Source: a virus (Duplodnaviria > Caudoviricetes). Taken from it: DNA of 64,000 bases. This document shows, one piece after another, positions 1-64,000 of this stretch. Positions within the stretch are counted from its first letter, which is position 1, and each line of letters opens with the position of its first letter. The translations under genes and the position numbers were made by a program. The stretch lies in the IMG/VR virus record IMGVR_UViG_3300028048_000065, positions 32,001 to 96,000 of that record. One strand, written 5' to 3'. The notes under the pieces were generated by a model. The model worked only from the letters and a program-made list of their open reading frames with translations, ran no database searches and had not been told where the DNA came from.

Positions 1-171
1 ACGAGACTCATGCTAACATCTTTTTGAATTTAAAACTTCTTCTTCACTTTTATAAACCTGTTTTCCGCATTTTATGCATTCTACCCAATATTTTTTAAAT
101 CCGTTTTTAGAACGAACTCTACTCTACCCTAAAATTTTATAAATTCCAAATACTTTATCTTTTTCTAACAT
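1..171 (-). CDS. Partial CDS (runs off left end); probable HNH-type homing endonuclease N-terminus, 2 in-frame TAG
   Basis: ATG at 171; MLEKDKVFGIYKILG(TAG)SRVRSKNGFKKYWVECIKCGK...; CxxCG motif; open to the window edge only if TAG is read through. Confidence 0.5.
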
Positions 172-213
172 TTTATTTTATTTTATTTACCTTTTTTGTT
201 TTTATAATAATAA

Positions 214-364
214 TGGAGCAAGATGCCAGATTTGAACTGGCACTTGAGCTTTGGTGCCAATAATAAGTTTTGCCCTTATATTAAAACAAAAATTTTTTGT
301 CTTAGTTTTTCATTAAACTATATTGACGGAAGAGCCCCGTGCTAACCATTAACACTAATCCTGC
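214..364 (-). tRNA. tRNA-Gly (anticodon TCC by default) with a ~75-nt insertion in the anticodon loop
   Basis: Acceptor GCAGGAT/ATCTTGC + U73 + encoded CCA; D arm GTGT-TAATGGTTA-GCAC; anticodon stem GGGCT/AGCTC; T arm GCCAG-TTCAAAT-CTGGC; G1-C72, C2-G71 and U73 are Gly identity elements. Confidence 0.8.
252..327 (-). other. tRNA-shaped element nested inside the tRNA-Gly anticodon loop
   Basis: GTCAATA/TATTGGC 7-bp acceptor stem + A + CCA; D-like arm GTTT-AATGAA-AAAC; A/T-rich anticodon-like arm; T-like arm ATAAG-GGCAAAA-CTTAT; 76 nt. Confidence 0.7.
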
Positions 365-370
365 ATATTA

Positions 371-470
371 GGGATAGCACCACGCATGATACTATCCCGT
401 GGTGTCTCCGAAGAGAAGTCACGCGCTAACCGAGCAAAGCTCCACCACATCACAACGAAAGGATTGTTGT
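371..470 (-). ncRNA. Candidate structured RNA immediately upstream of the tRNA
   Basis: GC-rich intergenic stretch: hairpin ACAAC/GTTGT; 4-way junction GTGGTG[GAGC-TTT-GCTC][GGTTA-GCGCG-TGACT][TCTC-TTCG-GAGA]CACCAC; 12-bp hairpin GGGATAGTATCA/TGGTGCTATCCC. Confidence 0.5.
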
Positions 471-492
471 AAGCAAAAATAAAAGTATGTTT

Positions 493-930
493 TTATCCTA
501 CCGCTTCAATGCGCGGTCCATCATCTGCCGTTTTCCAAACAACAAGGACTTCATCTGTCTCCTTGTCTACGGTCAAAAGATAAACAGCATCATAAGGAAG
601 CCAATTTGTTGAGATATAACGATAAGTTTCTCCCGTATCATATTCCATCTCTTGAAAGATGTATGCTCCATCTGTACCACGAGCTACAATTTCTGCTCCA
701 ACATATTTTGTAGGAGACTGGATAGTTTTATCCAAGCTATTTGTTAGAGAATAACCAATAGCAACTCCACAAACAATTACTACTGACAAAAGAGCAGTAA
801 AAAATTTCAAAACATTTTTGGTGGAACTGTATTCTTTCGCCAAATTTATAGCAAAAGGGGGGATAAAAAATACCAGTAATCCCAAAACTGAAAAAAGAGT
901 AATTACAAAAACAACTTTATCGAAATTCAT
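493..930 (-). CDS. Hypothetical membrane protein (2 TM segments)
   Basis: Two hydrophobic stretches; AGAGG RBS; own promoter upstream. Confidence 0.7.
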   Translation of the reverse strand: MNFDKVVFVITLFSVLGLLVFFIPPFAINLAKEYSSTKNVLKFFTALLSVVIVCGVAIGYSLTNSLDKTIQSPTKYVGAEIVARGTDGAYIFQEMEYDTGETYRYISTNWLPYDAVYLLTVDKETDEVLVVWKTADDGPRIEAVG

Positions 931-962
931 TTTTTAAGAACCTCTCTTAACTTTATGTGCTT

Positions 963-991
963 ATTATAGCACACTCTTTTTTACTTGTCAA
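963..991 (-). promoter_or_regulatory. sigma-A/sigma70 promoter
   Basis: TTGACA-N17-TATAAT with extended -10 TG. Confidence 0.8.
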
Positions 992-1003
992 GAGTTTTAT
1001 AAA

Positions 1004-1492
1004 TTAAAGTTGAACTTTTTTCAAAGGCTTCATTTCAGCCTCAATAAGAGATAAAGGCACAAGGAATCCTCGGCTTGTAAAAAGCTTATTCTTCACTCTT
1101 TTCTCTTTTAAAATATCCATTCGGTCTATAACAAATTGCCTAAATTTTCTCATATTAAGAATATATAAAGTCTTAGTTTTTAAGAAATAATAGAACAAAA
1201 ATTGCGCATCAGACTTCATAAGACACCGTTCAGTTTGACGCTGTTCATTGCTGATAACTTCGAAAAATAAATTCCCAGTAACATAAGTATCTGTTTTAAT
1301 TTCGACAGTATAAGATGAACCGTCAATTTTATTTACAATGAGGTCAATATCCAAACTTTGATAGAATTTATCCCCAGAAACGTCTATTACTTCTGATACA
1401 TCTTCTCTATTCTCAAGCCATTTAGTTATAGCAATTTCCCGAAGCTAACCTACGGCATTAGAAGAATTAAATTCATAAACTTTATCACTCAT
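1004..1492 (-). CDS. PD-(D/E)XK-family nuclease-like protein (TAG readthrough at codon 16)
   Basis: ATG overlaps the upstream gene end; MSDKVYEFNSSNAVG(TAG)L(CGG)E...DIDL...VEIKTD...FFE; D...ExK motif. Confidence 0.65.
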
Positions 1493-2069
1493 CTGTTTCT
1501 CTCCATTTTGAATCCTTAGAATGTGTGCGAATAGCCGCAAAATTATAGTATTCCTCTGCACGAATAAGCGTATTAATGAAACCAGAATTTAAAAAATCTT
1601 CCATCATCAAATTAACAAATTCAAGTGTCTGAGGGTGCATTTTAATACCATTAGCTTTCTTTTTAAGCCACCACTTATATTCATTTTCAGGAGAAAAATT
1701 CTTCCCATTATAAGCTCTACCTGCTCCAAGAAAATCACAAATCAATTCAAGGGCATACTTATAGGGCATTTGAACAGGCTTACAACCGAAATCAAAATTA
1801 TCCTGCCAAAATTCATAATGATGCTTATTTCTACCTTTGTGGTGCATCCATGCCTTAGACCATCCATTAACTTCTTTGCAATAGTCAATGGGACTGCGAA
1901 AACCCTGATAATATTTTACTGACTCCCAAAACTCTACAGGAGAAAATTTGCTAAGGTCGTGAACAAGTCCTTGCCATGGAATACCAGCTTTAAAACAATA
2001 ATAGCAAACCCACCAACGATGCTTCGTTACTGTCTTTAAATGCCCAAAAAATCTTTGAAAGAAATTCAT
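1485..2069 (-). CDS. HD-like metal-binding protein (DUF5662-like)
   Basis: H..HR...HDLSK...HH..RN.HH.E.W...E.ICD motif pattern. Confidence 0.65.
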   Translation of the reverse strand: MNFFQRFFGHLKTVTKHRWWVCYYCFKAGIPWQGLVHDLSKFSPVEFWESVKYYQGFRSPIDYCKEVNGWSKAWMHHKGRNKHHYEFWQDNFDFGCKPVQMPYKYALELICDFLGAGRAYNGKNFSPENEYKWWLKKKANGIKMHPQTLEFVNLMMEDFLNSGFINTLIRAEEYYNFAAIRTHSKDSKWRETDE

Positions 2070-2224
2070 TCTTCTGTCTCCCCTATAATATCAGGTGTAT
2101 TCATAAGTAATCCAACAGCTTTTGCACAAGCAATTTCATAATTGTCTATGAATTGATTATCACATTGATTAACGATAAAAGAATATGCGGCGATAAGCAC
2201 TTGAGCAGCACGTTCATTAGTCAT
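2066..2224 (-). CDS. Small hypothetical protein (52 aa)
   Basis: GAGG RBS; ATGA overlap with the downstream gene. Confidence 0.5.
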   Translation of the reverse strand: MTNERAAQVLIAAYSFIVNQCDNQFIDNYEIACAKAVGLLMNTPDIIGETEE

Positions 2225-2225
2225 G

Positions 2226-2882
2226 TTAATTACCTCTCATAATAAGTTTTCTTTGAGCAAACTCCAATTTCATTTTAGAATGCCAATAATTATTAAGGTC
2301 ATGGTAAGATTCTTTTAAATATTCCCATTCTTCCTTGCCTGTATTTCCATGCTTTGCTACTACAATATCGTTATAATAACTATTTGCTTCCGTAAAATCC
2401 ACAATAGAACCATATTGAGCACATTGAGTTCCAAACATATAAAGTCTTAAAGAATGCCAAACAGATTTCTTTCCGCCACGCCAATCAAAATCTTTTTCAA
2501 TAGTAAGCTTTTTCTTTCCTTTAACCCAAGCAATAGAAGCTCGCTCAGAAATAGCTGCATGAGCTCCATCTGGATTAAAAGTAAAAGGATAAGATTTTGT
2601 TTTTTTAACAATGAACTTAGGGGAAAGGGAAAGACATTCTAAAGCTTCAACAGAATTTCTTTTAAGCTTTGCAAGCCAGTCTGATTCATGTTCAATATTA
2701 TATGTATGGTTTCCAAATTCATATTGGTCTGGTTCTTTAGGAAAATTGTCTGGAACAATTGCAATATAATCCCAATCGGAAAATTCTGTCGCGGTTTGAT
2801 AAACCCTTGAACCCCACTCGTAAATATTGATTGAAGAGACAATTAGCTCGTTTTCAGTCACAAAATAAAACCTACATTTCAT
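2226..2882 (-). CDS. Pol-beta-superfamily nucleotidyltransferase
   Basis: WGSRVYQTATEFSDWD (GS...SDxD) motif. Confidence 0.7.
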   Translation of the reverse strand: MKCRFYFVTENELIVSSINIYEWGSRVYQTATEFSDWDYIAIVPDNFPKEPDQYEFGNHTYNIEHESDWLAKLKRNSVEALECLSLSPKFIVKKTKSYPFTFNPDGAHAAISERASIAWVKGKKKLTIEKDFDWRGGKKSVWHSLRLYMFGTQCAQYGSIVDFTEANSYYNDIVVAKHGNTGKEEWEYLKESYHDLNNYWHSKMKLEFAQRKLIMRGN

Positions 2883-2899
2883 TTGGATTTTGTATCCTC

Positions 2900-2928
2900 A
2901 TTATAGCAAAAGAGCTTGAGTTTGTCAA
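2900..2928 (-). promoter_or_regulatory. sigma-A promoter
   Basis: TTGACA-N17-TATAAT, extended -10. Confidence 0.8.
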
Positions 2929-2956
2929 GCCCTTTTTACTATTATTTTCTTGGTTT

Positions 2957-3346
2957 TTAGGAAATCTTGCACTGAGAACTTGTATCAATAGTATAAGGAA
3001 TCCCCGTTGTAGTAGGAGTTGTAATAGGAGCTGATACCACATCTCTACGATTAAGTACAGTTCCCTCATTTCCCTCTGTCTTACAAGGCACAACATCAGC
3101 AATACCAACGCCCCGAATCGTATTAGCACCACGAGAAACATAAGGAGAAACATAAGACGCAGAAATGGTACTATAACGAGCATATCTGCAAGAAACTGAG
3201 AGTGTTGCACATTCGGGAATGTTGCTATCTCTATTTTCGCTATTTACCTTGTCATAATATAGTGTAAACTTTTCTCTATACATACAAACATTATTATGTT
3301 CACAAGTTGTACAAGGACATACATCTTTATTGTTAAAATTAAGCAT
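2957..3346 (-). CDS. Hypothetical protein, Cys-rich N-terminus
   Basis: CxCxxC..C; tightly packed in operon. Confidence 0.55.
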   Translation of the reverse strand: MLNFNNKDVCPCTTCEHNNVCMYREKFTLYYDKVNSENRDSNIPECATLSVSCRYARYSTISASYVSPYVSRGANTIRGVGIADVVPCKTEGNEGTVLNRRDVVSAPITTPTTTGIPYTIDTSSQCKIS

Positions 3347-3348
3347 AT

Positions 3349-3645
3349 TTAAATCTCCAATCTTGTAAAATGATAAATCGTATTTTTAGTTTCTACGGTT
3401 ACAGAATTTACTTTTTCCCCATCTCCGTCAACGTTAAAAGATTGTACACGAGTTGTAGTAATAGTGTGCCAATCAGGATAGTCTTCTGTGCCATAATTCG
3501 CACAGAAAAAGAAATGTTCTCCTGTCATAATCTCATGCAAAAATACACAAAGCTTGCCATCAAGAATAGTCCTATCCCAATGAGTAGGACGCTTAGGGTC
3601 TTTTACCTCAGCTACTACAATATAATAATCTTTTACCAAATTCAT
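3349..3645 (-). CDS. Hypothetical protein
   Basis: GAGG RBS, operon packing. Confidence 0.6.
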   Translation of the reverse strand: MNLVKDYYIVVAEVKDPKRPTHWDRTILDGKLCVFLHEIMTGEHFFFCANYGTEDYPDWHTITTTRVQSFNVDGDGEKVNSVTVETKNTIYHFTRLEI

Positions 3646-3655
3646 TTAATTTACC

Positions 3656-4519
3656 TCATTCATAGCAAATATAGGTTGTATTACCAAGTTCAGGATGATA
3701 ATAGGAATGATAAACTTTACCCTGTGGAAAGGTTGCCTGATACAGAACATTACGAGGAGCAACAACTTCTCGCTCAAGAACTCGTCTCGCGGCTTCGTAA
3801 CATTCGTCTGGAATAGTTACAGAATAATATTCATTGGTTGAATAAGGATATTGAACAATACCGCCATTCTTTCCCTCATTAATAACATCCTCAATAGAGG
3901 GGTCAATCATCTGCTTACCAATTCCACCCTGAAGTTGACGATTTAGAACAACACAACCGACATCCATCTTTTCTTCCATCGAAATAAAGGAAGAACCAGC
4001 TTCATGCCAGATACAAAAAGCAAGCATCTCATAATCCCAATCAGTGTAAGGATAAAGATAACGTCCAGAAGCAATGGTATTCTGAATTTCTTCTTTATAA
4101 TTATCAAGTTCTCCATAAAGAGGATTTTCAGCAGCGCCAAATTCCTCAAAACTCTGCATAAAATTATCTACTCGGTCAATTTCAGCATAAAGAGCACTTT
4201 TGGTCATATAACGTAGATATTTCTTTTCTACGGAGTTTGCAGAAGAAATATATCCTGAATAGTGATGAAGAATTTCAGTATACTCTTCAATGGCATCAGA
4301 ATAATAAAGAGCGGTTTCACTTACTGTCTTATCATGCTCTGCCTGTAGAAGCTCTGGAATGGTCTGTCGTTCAGTATCCATACCAAAAACAAAACCAAAA
4401 GCCAAAGCTGTGATAATTGCGAAAATGATATGGACCTTTCCAAACTGATATTTTACCCAGTCACTTTTCGTTGCGTACATATTGTACTTGGCAATCAGCT
4501 TCTTTGTAACGTTTCTCAT
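3656..4519 (-). CDS. Membrane-anchored cell wall hydrolase (SleB/Hydrolase_2-like)
   Basis: N-terminal TM; C-terminal MLAFCIWHEAG...VGCVVLNR...I.DVI...QY. Confidence 0.7.
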   Translation of the reverse strand: MRNVTKKLIAKYNMYATKSDWVKYQFGKVHIIFAIITALAFGFVFGMDTERQTIPELLQAEHDKTVSETALYYSDAIEEYTEILHHYSGYISSANSVEKKYLRYMTKSALYAEIDRVDNFMQSFEEFGAAENPLYGELDNYKEEIQNTIASGRYLYPYTDWDYEMLAFCIWHEAGSSFISMEEKMDVGCVVLNRQLQGGIGKQMIDPSIEDVINEGKNGGIVQYPYSTNEYYSVTIPDECYEAARRVLEREVVAPRNVLYQATFPQGKVYHSYYHPELGNTTYICYE

Positions 4520-4566
4520 TTGTTGGAGTCCTTTCTAAAATTGTTTATAGAATTGTTTTTTTGTTT

Positions 4567-5001
4567 TTAAATCTGAATAATACCCGTCTTTCCTGCGAAA
4601 AAGTTCTTAGTCACTTCTCTTTTAATCTTCCTTTTAGGTTCTTTCTTTACTCCGTCATTGTAAGATTTAGGAGCGTTCTGACGAATAGTAATACCAAAAG
4701 GAAGATTGTTTTTATCCAACTGCATAGGCTCTTTTACCTTTTCATTGGTCAGAGTATTAAAGAAATGTCCTCGACTAATAATAATATAATCCAAATCTCC
4801 GTATTTGTCAAGGACTTTTTCATAAACAAGACTAACTTTTTGTTCTTTTGCTTTCTTAATCACTTCTCGAAGCATTGTCTCAGAATAGCAATAGTCTACA
4901 TAATTACCTTTAATTGAATTAACAATCTGTGTAGGAATTGGAAGAAAATCAGAAGGAAGGGAGAAAAATTCTGCATTGTGAGTAATCAAATTAACAGGCA
5001 T
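4567..5001 (-). CDS. Hypothetical protein
   Basis: GAGG RBS, operon packing. Confidence 0.55.
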   Translation of the reverse strand: MPVNLITHNAEFFSLPSDFLPIPTQIVNSIKGNYVDYCYSETMLREVIKKAKEQKVSLVYEKVLDKYGDLDYIIISRGHFFNTLTNEKVKEPMQLDKNNLPFGITIRQNAPKSYNDGVKKEPKRKIKREVTKNFFAGKTGIIQI

Positions 5002-5034
5002 ATATTTTACCTCAAATTAAAAGATTGTTTTTAT

Positions 5035-6282
5035 TTACTTAATTTCAACAAGATAGCGAACTGTAACTTGGTCGGGACGATAGAAAATAATCTCAGGATT
5101 TCGGAGCATTCCTTTTTCGGGAGAAGCATAAACACAATGACAAGGAGGATTTTTCTTCTGTAATACATCAAAATTAAAATGATAGCATTCAGAAGTATGC
5201 TCATAAACTATATAAGGATTACCATAAGCAACTTCAAAAATTGCCATAAATCCAGTTTTAGCACTTCCTCTTGCCCAATAAGACCCAGCGGTAGAAGTAT
5301 AACCAATACTCTTTCGAGCAAGAGTGGAAAAATAGAGCCCGTCGGAAAACATCGACCCTGTATATACTGCATTGGCAGGACGAATTTTCAAACCAGTTTT
5401 AAGAATATTGAAAAAGTTTTCACTTCGAGAACCATGCCACATAAGTTTGGTATTATCAATTTTATATTCAGAGCAAAACTTTTTAAAATGTTTGTCTGTT
5501 TCATGATTGTTAACTCGCCAAACTTTAACAAAACGGTCACTGTCTCGACCAAGCATCTTTTTTACAAGAGCCACATCTTCCGCAGTAGCATCTTCCATAG
5601 TAATACCCATTTCATCAAGAACAGAAACTTCATTATTATTGGTGTTACTATCAGCATTTTTCTTTTCAATCTTTACAGGCTTATAAACCTGACCTGCCAT
5701 AGCATCAAGAGTGCTCTGCTCTCGGTCAATAATAGATTTAAAAGAATCAAGGTCATTTTTATAAATAAGGTAATCACTTACATTACTCATTTTACGAGGA
5801 ATAACCATGAAGATTTCCAAAAGCTTTTTGTTGAACTGGTTATAATCCATATTCTCGTAATTAAGAGCAAGATTATCAATTAGGCTCTGAGCTTCATCAA
5901 TCATAGCCTGAGTAACAACGGAAGATTTAACCTTGTAAGCAGACTGAACAACCTTGTTCGCAAAATCATATAGACGCTTAATAATATCTCGAACAGACTT
6001 ATTTTCAATTACTGAAAATTTATCTTTTCCCTCTGTAGGCTCTTCCTCTTTAGAATTTTCAATTACATCTGTCATAAGATGTGTCTGAGAAACATAGCCC
6101 TTCTTAAGCTTAGAATTAATCTGCGAATCCCACTTGGACATGGGATAAATTTTGGTGCTTTCATGTCCACCTACTCGACCGTACTTTACAGTAAAAGTCC
6201 CATCAGAATTTGGTTCGCAATTATAGAATTTATTATGATTGTCAGATGTAACCATAATCAAATAAACAGGCGTCTTTTCCAT
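5035..6282 (-). CDS. WGR-domain PARP-like ADP-ribosyltransferase
   Basis: N-terminal YGRVG (WGR); catalytic WHGS...GSMFSDGLYFS...KSIGY...NPEIIFY (H-Y-E triad); start at MEKTP after GGAG RBS. Confidence 0.85.
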   Translation of the reverse strand: MEKTPVYLIMVTSDNHNKFYNCEPNSDGTFTVKYGRVGGHESTKIYPMSKWDSQINSKLKKGYVSQTHLMTDVIENSKEEEPTEGKDKFSVIENKSVRDIIKRLYDFANKVVQSAYKVKSSVVTQAMIDEAQSLIDNLALNYENMDYNQFNKKLLEIFMVIPRKMSNVSDYLIYKNDLDSFKSIIDREQSTLDAMAGQVYKPVKIEKKNADSNTNNNEVSVLDEMGITMEDATAEDVALVKKMLGRDSDRFVKVWRVNNHETDKHFKKFCSEYKIDNTKLMWHGSRSENFFNILKTGLKIRPANAVYTGSMFSDGLYFSTLARKSIGYTSTAGSYWARGSAKTGFMAIFEVAYGNPYIVYEHTSECYHFNFDVLQKKNPPCHCVYASPEKGMLRNPEIIFYRPDQVTVRYLVEIK

Positions 6283-6323
6283 AAGGAAATCTCCTTTGAT
6301 AAACTTAAATGAGGTATGATAGA

Positions 6324-6352
6324 ATAATACCATACCTCATTCGTTTTGTCAA
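6324..6352 (-). promoter_or_regulatory. sigma-A promoter for the PARP gene
   Basis: TTGACA-N17-TATTAT with extended TG. Confidence 0.7.
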
Positions 6353-6374
6353 TAGGTTTTTATGATTTTTTTGC

Positions 6375-7055
6375 TTACTGATAGCAGAAAGTGATAAAGG
6401 GACGATACTCTTCTTCATCCATCTCATCAAAATAATTGTCAAATTCGTCAAGGATAGCTTCCTTAACAACATCCCAATCAAGATGCCCATGACCACAGCC
6501 AACACGAGGCATTGCCAAATAACGAATCTTATTCTCATAACACTCTTCTGCAATAGCGCGTACACAACTACGAATCGTTTCAAGTGTAGGACGCTGATAC
6601 TTCTTATTTGTAGTAAGCATTACAAAAATATTCTCAATGCAAATAGTATCTCCTGCCTTAAGCCATCCAGTTTCAAGGTCTTCACATTCATCCTCATACT
6701 TTTCAACTGCCTTTTCAAGCTTGTCGCGAAGTCCATAAAAAGCATCAATTTGTCGTGCAGTAGTGCTACCAAAGCTTAAATCCGCAGGAATGGCAAATGC
6801 AATATGATAATAAACAGGAAGACTTAGCATATCGACCTGACGCTCTTCGTAATTATCGTACATAGGAGAATATTCTTCTTCCTCATCTTCAATATCCCAT
6901 CCGCCACCTGAAGCCTCGCCATAATAAATTTTATCGGCTTTTTCACTATCAATATATTTGTCTGTAGATGTACCAGCAGAATAAAAACCATCGCCATCAT
7001 TAGAGTTGGTTTTAATATTAGGATTATAAAAATAATTGCCACTTGCTTCTCTCAT
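6375..7055 (-). CDS. Macrodomain ADP-ribose hydrolase-like protein (TARG1/DarG class) with acidic N-terminal extension
   Basis: LAMPRVGCGHGHLDWDVV motif; IFVMLT.KKY. Confidence 0.75.
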   Translation of the reverse strand: MREASGNYFYNPNIKTNSNDGDGFYSAGTSTDKYIDSEKADKIYYGEASGGGWDIEDEEEEYSPMYDNYEERQVDMLSLPVYYHIAFAIPADLSFGSTTARQIDAFYGLRDKLEKAVEKYEDECEDLETGWLKAGDTICIENIFVMLTTNKKYQRPTLETIRSCVRAIAEECYENKIRYLAMPRVGCGHGHLDWDVVKEAILDEFDNYFDEMDEEEYRPFITFCYQ

Positions 7056-7061
7056 TTTATT

Positions 7062-7349
7062 TTACCTCTTCTTTTTAGATTTGTTCTTTTTATTTTCTTT
7101 AGCTTCTTCTTTTAATTCTTCTTTAGATATAGCTAATTCATCTAACTTCTTAGCACAAGGATGTTTATCCCAACTACGAATTACTGAGCCATCATATTGG
7201 CAGATAAATTTCTTCTGCTTTGCTCTACGTTTTAGCCAAGGAATTTTTTCATCATATACCCAATCTACTACCTGTCCAACACTTTTTGGGAAGAATGGAC
7301 ACTGGGGAGAACATCCTAAAATAGAAAACTGACTATTTTTATCTGCCAT
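7062..7349 (-). CDS. Hypothetical protein
   Basis: GAGG RBS; Cys motifs, basic tail. Confidence 0.55.
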   Translation of the reverse strand: MADKNSQFSILGCSPQCPFFPKSVGQVVDWVYDEKIPWLKRRAKQKKFICQYDGSVIRSWDKHPCAKKLDELAISKEELKEEAKENKKNKSKKKR

Positions 7350-7352
7350 ATT

Positions 7353-9017
7353 TTAACCTCTTTTAATATTTTGAGCTGATGGTTCTTTTACAAGGTACAT
7401 TTTATTCTTAGCACGAGTTAAAGAGATGTAGCTAAGATTTTTTTCTTGTTGTTGAAGTTCAGGACTGTTTCGAGGGTCAAAACAAACTTTTCCCTCATTT
7501 AAGACAAAAACATTATCTGCTTCAAGCCCTTTTGCTTTATGAACAGAACTTAAAGTAACACAATCAGAAGATGGAGAAGTATTTAAAAGTTTATCTAAAT
7601 ATTTTTGAAATTCTAAGGTAGAAGTATTTCCTGACCTGTTTTGATAATATTTGAGAATTTCAAGAACGAAATTAATATTATCAATTTTAGAATTACTGTC
7701 TGCTACAGTTTCAATTTGTTCTTTTAAAGAGAGATTTTCTTTGCATTCTTCATTAAGAACTTTAGAATTAACAATCTTAGAAACTCTTTCTTGATATTTA
7801 CGAATATCTTTTTCAAATCCCTCCCTTAACGCACGAGTGGAAGGGCATTTCTTTGCTCGTTTAGTTACGACCTTTTTTAAGTTTTCTACGAGCTCTTTAT
7901 CGGGAATACAAACAGGAATACCATGAGTAGCAAGGTCAAGGATTACAGGTGCTAACCAACGATTGTAACGAGAAACAATTTTATCTCCACCTTTTGCAAA
8001 CCTTGAAATATCTTCCTTATTAATTTTTAGAATTTCTCCTTTTGGAGCATCTGGACGAGGAAGAATGGGAATGCCAAATGTTCTATTCACATTAGTAAGA
8101 TGAGACGTAGGACAACGATAACAAATAGGTAAATCAAACGTTTCAATCGGAGCAAATGCTACATAATAATTAGCATAAGCTCTGGAATTTCCTCCCTGAT
8201 AAGCACAAATGGCCTGTTTTTCATCGCCAATTAAAACAAATCTTCCACCTTTTCTTTTTAGGAAAGGTAAAAAAGACTGTTGCAAAAGCGACAAATCCTG
8301 AGCTTCATCTACCACAATATTGAAAAACAAATCATAAAAAGGGACTTTCCATTCTTTATGCTTAAGTTTCCAATAAGTAATATAAAGCATACCACCAAAA
8401 TCAATTATAGAATTATTTTCAAAGGTTTCCCAATCTCGTTTGTTAATATATTGAATGGCTTTAGTTGCGCTTTCTTTAGAGGGAGCGTTATATCCATGTT
8501 CAAAATCTATAAACAATCCATGTCCTTTGATTAATCGAGCAATATCATCTGGATTATTCATGTCAGCCATTGTCATACGAGCAAGATTGTAAAGCGAAAC
8601 ATAGTTTTCTTTAAGGAAAAGCATTTCCATAAATTCGGCATGGTCATGCTTTTCCAAATATTCTTCAACAATCTTATAAATCTTAAGATTGTCAAGAGTT
8701 ACAGAAGAACTTGAACGCTTTCCAAATCCGCCAGAAGTTCCTTTTTCTTCCATATTGGAAAGCATGATACCATATCCAATAGAATGAGTAGTATAAATCT
8801 TCACTTTTGAATTTTTAATTCGCTTCTTAAATTCTTCTACGACAGAATTATTAAAAGCCAAATAAACACTTGGCTGAGTTACCTGTTCAAGTAAAAGACA
8901 AGCTGTGCTTGATTTTCCACTCCCCGCCAAAGCGTTTACCAACATATTATCATGCGGATGGTTCAGAAAAAAGTCTTGAATTTTTTCCTGATATTCACTT
9001 AATTTAAAATCAGCCAT
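7353..9017 (-). CDS. UvrD/Rep-like SF1 helicase
   Basis: ALAGSGKS, VDEAQD, GDEKQAI, SVHKAKGLE, YISLTRAK. Confidence 0.9.
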   Translation of the reverse strand: MADFKLSEYQEKIQDFFLNHPHDNMLVNALAGSGKSSTACLLLEQVTQPSVYLAFNNSVVEEFKKRIKNSKVKIYTTHSIGYGIMLSNMEEKGTSGGFGKRSSSSVTLDNLKIYKIVEEYLEKHDHAEFMEMLFLKENYVSLYNLARMTMADMNNPDDIARLIKGHGLFIDFEHGYNAPSKESATKAIQYINKRDWETFENNSIIDFGGMLYITYWKLKHKEWKVPFYDLFFNIVVDEAQDLSLLQQSFLPFLKRKGGRFVLIGDEKQAICAYQGGNSRAYANYYVAFAPIETFDLPICYRCPTSHLTNVNRTFGIPILPRPDAPKGEILKINKEDISRFAKGGDKIVSRYNRWLAPVILDLATHGIPVCIPDKELVENLKKVVTKRAKKCPSTRALREGFEKDIRKYQERVSKIVNSKVLNEECKENLSLKEQIETVADSNSKIDNINFVLEILKYYQNRSGNTSTLEFQKYLDKLLNTSPSSDCVTLSSVHKAKGLEADNVFVLNEGKVCFDPRNSPELQQQEKNLSYISLTRAKNKMYLVKEPSAQNIKRG

Positions 9018-10137
9018 TGGAAATCAACTCCAAATAATGTTGTTTTAGTTTTTGTGCTGCGAGAACTAAATCTATTCTATCATTACTTTCGTCAAAAGTC
9101 AAGCGAATTTCTCCGCGAATATAATCTTCTGGCACTTTCATGTATTCAAGGACTTTACTTGGCTCCATGCTGCCCGTATTACAAGCACTTCCCGTACCAA
9201 TACAAATTTCGTCCTGATTCATCATCATTTGCAAAACTTCACTTTCAACATCCTTAAAACAAATATTGATAGTAGAATTTACACTGTTAGCTGGAGAGAC
9301 GATGTAAACATAATCATTGGCAAAATTGTCTTTCATAAGCTCATCATAAAATGCCTTTTTTAAGGTCTTACAATAAGCCATTTTACTCTCTTGTATGGCA
9401 ATAGCTTCATCAACAGCTAATGCCAAAGCGTGACAAAACGGGACATTTTCAGTTCCACCACGAGTTCCCTTTTCTTGATGCCCATAGATTAAAGGCTTAA
9501 TTTTGTCAGGAGGAAATACTTCTTTGTTAAAATAAACTACTCCAATATTTTTAGGAGCGCCAATTTTATGTCCTGACATTGTTGCACAATCTACTCCCCA
9601 ACCTTTAAGGTTAAGTTTTACGTTGCCAACAGCCTGAGTAATATCAGTATGAAATGCCATGCCGAGTTCATGCGCATAATGACTATATTTATTAAGATTA
9701 AAAATTTCTCCCGTTTCAGAATTTACAAGTTGCCAACTTAAAAGAAAATTTCCAAAAGAACTAATTCGAGCATTAGACAAAATATCATTAGAGAGCGCAC
9801 CTAATATAGCCATATCGAGATAATCATCATCAATAATACATGATTTCGGATTTAAAAGAATACTATCATGCTCATAAGGAGAGCACAGGCATTTGTTTCT
9901 CTGATTTAAAATCCAACTATTCCCCTCAGAAGCGCCAGAAGTAAAATAAATTTCATCGGTATCTACACCTAAACAATGTGCAATTTTTGCACGACTTGCT
10001 TCAAGGATTCGTTTGGATTCCATACCAATATCATACATGGTGCTCGCATTTCCCCACAGGTCTTGTAGGTCTTCTACTAATACTTGATAAATGCGGGGAT
10101 TGATTGGATTAGTTGCTGCGTGGTCTAAATAAATCAC
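9010..10137 (-). CDS. iscS: Cysteine desulfurase (IscS/NifS family)
   Basis: IYLDHAAT, FTSGASE, SGHKIGAPK (PLP Lys), GTENV, GSAC. Confidence 0.9.
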   Translation of the reverse strand: MIYLDHAATNPINPRIYQVLVEDLQDLWGNASTMYDIGMESKRILEASRAKIAHCLGVDTDEIYFTSGASEGNSWILNQRNKCLCSPYEHDSILLNPKSCIIDDDYLDMAILGALSNDILSNARISSFGNFLLSWQLVNSETGEIFNLNKYSHYAHELGMAFHTDITQAVGNVKLNLKGWGVDCATMSGHKIGAPKNIGVVYFNKEVFPPDKIKPLIYGHQEKGTRGGTENVPFCHALALAVDEAIAIQESKMAYCKTLKKAFYDELMKDNFANDYVYIVSPANSVNSTINICFKDVESEVLQMMMNQDEICIGTGSACNTGSMEPSKVLEYMKVPEDYIRGEIRLTFDESNDRIDLVLAAQKLKQHYLELISNG

Positions 10138-10313
10138 AACTTAATCTCCTTTTCAGCCTCATAATAAATATAGGCTGCCATTACGCTTTTATCATAAGGA
10201 GTAATCCTTACATCAGTAATCTTAGCCCCAGCCTTAATTAACTTCTTTTCTGCATCATGGATACTATAAACAATGTCTTTATAATATGCAGAAACATAAT
10301 AAATATAAATCAT
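10134..10313 (-). CDS. Small hypothetical protein
   Basis: GAGG RBS; GTGA overlap with iscS. Confidence 0.5.
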   Translation of the reverse strand: MIYIYYVSAYYKDIVYSIHDAEKKLIKAGAKITDVRITPYDKSVMAAYIYYEAEKEIKL

Positions 10314-10322
10314 TTTGTTACC

Positions 10323-10754
10323 TCAATCCCATAAATCAAAATAATATTTTTCAAAAAGTTCACAGAATTTGTGAAGTTCTTCTTTTCTCCATTTGTTCTG
10401 TTCACGAGTCTTTGCTTTACTATCTGCCATATGAGAATATCTTTCATCCGCAATTTCTTCAATTCCAGCATTGCGCAAATGAGTTGCCATCTCTTTAAGA
10501 ATACCTTTCCAATCATCTATGTTATTAATATTAATCTCCCAAGGATGAGAACAAGTATTCTCTGCATATTCGTCAAACATATCAGCAACGACATGAGCAA
10601 ACCAACTGTCCATGTCATACCAATCCGAACAGCAATATCCTTTAGTTACTCTCTGTTTAGCCCATTTCAACTGACGAGGCAGCATCTTTAAATTTTTCCA
10701 ATAAAGAAAAGACTTGTAATGAAAAAATTTATCGAAAACATTATATTTATTCAC
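10323..10754 (-). CDS. Hypothetical phage protein
   Basis: ORF ending ...YYFDLWD; operon packing. Confidence 0.6.
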   Translation of the reverse strand: MNKYNVFDKFFHYKSFLYWKNLKMLPRQLKWAKQRVTKGYCCSDWYDMDSWFAHVVADMFDEYAENTCSHPWEININNIDDWKGILKEMATHLRNAGIEEIADERYSHMADSKAKTREQNKWRKEELHKFCELFEKYYFDLWD

Positions 10755-11152
10755 TTCATCAAAACCTTTCCATTATATTTATTGCAAAGATAATAACCTA
10801 CACCTTCTGTTTCATCACGAGTATGAAAAAATTCAGCCAAAGAGGGGCAGGTAGTAATAGACCCAGCAGGAAAATAATCATACTTATCATAATTGACTTC
10901 CATGTATGCGTTACAATCTTCTTCTTGAGCATAAAATTCATTTACTGGGATAATATTACCTGTTCCATCAATTATAAATTCATCTGCTTGCATAGAAGAA
11001 ATGTAAAAATTAAAAGGGCGATTACCATTGAGAGCGGGAATAGTAATTTCAAAATCACTATTTGAATCAAATGTGCCACATGGAATAAAATAAAACACCT
11101 TAGCGTAACTGTTTTGCTTTACTTCTTCAAGAATCTTATTTACATCAAGCAT
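10751..11152 (-). CDS. Hypothetical protein
   Basis: Start MLDVNK after GAGG RBS. Confidence 0.55.
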   Translation of the reverse strand: MLDVNKILEEVKQNSYAKVFYFIPCGTFDSNSDFEITIPALNGNRPFNFYISSMQADEFIIDGTGNIIPVNEFYAQEEDCNAYMEVNYDKYDYFPAGSITTCPSLAEFFHTRDETEGVGYYLCNKYNGKVLMK

Positions 11153-11489
11153 TTTTGTTTTCCTCTGTTTCTTCAATTTTCTTAAAAATATAAAACTCAG
11201 ACCAAGAACCCACGTCAATAATAATTTCGCTCATATCTTCATTGAAATTCATTCGAGTATAATAACTCTTAAATGTAGATTTCTTTGCCTTTTCTTCATC
11301 GTAATGTTCGCCATATTTCTCTTTTAACTGGATGATTTTTACATCATTCATAGCATCAATATGACGCTTAATAACTTTCCAACCTTCAGAAAAATCGGAA
11401 TCAATACCAAAAGCTGTACCAATGGTTTCACAGTCTTTTAGCCAAAACTTCTTTCCTTTGCTATTTTTAAAAAATACTTGATATTTCAT
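11145..11489 (-). CDS. Hypothetical phage protein
   Basis: YYTR...IDVGSWSEFY; operon packing. Confidence 0.6.
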   Translation of the reverse strand: MKYQVFFKNSKGKKFWLKDCETIGTAFGIDSDFSEGWKVIKRHIDAMNDVKIIQLKEKYGEHYDEEKAKKSTFKSYYTRMNFNEDMSEIIIDVGSWSEFYIFKKIEETEENKNA

Positions 11490-11740
11490 CTTAAACTCTC
11501 CACATCAAATTCACCGTTAACGCATTTACCGTAACAATCATATTCAAAGGTATATTCATCATTAGAAAGAATGATACCAGTAATTACTTTTTGAAATTTA
11601 TGTGTAAACTTGTTTAACAGATTTTGTTCAATCACTTTAATTTCGCAAATCTGGTCATAAGCATCATAAGCTAAATCATGGACAATTACTTTCTAACTAT
11701 CCATTAAAATCAAGGTTTTATAAGGCAACTTTCTACCCAT
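11486..11740 (-). CDS. Hypothetical protein (TAG readthrough at codon 16; absent from the ORF track)
   Basis: AGGAG RBS, ATG at 11740, one TAG at 11693-11695, TGA overlapping the next ATG. Confidence 0.6.
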
Positions 11741-11792
11741 ATTTTTCTCCTTTATATAAAGAAACACCTATGGCTTCTCATTTTCTAATCTG

Positions 11793-11821
11793 AGTATACC
11801 ACAGGTGTTATTATTTGTCAA
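11793..11821 (-). promoter_or_regulatory. sigma-A promoter
   Basis: TTGACA-N17-TATACT, extended TG. Confidence 0.75.
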
Positions 11822-12537
11822 GTATTATTTTTAAGATTCTTTTTTAAAATTTCCTGAACTATATCTTTTGTAGGATAGCGTCCGCAACATTTATTTCCCT
11901 CTGGACAATACATAAGCGCTTCACAATTTGGAACAAGATAAGATTTAAGCTCAGGTAAAACCTTTAATACTTCGTCTCGACATTGACGTGCAAATTCCTG
12001 AGAAAAGTCTTCCGCACGGGAACATAAACGAATATTACAAAGATGGATAAGAGCCTCTAAATCAAAACCAATTACAAAGGCTGTATGAGTAGACATAGGT
12101 AAAACATAACGAGCTGATTGATTAGCAATTTCTGTTTTATTAGTTTTCTTTTGTACATACTCTTGAATTTCTTTGTATAGTTCTGCTGTAGCACTCATAT
12201 GTAAATCATATTTCTCCATAAGAACAGGATTATCTTTAATTGTAGCAGGAACTTCATAAGCAAAACCGCTTTCATTTATGTAGCGAAAACTACCACAATT
12301 CTTAAAAACTCCCTCTTCGGCTCGAATGATTTGGTCCATACAAGCTCTTGGAACGTCTGTTACATAAAACTTAAAAAAATCTCCGCGACTCCCTGAATAA
12401 TGACCTGATGCTTGACAATGTTTCCCAATTTTTTCAAGATTAGCTTCCATACCAGAAGCATAGCACACTTGAGCTACTTGCCCCCAATTATAATAAAGCA
12501 ATTTAATTTGCGTAGGATTTAAAAGTTCAACTTTCAA
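11818..12537 (-). CDS. thyX: Flavin-dependent thymidylate synthase ThyX-like (divergent motif)
   Basis: A.VCY, GH.S, Q..R...SFRY, ARYVLP, RLC.RA. Confidence 0.75.
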   Translation of the reverse strand: MKVELLNPTQIKLLYYNWGQVAQVCYASGMEANLEKIGKHCQASGHYSGSRGDFFKFYVTDVPRACMDQIIRAEEGVFKNCGSFRYINESGFAYEVPATIKDNPVLMEKYDLHMSATAELYKEIQEYVQKKTNKTEIANQSARYVLPMSTHTAFVIGFDLEALIHLCNIRLCSRAEDFSQEFARQCRDEVLKVLPELKSYLVPNCEALMYCPEGNKCCGRYPTKDIVQEILKKNLKNNT

Positions 12538-13142
12538 GCTCTTGTTTCTCCTTTCTTGTATTTCATTAAAAGATATTCAAATGTTTGTGGAGTATAATTC
12601 ATATAAGGCATCATACAACCAACATTAATCATTTGAGCTCTGTTTTGATAAGGATTATCAGACTGAGCTAATTTCTCTTTTGCCATTTTTGCAAAATCTT
12701 CCACCAAGCTTTGCTCAGAAGTTACATGAGTATGCCCATGTAAATGAAAAGTTTGTGGATAACAAGAACCATAATAACTTAGAATTGCATAATGAGAAAG
12801 GACTAAACGATAATCTTTTCCATCTACTTTTTCATTAAGCTCTTTATATGAAGTAATCTCAGCTAAAGCCTTTTGAACTCCTGTAGAATATTGCCTTGGG
12901 TCATGATTGCCTAAAATTAAATGAATATTGCCATTTAATTTATGAATAATACGAAGCCATTCATCAGAACCAGCTTTCCAAATGAAATCCCCCAATAAGT
13001 ATACATGGTCTCCATTAGAAACTTGATTGTTCCAGCGAGAAATAAGGTCAGCTTCCATTTCTTCTGTTGTATCGTATGGGCGAGAGTCGAACTTAATTAC
13101 GTTCGTATGAGATAGGTGTAAATCAGAAATGTAATAATTCAT
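12534..13142 (-). CDS. Calcineurin-like metallophosphoesterase
   Basis: SDLH, LGD, GNHD, HGHTH, NVG. Confidence 0.85.
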   Translation of the reverse strand: MNYYISDLHLSHTNVIKFDSRPYDTTEEMEADLISRWNNQVSNGDHVYLLGDFIWKAGSDEWLRIIHKLNGNIHLILGNHDPRQYSTGVQKALAEITSYKELNEKVDGKDYRLVLSHYAILSYYGSCYPQTFHLHGHTHVTSEQSLVEDFAKMAKEKLAQSDNPYQNRAQMINVGCMMPYMNYTPQTFEYLLMKYKKGETRA

Positions 13143-13573
13143 AGTGACTCACCAAATTTCTCCTTCTCAAGTTCATCTTCCCATCCATGAATAAACAAAA
13201 CATTACCATCAAAATCTGAAACCATATATTTATAATAGGGACAATAATCACAATAATCTGTATATACCCACTTTTTTAAATGAAGAAAGCCGTAACGTAT
13301 TGTTTCAATAGTATCTTCTTTTCCGATTTGCCTTAGATATTCTCGACAACATTTATGAGCTTCTTTTTCATTAGAGCAGGAAAGTTCAAAAGAACAAACA
13401 TGACGATGATTAAAGCCACAAAAATTTTCTTTCCTTTTTTCGTGAAATTCTTCATAAAATTCTTCTGCTAATTCTCTAAACTTTTTCCTATACTTGTCAT
13501 AGATAGGTTTTTCTTCATCAATTAAATGTTGAAGAGCAACATCTTCATGATGTGTATACTCAAGTTCTTTCAT
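13139..13573 (-). CDS. Hypothetical protein
   Basis: Start MKELEY after GAGG; Cys motifs. Confidence 0.5.
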   Translation of the reverse strand: MKELEYTHHEDVALQHLIDEEKPIYDKYRKKFRELAEEFYEEFHEKRKENFCGFNHRHVCSFELSCSNEKEAHKCCREYLRQIGKEDTIETIRYGFLHLKKWVYTDYCDYCPYYKYMVSDFDGNVLFIHGWEDELEKEKFGESL

Positions 13574-13823
13574 CTCGTCCCTCACTATACTTGAATTTTG
13601 CCCACTTGTGCTTTGCCATACATTCATTTTCATACTGACAATCAGCTTCACAACCATATACCATATATTGATTAGCACAATAATCGCAAGGCTGATAGCC
13701 ACAAGAAATTATCTCTGCCACATCTTTTGAATAGCCAATATGTTCCATTTTTTCATGAACAAGACAAGCTAACTTGTCGGGGAATTCTTTATCGCAATAA
13801 GTACAATAATATTTAACGTACAT
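13560..13823 (-). CDS. Small Zn-finger protein
   Basis: CxxC...CxxHE, CxxC. Confidence 0.55.
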   Translation of the reverse strand: MYVKYYCTYCDKEFPDKLACLVHEKMEHIGYSKDVAEIISCGYQPCDYCANQYMVYGCEADCQYENECMAKHKWAKFKYSEGRDERT

Positions 13824-14253
13824 TCTTTTTACCGTAAGCCTTTTCTTTCTGGTCTTCCAGAATTTCATTAAGTCCATCAAGATTTGGAGCTTGTGGACAA
13901 GGTTCGTTGCTAAATGTTGTAAGCATATTAATTAGCTTAACATGACGATAATCCATTGGCTTATAATTAGGGTCTTTGTACTTTGAACAAATAAACCTCC
14001 TACAAACATCAGGTCTTACCTCATAAATCATACACTTTTTATCTTCAGAAAGAAATGGGCAAATATCCATAAAATTAGAAGATAAAAGAGGAGTATAATT
14101 GTGTGGTTTAATCTCTGGATGCTTCTTGAGATACTTTTTAATGCGAAGAATCTGATTTGGATTTACAGGCAAAATTGCACTACAGCATCTTCCACATTGC
14201 GAACATTCTCTATCTTTAGTGTTATCAATAGGGGCTGCCATAAACTGATTCAT
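13813..14253 (-). CDS. YkgJ/CxxCxxCC Fe-S/Zn cluster protein
   Basis: CSQCGRCC, CPFL, C.IY..RP.VCR.F. Confidence 0.8.
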   Translation of the reverse strand: MNQFMAAPIDNTKDRECSQCGRCCSAILPVNPNQILRIKKYLKKHPEIKPHNYTPLLSSNFMDICPFLSEDKKCMIYEVRPDVCRRFICSKYKDPNYKPMDYRHVKLINMLTTFSNEPCPQAPNLDGLNEILEDQKEKAYGKKNVR

Positions 14254-14672
14254 GAAGCAATCTCCTCTCTAACACGCATAAGAATTTTTCCGAGCTTGTT
14301 TTGACCTACCCCATTACAAACTCCCCATGTAGTATCATGCCACCAATTTCCCTCTTCAAGATAAGCGTCACCAGTATCAAGAAGAAGTTTGGCGAGATTT
14401 TTGTTCTGAGTAAATTTTGCACTAACAATTTCATACATTGTTTGCTCTTTAATATCTTCCCAATCTTTGCGCAACTTACAATTCCTACCAGCAAGTTTTG
14501 CTTGAGCTGGATTCATGGAAACATATTTTTTACGGTCTTCATCTCTAATTTCTTTCTGCGCTTGAAAAGCCGCTTCTGAATTTTGATAGGTTAAGCCATT
14601 ATAACTTACAGGAGCATTATAAAAATTAGAGAGAAAAGCATAAGCATCAAAAAACTGTTTGATAGATTCCAT
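14250..14672 (-). CDS. NADAR (YbiA/DUF1768) family N-glycosidase
   Basis: FLSNFY, SEAAFQAQK, KFTQN, LLDTG..LEEGN, WG...G.N.LG..LM; start MESIK. Confidence 0.85.
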   Translation of the reverse strand: MESIKQFFDAYAFLSNFYNAPVSYNGLTYQNSEAAFQAQKEIRDEDRKKYVSMNPAQAKLAGRNCKLRKDWEDIKEQTMYEIVSAKFTQNKNLAKLLLDTGDAYLEEGNWWHDTTWGVCNGVGQNKLGKILMRVREEIAS

Positions 14673-14673
14673 T

Positions 14674-16626
14674 TTAAAGTCCTGCTTTCTTAATAAATTC
14701 GTCTTCTGACATAATAGGAATATTAAGCTTCTTAGCCTTTTCAGCCTTACTTGAACCACTATCTCCATCATTTGTAAGCAAGAAAGAAGTCTTTGCCGAT
14801 ACTGAACCAGAAAGCTTTCCTCCACGGTTAGTAATAATTTGCTCCAATTCTGAGCGTTTATAATTATTAAAGCTGCCCGTAACAACAAAAGTCTTACCTG
14901 AAATAAAATCATCTGCACTAACCTTGGGAGCTTCTTCAACAATAAAACTAAACTCCTTATCAAGACCAGCCCAAAGAGGATTAGGATTAACCCAAGCATC
15001 ATTCATAGCATCTGCCATTGCTTTACCAAAATCATCAAGAGTGCTAAAATCAAATCCATGTTCCCACGCATCTTTGAAGAAACCATAGTTACCATTAAAT
15101 GCCTTAGAAATAGTCTTACCAGCAGTCTTTCCAATAAGAGGAATACCAAGGGAAGTGATAAAATTACTCAGCTTAATCTCACGAGATAGCTCGATAGCTT
15201 CATAAAGCTTCTTATAACTCTTTTCACCAAAACCATCAAGCTTAATGATTTCATCCTTGTGGTCGGACAAATGATAAATGTCCGCAAAAGTCTTAATAAA
15301 GCCGAGGTCAATAAACTTAGAAAGGATTGCTTCACTCAAGCCATCAATATTTGCACAAGGCTTGGAAACAAAATGCACAAACTGAGCAAGCTGTTTAGCA
15401 GCACAAGAAAAATTGTCACACCATATAGTTTCAGCCCCTGATGAAGAAATTTCTCTGCGTAATTTACCGCCACAACAGGGACAGGTTTCAGGAATAATAA
15501 GATTATTACTTTCAGTAAAGTTCTTTACTATGTTAGGAATAACTTCATTCATTCTGGATACCGCTATTTCGTCTCCAATACCGAGTTTAAGGTTTTTAAT
15601 AAAGGTAATATTGTTTAAAGTAGCTCGTGAAGTAATAGCTCCCCCTAAGTCTACAGGCTTAAAAATGGCTGTTGGAAAAACTACTCCTGTTTTCCCTACA
15701 TTCCATTGTACATCCTCTAAAACAGTTTTAATCTGTTCCATTTTTCTTTTCCATGCAAATTGCGAGTTCAAATGATGGGATGTTGCTCCCAAAGATTCTC
15801 CAAAACTTACGTCATCATAAGAAACAACTAAACCATCAACAGGAATCTTAGCTTCCGAAGCTTTTTTATAATACATATTTTCAAAAAGTGACGGAAGTTC
15901 ATCTAAAGAAATTTTGCCATAAAATTTATGTGGAACTACTTCAAACCCCAAGTCACTTAAAATGTTTAAATTGTTTTCAAAAGAATTAGTTAAGGTCTCT
16001 CCTTTAACATATTTCCAAGCAATAAAACTTAAATTACGGTCTTTTGTTACTTGAGTATCGAGTTGTCTAATACCACCAGCAGCATAGTTGCGAGGATGAG
16101 AAAAATCATCTGAACAATTAGCCTGATTAAAAGCGTCCCATTTAACAATAATTTCTCCATCTACTACTATTTCGTCTTGTTCAGAAATTGTTAATGGAAC
16201 ATTAGAAACCATTTTTATATTTTCTGTTACATCTTCTCCAATAAAGCCATCTCCCCTTGTTTCTGCTCTTACTAATTTTCCTTTTTTATATAAAAGGCTA
16301 CAAGTAAGACCATCACATTTAAGCATAAAAACAACAGGTTGTTCCCCAATAAATTTCTTTATTTCTTCATTATCTGTGCTTTTAGCTAAACTTAGCATAG
16401 GATGGTTATGTTTAACTTTTTTTAAAGAAGATTGAATAGTAGCTCCAACCTTTTGAGTTGGAGAACCATTGAATTTTAATCCCGTTTCAGCTTCCAACGC
16501 TTTCAACTCATCAAAAAGTGCGTCGTATTCAGCATCTTCAACTAAAGAAATGTTATTATTATAATAAGAATTTCGATAAAAATTAATCTTTTCTATTAAT
16601 TCTAAAATTCTTTCTGACAATTTCAT
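14674..16626 (-). CDS. ligA: NAD+-dependent DNA ligase with BRCT domain
   Basis: KCDG adenylation motif, TRGDG, DGLV, CPCC Zn finger, BRCT; GGAG RBS 8 nt before ATG 16626. Confidence 0.93.
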   Translation of the reverse strand: MKLSERILELIEKINFYRNSYYNNNISLVEDAEYDALFDELKALEAETGLKFNGSPTQKVGATIQSSLKKVKHNHPMLSLAKSTDNEEIKKFIGEQPVVFMLKCDGLTCSLLYKKGKLVRAETRGDGFIGEDVTENIKMVSNVPLTISEQDEIVVDGEIIVKWDAFNQANCSDDFSHPRNYAAGGIRQLDTQVTKDRNLSFIAWKYVKGETLTNSFENNLNILSDLGFEVVPHKFYGKISLDELPSLFENMYYKKASEAKIPVDGLVVSYDDVSFGESLGATSHHLNSQFAWKRKMEQIKTVLEDVQWNVGKTGVVFPTAIFKPVDLGGAITSRATLNNITFIKNLKLGIGDEIAVSRMNEVIPNIVKNFTESNNLIIPETCPCCGGKLRREISSSGAETIWCDNFSCAAKQLAQFVHFVSKPCANIDGLSEAILSKFIDLGFIKTFADIYHLSDHKDEIIKLDGFGEKSYKKLYEAIELSREIKLSNFITSLGIPLIGKTAGKTISKAFNGNYGFFKDAWEHGFDFSTLDDFGKAMADAMNDAWVNPNPLWAGLDKEFSFIVEEAPKVSADDFISGKTFVVTGSFNNYKRSELEQIITNRGGKLSGSVSAKTSFLLTNDGDSGSSKAEKAKKLNIPIMSEDEFIKKAGL

Positions 16627-17730
16627 TTTATTACTCCATTTAATATAACGATTATATTTTCTATTAAGATAGATAGTAGCATCTTCATAAAGCCAATCAA
16701 GAAAAATTTTGCACTCTTGCATTTTGCTGAGTCTTAAATCCCATATTTGAGTTCGCGTTTCTTGATAAAGTGTAAAATTTACTTTTAACTTATCATATAA
16801 ATAATCTTTTATCGCATTTAAGAAATTATAATTACCTGTAAAATAACAACTTATTGAACGTCTCTTGCCACAACTTAACCCTCCATCTCCATCAAAATAA
16901 CCACGAATAAAATGTTTAATTAAATTCTCTTCTAAATAAGAGGGGAAAGTAATTTTAAAACTTTTATTTTGACACAGACCTTTTTCTAATAATTTTTGAG
17001 TCATTGCTACACTCTATATTACAAATGAAGGATAATATTTATCAGTCAATTTTTGGTAAATAAAAAATAAAGGTTTTTCATTTTTTGTAATTTGTCTAAA
17101 TTTTTCCAAATGTTCTACATCTTCAGGCTTTAACGTAATAGTTAAAGTATTTCTATCTTCACTTATACTGCCATCTGCAAAGACAAACCCTAAAAAGTAT
17201 GCCTTTTCCTAAGTATCAACATCATCAAAAAAGCTCAAATCAAAAGAATAAAGACGATGCCTATCTTCAAAAAGTTTTACATTTTCTTCTTTTAAAATTT
17301 CATACATGGTATTTGGAGTGGTTTTGTGTTTACGGCAAATTTCAATTAAATTTAATTTTTTATTGATATAATCTTCTTTTAATTCTTCTCTATTTATTTT
17401 TTCTTTATTAGTTGCTCTTTCCCACCCATATTTTCTTGCTAAACCGTGAAGTGCTGTTTGAGGTGCTTTATATTTTAAAACCAATTCATCTAAAGTTAAT
17501 ATTCCTTTTAAATAATCTTGCTTAAAATCATCTAAATGAGAATATAAAAAAGTATATTGATTGTTTCCTTTTGGCTCATTTAATCTATGAGAACTCAAAA
17601 AACGAGCCATTGTTGATTGAGAAACATTAAATCTTCGCCCAAGTTCTGTTATATTTACCCGCTAATTAAATAACTATTCAATCTTTTCTTTATTTTCTTC
17701 AAGCTAATCCTTCAAATATTTTTTACTCAT
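16627..17730 (-). mobile_element. HTH + LAGLIDADG homing endonuclease, in frame with ligA (no stop), 5 TAGs
   Basis: AYFLGFVFADGS and FIRGYFDGDG motifs; TAG at 17704, 17674, 17662, 17209, 17014; continuous frame 17730->14674. Confidence 0.8.
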
Positions 17731-18175
17731 TGTCATGTACTCCGTTCAACTTATTAACAGCGTCAACAAGTTCATTAATTTTATTTAAAACTTTTTTATA
17801 TAAATGCTCATAATTATAAGCAGGAGATTCACAAATTCTTTTAAAGTAAGCAAGAGTATTTTCTGGAAGCTTTTCGATTGTTTTATCTGTTTTAGTTGCA
17901 CTAATAATTTCACTATTGTCATTAATTTTATAAATTCCAATTTGCGAAAACGTTCTTCCAATTAGGTATGCTGGACATCTAAAAATGAGTCCCGCTTTTT
18001 CTCCGTCTGTCCTCACTCCAATTAGAACTTTCGTGGTGACTTCAACAGTTTTTTTAGTTAAATTCGAAACGAAGCTGTTATCGACTTCCTCAATTTCTGT
18101 AATATAACCAGTCCAACCATTTCTTGCGACTACAATATTTCCAATATTGATTTTGTCTAAAGTAATCTTCTCCAT
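17723..18175 (-). CDS. Hypothetical protein
   Basis: Operon packing; ends KINELVDAVN. Confidence 0.55.
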   Translation of the reverse strand: MEKITLDKINIGNIVVARNGWTGYITEIEEVDNSFVSNLTKKTVEVTTKVLIGVRTDGEKAGLIFRCPAYLIGRTFSQIGIYKINDNSEIISATKTDKTIEKLPENTLAYFKRICESPAYNYEHLYKKVLNKINELVDAVNKLNGVHDNE

Positions 18176-18369
18176 TATGCGTGTCTCCAATCATCTTTTG
18201 CGTCTAAAATTTTTTTATATTCATCGTCCGAAACATCCCCAAATAAAAGATGGATTTTATTTGCTTGTTCACCACAACATCTTGTGTCTCTAAAATCCTC
18301 TGACCACAATATATTGTGGTATGACGGTCGTTTTTTGGCCGAAAACCACAATTTTTCGTTTTTATCCAT
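18175..18369 (-). CDS. Small hypothetical protein
   Basis: TAATG coupling with the downstream gene. Confidence 0.5.
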   Translation of the reverse strand: MDKNEKLWFSAKKRPSYHNILWSEDFRDTRCCGEQANKIHLLFGDVSDDEYKKILDAKDDWRHA

Positions 18370-19171
18370 TTTCTGTCCCCAAATCATGTAAAAGACTTTG
18401 TTTAATAAAATCAAATTCTACTTGATGCAAAATATCTTCTACTTCTTTATCTACCTTTTTAGTCTGTTCCCACTCTACTAAAGTATCATCCACTAACTTT
18501 TTTGTCGTATTAAGAGTTTCTTCTGCAATCTTGGAAACTTCTTCGAGAGGGAAACCTATGCGCTTATATTCGATAAGCTTTTCTCGGTCTTCTGCAATTA
18601 AAATAGATTCATATTTCTCGCCTGAAATATATCTCCTAATAAATTGTGCCAGTCTCATTAAATGATGATAATCTTTTAAAGCGTACCCATACTGTTCAAT
18701 TTCGGCTGCGCTATGTGGCATGGACTTATACATATTTTTATACTTTGTTAGCATATTACCATACATTGCTTTGATAGCTCTGCATTCGTCATAATGAGCA
18801 ATTTTTTCTCGATTCTTAACAATTGCTCCAAGCCATTCTCCCGTATAATCAGGATTTAAATAATAATATTTTGTAAAAAGAGTCTCAAGAAAATTGACGT
18901 TCTGTTTTTTATAACAATCAAACATATTACGAATGTCTTTAACTTCCGTATGTGAATCGTCAGCGTTAATAATTGTATCTGTTACCCATTGTTTAGAACG
19001 AACAATATCTACAAAATGAGGAAGCACAATTGCCTTCGTATCGAGGTCACTACTGGAATCATCTAATCCATAATTGTTTGAGCCCGACACAAACACCCCA
19101 ACAACTTCAAAACCCTTTTCAGTTAATGTGTTAAAATCTGTTTCAAGTCTTTCTTCAATTCGTGTATTAAT
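18362..19171 (-). CDS. Pol-beta-superfamily nucleotidyltransferase; probable ATT start
   Basis: GSNNYGLDDSSSDLD motif; GGAGG RBS followed by ATT at 19171. Confidence 0.75.
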   Translation of the reverse strand: MNTRIEERLETDFNTLTEKGFEVVGVFVSGSNNYGLDDSSSDLDTKAIVLPHFVDIVRSKQWVTDTIINADDSHTEVKDIRNMFDCYKKQNVNFLETLFTKYYYLNPDYTGEWLGAIVKNREKIAHYDECRAIKAMYGNMLTKYKNMYKSMPHSAAEIEQYGYALKDYHHLMRLAQFIRRYISGEKYESILIAEDREKLIEYKRIGFPLEEVSKIAEETLNTTKKLVDDTLVEWEQTKKVDKEVEDILHQVEFDFIKQSLLHDLGTENG

Positions 19172-19205
19172 AAATCAGGACCTCCGTTTTTATATTCTTA
19201 CTGAG

Positions 19206-19234
19206 ATTATACCATGTCTTATCTCTTTTGTCAA
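19206..19234 (-). promoter_or_regulatory. sigma-A promoter
   Basis: TTGACA-N17-TATAAT, extended TG. Confidence 0.8.
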
Positions 19235-19303
19235 GAAAAATTTATAAAACAAAAAAGAATAAAAAAGGAGGAACACAATATATTATTGCGTTCCTCCTTA
19301 AAA

Positions 19304-19510
19304 TCAAACTTCAACTTTTTTGTATTTTCCGCAGTTACATTCCCCTGCAAAATTTTGTTCTCGGAAAGATTTGCAAATACAAACCATATCATCAGTTTGT
19401 GTTAAGCCACATGGACAATATTGCTTTCCATATTTAGCTCTCATTTCAGCTAATTGTCTATTAGTTTCCTCTACTAAATCAGCATCATCATTTAAAACAA
19501 TTTTTAACAT
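19304..19510 (-). CDS. Ferredoxin:thioredoxin reductase catalytic-subunit-like protein
   Basis: YCPC...CICK...CNCG pattern. Confidence 0.7.
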   Translation of the reverse strand: MLKIVLNDDADLVEETNRQLAEMRAKYGKQYCPCGLTQTDDMVCICKSFREQNFAGECNCGKYKKVEV

Positions 19511-20007
19511 TAGGAAATCCTTTCTGCGTATTGGTTATCTGAAGCTAAAGTAATTTGAAGAACCTCATCAAAACGAGATGGAGTATTAGGTTTATATCGT
19601 CCATACTTTAAGATTACATTAGGATATTGTTTTAATTGCTCAATTTCTTTTTCTATTTCTTCTTTATAATATCCAGTATAAATTACAAAGTCATCATAAC
19701 AGTTATTTTCTCTGAAATATTTTAAAAGAGATAAAATCTCATTAAATTGCATGAAGGGTTCAAGTCCTCCTATGACAATTGCCTTTGTAATTTCATTCTC
19801 AATATAAGCCTTGTAAACAGAAGAAATTAAAAATTCTTTCGTGGGTTGTCTTACAATAGGTTCATTCTGACATACAGAAATGGGAATATTTGCCTCATGA
19901 CAACATTTCCAATCGCATTGACAAGTGATTAGGAAGATAGAGGGCTTCGCATAATTTACAAAGTCCTCCATAATTACACCTTTAAGATGAATAATATTTT
20001 CATTCAT
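19510..20007 (-). CDS. nrdG: Anaerobic RNR activase-like radical SAM protein
   Basis: CDWKC Cys cluster, GGLEP, YTGY, K.GRY, LASDNQ; next to nrdD. Confidence 0.75.
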   Translation of the reverse strand: MNENIIHLKGVIMEDFVNYAKPSIFLITCQCDWKCCHEANIPISVCQNEPIVRQPTKEFLISSVYKAYIENEITKAIVIGGLEPFMQFNEILSLLKYFRENNCYDDFVIYTGYYKEEIEKEIEQLKQYPNVILKYGRYKPNTPSRFDEVLQITLASDNQYAERIS

Positions 20008-20768
20008 GGATAAATCACCTCAAAATTTAAATTGTTTTTCTTAGCGCATTCTCTTTTTCTCACATCTAAATCTGTCCAAACATAAATAGCAGTCTAATAA
20101 AATTTAGAGGTTTTAGCCTTTTCTTTCCACTTATTTAATTTTTCTTGGCAATCTTTTTCTTCTGGATTAAAAGGTTTTTTACCATGCGTCCAATGTCCTT
20201 GAAACTCTATAAATTTATCTTCTGAAACAATATAAAAATCACAAGCATACGGGTATCTTTCGTCTAAATCATAATTGCGTTTTACATCGTCTCTCCGATA
20301 TTTTTCACATAACTGGTTATACATTTCATCTTCTGGCTTTGAACTGTTAAAAGTCTAATTTTTTCTTCTTGTTTCCCAAGCTTTTGCAATCGACTATTCC
20401 CAATATTCAGGAGGGGCTTCAGCCCTATGTTTCTTTGCTGACTCAGACATTTTATGAGAATACTCTTCTTTTTCCTCTTCTGTCCACTACTCTCTTGTAT
20501 AAAGCCTTTTTTGTGTTTTTGCTTCTTTTTCTTCTTCTGTTAATTCAGAATGATATTTTTTTAAAGTTCTTGAAATTTTAATTCCTGTTGTTTTATGATA
20601 CGATTCACGAGATACATTTGCCCAACGTTTTTTGTTTCCTTCTGAATTCTTTTTGTTTTGTTCATCTTGATTATACCACCGACGATGCCACCCCTGTTCT
20701 AACCACAGGGGCAGTTCGTCTTCTTGGACAAATTTATTAATTACACCATTGTTAATTTTACGTTTCAT
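20004..20768 (-). mobile_element. Free-standing endonuclease (Vsr/PD-(D/E)XK-like homing endonuclease), 4 TAGs
   Basis: Joins ORFs 20487-20801 and 20094-20324 via TAG; SKPE, CDFY, IEFQGHWTH; ATGA overlaps at both ends. Confidence 0.7.
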
Positions 20769-22684
20769 TGGTTTAAATTCATCCAATCGCGCATTTCCCA
20801 TTCTTTTTTGCGCTCTTTAGTATAAGATTTAACAGGAGTAAAAAATCCTACAATACGACTATATTCAGTTTCTTTAGGACAGCCACATTCGGGACATACC
20901 TCTCCATAGAAAGCATGATTGTGCTTGCAAGCAGAAATTTTTCCAGTAAAAGCAAAATATTTAACTCCTTGTTTAGCCACATACTTAAGCATATTCCATG
21001 CCTTATCAAAACTATCAAAAGGAGCATCTACATTAATGTGCAAAATATCTCCACCAGAACAATATTCACTAAAAGCAGAAGCAATTTTTACACGCTCTTG
21101 AATAGAGGTTTTAATACCCAAACCTATCCATTGATTCGCAAGCAAAGGCAAATCTTTGTTTACTTTGTCAGGATAGAGCATTGCATCTGCCTGAGAAAAT
21201 TTAACTGCCGCAGATTCCCGTGGAATTGCTTCAAGATTAATTTTATAATCTTTATCCTTTTCAAATTCGGATTTAATGGAATGGATGGTCTCAAAAATTT
21301 TCTTGCCAAAATCATAAGCCTCTTGCTTATAAATAACATTACCAAATTCATCTGTGTCAGTATATCCAAAAGTGGCCATTGTTTCATAAATTCCCATAAT
21401 GCCAATACTGGAATAACTATGGTCAAAATCTACCAGCCCATGAGAAAAATTGGGAAGCAACCCCTTCTCCACATTGCGTCTAATAATTCCACGCTGACAA
21501 TCAAGCACTTTTAAATCAAGACTAAGGATTTTACGAAGTCCCTTCAGATAATCTTTTTCATTATCATACATATAACTTAAGCGAGCAAGATTAACAGTGG
21601 AAACCTTAATTGACCCAACTTTAAGTGCAGCTCCACCAATACTATTAAAATAGCCAAGTTCTGAAACATCATTCCTCAAACGACAACAAGAACTTAAACT
21701 TGTAACATTAGAATCTACAAACCAATTAGAATCATTCCATTCTCTGTTTTGTTCGCAAGCGAATTTAGCAAATTCTTCATCAACAAATTCTCCGTCAGGA
21801 GTGGTTAATAAACTAATAGTGCTTACAGGATAAGTCATCATATTTGAATGACGAATTTTACTCATCATTTTAAGAAAACGTTTTTGGAATTCAATAATTT
21901 CTTCTTCAGCATCTATCATAAAAGTTCCATCAGGGAATTCACCCCCACCAAAAATGGCTTCAAAATAAGGATGGTCAAAGAAATTTACGTTAGTGAACGC
22001 AGACTGAATCCCACCTCTCAGGTATGGCTGGTTAAGAGAGTAAATTAGCCTTTGAATTTGCTGGTCAGCGTAGGTGTTTGGGTCTTTTAAATAATAACCA
22101 TCTTTACAATCCTTATCCCAAAAATACCACATATAGGGAATAAGATTCGGATAAGCTACGGCTCCAGAAGTTCTATTACAAGCATAACTACAATGCTCTT
22201 TTACCATATCAATAAAACTTTCAAGATGCTTTGGGGGTTCTGCATTAAAATTATCAATAAAGAACAACCCTTTTTCAGCCACATCTTTTAAATCATAAGC
22301 AAAACAATAAGAAGTGAAAGTTGAAGAATGCGCATCATGTAAATAGAGAGATTTATTCCATTCGGCTTCAAGCCAGTCATTAGCTGCGCGATAGCCATAT
22401 TTCTTTTTAACTTCATAGTAAAGCTTATTGTAGGCAAGGAGCTTTTGATGAGGCTTGCTCATTTCGTTAATAAGTGATACAATATCTTTGTGGCCAACAT
22501 TGGCATTGGGGTCAACTGAGGCATTAGCTACATTGTCACTATCAACAAAATTATCAATAAAATCAGTAAAACTTAATTTACCTTCATCTAACCCCTATAG
22601 CTTTAAAAAATCTTCTCCATATTTTTCTACGAGTCTGTTAAACTGCCTCTCAAAATCTTTGTTAAGTTTAATGTTAATATTCAT
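20765..22684 (-). CDS. nrdD: Class III (anaerobic) ribonucleotide reductase, 639 aa (TAG at codon 30)
   Basis: SCCRL finger loop, CPECG, RIVGF glycyl-radical motif; ATG 22684 with AGGAG RBS. Confidence 0.9.
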
Positions 22685-22706
22685 AAAACTTAAAACTCCT
22701 TCCCCT

Positions 22707-22910
22707 TTAATTATTATTAATCCATTGATTTGCCTTTTCAAAAGTTAAAATTTCTCCGCCAACTTCCAAAAGTGGCACAGAAGAAAATCCCTTTTCAAGA
22801 AAAGCATTAACATCAAAATCAGTTTTTAACTCAAATTCAATATTCTTCTGAGTTAATTTCTTTTCCAAAACTTTACATCTTGGACACCCTGTAGAATAAA
22901 GTGTTACCAT
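22707..22910 (-). CDS. Glutaredoxin/NrdH-like protein
   Basis: CPRC, SVP motif. Confidence 0.8.
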   Translation of the reverse strand: MVTLYSTGCPRCKVLEKKLTQKNIEFELKTDFDVNAFLEKGFSSVPLLEVGGEILTFEKANQWINNN

Positions 22911-22917
22911 ATATTCT

Positions 22918-23463
22918 TTAAAACTCCTTTACGTCCATTTGTCCTTTTGTAATTCTAACTAATCTATTAAATAACTTCATAGTTGCATAAATATCTGCGT
23001 CAGCAGTATGCGCATTTTCAAGATTAATACCAAAATATTCACAAAGAGTTCCTAACTTATGATTCGGCACTTCGGGCTTTGGAATATACTTCCTTGCTAT
23101 AGGTAAAGTATCTACATAATACCCATGAAGTTCAGGCAGGTTATAACGTTTAAATTCTGCCTTAATACTGCCAATATCGTAGGGTAAGTTATGCCGTATA
23201 AGTATAGCATTCTCAAAATATGGAGCAATCTTAGGCCACTCTTCCTCAAAAGTTGGCCAATCTTTTACCATCTCATCTGTAAATCCATTTACCTTAGATG
23301 CGCCCTCTGAAATGTGATATTTTGGATTGCATTTGATTATATCTCTTTTAACAATTTTATTGTTTTCACATAAGATATAGCCCAAACTTATAATATAAGG
23401 GGGTTTAATCCCTACTGTTTCCGTATCATAAAAAAGTAATTTATTATAATTGGGAGTAGCCAT
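22918..23463 (-). CDS. DEDDh 3'-5' exonuclease (DnaQ-like)
   Basis: DTETVG, (CGG)HN..YD, DTL, AH.A.AD. Confidence 0.88.
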   Translation of the reverse strand: MATPNYNKLLFYDTETVGIKPPYIISLGYILCENNKIVKRDIIKCNPKYHISEGASKVNGFTDEMVKDWPTFEEEWPKIAPYFENAILIRHNLPYDIGSIKAEFKRYNLPELHGYYVDTLPIARKYIPKPEVPNHKLGTLCEYFGINLENAHTADADIYATMKLFNRLVRITKGQMDVKEF

Positions 23464-23669
23464 TACTGGTCCTCCCTATTATTCTAATCTTCACTCTCTT
23501 CAAAAACGAAGCTCATCTCACCCTTACAAACAGGACAAATCATGTGAGCATCCTTGAAAAAAACTGCTCCATCTTCCTCATATCGAGGAGTTTCAAAATC
23601 AGGCAAATTCTCAGCGAGGTCAACACCTACACGAGTGCCACACTTGTCACACTTAAAATTAAAAGTCAT
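23463..23669 (-). CDS. Small Zn-ribbon protein (TAG readthrough to TAA)
   Basis: CDKC/CPVC; reading through TAG 23484 ends at a TAATG overlap with the next start. Confidence 0.6.
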
Positions 23670-23717
23670 TTATTTTTACCTCAAAATAAAAACTGAATTT
23701 TATTATCGTCTATACGA

Positions 23718-24206
23718 TTAGAATTTGCCAGAATCTCCAAAGCCCTCTGCTCCACGAGAAGTCTCATCAAGATTGTCAGTCTCTTCAAACTCTGTCAGGA
23801 TTACTGGTGCAAGCATAAACTGTGCAATTCGCTGCCCATGCTCAATAATCTGAGTCTCCGAAGAATCGTTATGGAGAGCTACAATGATTTCGCCACGGTA
23901 GTTTGAATCAATACATCCTACGGCGTTAGCAGGACGCAATCCCTGTTTCGTTGCAATACCACTGCGAGCATAAATAGCACCCCAATAACCATTAGGAATT
24001 GCCATTGCTAAACCTGTTCCAACCTTTACAGTGGTATGAGGAAGAATCTTCAAACCATTACGCCCTTCTGTGCTACCCCAAGGAATAAAAGTATCATTGG
24101 GAATGTCAGCATACAGGTCAAAAGCAGCGTCCTCTGCATGAGCCTTTGTCGGAATCTTTGCTGTCTCGGTCAACTTCTTAATCTTTACATTAACCATTGT
24201 AATCAC
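23718..24206 (-). CDS. dut: Trimeric dUTPase
   Basis: AAFDL, RSG, G.IDSNYRGE, RIAQ, RG.EGFG.SG. Confidence 0.93.
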   Translation of the reverse strand: MITMVNVKIKKLTETAKIPTKAHAEDAAFDLYADIPNDTFIPWGSTEGRNGLKILPHTTVKVGTGLAMAIPNGYWGAIYARSGIATKQGLRPANAVGCIDSNYRGEIIVALHNDSSETQIIEHGQRIAQFMLAPVILTEFEETDNLDETSRGAEGFGDSGKF

Positions 24207-25576
24207 TCTTCTTTCTTTAAATTGTTTTGTCTTTCTTTTGCTTGTCTAATAGCCTTTTCATGCTGATTCTTTAGTTTAAGAATCTCTGCGTGACGATAAG
24301 GAAAACCACGACGAATAAGATATTGAGTCTCTTTCTCATTTACCATGTTCCTTACATCACTTGCAATACACTTAGGCACATTTTCACTAATCCATACCAT
24401 CTTAAGCTTATTAATATAATTTTCAGGATAATTTTTAAGCTGGTCTTTAAGCTCTTCCATCATCTGATAATACCAATTCATAGCCGCAGTAGTACGAGTA
24501 TTAATATAATTTACAGTCTCAAGATAAAAACCCTTTACAATATCTTTGAAAGCATCGGGGACTTTAGAATAGAAATCATCATACTTGTCATAAGCCAGCG
24601 CTTCAATTACTGCATTAGGAGACACTTGCTTACTAATCACACGATGCATTAAAACGTAATCGTTTACTTTCACTTTCACGCGAAAATCATTATCGTTCTC
24701 ATCTCGCATACGGATAACCCAGCCCTCTTTTTCATTAGAAGAAAAGTTATCAACCTGAGCAAGAAGCGAATCCAGATTTTCAGAATCGTAATACTCTACC
24801 ATCTTACTATCATAAAGAGTAGCAATACTACGAACAGTATCAAAATCCATCTCAGTTCCATCAACACAAGAACGAGCAGAAATTAGATACATTCCCTCTT
24901 GTTCCTTAGTATAATGAACAACAATAGCATTTTTAGTAGAAATGAACTCAAAAATAAAAGTATAATCAGGATAATCCTTAATCATTTGCTTTTGAGAATC
25001 AGTCAAAAGACCAAATCCCTCTTTTAGTCTCCAAGATTCATTCAGACTAATAGCCTGAGAACCCGACCCAAAAATTGTTCCAGAACCATCAGAATTAGTA
25101 ATATATCGGAATTGCTGATAACTACCGTCCATTTTATTGGTAATCCAAATTTTTTGAGCAGAAGTATACTTTTCTCGAATAGCCTTTTCAGACCAATCAA
25201 AAGCATCTTCCCCCATATTCTTGAATTTATTTAGAGAACAAAGTACAAGTTCTTCTTTCTTTACATCAAAGACACAAGAACGACACTCTCGATAAAGTCC
25301 ATCATATAGATAGAAAAAGGTTTCCTCAGAATATCCCATATCACTAAGGTCAATAAAACCCTTGTAATGGAAAAGCACATATTCATTATCAATGGTCATA
25401 TCAAGAGGCTCAAATACATCAAGCAAATCCAAAAGACTTACAATATAAGCTTTTTCTGATTGTTCAGAAAGGTATTCAAGCCAATGCTTAAAATTCCAAT
25501 CTTGAATAGGATTGTGATTATAAGCATATAGAGCTTTTACTTCTTTAATATATCCAAGCAGAGGATGCTTCCACAT
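24203..25576 (-). CDS. T4 Rnl1-like RNA ligase
   Basis: ECRS, KF.N, KMDGS, FEF, EGWV, KVK..Y. Confidence 0.8.
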   Translation of the reverse strand: MWKHPLLGYIKEVKALYAYNHNPIQDWNFKHWLEYLSEQSEKAYIVSLLDLLDVFEPLDMTIDNEYVLFHYKGFIDLSDMGYSEETFFYLYDGLYRECRSCVFDVKKEELVLCSLNKFKNMGEDAFDWSEKAIREKYTSAQKIWITNKMDGSYQQFRYITNSDGSGTIFGSGSQAISLNESWRLKEGFGLLTDSQKQMIKDYPDYTFIFEFISTKNAIVVHYTKEQEGMYLISARSCVDGTEMDFDTVRSIATLYDSKMVEYYDSENLDSLLAQVDNFSSNEKEGWVIRMRDENDNDFRVKVKVNDYVLMHRVISKQVSPNAVIEALAYDKYDDFYSKVPDAFKDIVKGFYLETVNYINTRTTAAMNWYYQMMEELKDQLKNYPENYINKLKMVWISENVPKCIASDVRNMVNEKETQYLIRRGFPYRHAEILKLKNQHEKAIRQAKERQNNLKKEE

Positions 25577-26532
25577 TACTGTGTACCACTTGCAATCCTA
25601 TCACATTTATTAAATAAGAAAAGATTATCAAGCTTTTCCTTTCCCATAATTTTCTCCCACTTTTTCTGAGCCTTTTCGGTCTCAATAAAGAAGGGCAACA
25701 TATGAAAGTTTACATAGAATAAGCACTCAAGACACTTATCATAATCTTCGAAACCAACCCATGCAAGAAGATGCATTAACTCATAACAACCCTTATTATG
25801 GTGGCTATAATAGCGACATTCACCACTACCATCAGGTTTTTCTTCCTGCGTCAACATCTTCCCATAATCATGGATTTCTGCTGCGCGAATAAGGATTTCA
25901 TTATCGGTTCGTTTTGCGACTTCTTCTGCACACTTTTGACAATGCACATCAAGAGTATACTTATGATGAGAATTGCACTGGTCAAATCCTCTCATAAAAT
26001 CTTGAATAACATCTTTATCAACTATTGTTCTTATTAATTCATCTTTAGCATAACTAAAATATCCGCTATTCCAATCAATTAAATTAATTTCATCAAACCC
26101 TTCTTCATAAAAAGGAATCTCAAATTTTCCAATCTGCTTATCAATAACATACTCAGGGACTTTTCGCTCACGCTTACGATTAAGCATCTTGCATACAGGT
26201 TCAGGAGTAGTCATAACCATAGCAATTTTACGCACATCTGAATTTTTACGAACAAGGTCAAGTAGAGGAATACGAGACTTTACATTAATACTGGTAGCAT
26301 CTACAATGACATTCATTTTCCCAATACAGTTGTTAATTCTACGACGAACTTCCTTAAAGACTTCATCATTATGAGTCTGGTCATTAATATCACCATACAA
26401 ATCAACGCGAATCTGGTCAGAGGAAACAATAATAGTTTTCTGTCCATTTCGTTCGTATACATTTTTAATGTTGTTTGCAAAAGTGGATTTACCACTTGCG
26501 ACAGGTCCAACCATAATTACAAGATTAGTCAT
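25576..26532 (-). CDS. Polynucleotide kinase (P-loop) fused to HD phosphohydrolase
   Basis: GPVASGKST, SSD.IR, DAT, R.R; HH...H...HDYGK. Confidence 0.82.
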   Translation of the reverse strand: MTNLVIMVGPVASGKSTFANNIKNVYERNGQKTIIVSSDQIRVDLYGDINDQTHNDEVFKEVRRRINNCIGKMNVIVDATSINVKSRIPLLDLVRKNSDVRKIAMVMTTPEPVCKMLNRKRERKVPEYVIDKQIGKFEIPFYEEGFDEINLIDWNSGYFSYAKDELIRTIVDKDVIQDFMRGFDQCNSHHKYTLDVHCQKCAEEVAKRTDNEILIRAAEIHDYGKMLTQEEKPDGSGECRYYSHHNKGCYELMHLLAWVGFEDYDKCLECLFYVNFHMLPFFIETEKAQKKWEKIMGKEKLDNLFLFNKCDRIASGTQ

Positions 26533-26534
26533 TG

Positions 26535-26879
26535 TTAATCCTCCACTCTAAACGCATTAATTCCACCCATAGCTAAAGCCTTAAGAATTTCCTCTCGCTC
26601 TTCTCTTGTAGCAAAACGTTCAGCAATTAATTCCTTTTCATTTTCTGGGTCTACCGATACTTTCCAAACTTCATCAGTATCAAACATCACCATTAAAGGT
26701 TTATTACCATCTACAGGCACAACATAAATTTTATCATCAAAAGATAATGTCGCAACTTTTTCGCAATCAGGATTTAGCCTTTTTACTTCTTCGCTTAAAA
26801 GTTGCAGACAATCATCTGCTAATTTTTGTTCTTCTGAGGGGACAAAAACATATTTATCCCCAACAACAGTTTTTTCCAT
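26535..26879 (-). CDS. Hypothetical protein
   Basis: TAATG coupling. Confidence 0.55.
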   Translation of the reverse strand: MEKTVVGDKYVFVPSEEQKLADDCLQLLSEEVKRLNPDCEKVATLSFDDKIYVVPVDGNKPLMVMFDTDEVWKVSVDPENEKELIAERFATREEREEILKALAMGGINAFRVED

Positions 26880-27334
26880 TACTCAATACCTTTTAAAACT
26901 TCATTGACATGAGCCAAAAATGCTTCATTCTGAAGTTCAGTCTCAGTCTTAGGACGAGTCTGGTTGGGTTCAGGAATGAGGTCAATAGCATAGAACAACC
27001 ACTTCACAGGAGTGGTATCCTCTACAAACTGGCAAAGACCACTCAACCCATCATTCTTCTCAGCTTCCTTTTTGCGAATATCATCAAATTCTACTGTAAA
27101 AACAGTATCTTTATTAGCTTCTACAAAATCTCTATATTCCTGACGAAGAATTTTCCAATCCTTATAATGAGTGATTCGGTTATAGTTCAACTTAACCTTT
27201 TCACCTTCCCAAACATCTCTGCTAAAATGATGTTCGGTAAAATCCATGCGTTCAACAATAGTCTCAGCGGATTCTCTCTTGAGACCTTTCTTTTGAAGAT
27301 TCTTTACAGTTTGTCTACGTTGTTCACGATTCAT
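26879..27334 (-). CDS. Hypothetical phage protein
   Basis: MNREQRR start, AAGGA RBS. Confidence 0.6.
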   Translation of the reverse strand: MNREQRRQTVKNLQKKGLKRESAETIVERMDFTEHHFSRDVWEGEKVKLNYNRITHYKDWKILRQEYRDFVEANKDTVFTVEFDDIRKKEAEKNDGLSGLCQFVEDTTPVKWLFYAIDLIPEPNQTRPKTETELQNEAFLAHVNEVLKGIE

Positions 27335-27346
27335 AATAATTATTCC

Positions 27347-27754
27347 TTAATTTTTAAAAATTTCTGTTATTGTATTCCTATATGTTTTCATTTCGGTAGA
27401 AGAATCAAGTACATCTCCTATTTCATCACTTGGCTCTACAAATTTTCTAATAAGCTCAAGCAGTTCTCCGAAACTATCTGCATAGAGATAAAATGTTTCT
27501 CCATCATAAAATGGATTTACATAATAATGGCGCTTAGTCTCTTCATCATACCAATAACGACAGCCAGACCAAGTAAAAGTAAATGCATCAATACGATAAG
27601 CCGAAGGACATTTAATAATTTCTCCTCCCTCAAGCTCACACCAAAAGTCAAGGTTTTTATCTATATAATAGGAAAATTTCTCAGATTTTCCCATATGAAA
27701 ACTTTCATTGAAACCAACTTCTTTAAAAGTAGCTGGGATATTCGACTTATTCAT
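27347..27754 (-). CDS. Hypothetical protein
   Basis: Start MNKSN after GAGG. Confidence 0.55.
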   Translation of the reverse strand: MNKSNIPATFKEVGFNESFHMGKSEKFSYYIDKNLDFWCELEGGEIIKCPSAYRIDAFTFTWSGCRYWYDEETKRHYYVNPFYDGETFYLYADSFGELLELIRKFVEPSDEIGDVLDSSTEMKTYRNTITEIFKN

Positions 27755-28046
27755 ACTTTCCCTCATAATATTTCTTTTCAATCATCTGCATAATACAGCC
27801 TTTATAACATCCTCGATGGAATGTTCTTATATAGCCTTTATGCCAAATCCATTTCCACCAAGGTAGTTTTCCTTTACAATGAAAATCATGCTCTCCATCT
27901 TCATCAAGCCACATCCAATGAGGGCAAGGAACTTCATTTAGGAAAATAGGAAGATACATTACTTTGACTTTAGGATTTTTAATTTTAGCCTTAACCATTT
28001 CAATGAAACAGTTAGAATAAAAATATTTATTAGAATTAGAAGACAT
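27747..28046 (-). CDS. Hypothetical protein
   Basis: SNCFIE...PHWMW; AGGTG RBS. Confidence 0.55.
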   Translation of the reverse strand: MSSNSNKYFYSNCFIEMVKAKIKNPKVKVMYLPIFLNEVPCPHWMWLDEDGEHDFHCKGKLPWWKWIWHKGYIRTFHRGCYKGCIMQMIEKKYYEGKYE

Positions 28047-28093
28047 ATAAAAGCCACCTTTTATCCTATCTTACTTTTTATCTTAGTGTCTGT

Positions 28094-28122
28094 ATTCTAA
28101 CACAAAAGCTCTTGATTGTCAA
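28094..28122 (-). promoter_or_regulatory. sigma-A promoter overlapping a terminator-like hairpin
   Basis: TTGACA-N17-TAGAAT; inverted repeat AAAAGCTCTTGA/TCAAGAGCTTTT at 28104-28130. Confidence 0.7.
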
Positions 28123-28140
28123 GAGCTTTTTGCGTTTTTA

Positions 28141-30654
28141 TTAAGAATTTTCTTCTGAACTTTCTGCTTCTTCAGATTCTTCAGAAACATTTACAGCATT
28201 TGCCATAATCTCTTTCATCCTTGCCCTAATTGCTTCATCTTTTGCTTTCTTCTCTTTATTGTATTCTGCTCGAAGCCAATAAAAATCTTTCTGAAGCATC
28301 TCTGGCAAAAATGTTCTCTTATAGGCTACTGAATCAGTTCCTATCGCACTTCTTAAAGTTCCCGTATTTGCAACCAAAATACATTTTTTCTTAGCACGAG
28401 TAATTAAAGTATATACAAGCTCTTTTGAAGCCATGTTTGGAGGACAACCCCAATTTAACACTCCAATTACCACATCTGCGGAACTTCCTTGGAGTCTATG
28501 GACTGTACTTGCATATCCCAAAATAATATAGTTGCCAACTTCTTTTAATGGAATAATAATCGGACAATCTCCCAAAGTAAAATCGACAATCATGTTATCA
28601 TCATCAATTTTCTTTACAATTCCTGTCCAACCATTAAACATTGCAGATTGAGCCCCACTTGTATTAAAAACACGATAATTATTTTTAATACACATAACTT
28701 TATCATTCTCTTGAATCACATAACTAAAATCTTTGTCAACCTTTTTATGCTGTTTCTTTACAACATAATTTCTTTTAAACGGGTCTATCGGATTAACAAG
28801 TTCTTGTATGTCTTGATTCAAATTAAATACACAAGTATCTCCTCTCTCTTTAACAGGAGAAATTACCTGAATTTTTTCAATATCTCTTCCCACTAAAGGA
28901 GAGTTATAATATTCTTCAAAGTATTGCAATATCTTATCTCTATCATCATCACTATCAGGACTGACATCTATTATCATGTCTTTCTTTTCTCCGACAGTTT
29001 CAATACTTTCTTGTGCATAGTTTTCATAAAGTTGATAACCATTACGCACTTGATAAGCTATCGTTAATATACCAGAAGACTTTGCTTGACGATGAACTTG
29101 TTGTAATTTTACTACTGGAATAAGATTACTATTCATCATATCATAAGCAAGATTTAAAAGACCCACAGAGCTTAACTGCCCAAAGTCACCTAACATAATT
29201 AACTTAGAGCCATTAGGAATTGCTTTAAGCAAATCTAAGAAGATTTCACCGCCAACAAGAGAAATTTCATCAAGAACAATGATGTTCTCTTCAAGTGGAT
29301 TTTCTTCATTTCTAACAAATCCATCTCCACTGTATTCGAGTAAACGATGAATTGTTTTTCCTGAAACTCCTGTAACTTCTTGCAGTCTCGCAGCAGCTTT
29401 TCCTGAAAGAGCACATTGAGCAAAAGTATAATTGTTTAAAACAGTAAGTATACCATTTACAAGGCTTGATTTACCACTACCTGCAAGACCAGTTATCATA
29501 CAGACTTGTTTTTCACAACCTAATTTTATACCATCAATTTGCTCTTGAGTAAATTCAAATCCTTGGTCTTCCTCTGCTTTTTTGATTTTTTCATCAAAGT
29601 TTTCAATGACAAAATCACTATGAGCATTGAGAAGTCTCTTTAAATGATAAGCAATATCTCTTTCAAGATTATAGAATTTAGTCAAATAAACCCTACGGTC
29701 TGCTTTTCTCTCACTATTTTCAAGAACTATTATCCCTTCATCTTGAAGCTCTTTTATAGCTTTGGCAATATTGTTTCGTGGAATAGAACTATCTGCATCT
29801 TCTGGAACATCATAATTTTCTACAATCTCTTGTGGAGACCCCAATGTTTCAAAAATATTTGCATTTAATTCTTGCGCAGAAATATACGAATGTCCTTCAT
29901 CACCCTCTTTATTTAAAAACCAAGTAATAAAAGATTTAATTCTTCGTACATCTGTTTTATTAAATCCTGCTTTTTGAGCTACTGCATCAGCAGTTAAAAA
30001 TCCTACGCCATCAATATCTTTAATTAATGAATAAGGATTTTCTTTTACTTTGGAAACTATAACTGATGGATTTTTGTACTTTTGAACTAATTTAGTAATA
30101 AAATTAGAAGAAAGTCCTATTCCATCTAACTCGAGATAAACTTGACCCACATCTTTCTTTTGCTCATAACGCTCAAGAATACAGTTGGCAATATAGTCTC
30201 CCACGCCATGAATTTTTGTGAGCTCTTTTGGATTACCTTTTTCCAATGTTTGAATTGGATTAGGGAAAATTTTAAAGAACTCTTCAATTTGATTATCTGT
30301 CAAAAAAGTTTTAAGAAAAGCTCTTTGATTAGTAGCTTTTGTCATATCAAACTCTTCATTAAAATAAATCAAATCATATTGTGTTCCATACTGAGGATGT
30401 TCAACCTCTTTTGCAATGATAATATAATTTGCTCTGGGAGATATATTACAAGGATATGTCCCCTTTACTGTAATTGTACCAAAATTATCATTTGTAGGTT
30501 CTCCATCATCTACGGACACTATAATCCAAGATACTATCCCGAAGGTGGGCTCAGTTATACTCTAAAACCCACCTTTAGGGAAAATTACATTATTTAATGT
30601 AGCATGAATCTTGATGATTTTGTCTTGCTCTGTTATTTTAGACTGCTACATCAT
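28141..30654 (-). CDS. recD2: RecD2-like SF1B helicase, 837 aa (TAG at codons 3 and 31)
   Basis: HhH (GVGF.TAD), GLAGSGKS, LDE.S, GD..QL, YASTVHRLQGS, YT.ITRAK; GAGGTG RBS before ATG ATG TAG. Confidence 0.9.
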
Positions 30655-33600
30655 TAGCTGAGTCCACCTCGATTCTATCTGTTTTAAGGTCTAAGTTGCC
30701 TTTTTCGTCAATATCAACAATTAACTGGACAGAATGATTGTAAACACTATCTTTATATTTTTTGGCTACCCACTGTTCACCTCTACGGAAACCTGTTACC
30801 ATAATTTTATTACCGCGAGAGAACCAAGATTTTTCAAGTGTTTTCTTTGTCCCATCAGCTTCAATTTGAGAAATTTGTTTGTCCCAATAAGAAAACGCTC
30901 CTGCATAGAATTTAACATCACAAACTCCGTCAGGTGTTAACAATGTTACAGTATGTTTTGTTCTGTCTTTGTCAAGAACTGTACCGCAAATACGATTTAA
31001 AACAAATCGAGGCTTTTGTTGATTGCGATAATAATATACATCTGCAATTACTGGCTCTTCTGGCATATCGTTAAACTTAACAACGTCGTATTCTTTACGA
31101 TTAACATTTTCAAGTTCATGAGGTCCATAATAAAAGCACATAGAATCCATTTCCCATTTAGAAACTGTTCCCGTGGCTTTTTCTTTCCAAAGATTATCAA
31201 AACGGTCTTTATTAACAGCATCAAGCATTTCTTGACTTGTTAGAACATTTTCTCTAAAGTCTTTAGTTAATTTATTAAATTCTCTGTCTAAACTGCCTTT
31301 CTTTACTGCATATAAGCCATTGTCTGTTAGCTCGTAATCTTTAGTAATTTGCATTTCAGACATAAAATTTTCTTCAAAATAAGGTTCAGCAAATTTTCTC
31401 TCTAAATAATAATAGGCTGTATTTGGAGATTTCTTTTCTTGCTTGTAGAAAAATTGTTTTTGACAAACATATTTACAAAAACGATACAAGCGAAGTTCAA
31501 ATTTTTTCTGACCTTCAGTAAGTAGGCCAAGACGATTAAGGTCCTCAATGTTTGCCATTTTAAGACTTGTAATAGGACTTGAAATTTGGCGGATAAAATC
31601 TGCCATAATTTCAGTTCTTGGTTTCTTTTCAAGGTCGTCAAAACAACCTGCTTTTATAAGTTGAATCATTGCCGCATCACCAAACTTGTTTTCAAGAGCT
31701 TCTTCTTTAAAAGATTGCATCTTATTATAAAAATCTTGCATGGATGCATAAGGTTGATGGCTAATGATTCCATTTGCCACTTTTGCTCCAATTCCCTGAA
31801 TAGGCTTAAGTCCATAAATAATTTCGTTAAGTTCTACGTTCGGACGGAAGCCAAATTTTACTCTGTTAATATCAGGGAGAGCTACTTTTGTCCGTTCTTT
31901 TTGAATATTACTAATTGCTTTTGCAATTTTACCATAGTTTACATTACCATCTTCTCCGCCTGAATCGGAAATCAAATTTGCTGAATTCCAATAAAGGACA
32001 GGATAATGATAAGCAAGATTTGCTTCTTGAAGTCCTACAATAGAATAGGCTAACGTATGAGCACTATTAAATCCATACCCTCGGTTCATACTAATAAGTA
32101 CGTCCCATACATAGTGACATAATTTAGCACTTAAATTCTTTTTTCTAATATTATCATAGAACTCTTGCTGTAATTCAAGATAAGCTTTAGGATTCTTTTT
32201 AGCAATACTTTTTCTTAGCTTATCTGCCCAAAGCAAGTCAAATCCACCTACTTCGGGGTCTTGAACAACCATCATAAAATCTTCCTGATTGGGCAACAGT
32301 CCATAATTCTTTTCAGCGTATTTTTTTACTACTTCTTGCTCATGTTCTGTTAAACCATAATCAGTCATTTCTTTATACCAAAGTGTAATATCTTTTTTAA
32401 ATCGACCAAATCTATCCAAGGGAGCTTCTGCCCGTGGTTCTGGAGCCATAAGTCTCATTACTGAATTTAAAGCAGAAAGGTCAGAAAGGCTTTCAGGTTT
32501 GGCCACAGCAATAGCTTGATAACCTGTTTGCTTTTCCATTTGGAAAAAAGACATTACTTTATGTTCATTGAGCATATTCCAAATTTCAGGATTGTTTCGC
32601 TCAATTTTATAAACGCCAAGATATTTTTCATAAGTATCTCTAATATTACCTTGGTCTTTAATATAACCATCTTCCATAAGAAGATTTAGACAAACGTGCT
32701 CCTTTTGTAATGCGTCTATCGAAAGGAGGTCCCATTTGATGAGAGATACTTTTTCTGCGGCATGAAGGTCAAATTGAGTAATAATATCTCCACTTGCTGT
32801 TTTCATCAGCGCAGCGTGGTCTACAACATCTGTTGCTGAAAGAATAACTCCTCCTGCATGACTACCAACACCACTAATTAAGCCCTCAATGTTTTGGGCA
32901 ACTTCCCAAACATCTTTATATTGACCGTCCATAAGATTCTTAAATTCTTGATTGGGAGGAAGATTGTTTTCTTCGTCTCCATAATAAGTTTGTTTAAGAG
33001 TATACTGAATGCCACGTTCCTGACCAATAAATGAACCAAGAAATTGTCCTTCTTCTGAAGCGTAACCCAAACCTCGACAAGCTGTTTGCAAAGCACTTTT
33101 AGCTTTCATCGTAGAAAGTGTTTGAACTTTCATTACACGACGATTTCCAGCTTTTTGATTATCTCCACAATACTTATGTTGAAGTAAAGCTATAACATCA
33201 TCTCTATAAGCATTCTCAAAATCTACGTCCACATCCAAAGGACTTACACGTTTTGGATTTAAAACACTCCGTTATTCCTAACGGGGTAGACTATATCTTA
33301 CTCTTTATAATTAACCTCAAAACCAAAATGTTTTCGATGCTCTCTAATTCTCATTGTTATTTCCTAACGAACACTTTTTCTGTTTTTCATCTTTGTATAT
33401 TTTTTATCTATTAGCCACTGAGCCGCTTCCGTTGTATTTGCAAACTCATAATATTCATTTTCTTTTTTGAAATACAAAGATTTAGAAAACTAATCCGCTG
33501 TAGAATAACGTTTAACATTGTTTTTATTTAAAATAGCATCTATCGTGCTATGGTCACACCGAATTGTTTTTGCTACTTTTCGAGCAGACTTTTCTTGATG

Positions 33601-35528
33601 ATAAAGATTTACAATTTCTTCTTCATCCCATTCATACAAAGAAATATCTTTACCCCGAATCGTAGAATTATATCCATTCTAATAACTATTATAAAACTTT
33701 ATCCAATATTTTTCTCTTTCATCTAACAAATTATTCTCAACTTCTTCTACTTCTTCAAATACAAAATTTTCAATTCCGTATTTTTTAAACGCTTTATATA
33801 AAACAAGCTAAGAAAAATAAGGTTTAGTATAATTATTTTTATGCTAAGAAAATCTTTTTTCTAAAGTTTTTATTGTCTATCCGATATAACATTTTTGATT
33901 AATTGTATTTGTAATTTTATAAATAAAACCCACAATGACCTCCTTTTTAAGAGGTTATTATAAAGAGTTCTCGCACTTCGGATGGAAGCGTCTCCACCCT
34001 AACCCTTACACTCATCAGGGATAGTCGTTACACCTTCCTATTTAAATAAACAGGCTTGGCACGGTATTACCCATTTGGGGTTCCACCGTTAGCAAACTTA
34101 TAAGTTCACACCGCTTGCTTAAGGCGTTCACGAGATTTTTTGTATCTATGTCACCATAGATAGGAAGCCTTTTATTTTTGACCTCCAATGATACGTTTTT
34201 ACGTCTTCTTTTAAAGGATTAACTTGAGTAATACCTAAAATATAAAGAAGAATAAAACCAAGACCTGAGCCACGAGAGGGACCAACTAAACTACCAACTT
34301 CCCAACAAGCATTTACGAGGTCTCTGGTTTGTAATAAATAAGCAGACCAATGAGCTTTATTTGCTTCTGAGCTTGCTTTTACCGATTCAAGACACGTTTG
34401 AATTGCATCGTAAGTTTCTTTATTAGCTAATTCATCACTATCTTTTTCGATACGATTTACAATTTCTCGAACAAGATGTCGGTCTCCGTTAAAATCAGAT
34501 TTAACAAACCAATCTAACATTGGAATATATTTAACATATTTTTCGACTAATACTGGATTAGGCTCTGTTAAATCATCTGGCTCATAAGGAATTTCAAGAT
34601 TTGCAAACAAAGTATATTCTTGAACCATATTATAAATTAACATGGTATTATCAATACCCTGTTGTACTACTTTTGCTCCAAGATATTCATCCATATAAGA
34701 ATGAATTTCCTCTTCTGACATTACATAAGTTGAAGCGTAAAAATCTCCCACTTCACGCTCTTTTCCACTATCATCATTTGATTTGAGAAAAGCTTCGTGA
34801 ATAGGTCTATCTTCTTTTTTAAGATAATGAGCATCAGTAGTGATAACATAAGGAATATCAAGTTCTTTTGACAATTCAATATAAGCTTGATTAACAATTT
34901 TTTGTTCTTCTTGAATAGACGGTTGTAATTCAAGAAAAAAATTCCCATGTCCAAAACACTGGTCCATTCGAGACAGCCATTTTCTTACCTTATGATAATC
35001 TGGTTGCGAAGGATTTTCCTTATATGCTTGAAGAATCAACTTGGGCGCAAATCCACCTAAACAACCTGTCGAAGCCACTAAATGCCCTCTATTAGCTTCA
35101 ACAACTTCAAATAAATCGTCATAATAAGTAGGAGTACGAATATTAACCCAAGTAAATGAATTATCAATCCATGCTCTTGTACTCAATTCACGAATTTGTT
35201 TATGTCCAACTTCATCTTTCGCAATAAGAATAAAATGATAGAAAACATAATCCTTGTCTTCTTCAATTACTTTACGACTACAAAGATAAATCTCATTACC
35301 AAGAATTAATTTGTAATCTTTCCATTTTTCGGGGTCTTTCTCATGAAACTCTGCCATTTGCGTAAGCGCATTAACATGAGCTGCGACAGAATCATGGTCT
35401 GTAATAGCTACCCCTTTGTGTCCTACCTAAAGCGTGTATTCGAGAAGTCCTTTAATAGTATTAGTGCTATCAAGGAATCCGCGAATGTTTGACCCATTAT
35501 CAGTATGATTATGTAAACCTACAAACAT
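30638..35528 (-). CDS. dnaE: DNA polymerase III alpha, join(34181..35528, 30638..33264), 1324 aa; TAG at codon 34
   Basis: PHP H.HT..S, TDH; RGS; splicing restores WR|FLNPKRVSPLDVDVD; HAGG, YGFN.AH, OB fold. Confidence 0.92.
33265..34180 (-). mobile_element. Group I intron in dnaE (916 nt)
   Basis: Exon ends in U pairing with G (GGAGGT/GCTTCC P1); R GTAACGACTA, S AAGATATAGTC; ends in G. Confidence 0.88.
33298..33933 (-). CDS. Intron-encoded GIY-YIG homing endonuclease (multiple TAGs; absent from the ORF track)
   Basis: GGAGG RBS, GTG; GFIYKITN...YIG(TAG)T; GYNSTI(CGG)G; 211 aa. Confidence 0.85.
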
Positions 35529-35564
35529 TCGATTATTCTTCTCCTTTCTCATAAATTTGTCTAT

Positions 35565-35593
35565 ATTATATCACGTCTAAGTATATCTGTCAA
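35565..35593 (-). promoter_or_regulatory. sigma-A promoter for dnaE, next to hairpin AGGGAAACTT/AAGTTTCCCT
   Basis: TTGACA-N17-TATAAT, extended TG. Confidence 0.75.
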
Positions 35594-35655
35594 GGGAAAC
35601 TTCCTATAAGAAAGTTTCCCTATATAGTTCAAAAGTTCATAACTTTAAAATCTTT

Positions 35656-38555
35656 TTAGAAATAGAAATCGTCCCGATACTCATCAGCATCAATTTTCTT
35701 TTCTTCCTTTTGTGCAATAGGCGTTGCGTTTTTTGCAACAACCTTTTTATTTTTAGATGTAGATTCTTCAATCTCAGACCAATCTCCACCAGCCATTTTT
35801 TGCTTATCAGCTTCATTAGCCTCAAGGTCTTCTTCAACATCATAATAAAGAATCTTTACAACAGGATAATTTTTATCCTCATATTTTTCATACTGGAACT
35901 CACCAATAACATTCATCAAAAGATTCTTTTTACTAACCCCAAATCCGACTCTATCTTTCATAGTCATGGTATCAAATTCGCCAGCAGCACAATACTTCTT
36001 AACAAAAGAAATATTATTAGCCTTAAAACGAATAAAAGTCTTAGCTCCATTTGGACCAGACCGAGTAATCTGACTTGCATTTACCCTGATACCAGTAATG
36101 GCGAAAGTAGGAGATGGAACAGTATTACCCCAGATAGCATAATTTTCTGCGACCTCTGAGATATATTCTTTCTTCAAATCAGCCAAGTCTACTTGCCAAT
36201 CAACCTGATGAATTGTAACAAGAGAATCAATAGGAAGTAACTCATCACACTTAGCTTGAATTTCAGAAAGCTTACTTTTTTCTATACGAATACCAGCGGC
36301 GTTCGAATGCGTGTTATTCCATTATTTCTAATGGCACAGACTATCTCTTACTTAATTAGTTAATTAAGCACACCCATTTCGAATTGCGTATCAATAGCAA
36401 TTCTACTTCCTTTTCAGGAATAGTCGTTACAGGATTAATCATTTTTTATTAAAAAATACAATACGAAATTATATCTTCGTAATAACGAAAGCGAAAGCCA
36501 TTTACTTTCTTTTGAGAAGAATTTCCGCGACACACTTCTGCAACTCTGTTGCCATTTTTTGCATTAGCATCTACACTCTATTCTGCTTCTTTACAATTTT
36601 TAAAAATTTTTCCAGTCTCTAAACAAATTACTTCTCTCTCCAAAGGATTATGTTCTGTTAAAAAAGACCCGTTTTCTAAATTATATTGACGAATTTTTTC
36701 TTTTGTTTTTTCAGACAAAGGAGAATTATGTCCTCCTTTCTGAATATTATAACCTTTTCCAGTTACGACTTCTGATTCATATTCTTCAATATAATAAAAT
36801 TCATAAAAATTGGCTTCTTCTAAAGTCAAGTTTTCTTTTAATATTTCAGTTTCAAAATTATCCCAACCATATTTTAAAATAGCAAAAGCAAAAGCAGGTT
36901 GTGCATATTCTCCATTTTTCTTTTTAGATAAATATCCAGACCCCTAATTTCCTATTCTCTTTTTTAAATTAGAAGTCTATCCAATATAACTTTTTCCATT
37001 TATTTTATTTATATGACGATAAATTAAATACATTATTCTCCCTTCCTTATTAATGATTTTCCCACGGGATTACCATCGACTTTACGTTAAGGCTTCCCCG
37101 TTAGCACTTTATTAAGTACCCCGTTGATGAGACGGAAAAGGTGTGTACAGGCCACATTTGACCATGAACAATAACTCCTGCTTTTTCAAGTAAAGTTTTT
37201 AAATCAGAAACATTGCCTTGAGAATAATTTCTCATCGAACCACCAAATTCATCATCTGAAAAATTGCGCATTAAAACTGTTGGACGATGATATTTTGTGG
37301 CAATTTTTGCAGCAACCAAACCACTTACAGTTTTCTTATCAATTACATTACTACAATCAACAAATAAAATACTTCTTTTATTTGCTTCTGTCTTTTTAAT
37401 GATTTCCTCAACTTTTTCCATGAATGAACGTACTGCTGTATCTTGTCTACTCTTTACATTACAACAAGTCCTTGCCATATCCCATTGAAGAGTATGCTCT
37501 TTTGGTTCTGGTACAGGGTCATTCTTGCTCTTACGTCGAGGTTTATAAATTATTGTTTCTTGCTCTCCGCGAATAGCACGACACATATTAACAATTTCTT
37601 CTTCTGTGCCATATCTAAATACGCCATTAATTTTAGGAGCAATAGTCCAGCCCATAGAACTAATAGTTCTACCATAAGGCATTTCGTCAGCCAAACGGTC
37701 ACAAAGCTCTTTAATGAAATCATTATGCCAATAGAACTCTTTTAGTCCCTCAAGCATATACCATCTTGCTTCAAGCTTCATGCTGTCCATTCCGTCTGCT
37801 ATCTCAGCAAGTGAAACAAGCTCCATAATATTGTCGAGAATTTCTGTATTAACATTATATTTTTCACAATAGGCTTCTGCAAATTTCATTACAACTCCTG
37901 TACCACAAATCGCAGTACAAGGATACTGACCATCTGTACTATTTACAGGCAAACAATAATTTACATAACAATCCGTATGAAAACGAGTCTTATATTCAGA
38001 CGGGTTCTCTTTATAAATAGAAATTGCCTTTTCTCTATCCATCCATTCGCCAGTCCAAGTATCTTGAGTCTCAGATGAAACTAAATGGTGGTCGAGAACT
38101 AAAATAGGAGCAGAAAAATTCCTTGTGATTTCAATAGCATCTTTAGCTTCCATTGATGCATCTGGAATTATAATCAATCCAAATTCATCTTTTGTAAAAT
38201 TTGCTAACTTACTCATAGTAAGTCCGTGGTCTTTCTGGAAAGCGTAAGTATAGTCTAACTTAACATCAGGTTTAATATATTTAAGAATCTGAGTTAAGGC
38301 AGAACTTGCCATTGCACCATCACAATCTCCATCCACATAAATTAGAATTTTACAATCTTCTTTTAATTTATCATGGACTAATTCTACAGCTTTATCCATA
38401 TTCTTCATCAAGAATGGGTCATTCAACTCACTTCTGACAGGATGAACAAAACTCTTTATGTCTGTAATACCATAGCTTTCAAGAAGAGTATCTAAGAAAT
38501 CTACTTCTTCCTTAAACTAAGTATTAAATCTTGTCTTCCATTGTAACTTTTTCAT
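35656..38555 (-). CDS. recJ: RecJ-like DHH ssDNA exonuclease, join(37161..38555, 35656..36309), 682 aa; TAG at codon 13
   Basis: DGDCDG, DHH, GSMR; splicing restores HG|HSNAAG (DHHA1). Confidence 0.88.
36310..37160 (-). mobile_element. Group I intron in recJ (851 nt)
   Basis: Exon ends GGT; R GTAACGACTA, S AAGAGATAGTC; ends in G. Confidence 0.85.
36449..37033 (-). CDS. Intron-encoded GIY-YIG homing endonuclease with NUMOD-like C-terminus (3 TAGs)
   Basis: MYLIYRHINKINGKSYIG(TAG)T, AILKYGW, GYNIQKGG. Confidence 0.85.
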
Positions 38556-38583
38556 TTATTATTTATCCTCGTCTACATAATTA

Positions 38584-39789
38584 TCACCCTTGATTCCACT
38601 TCAACTTATTCATATCAAACTTTTCTGCACTTGCGAATAACTTTTGAAATGTTTCTTTACCTTCATCAAAAGGAGAATCTTTGATTTTAAGTTTACCCTC
38701 TTTATCTTTGATAATATAAACTGCAAAACCCATTCCAGCTAATTTTGAAGCAATGGAAATAATTTTGTTTTTATACATCTCAAAGTCTCTTTTAGTTGCA
38801 GGATTGCTATTGTACTCCTTAACTGCTTTAGAGTCAAACTCGTCAAAGTCTTTATCAAATCCAAGGTAAACCTGTCTTACGCCAAGGTCTCCTAAAAGAT
38901 TAGCTTGCTTATTAGAAACAGAGAAGCCACAAGTAGCTACAGCAATACTATTCTTACCGAAATAAGTATCTGAAAGCAAAACACTTTTTTCTCCCTCAAC
39001 AATAATAGCTTTGCCACGTTCTTCTATTGCGGCTTTATTTTCATAAAGGCCATATAGATTCAGACCTAAAGAATGCCCATAATCTTTACCCTCAATAAAT
39101 TCAGGCATATATTTATTATTTTTATCTTCTGGTTTGAGACTTCTGCGACGAATACCAATTAACTGTCCATCTTCATTTCGATGTGGAATAATAATATGCT
39201 TTTGATATTCATACCATTTAATTCCATACTTTTTCATGGATTTTTCTGAAATGCCCTCTTTGAGCCATCCATCATAAATCTTATTTTCAAAATAGTTTAA
39301 AATTGTTTCGTCTTGAATAATTTTGTTATTGATATTTTCGTTTTGATTTTTAATTTTTTCGCGCCAATCTCCCCAACCAGAAATACTCATACTATCTTCA
39401 AGGGTTCTCATATCGTCTCTATCATCTTTACGATAAGTACCAAAACCCTTTTCTTGAGTTGATTTTAACCCAACTTTATCGGCGATATAAAGAATAACAC
39501 CCTTATAAAAGTCTTTATCTCTTACATTTCTAATTCTTTTAATCCCCTCAAAAAAGCTCATTGCTCCACATGAAGTATAGCAGAAAAAGTTTTTTGACTG
39601 AGTGAAATAACAGAGTTTAGGTTTAGAACCTCCATGACAAATAGTTTTAAACCACAAAAGCTGCTGTCCAGTTGAACCATCTCTGCTTGTATGATTTAAA
39701 GGAGCGCCGTTTTCATCCATTATTTCAATCACAATCTCAGGTGTAACACGTTTTAATAATTCGTCTTTATCTATCATAATGTTAACCAA
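38584..39789 (-). CDS. DNA primase (YorJ-like)
   Basis: CH...CYT.CG Zn-binding; IIIPH, LYGL, EGEKS, FDKD TOPRIM. Confidence 0.85.
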   Translation of the reverse strand: MVNIMIDKDELLKRVTPEIVIEIMDENGAPLNHTSRDGSTGQQLLWFKTICHGGSKPKLCYFTQSKNFFCYTSCGAMSFFEGIKRIRNVRDKDFYKGVILYIADKVGLKSTQEKGFGTYRKDDRDDMRTLEDSMSISGWGDWREKIKNQNENINNKIIQDETILNYFENKIYDGWLKEGISEKSMKKYGIKWYEYQKHIIIPHRNEDGQLIGIRRRSLKPEDKNNKYMPEFIEGKDYGHSLGLNLYGLYENKAAIEERGKAIIVEGEKSVLLSDTYFGKNSIAVATCGFSVSNKQANLLGDLGVRQVYLGFDKDFDEFDSKAVKEYNSNPATKRDFEMYKNKIISIASKLAGMGFAVYIIKDKEGKLKIKDSPFDEGKETFQKLFASAEKFDMNKLKWNQG

Positions 39790-39800
39790 AGGAGAGGATT

Positions 39801-50072: not shown

Positions 50073-53000
50073 GACTTACGACCTCCTTTCTGGTCTCAAT
50101 TCTAATATCGCACGTTACTGTACTGTTGTTGTTTTCACGAATCACTTTTAAAACAATCAAAAACCAACGGTCATTAAAAGCCTTTGTGTTTAGTTCATTT
50201 ATCAAATGAGAATCAATATATAACAAATCACTATTAGGATTTTCCGTTTCATCATACCAAAGAATTTCCCCATTTTCTCCTTGTGCAACAGTAGGAACAT
50301 CCAAACTTTCATAAGTTGCGCCATCAACTTGAGAAATATTTTCAAGGAAATAATAATCTTCGGCTTGAAGTTCCCACTCCTCAGTAATAGTATTGTATTT
50401 ATAAATACCTCCACTTAAATATTTACCTGTAGTTGCAGTAAGCAAATATTTCTTCGCAGCAATTTCAGGAGTAATACTGGGAGGTAATGCTGAAACAATT
50501 TGAATATTTGTCTGACTTTGCAAAGCGTTCTTAATCGCTGTAGGACTAAAGAAATAACCCGTAGTACCATCAAAACGTTTATCCTCAGTCTAAATATTAA
50601 ACGAATTTGCCGTACCATTTTTAAAGCACATTAAGGGTTCGGTTTCATCATTCTTATATACTTTAATTAAATACTGGTCTGGATTCGGGACAATCTTTCC
50701 TGTGCTATCCATATAGAAAGATTCTGTGCTACCACATTTTAAAGTATAGGTATCAATAATCTCTTCTGTAGCAGGAGTGTCACCAATCGCCTCTTGACCA
50801 TATTGTGCTGTATGCGCAATCTAAAATACAATTTGATTCCGTGGAGTAGGTGTAAGCTCGTTAAATCTTGGCGTAAGTTGTAATCTTGTTAAGAAAACAA
50901 AACTCGGCGGAAAAACAAGAGGATTTCCATTACTTACCAACCTGTCATAACACAGGCACTCTCCATCCCCAATTTTCAAAATAGCTTTGGAAGGTAAATC
51001 ATCACCAAAAATATAAATATTGCTTTCATCAACAGCTTTTAATCCATTCTTTTCAACAGGTGCAGTGTAAACAGGCGCGTTTACATAAAGAGTAATTGCA
51101 CCTTCTTTACAATCAAAAGTCGTTGCTAATGGAGTTACATTTTGGTCTATTTGATACCAAATTGTAAAATTTGCTGTTTGAATAAATTCATCTCCATATT
51201 GGTCGGTAATATCAATCTGAATTGTATACTTATTAGGCAATTCTACATCATCTGAAGTTTGCAATCCTCTAAAAGACCATTCTAACAAGCTGTCATAAAT
51301 ATCTTCACTTTGAGCAACAACATTACCCAGAGAATCATATAAAGTATACTTATAATATTTTACCTGAACATTTTCAGGAGAATCCCAATCTGTCTTAAAA
51401 TGTACATCTCTCCAAGGTTGAGTGCCTGAAGTAGTTGAAGCATAATTTGAAGCTTGAGCATTCTCAACTCCTGTTAATTCAGTATAAACTTGCGTATCAG
51501 CATTATAAGTATAAAGTTTATAAGTGTAAAATTCTACTTCGTCTTCATAGAACAAATCAAAAGAATTTGCACATTTTACATAACCAATCGCGTTGTCATA
51601 AGAAATAATCTTATTCTTTTCTGCAACTGATTGTCCCTCAGTATTAAACAATTCAATATAAACATTTTTATGTTGTTTAATCAAAGTATCAATTTGCGCA
51701 TCGGGCGTAATATACAAAACGTCATTTGCTTGATTGTTCAAATTATTATAGAAAATAGTTAGATTAGGCTTCGTTCTTGCGTAAAAAATTGCATTTGGCA
51801 TAGAATCCATAAAATCTGTATAAACAGTATATGGCGTCTTAGGAGCAATAGGAATTGTACCTTGTTCAATAATACCATCTTTTACTTCAATAAGCCATTG
51901 GGTATTATCCAACTTGTCAAATGTAATATCAGTAGTTCTCCGAGGAACAACTGTATCGGAAGTTTTTTCATATAAATCAATCCTTGCACCTGTTTTATCA
52001 AAAACAATTTCAGCAGGATTAAACTTGTCAGACCCAATATTAATGTTGGGCTGAATAAAATATTGTGCCGTCACCCCTTCTGACGCATTACGATTCGAAA
52101 TTAATTTGCCACTTGCAAGAGGACTACCACCCAAAATATTGTTAGGAGAAGGCACAACAACTTCTTCATAAGTATCTTTTACAGTGTCTTTCTTAAATAA
52201 TTTATAAGTCCAACCATTTTGAGGAACTTCGGGAAGAGCTTCTTGAAGTCTAATTTCCCCTGTTTCTTCGCCATAACCAATAATTTTATATTTTACAGCC
52301 GTTGCTCCATTAATTGAAGTTCCGTCTGATTTATAAATTTCAACCCATCTTGCTCTTTCAAGGTCATCATTTGGATTCACATAAAAAGAGGTTAAAGTAT
52401 GTTGGTCATCACATTGATATACATCAAAAGTTGTTCCATCTTTATAACTGTATGTAAACAGGTCATCAAATTCAATCTTAGTATAATTTTTATTCCAGCC
52501 AAGTTCATTTTCGACCCAATAAATTTTCTTTCTTTCCTTAAAAGTTTTGTCAGTAGGAATAACAAGTTGTTCTGTATTTGGGTCTGGTAAAGGCATAAAA
52601 TTACTATTACCAGAACTATCATAACCCTTAATTTCAATATACTTGTCATATATCAAGGCATTATTAATAGCAGAATTTTCAACATAAGAAGTCCAAATTA
52701 CAGATTTAGTAGAACCCACAAGAAAACCTTGACAAACCGTTGTTTGAGGTTGTGCAGTAGAACCACGTTTGGCTTCATAAGTTCTAATATTCCATTGATA
52801 GTCTTTACCATTTACAACATTATTTAAAGTACAGATTTCGCTTGTTAAATCAAAATTAACTATGCCTTTATTAACAACTGGCTTCTTTAAGTTCGGAGGA
52901 AGATTCGTTGAAGAATATCCGTTGTCTGAATCATAAAGAACATCATTTCCATCACCAGTAATTATTTTTACTCTACAAGCTTTTACTGTTGTCCCCGTAG

Positions 53001-53085
53001 TATTAACCTAAGCTGATAAAACATTATTTTCTGTAACGTCTATCTCAGTTAGGTTCGGATTCAAATTACTCGATTTATAGAGCAT
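50062..53085 (-). CDS. Large beta-rich tail protein, 1007 aa (3 TAGs)
   Basis: Joins ORFs 50821-52719 and 50062-50523; AAGGAG RBS before ATG 53085. Confidence 0.7.
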
Positions 53086-53117
53086 TTCTTTTAATCAACT
53101 CCTTTACAAAAATTAAT

Positions 53118-53158
53118 AGGAAGAGGAAGAGGCGAGTTGAATCCTCAACCTCTTCCTT
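53118..53158 (-). terminator. Terminator-like hairpin after the tape measure gene
   Basis: AGGAAGAGG/CCTCTTCCT stem with a downstream T-rich tract. Confidence 0.4.
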
Positions 53159-53223
53159 TATTGTTAGGTTTTGCTATTATTTACAAAGTATGCACAAATG
53201 TTTACTTTCTTATTTAATGTTTA

Positions 53224-56200
53224 TTAGCGCTTATTCTTTGTTACATTGTAACGATTATGAGTTGCGGCCATTACCTGATTCCAGAATTGCGCTGGGTCGT
53301 CACAATTTTCGAGCACTACATCACCCTGAATTATATAGGAAACTCCCATGTCTTGACTTAAAGTGGAAGTGTATTCAGGTAATTTGGTTGTTGCCAAATT
53401 GCGTAAGAGATTATAAGCTTGGTCAGAATTAAGAACATATTCATGTTTAGAAGGTGTTCCATGAAGCATGGAAAGACCTGTATATGTAACAGGACCATTT
53501 TCAATGCCGTCTGCATAACCTTTTTGAGCCTTATCGAGTTCCTTCTTCTGATTTTGAGCCCAAGCTTTTTGACCAGCAGAGCCATTTTTGATAAGATTGT
53601 CAAGGTATTTAGACTCATTATTATAATCTGTTTTGGAGTTGTAAGGACTGCTGGAAGAGGACTTTTTGCTTCCCCCGCCAGAAGAGCTTCCACCACCCCA
53701 AGTAGCGTTGCTCTGCCCATAGGTCTTATTATAAGAAAGTCCCTCATTGTCAATCTTTTCATTGCGAAGACCCTCAAGACTATCTATTCTTGCTTTAGCG
53801 TCAGGTAGAAGTTTTCCATCAGACCCATAATTGCTCTTGTCCCCAAGAATATCATTAATTATAGATTGGTAGTCAGATGCGTAACTATAAGAACCTAAAG
53901 AACCACCCGCTCCTCCTCCAAGAGTTGTAGTCCAACCCCGTGGAATAGGAATATCTCCATGATTATTAAGTCCAAGATATTGAGCGCTATCCATAAGAGC
54001 TAAAGCTTGACGCTGAAGTTCAGCAAGCTAAAGAACTAATGCTGTATATTCTTGTAAGAAATTAGAGAAAATCCCGATATATTCTTTATAGCTTCCCTCA
54101 CAATTAGCGTTAAATTTCGTCATATCATTAAAGATTCTATCGTAAATCTCTTTTTGAAGGTCAGCATTAGACATTGATTGGTCAAGTCCAAACAATTCTG
54201 CTAATAAACGGTCACGTTCTATACGTTGAGCTTCATTATAACGCCAATCTAACGCTTTAAGATAGAGGTCCCATTGTTCTATACGTTCATTAAGATTTGC
54301 AATTTCGGCATCTTTGGTCTTCTCTAAATCATCCAGCCTATCTTGTCTATAGAAGTCATCAATTTCCTTGGCATTTTCTTTGCGTTTATCTCTTGGAGTT
54401 TCATAGGTCCACCCAATACCACTTCTGTAAACTCTCTCCTTCTCTCTCGCTAAGGATTTTTTCGCGGCAAGCAAATCTTCCAATTTAGCTTGTCTCTCTA
54501 ATTCATCGTTTACATCTTGAATTGGTTTTACTTCTTCTTCATAAGCTTTTTCAATAGCATCTATCGCATCTTGAATTTCATCCTTATATTCATTAACCTT
54601 AGAAACAATTGCATCATATTGAGAATCTTTATAATCTTTTTGGTCTTGTAACAAATTGATTTGGGCTTCTCTCAATGCCACAGTAACATCATTAAGTTGG
54701 TCAACCAAATCTTGAACTTGTTCATCAGTCAACATAGAAACATCTTCTAATTGCTCTCTAATTAAAGTAGCTTTTTGTTCAAGATAATTTATGTTAGAGC
54801 TATAATAATTCTCAATTTGGTCATAAGCTCCCCATTCATTAGGCTTACTCTTTTCAAGAAGGTCAAGCTTCTTTTCAAGAATATCAAGCTTATCATTAAG
54901 GACATCAAGAGGAATAGAAGCCAACTCTTGATATGTTTCAAGCCACTGCTTAGTCTTATCACGGATTTCTTGTTCAACTTCCTTAGAACCGCGATATTGT
55001 TTAGCTTCATCAGATTGGTCATAACGAATCCAATTAAGTCTTGCTTCAATGGTATCGAGGTCAGTTTGGAGAGATGTTCTCTTAGCAGCGATAAGAGACT
55101 CGTATGCGCTTGTATCAGGAGTGCCTTTCTCATATTCAAGAGCAACATCGGCAATCTCACGTTGCCATTTTTGAACATCCATTTGGAGTTCAATTTGTTG
55201 CTTAATAAGATTATTTATTTCTTTTCTACGAGAAATTTCCTCTTCAAGAGTATCAGAAGTAGCAAGAAGCTCTCTTTGAGCAGCAATAAGCTGGTCATAA
55301 GACACATCTTGAAGCTATAAAATGTTGATTTTATCTTCTACTCGCTCGTCATCAAGATTCTTTAATTTTACATAAGCTTCCTGATATTTTTGAAGATACC
55401 CAAGCCCTTTTTCTGTTTCCTCATTTGCCAAAGGAGCGTATAGTTTCATTTGACGTTCGTATACTTTCGCAAGTTTATCATATTCTTTTTCGTTGTTAAG
55501 TCCATAATAATTTGCGCCCATATACATATCTTGAGAAGTTGCGCTAATATTTTCTTTAATAGATTTAAAAGCTTGCATTAAATAATACTCTTTGTTGTAA
55601 ATACCTTCAAGTGCGCTTAAAAATTTCTCAAGAGTTTCTGTCGCATCTTTTAAATCTTTCGTATCAGGAGTAAAGAAACCAGCGCCAGCAGTTCCTATAT
55701 CTATACCCTTGTCTATCATTTCTTGAAGGTCATTCATAATAATTTTACGAGCATTTATTCTCTATTGTAAACGTCCTTTATCTTGATTAACAAATCCCTC
55801 ATCAGGGTCCCATTCTCCTAATTGGTCTTGAATATATTTTTGTCTGGCCTGAATATAAGTAGTATCAACTTTATAGCTGGAATCAGTTTGTTCTACCTTA
55901 CCTGCGGCTTCAACTAAAGCATCCTTACTCTTCATCATTTGTTCAGCGCCTTTAGTATCTCCCGCTTTAGCCATATTAACAGCTTGGATTGAAGCATATA
56001 ATTCAGTATATGCCTTAGTTAAATCATTCGTAGAAACAATTTCATTATTATTAGCTTCAATCTTTTCATTGGTTGCTGTACCACTTGTTTTAGAAAGTTC
56101 AAGTTCTTGCCATTCTCTTTCAAGTTGAGCCTTAGTCATTTCATCTTCAGCATTAGCAGCTTCCATATTAGCTTTTAATGCCTCAAGTTGAATACGAGTC

Positions 56201-59200
56201 ATTTCTTGTGTCGCATTTGCTTTTAACTTCAAAGAGCCTGTTGAGGTGTCAAGAAGTTCAATATAATTTTCATTTTCAGCTAACATACTGATAACAGTTT
56301 GAGTGCTTAACTTACCATAAGCATCTTGTTCTTTCTAAGCTGCGCTTAAAGTGTCATAACTATCTTTAACAGCATCTACGACAGTTTTTAATTCAGCCCA
56401 TGTTGCAGCAACTCCCTCTACGCCATCAATATCTCCAAAAGCATCTGAAAGCTTAAACTCAGCAACCTTAGATAAATCTTCTTGAATAGAAGCAAGTTGT
56501 TGCCACGCAGTATCATAAACCGCATCCTGAACAGCTTCTTGCATTTCTTTTACCGAGCCCTCAAACTTTTTAAGTTCCTCAGAACTTGCAACTACTGCAT
56601 TTCTGACATTTTCAGGCAAATCAGAAAATTCTTTCCCTATTTCTTCATTAGAGCCTTCTTTTTTACCGCGAATCACGTCACTGTAATAAGATTTAAGTCT
56701 GTCTTGTAAAGAATCATAAGAATTTTGTTTTTGCTGGGCTCGATTAAAATAACCAACTTCAGAATCATAAGTTCTATCAGCATTAATCATGCGGATAATA
56801 TCTACATCTTCTGTTGTCCTGCCTATCCATCCAGAATTTGCCATTTTTGTAACTTTTCCAAAATCTTCGGATGAAAGTTGATTTAACAAGTTATTTACAC
56901 TTGATGAAACAGTTACATCTTCTCCCAAAGCTCCTTTTACAGCTTCTTGTATTTGTTCTTGAAGAGTTAAAACAACGGCTTTACCAGATTGGGCATCATA
57001 CTTTAATCCTAACGATAATAACAGTTCATTTTCTTCGACTGAAATCATACCGTCAGACATGAATGCTTCTATTAATGCATCTTTAAAACTATCTTTCAGT
57101 GCTACGGCTTCTGAAGCTAAAGTTGCATCATCAGTTCCATAGTAAACATCTGCAATTACAGGGTGTTCTTCAAGCAACTTAGTCATAGCATCTGTGACTT
57201 TTAAAACTTGTTCTTTATATCCTTCTTCATTAATTGTCCCCTAAGACAACCTTCTATTAATTGTTGCCTGAGAAGATTGAACCAAAGCGCTAACCATATT
57301 GTTTTCATCAGTCGCAAGAGAACTCATCCTATCAGAAAGACCAGTATATTGAGCATATTCTGCAATATAATCCGCAGAAGAAACAAGTTGTGAATTATAA
57401 TCACTTAATTGCTAATTCAACCGCTTTATTTGTTTCTACTGAGTTTCAAGCTCGTCTTTCCAAGCATTTATATTTTTTCTTTGTTCCTCATAGCCAGCTT
57501 CTTCAGGAGACATCGTGCTTAATGTTTGTTCAGCCCCGAAAATTTGACCTTGTAACTTTATCTCATTTGTTCTTGCTTTCTTGTATTCCTCAATAGTAGA
57601 TTCCAAATCCACTCCAAAAGGAGAAACACTAAAACCAGTAAATATTTTATGCAACGCCGCACTAATTCCATCTGGATTTTTAAAGAGAGCAACATTTGCT
57701 GCTTTCTCGGCGCTATCAGTTAAATCGTTTATAGCTTCTGTTACTTTGCTAACTCGTCCCTCAATGCCTTCTGGACCAACCAATTTGTTTCCAAATTCAT
57801 CCGTTCTAACAACTAATTCAGGAAAAACTTCAGCAATATCATTACTTAATTCAAGAAATTTGTCATACTCCTCAGAAGTTAAAGAAACATTGCGTCCAAG
57901 ATAATCTACTCCATTTGCGAGCTCATCAAATTTAATTGCATTTGCCGAAGCACTTTGAGCCGAATCATAAAGTTCAGTAGCTTTTTTAAATTCCTCTTGA
58001 GCTTTTTCCGTCGCTGCTTTCAAGGAACTTACATAAGCATTATATACAATCGCCGCAAAAAGTACCGCTGCATCAGTTACTAATTGAGGACTTGCCAATG
58101 CACTCCAAAAAGCTTTAGAACTATGTTTAGCTGAATTAGCAAATTCTCGATTAAAAGCTTCTGATGCTGTTAATCCTTCTTTTGCATAATCCCATCCTAA
58201 TGCTTCTGACATAGACATACCACTGTTAAGCTTTCCAATAGTGGATTCATACCAAGCATTTTGGTTAATAGTTGCCGAAGCTTTATAATTAGATATTCCT
58301 TTACCAATAGAATCTGATAACCTTGTACCAAATTTCCCTCCTACTTGTCCTATTAACATAGCGCCAAGCATAGAGCCTACTAATTGTCCGCCTTCACCAA
58401 AATTCTTACCTATATTTCCACCAGTGGTTGTACCTAAAAGCCCACCTACTATTGTACCCGCTCCTGCCACAAGTGATTGACTATAAGACTGAGTAGAAGA
58501 TTTACTCAAGTTTTTACCTAATGCAGTTTTATATTTTTGTTCTTGTTGAGTAAGTTCTTCTGCCGCAAGTCTTTGTCTTGCTCTGGTTTCAACAAGTTTT
58601 GCCTACTCTGCTGTTAAAGTCTGGTCTTGTGTAATCATTCCCTATTCAACAGCAATCTAATGTTGCATCGAAGACAATCTTTGCTCAGAAACATTCATTG
58701 TTAAAGCATTTAAACTTTCTCTACTAAGTGAAGCAACTGTTTCCTCGGTTATTGTTCCCGTTAAAAGCTCTTTGGCAACGGCTGCTTGCTTATCTTGTGA
58801 CTCGTTTAATAATGCTGACTGTGCGCTTAAGAGATAAGACTAAGTTACTTCTTGCGCTCCCTTAGTTGCTTGACTTAAAGCCGCACCATAACGTTTTTGC
58901 TGAGAAATAATAAAGCTCTCTTCTGCATATTCTTTATATTCATCAAGTTGTTTGCCAAGATATTCTCTCCCCTCGGAAGTATTTATACGTCCAATTCCAT
59001 ACGTTAATTGACCCGCAGAAGAAATAATATCCGAAATTTTTCCATACCAATTACTTGCCACGTTAATTAAAGAATTACTATTCATTATTGCTGCGATAGC
59101 TATTATAGCCAATCCAAATTTATCTAAATTGTAAATTACTTCAGCAATAGTGTTATATAATTTCTTTTGAACACCTTGTAGATTAACGTTAAGAGTTAAT

Positions 59201-62200
59201 TTTTCAGCTGCAACTTGAATTCTCTTTTGAGCCGCTTCAATAGAATTAGTATAAGCTTCCATTTTTTCTACTGCTGTGCCATAAGAATTGGAAGCAATTT
59301 CTTGATATTTAAGAACAGAATCCCAGTTTGAAAGCATGGCAACCAAATTTTCTCTTTGTCTTGTTCCTGCAAGAGAAGCTGCAATACCAGCCTGTTGTAC
59401 TGTAGAATAAGTGTCCCATTTAGAGGCTATTTCATCCAAAACATCATCAAAACTTCTAAATGAACTAACGGTATCACGAAGTTGAATACCCACTGCTCCA
59501 AGAGAAGTTTCAACGTCGTTTAACCGCGCCCAATCTTCCGCATTATAGTTTTCAGACTCAATATCTTCCTGAGCCGCTACAAATTTTCCTGCGGCCACAT
59601 TTTGATACCTTGCATAAAGACTTTTCATAGATTCGCCAATACTGGCCTCGCTCTTTTGTGTTACGTCAATCATTGTAGTAACATAACCAATAAATCTATT
59701 CATCTCCGTTCCTGCAAGCTACGCCGAATTGTTTGCACGGCTCATTGCTTCTGCAATGCCACCCGCGCTTGCCTGTTGTGTTACCTTATATTTTCATATA
59801 AGCACTGACTATATCTTCACCCATTGCTGGGGTACACTACTTCGATTTGTTATCTACGTTTAGTCGATGAGGACGCTTCTCATTAAAAGCTTTCCTGCTG
59901 ATTGACCAATCTTTATAATTTTTAAACCGTCACATTCAGACTTATTTCATTCTCCTGTTGTGGTTTATAAAGCTCTAAGGTGTTTTCAGCATTTCAATGT
60001 ATTTTCCTTATATGTTACCATATTTGCGACCTATTTATTTTAAGCCGCCGCCATGTCTACTGCGTTATGTTTACATTTAGTCGGCTATTCTAAATGCGAT
60101 TTAAATATAAAATTAAATCCACTTCCTTTCGGAACGTGACCAGACTATTTCTTCACCCTTTAATTAAAGGGGCAAACTATTTCGGATAACTTTTAAGCCT
60201 TGTTACCCTACCTTTCTCTCAAAAGATAGTCGTTGAAAGCAACAAATCATTATGCATAACAATTTGTCCACTTGCATGAACATCCATTATTACGAATACT
60301 TAGGATTTAACCTTATATTCATCCTTACGTTTTTTCTACTTTCGTCCCATCACGCTTATCATTACTGATTACGTTGTGGTGTAAGGCTTTAGGATTTACC
60401 TGCTTTTAAGTTTGTGTCCTATGCCGATTACTCGACATACGCTGCATATTGTTACAGTTAATTTATCGACAACTCCCATGACTTCACTGGCTTCGATTTT
60501 CCAGCCCTTCAACACGCTAATCAAATAGCTCGTTGCATCAGCACTTTCAATCATACCAAGCGTACTTAAATACATAGAAGCTTTAGTTAAATCACTTGCT
60601 TCCTTACCTTGATAACCTGCACGAAGCCAATCATTTGCCGCAACAGCGACTTCTTGTGTACTCTTTCCAACTTCTTTAGCAAGATTGTTAAATTCATACA
60701 TCATGTTTTTAACATCACTATAACCCATTCCAGCCGCTATTTGTAAATCTACCATAGCCGCATCAAGGTCTTTTGTATATTGCCAAACTTGTTGTAAAGA
60801 ATTTTTAATATAACCAATTGCTACATAAGCTAAACTATAGTCTGTTAAATTTCTAAGAGAAGCTTTGAAACCATTTGCAATTTGTTGAATTAATCCAACA
60901 CTTTCTTTTTGTCTTAAATTAATTTTTGCAAGTTTTTCTTCTTGGGATGCTTGAGAATTTTCTATCTATTTGTTAAATTGAAGTCTTTCTTGTTCGCTTA
61001 ATTGGGTTCCATCACTAAATTTACCAGTATTACTATCATAGCTAACAGTTTGATTCTTGATAGCTTGCAATCTGGATTGATACATCTCAACTAATTTTTG
61101 TTGCTCTTTGCTACGGGGTCCAACTTGGTCATCCATAGAATTTTGGAGAGTGAGCATATCTCTCTCAATTTTTTGTTGTTCCTTAAGAGATTTTAAATAA
61201 TTTTTCTTTAACGCATCAGCTTGCTTAAGTTGAGCAACTTCCTATTGTTGCTTTGCTTGAGCTGTATCGTAAGCTGTCTGAAGTCCACTTAAGAAATTTT
61301 GAATTAGTTGCGCTGCTTGCTGATTAAAAGGAGTAGGAAGTTCAAGATTGTGTAATTTATCTTGTATCCCAGTTCTATCCGCAGCGTCCACCTAAGCCTG
61401 ATAAGTCTCTTCTAAACTATCCTTTTGAGAATTTAAAACTTGTAGCTCTCTTTCTAAAGTTGCTAAACGGACTTGATTTTCTTCATTATCGCTTCCGATA
61501 AGATTGCTACGCTCTTCCTCTAAAGTTTTAATTTTAAGAGTTACCTCGGCAAATTTCCCGTAAGTTTTTAAGGCTGAACGAAGATTAGATTCAAAATCTT
61601 TCATTTGTCCAATAAGATTATATTGACCTTCATGAACAGCAGTATTATTTTCTTGCTCATTGAACAAGTTGTCTAAATTACGAGGGGCTCTTAGTGCTGG
61701 GTCTACAGAATCATTTCTAAATCTTCTACCATTATAAGGTAAGTTAGACTAATCTCTGGGAGCCTCAACATTAGGAGAACGATTTCCACCTTCTTCAAGT
61801 TCATCTATTCTTTGTTCGTATTCCTTTACTTGTTCTTGAAGAACCTGAATATCTCTACGCAATTCAGAATTGTCATTTCCAGTTGCAACAGAAACAGTTT
61901 CTCCGCCAAAAGTAAAAGGCAATTCACTTTCTTTTGCGGCTTCTCCTTCTACCTTTAAGGCATCAGACAATTTTCCCGCGACTTCTAATTTATCTTTTTC
62001 AGCTTGAACAGCTTTTTGCACAGCTTCAGCATGAGAGTTAAAAGCTTCAGTAGAATCTTTTATAGAAGCAGTTTCGATAGACAATCCATTCGCACCTGAA
62101 ACTGTAGTAGGAGCAGTATTTTTTGGTTCATCTGGAACGTAATATTTTCCACTATCTACCAAAGATTGATAACGATTCATTAACCCAGTTAAAGGGTCTT

Positions 62201-64000: not shown

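Follow-up and report, generated by a model that had tools for sequence, protein, structure and literature searches.

Introns in the anticodon loops of bacterial and phage tRNAs are known in the form of group I introns, as in tRNA-Leu(UAA), and to our knowledge all bacterial and phage tRNA introns described so far are self-splicing ribozymes, protein-dependent tRNA splicing being regarded as an archaeal and eukaryal trait. RNase P and RNase Z are also known to free tRNA-shaped modules from larger RNAs, as in tRNA punctuation, t-elements and mascRNA-type processing, and in phage T4 the enzymes Pnkp and Rnl1 mend anticodon-loop breaks made by PrrC. The described introns most similar to those reported here are those of Lak megaphage tRNAs, which were called 'enigmatic' and one of which 'itself may encode a tRNA' (Devoto et al. 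2019, PMC6784885, Fig. 4); some genomes have them and others lack them, and the copies found are nearly identical (Devoto et al. 2019, PMC6784885). We found no literature on nested or tRNA-like introns except that paper, and neither Borges 2021 nor the phAss-1 paper mentions such introns. The inserts described below resemble the Lak introns (PMC6784885) in that they occur in TAG-recoded gut phages, lie in anticodon loops and show presence/absence polymorphism, but they belong to 150-220 kb rumen phages rather than to the 540-kb Lak lineage. The Lak paper (PMC6784885) contains no boundary rule, family description or mechanism; beyond it we report 16 distinct inserts, a rule by which each unit runs from its own +1 to its NCCA end, variable positions in the loop and a link to an Rnl1-type ligase. 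The observation as such is not new, and our additions are the rule, the anticodon corrections and a one-base anomaly.

The stretch of DNA that we analysed (the window, 64,000 nt) comes from an IMG/VR virus record of 149.5 kb, of which it covers bases 32001-96000, and the phage is present in bovine gut samples from 12 studies. It recodes TAG, with ORF coverage rising from 0.74 to 0.88 once TAG was read through, and encodes a tRNA(CUA) detected by ARAGORN with introns allowed. Default ARAGORN called no tRNA in the window; with introns allowed it found a tRNA-Gly(UCC) at c[214,364] whose anticodon loop is interrupted by 75 nt, and this gene is the first member of a minus-strand tRNA gene cluster (genome 23.3-32.4 kb). 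The 5' exon (328..364, minus strand) contains the acceptor 5' strand, the D arm, the 5' strand of the anticodon stem (GGGCU) and the loop bases CUUCC, of which 330..328 are the anticodon UCC. The 3' exon (214..252, minus strand) supplies the loop bases AA (252, 251), the 3' strand of the anticodon stem (AGCUC), the T arm GCCAG-UUCAAAU-CUGGC, the acceptor 3' strand, U73 and an encoded CCA. All four stems of the outer tRNA are paired in the ARAGORN cloverleaf and its features are those of a bacterial tRNA-Gly, including U73 (at 217), G364-C218 (G1-C72), C35 and C36; the third acceptor pair is A-U rather than G-C. The interrupted locus had no blastn match among GenBank phages, and an exact 20-mer of the outer tRNA had no match in IMG/VR. 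Immediately 5' of the tRNA is a structured leader (365..470, minus strand; fold z-score -3.51, no Rfam match) that folds into a three-hairpin multiloop closed by GUGGUG/CACCAC, followed by a 12-bp hairpin. The bases (A)UAU directly precede +1 of every cluster tRNA gene in G000-G004 and are lacking before the inner tRNA look-alikes; they may represent a common processing or promoter context. Window 5035-7055 (minus strand), which is separated from the tRNA cluster by a few kb, encodes an ADP-ribosylation writer/eraser pair: a protein with a PARP catalytic domain, which also matches WGR weakly, and beside it a macro-domain protein.

The 75-nt insert (253..327, minus strand) follows C36 and separates nucleotides 36 and 37. 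The exon ends in CUUCC, and the insert begins at G327, the first base of a 7-bp closing helix (327..321 paired with 262..256, GUCAAUA/UAUUGGC), which is followed by a D-like arm (318..305), an anticodon-less hairpin (303..283, 9 bp with a 3-nt loop, at the position of an anticodon arm), a T-like arm (279..263, AUAAG-GGCAAAA-CUUAU) and the tail A255 C254 C253, an ACCA end if A252 is counted. The closing helix is stacked on the 5-bp stem with its 7-nt loop, the minihelix that we used to recognise the wider family. The minimum-energy fold of the locus is a cloverleaf nested in a cloverleaf. For the insert the fold z-score is -2.78, with 2 of 200 shuffles folding equally well, and for the whole locus it is -3.49, with 0 of 200. 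The Rfam tRNA model matched the insert over 327..255 (26.6 bits, E 0.005), below its gathering score of 29. This score, the 3-nt hairpin loop and the T-like loop GGCAAAA led us to reject the insert as a decoding tRNA, and ARAGORN did not call it as a tRNA. A group I intron was rejected as well: the insert has 75 nt where such introns usually reach 200 nt or more, it shows no P3-P7 core match, and RF00028 was silent at the insert even when E values up to 10 were admitted. The locus is a genuine gene for tRNA-Gly(UCC), split between nucleotides 36 and 37 by an anticodon-less tRNA look-alike. The original prediction, made from this sequence, had described a tRNA-shaped insert in the anticodon loop of tRNA-Gly, and it is confirmed by ARAGORN, by reading of the sequence, by the Rfam match and by an empty-site allele; its further statements that the anticodon and T loops are degenerate, that there is no BHB motif and that the insert is too small for a group I intron all hold.

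Relatives were gathered via the neighbouring protein (DUF5662), which gave 80 related viral loci. Four close relatives have the leader upstream of the tRNA in common; it is 93-96% identical across these sister phages by blastn and alignment, even before differing tRNA-Gly genes. In L013 (11707-11782) the same tRNA-Gly is uninterrupted and has the loop CUUCCAA, and this empty site shows that the 75-nt element is a true insertion between nucleotides 36 and 37, for which the CC repeat at the junction permits three equivalent registers. At the same site of the same tRNA, L014 carries a different, 92-nt tRNA-shaped insert; L193 has the same outer tRNA with yet another tRNA-shaped insert at that site, and L012 and L015 carry another tRNA-Gly behind the leader. 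Of the four outer tRNA-Gly genes in the window, G002, G003 and L193, three are interrupted, and no two of the four have the same anticodon stem, each stem being fully paired. The outer exons show a compensatory G-C to A-U change relative to the uninterrupted gene of G002, and the D stem of an interrupted tRNA-Pro shows a compensatory change beside an identical intron. Together, the divergent but paired stems and the compensatory changes argue that the outer exons have been kept under tRNA-type constraint. An interrupted Ile gene is kept in at least seven phage contigs.

Intron-aware scans of tRNA regions identified 16 distinct inserts of 47-122 nt in about 12 related 150-220 kb rumen phages, interrupting genes for tRNA-Gly, Glu, Gln, Lys, Ile, Leu, Thr and Pro. 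Each was parsed with a template consisting of a 7-bp helix directly on a 5-bp stem, a 7-nt loop and then four bases. These last bases were NCCA in 13 of the 16 inserts (ACCA 6, UCCA 4, CCCA 2, GCCA 1), although the parse did not require it, and excision from +1 through NCCA left an anticodon loop of exactly 7 nt in 12 of the 16. The insertion points vary, lying at 32/33 in Ile(UAU), at 34/35 in Leu(CAA) and Thr(UGU), at 35/36 in Gln(UUG) and Lys(UUU) and at 36/37 in Gly, Glu and Ile. The exceptions are the window and L014 copies, each off by one base, and the 47-nt Pro insert and the Leu insert of L015, which do not fit the rule. The closing helices differ in sequence yet pair throughout, with 29 pair types over seven positions, a statistic inflated by the parse threshold of at least 6 of 7 closing-helix pairs. 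With this same qualification, the covariation of the insert in relatives that had been suggested as a check was found. A D-like arm UAGUUUAA..AAAC and a T-like arm GCAAG-UGCAAGA-CUUG are shared within the family, and the combination of varied but paired helices with common arms indicates descent with selection on shape. Among the tRNA genes of the clade itself, those for tRNA-Gly(UCC) and tRNA(CCG) have a D arm similar to that of the inserts (UAGUUUAAUG..AAAC). The inserts thus form a diversifying, presence/absence-polymorphic family in anticodon loops across a clade of TAG-recoded rumen phages, and the core of the family is a 12-bp acceptor/T-type minihelix followed by NCCA, the unit extending from +1 to the CCA end.

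Other unusual tRNA-like elements were encountered in these searches. A scan with the motif GCAAGUGCRAGWCUUG returned mostly chance matches, about 10 loci being true relatives. A conserved RNA encoded at genome 26463-26583 (minus strand) resembles a tRNA in its well-formed acceptor, D and T arms and its CCA, and has a long irregular region where the anticodon arm would be; copies occur in L012 (9058-9177), L014 (17300-17419), L015 (17706-17825) and L179 (13339-13457). ARAGORN forces this element into 'Ser/Ile/Val with a 23-46-nt intron', and it does not fit the minihelix-NCCA template. An amber-suppressor tRNA(CUA) with a 219-nt anticodon-loop insert is found in L119 (2925-3229), L173 (3341-3645, complement) and L193 (1251-1543, complement) and is uninterrupted in L146; the L119 insert had no Rfam match at E up to 0.01 and is possibly a divergent group I intron, possibly an element of another kind. 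A 114-nt tRNA hit in the distant relative G012 proved to be a different oddity and was not counted as a tRNA-shaped insert.

The boundary rule changed the identity assigned to several tRNAs. Genes with 85-nt and 120-122-nt inserts that ARAGORN called 'Glu(UUC)' became Gln(UUG) with the loop CUUUGAC when +1..NCCA was excised, and this is the loop of the uninterrupted Gln gene in the same slot of G000. Like those Gln genes, the corrected genes have A1-U72 and G73, and ARAGORN re-called the spliced form as a canonical tRNA-Gln. The rule also yields Lys(UUU) and Thr(UGU). Altogether, intron-aware ARAGORN mislabels four interrupted relatives: three receive a wrong anticodon, so that a Gln is called Glu, a Lys is called Gln and a Thr(UGU) is called Thr(GGU), and a tRNA-Glu is called 'SeC'.

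The window's own copy departs from the rule by a single base. Excision from +1 through ACCA leaves the 6-nt loop CUUCCA instead of the 7-nt loop typical of the family, and the 7-nt loop CUUCCAA is obtained only when the 3' cut is placed after ACC. The L014 insert (ACA|AA) has the identical one-base deficit, and the L193 insert (UCCA|AA) follows the rule. A contig from an independent sample lists no length change for the window's tRNA-Gly, which makes an assembly slip an improbable source of the deficit. A register in which RNase Z cuts after the discriminator base was considered and rejected, as it fits the window copy alone, via the CC repeat, and fails for L014 and Glu1. For the window copy two options follow, splicing shifted by one base or a defective tRNA as the product; for the window and L014 Gly genes taken together, either the 3' cut is flexible or the genes are defective hosts of a well-folded insert.

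The distribution of the inserts bears on how they may move. They are present or absent gene by gene among genomes, and two phages with different exons have the very same 47-nt Pro insert. In L014 the entire anticodon stem beside the insert differs, which, as judged from the sequence, looks like co-conversion at the DNA level. A free-standing HNH endonuclease gene (367 aa with four in-frame TAG codons; Pfam HNH_3/HNH; genome 31068-32171, minus strand) starts 43 nt 3' of the interrupted tRNA-Gly and runs off the window start, so that its 5' part occupies 1..171. It is absent at the tRNA-Gly position in L012-L015, and a pattern scan of IMG/VR gave no relatives of the protein; local tblastn located homologs among the tRNA genes of related phages. 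In contigs from two other bovine samples, position 329 of L011 is joined to 1609 (genome 31083-32363); this DNA-level variant means that some strains lack the HNH gene and the interrupted tRNA-Gly or have other sequence in their stead, the two going together as one cassette. In collaborative homing, an intron without an endonuclease is accompanied by a free-standing one, as in the cyanophage psbA/F-CphI type. The present arrangement is similar in having a free-standing HNH gene close to the interrupted gene, with homologs beside interrupted tRNAs in relatives; compared with psbA/F-CphI the association is weak: in 4 of 7 cases the tRNA nearest to an HNH homolog is interrupted, which is not clearly above chance given that roughly one third of tRNAs would be expected to be so. 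The inserts share with group I tRNA introns the anticodon-loop position, mobility and nearby homing endonucleases, but they have no ribozyme core, measure only 47-122 nt and have no Rfam match; classic 184-nt group I tRNA introns were seen in unrelated contigs. Inserts probably spread between tRNA genes at the DNA level by recombination or homing, perhaps aided by the free-standing HNH endonucleases among the tRNA genes.

The insert boundaries coincide with a tRNA's own ends whatever the exon context, which indicates that no ruler from the outer tRNA is used and points to tRNA-end processing. This coincidence suggests that ordinary tRNA-trimming enzymes could excise the insert and that a phage ligase could rejoin the halves. 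We propose that the insert would act as an intron defined by tRNA-end processing: host RNase P would cleave at insert +1, leaving the 5' exon with a 3'-OH; an endonuclease would cleave right after CCA, leaving a 5'-phosphate on the 3' exon; and the phage Rnl1 would close the resulting anticodon-loop nick, the sealing of such nicks being the reaction for which T4 Rnl1 is specialised. Such an intron could occupy any position of the anticodon loop, even within the anticodon. As in tRNA punctuation, t-elements and mascRNA, a tRNA-shaped module would set both cut sites; unlike in those systems, where the flanks are not rejoined, the flanks here are tRNA halves that need ligation. We hold this tRNA-end-processing intron, sealed by Rnl1, to be the best explanation of the locus, with moderate confidence.

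The window encodes a candidate sealing enzyme, an Rnl1-type RNA ligase of 457 aa (24203..25576, minus strand; Pfam RNA_lig_T4_1, PF09511, 51.5 bits). Coupled to it is the gene for a P-loop polynucleotide-kinase-like protein of 318 aa (25576..26532, minus strand) with a Pfam AAA_33 match at residues 4-140; Pfam detected no phosphatase or HD domain in the C-terminal half. The side-by-side ligase and kinase and the proposed sealing of an anticodon-loop nick recall T4 Pnkp/Rnl1; in contrast to T4 repair, the event proposed here would be a programmed excision, probably with 3'-OH and 5'-P ends. Since RNase P-type and RNase Z-type cuts give such ends, neither kinase nor phosphatase would be needed. 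The original prediction of processing nucleases followed by the phage kinase and ligase is therefore retained in part: its nuclease and ligase steps agree with the +1/NCCA boundaries of the family and the encoded Rnl1, found by comparison, and the kinase/phosphatase step would be dispensable. Rnl1 orthologs occur in the insert-bearing G002, G003, G005 and G007, that is, in four of five insert-bearing relatives, the fifth being a 50%-complete record, and both Rnl1 and tRNA-shaped inserts were absent from all five distant relatives (100 tRNA hits in all, with a working positive control for the Rnl1 search), a correlation that amounts to a single phylogenetic contrast. Rnl1 and Pnk have another known job, the repair of anticodon-nuclease damage. 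Two candidates could make the cut after CCA, a Thermotoga-type RNase Z and the phage's own beta-CASP/RMMBL metallo-beta-lactamase ribonuclease of 486 aa (genome 103796-105255, L211:796-2256, minus strand). The closest PDB relative of this candidate is TTHA0252, followed by Ysh1, CPSF73 and INTS11, and it is kept in G002, G005 and G007. Its candidacy is by analogy with CPSF73, which cleaves after ACCCA behind the histone stem-loop. Counting against the proposed cut, RNase Z is blocked by CCA in Bacillus. We found no CCA-adding enzyme gene in the phage genome. The contigs labelled as coming from 'RNA' libraries, 20-45 kb long, look like DNA.

The most serious competitor to tRNA-end-processing splicing is that the tRNA-Gly is dead and the insert alive, RNase P and 3' processing releasing the look-alike from halves that are never rejoined; the freed look-alike could then act as a decoy that draws off anticodon nucleases or defence proteins that bind tRNA. 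We regard this as unlikely overall, though it deserves weight: the family rule leaves the window copy with a 6-nt loop, tRNA-Gly is available from the host anyway, another anticodon-less look-alike (genome 26463-26583) lies between phage tRNA genes, and other strains replace the entire HNH and tRNA-Gly cassette. Against a dead gene, the outer exons keep a perfect cloverleaf and compensatory changes both in the window and in other interrupted genes, exact excision gives back a canonical loop, with the anticodon that the slot calls for, in 12 of 16 cases, and the same interrupted Ile gene is retained in its seven or more contigs. Another account makes the insert a fossil of RNA repair, in which the phage ligase joined a mature CCA-ended tRNA into one cut by an anticodon nuclease, and a reverse transcript of this chimera entered the genome by recombination. 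It would explain why the unit spans precisely +1..NCCA and why its place in the loop varies, since the cut sites of anticodon nucleases vary too, and would do so without any present-day splicing; the encoded Rnl1 and the likeness of the insert D arm to the clade's tRNA-Gly(UCC) and tRNA(CCG) genes are also in its favour. We nevertheless think it improbable, because the inserts are one related family with T-like hairpins in common and covarying closing helices, as expected from descent with selection and not from repeated capture, and because the stem difference in L014 looks like DNA-level co-conversion; moreover, it accounts for the origin only and is compatible with splicing.

Mechanisms that place the cutting activity elsewhere fare worse. 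A self-cleaving ribozyme at the insert junctions might be entertained because group I introns abound in the window (RF00028 match at 59785-60052) and because a kinase adjoins the ligase, but the 75-nt insert has no Rfam ribozyme or intron match and, apart from CCA, no junction nucleotides are conserved across the 16 inserts, making this very improbable. An archaeal/eukaryal-type BHB intron cut by an EndA-like endonuclease is hardly credible: the anticodon-loop position is near the canonical site, but the strands CUUCC and ACCAA cannot make the 4-bp central helix, the family sites range from 32/33 to 36/37 with no common exon-intron pairing, and PF01974 (EndA) is absent from the phage genome in a search that detected the archaeal controls. 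We likewise give almost no credence to splicing in a shifted register that would yield a Gly-charged, CGG-reading tRNA, which the original prediction had raised from the junction sequence CUUCC-G. If the first G were kept the loop would be CUUCCGA, with UCC still at 34-36 and G at 37; the empty-site ortholog has CUUCCAA; and all these phages have a dedicated tRNA(CCG). This part of the prediction is not supported. In the present phage the dedicated gene lies at genome 24446-24516 (minus strand), 7.5 kb before the window start, and although ARAGORN calls it Arg(CCG) it is Gly-like, with U73. Its closest non-CCG relative is the tRNA-Gly(UCC) of the sister phages (76% identity, D and T arms nearly identical), and orthologs are present in L012-L014, L119, L146, L179, L188 and L189.

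Splicing guided by tRNA ends is thus the reading that we prefer, and the comparative pattern leads us to a broader and somewhat more tentative suggestion, that gut-bacterial phages may use a third, so far undescribed tRNA splicing route in which a CCA-ended tRNA mimic would be removed by RNase P and an after-CCA nuclease and the exons sealed by an Rnl1-type ligase. If true, this would be a splicing route built solely from housekeeping tRNA processing and RNA repair, and Rnl1-type ligases would gain a programmed role beyond damage repair. tRNA-shaped inserts conceal phage tRNAs from standard gene finders or cause them to be mislabelled, and thereby distort the inference of codon use and recoding in alternatively coded phages.
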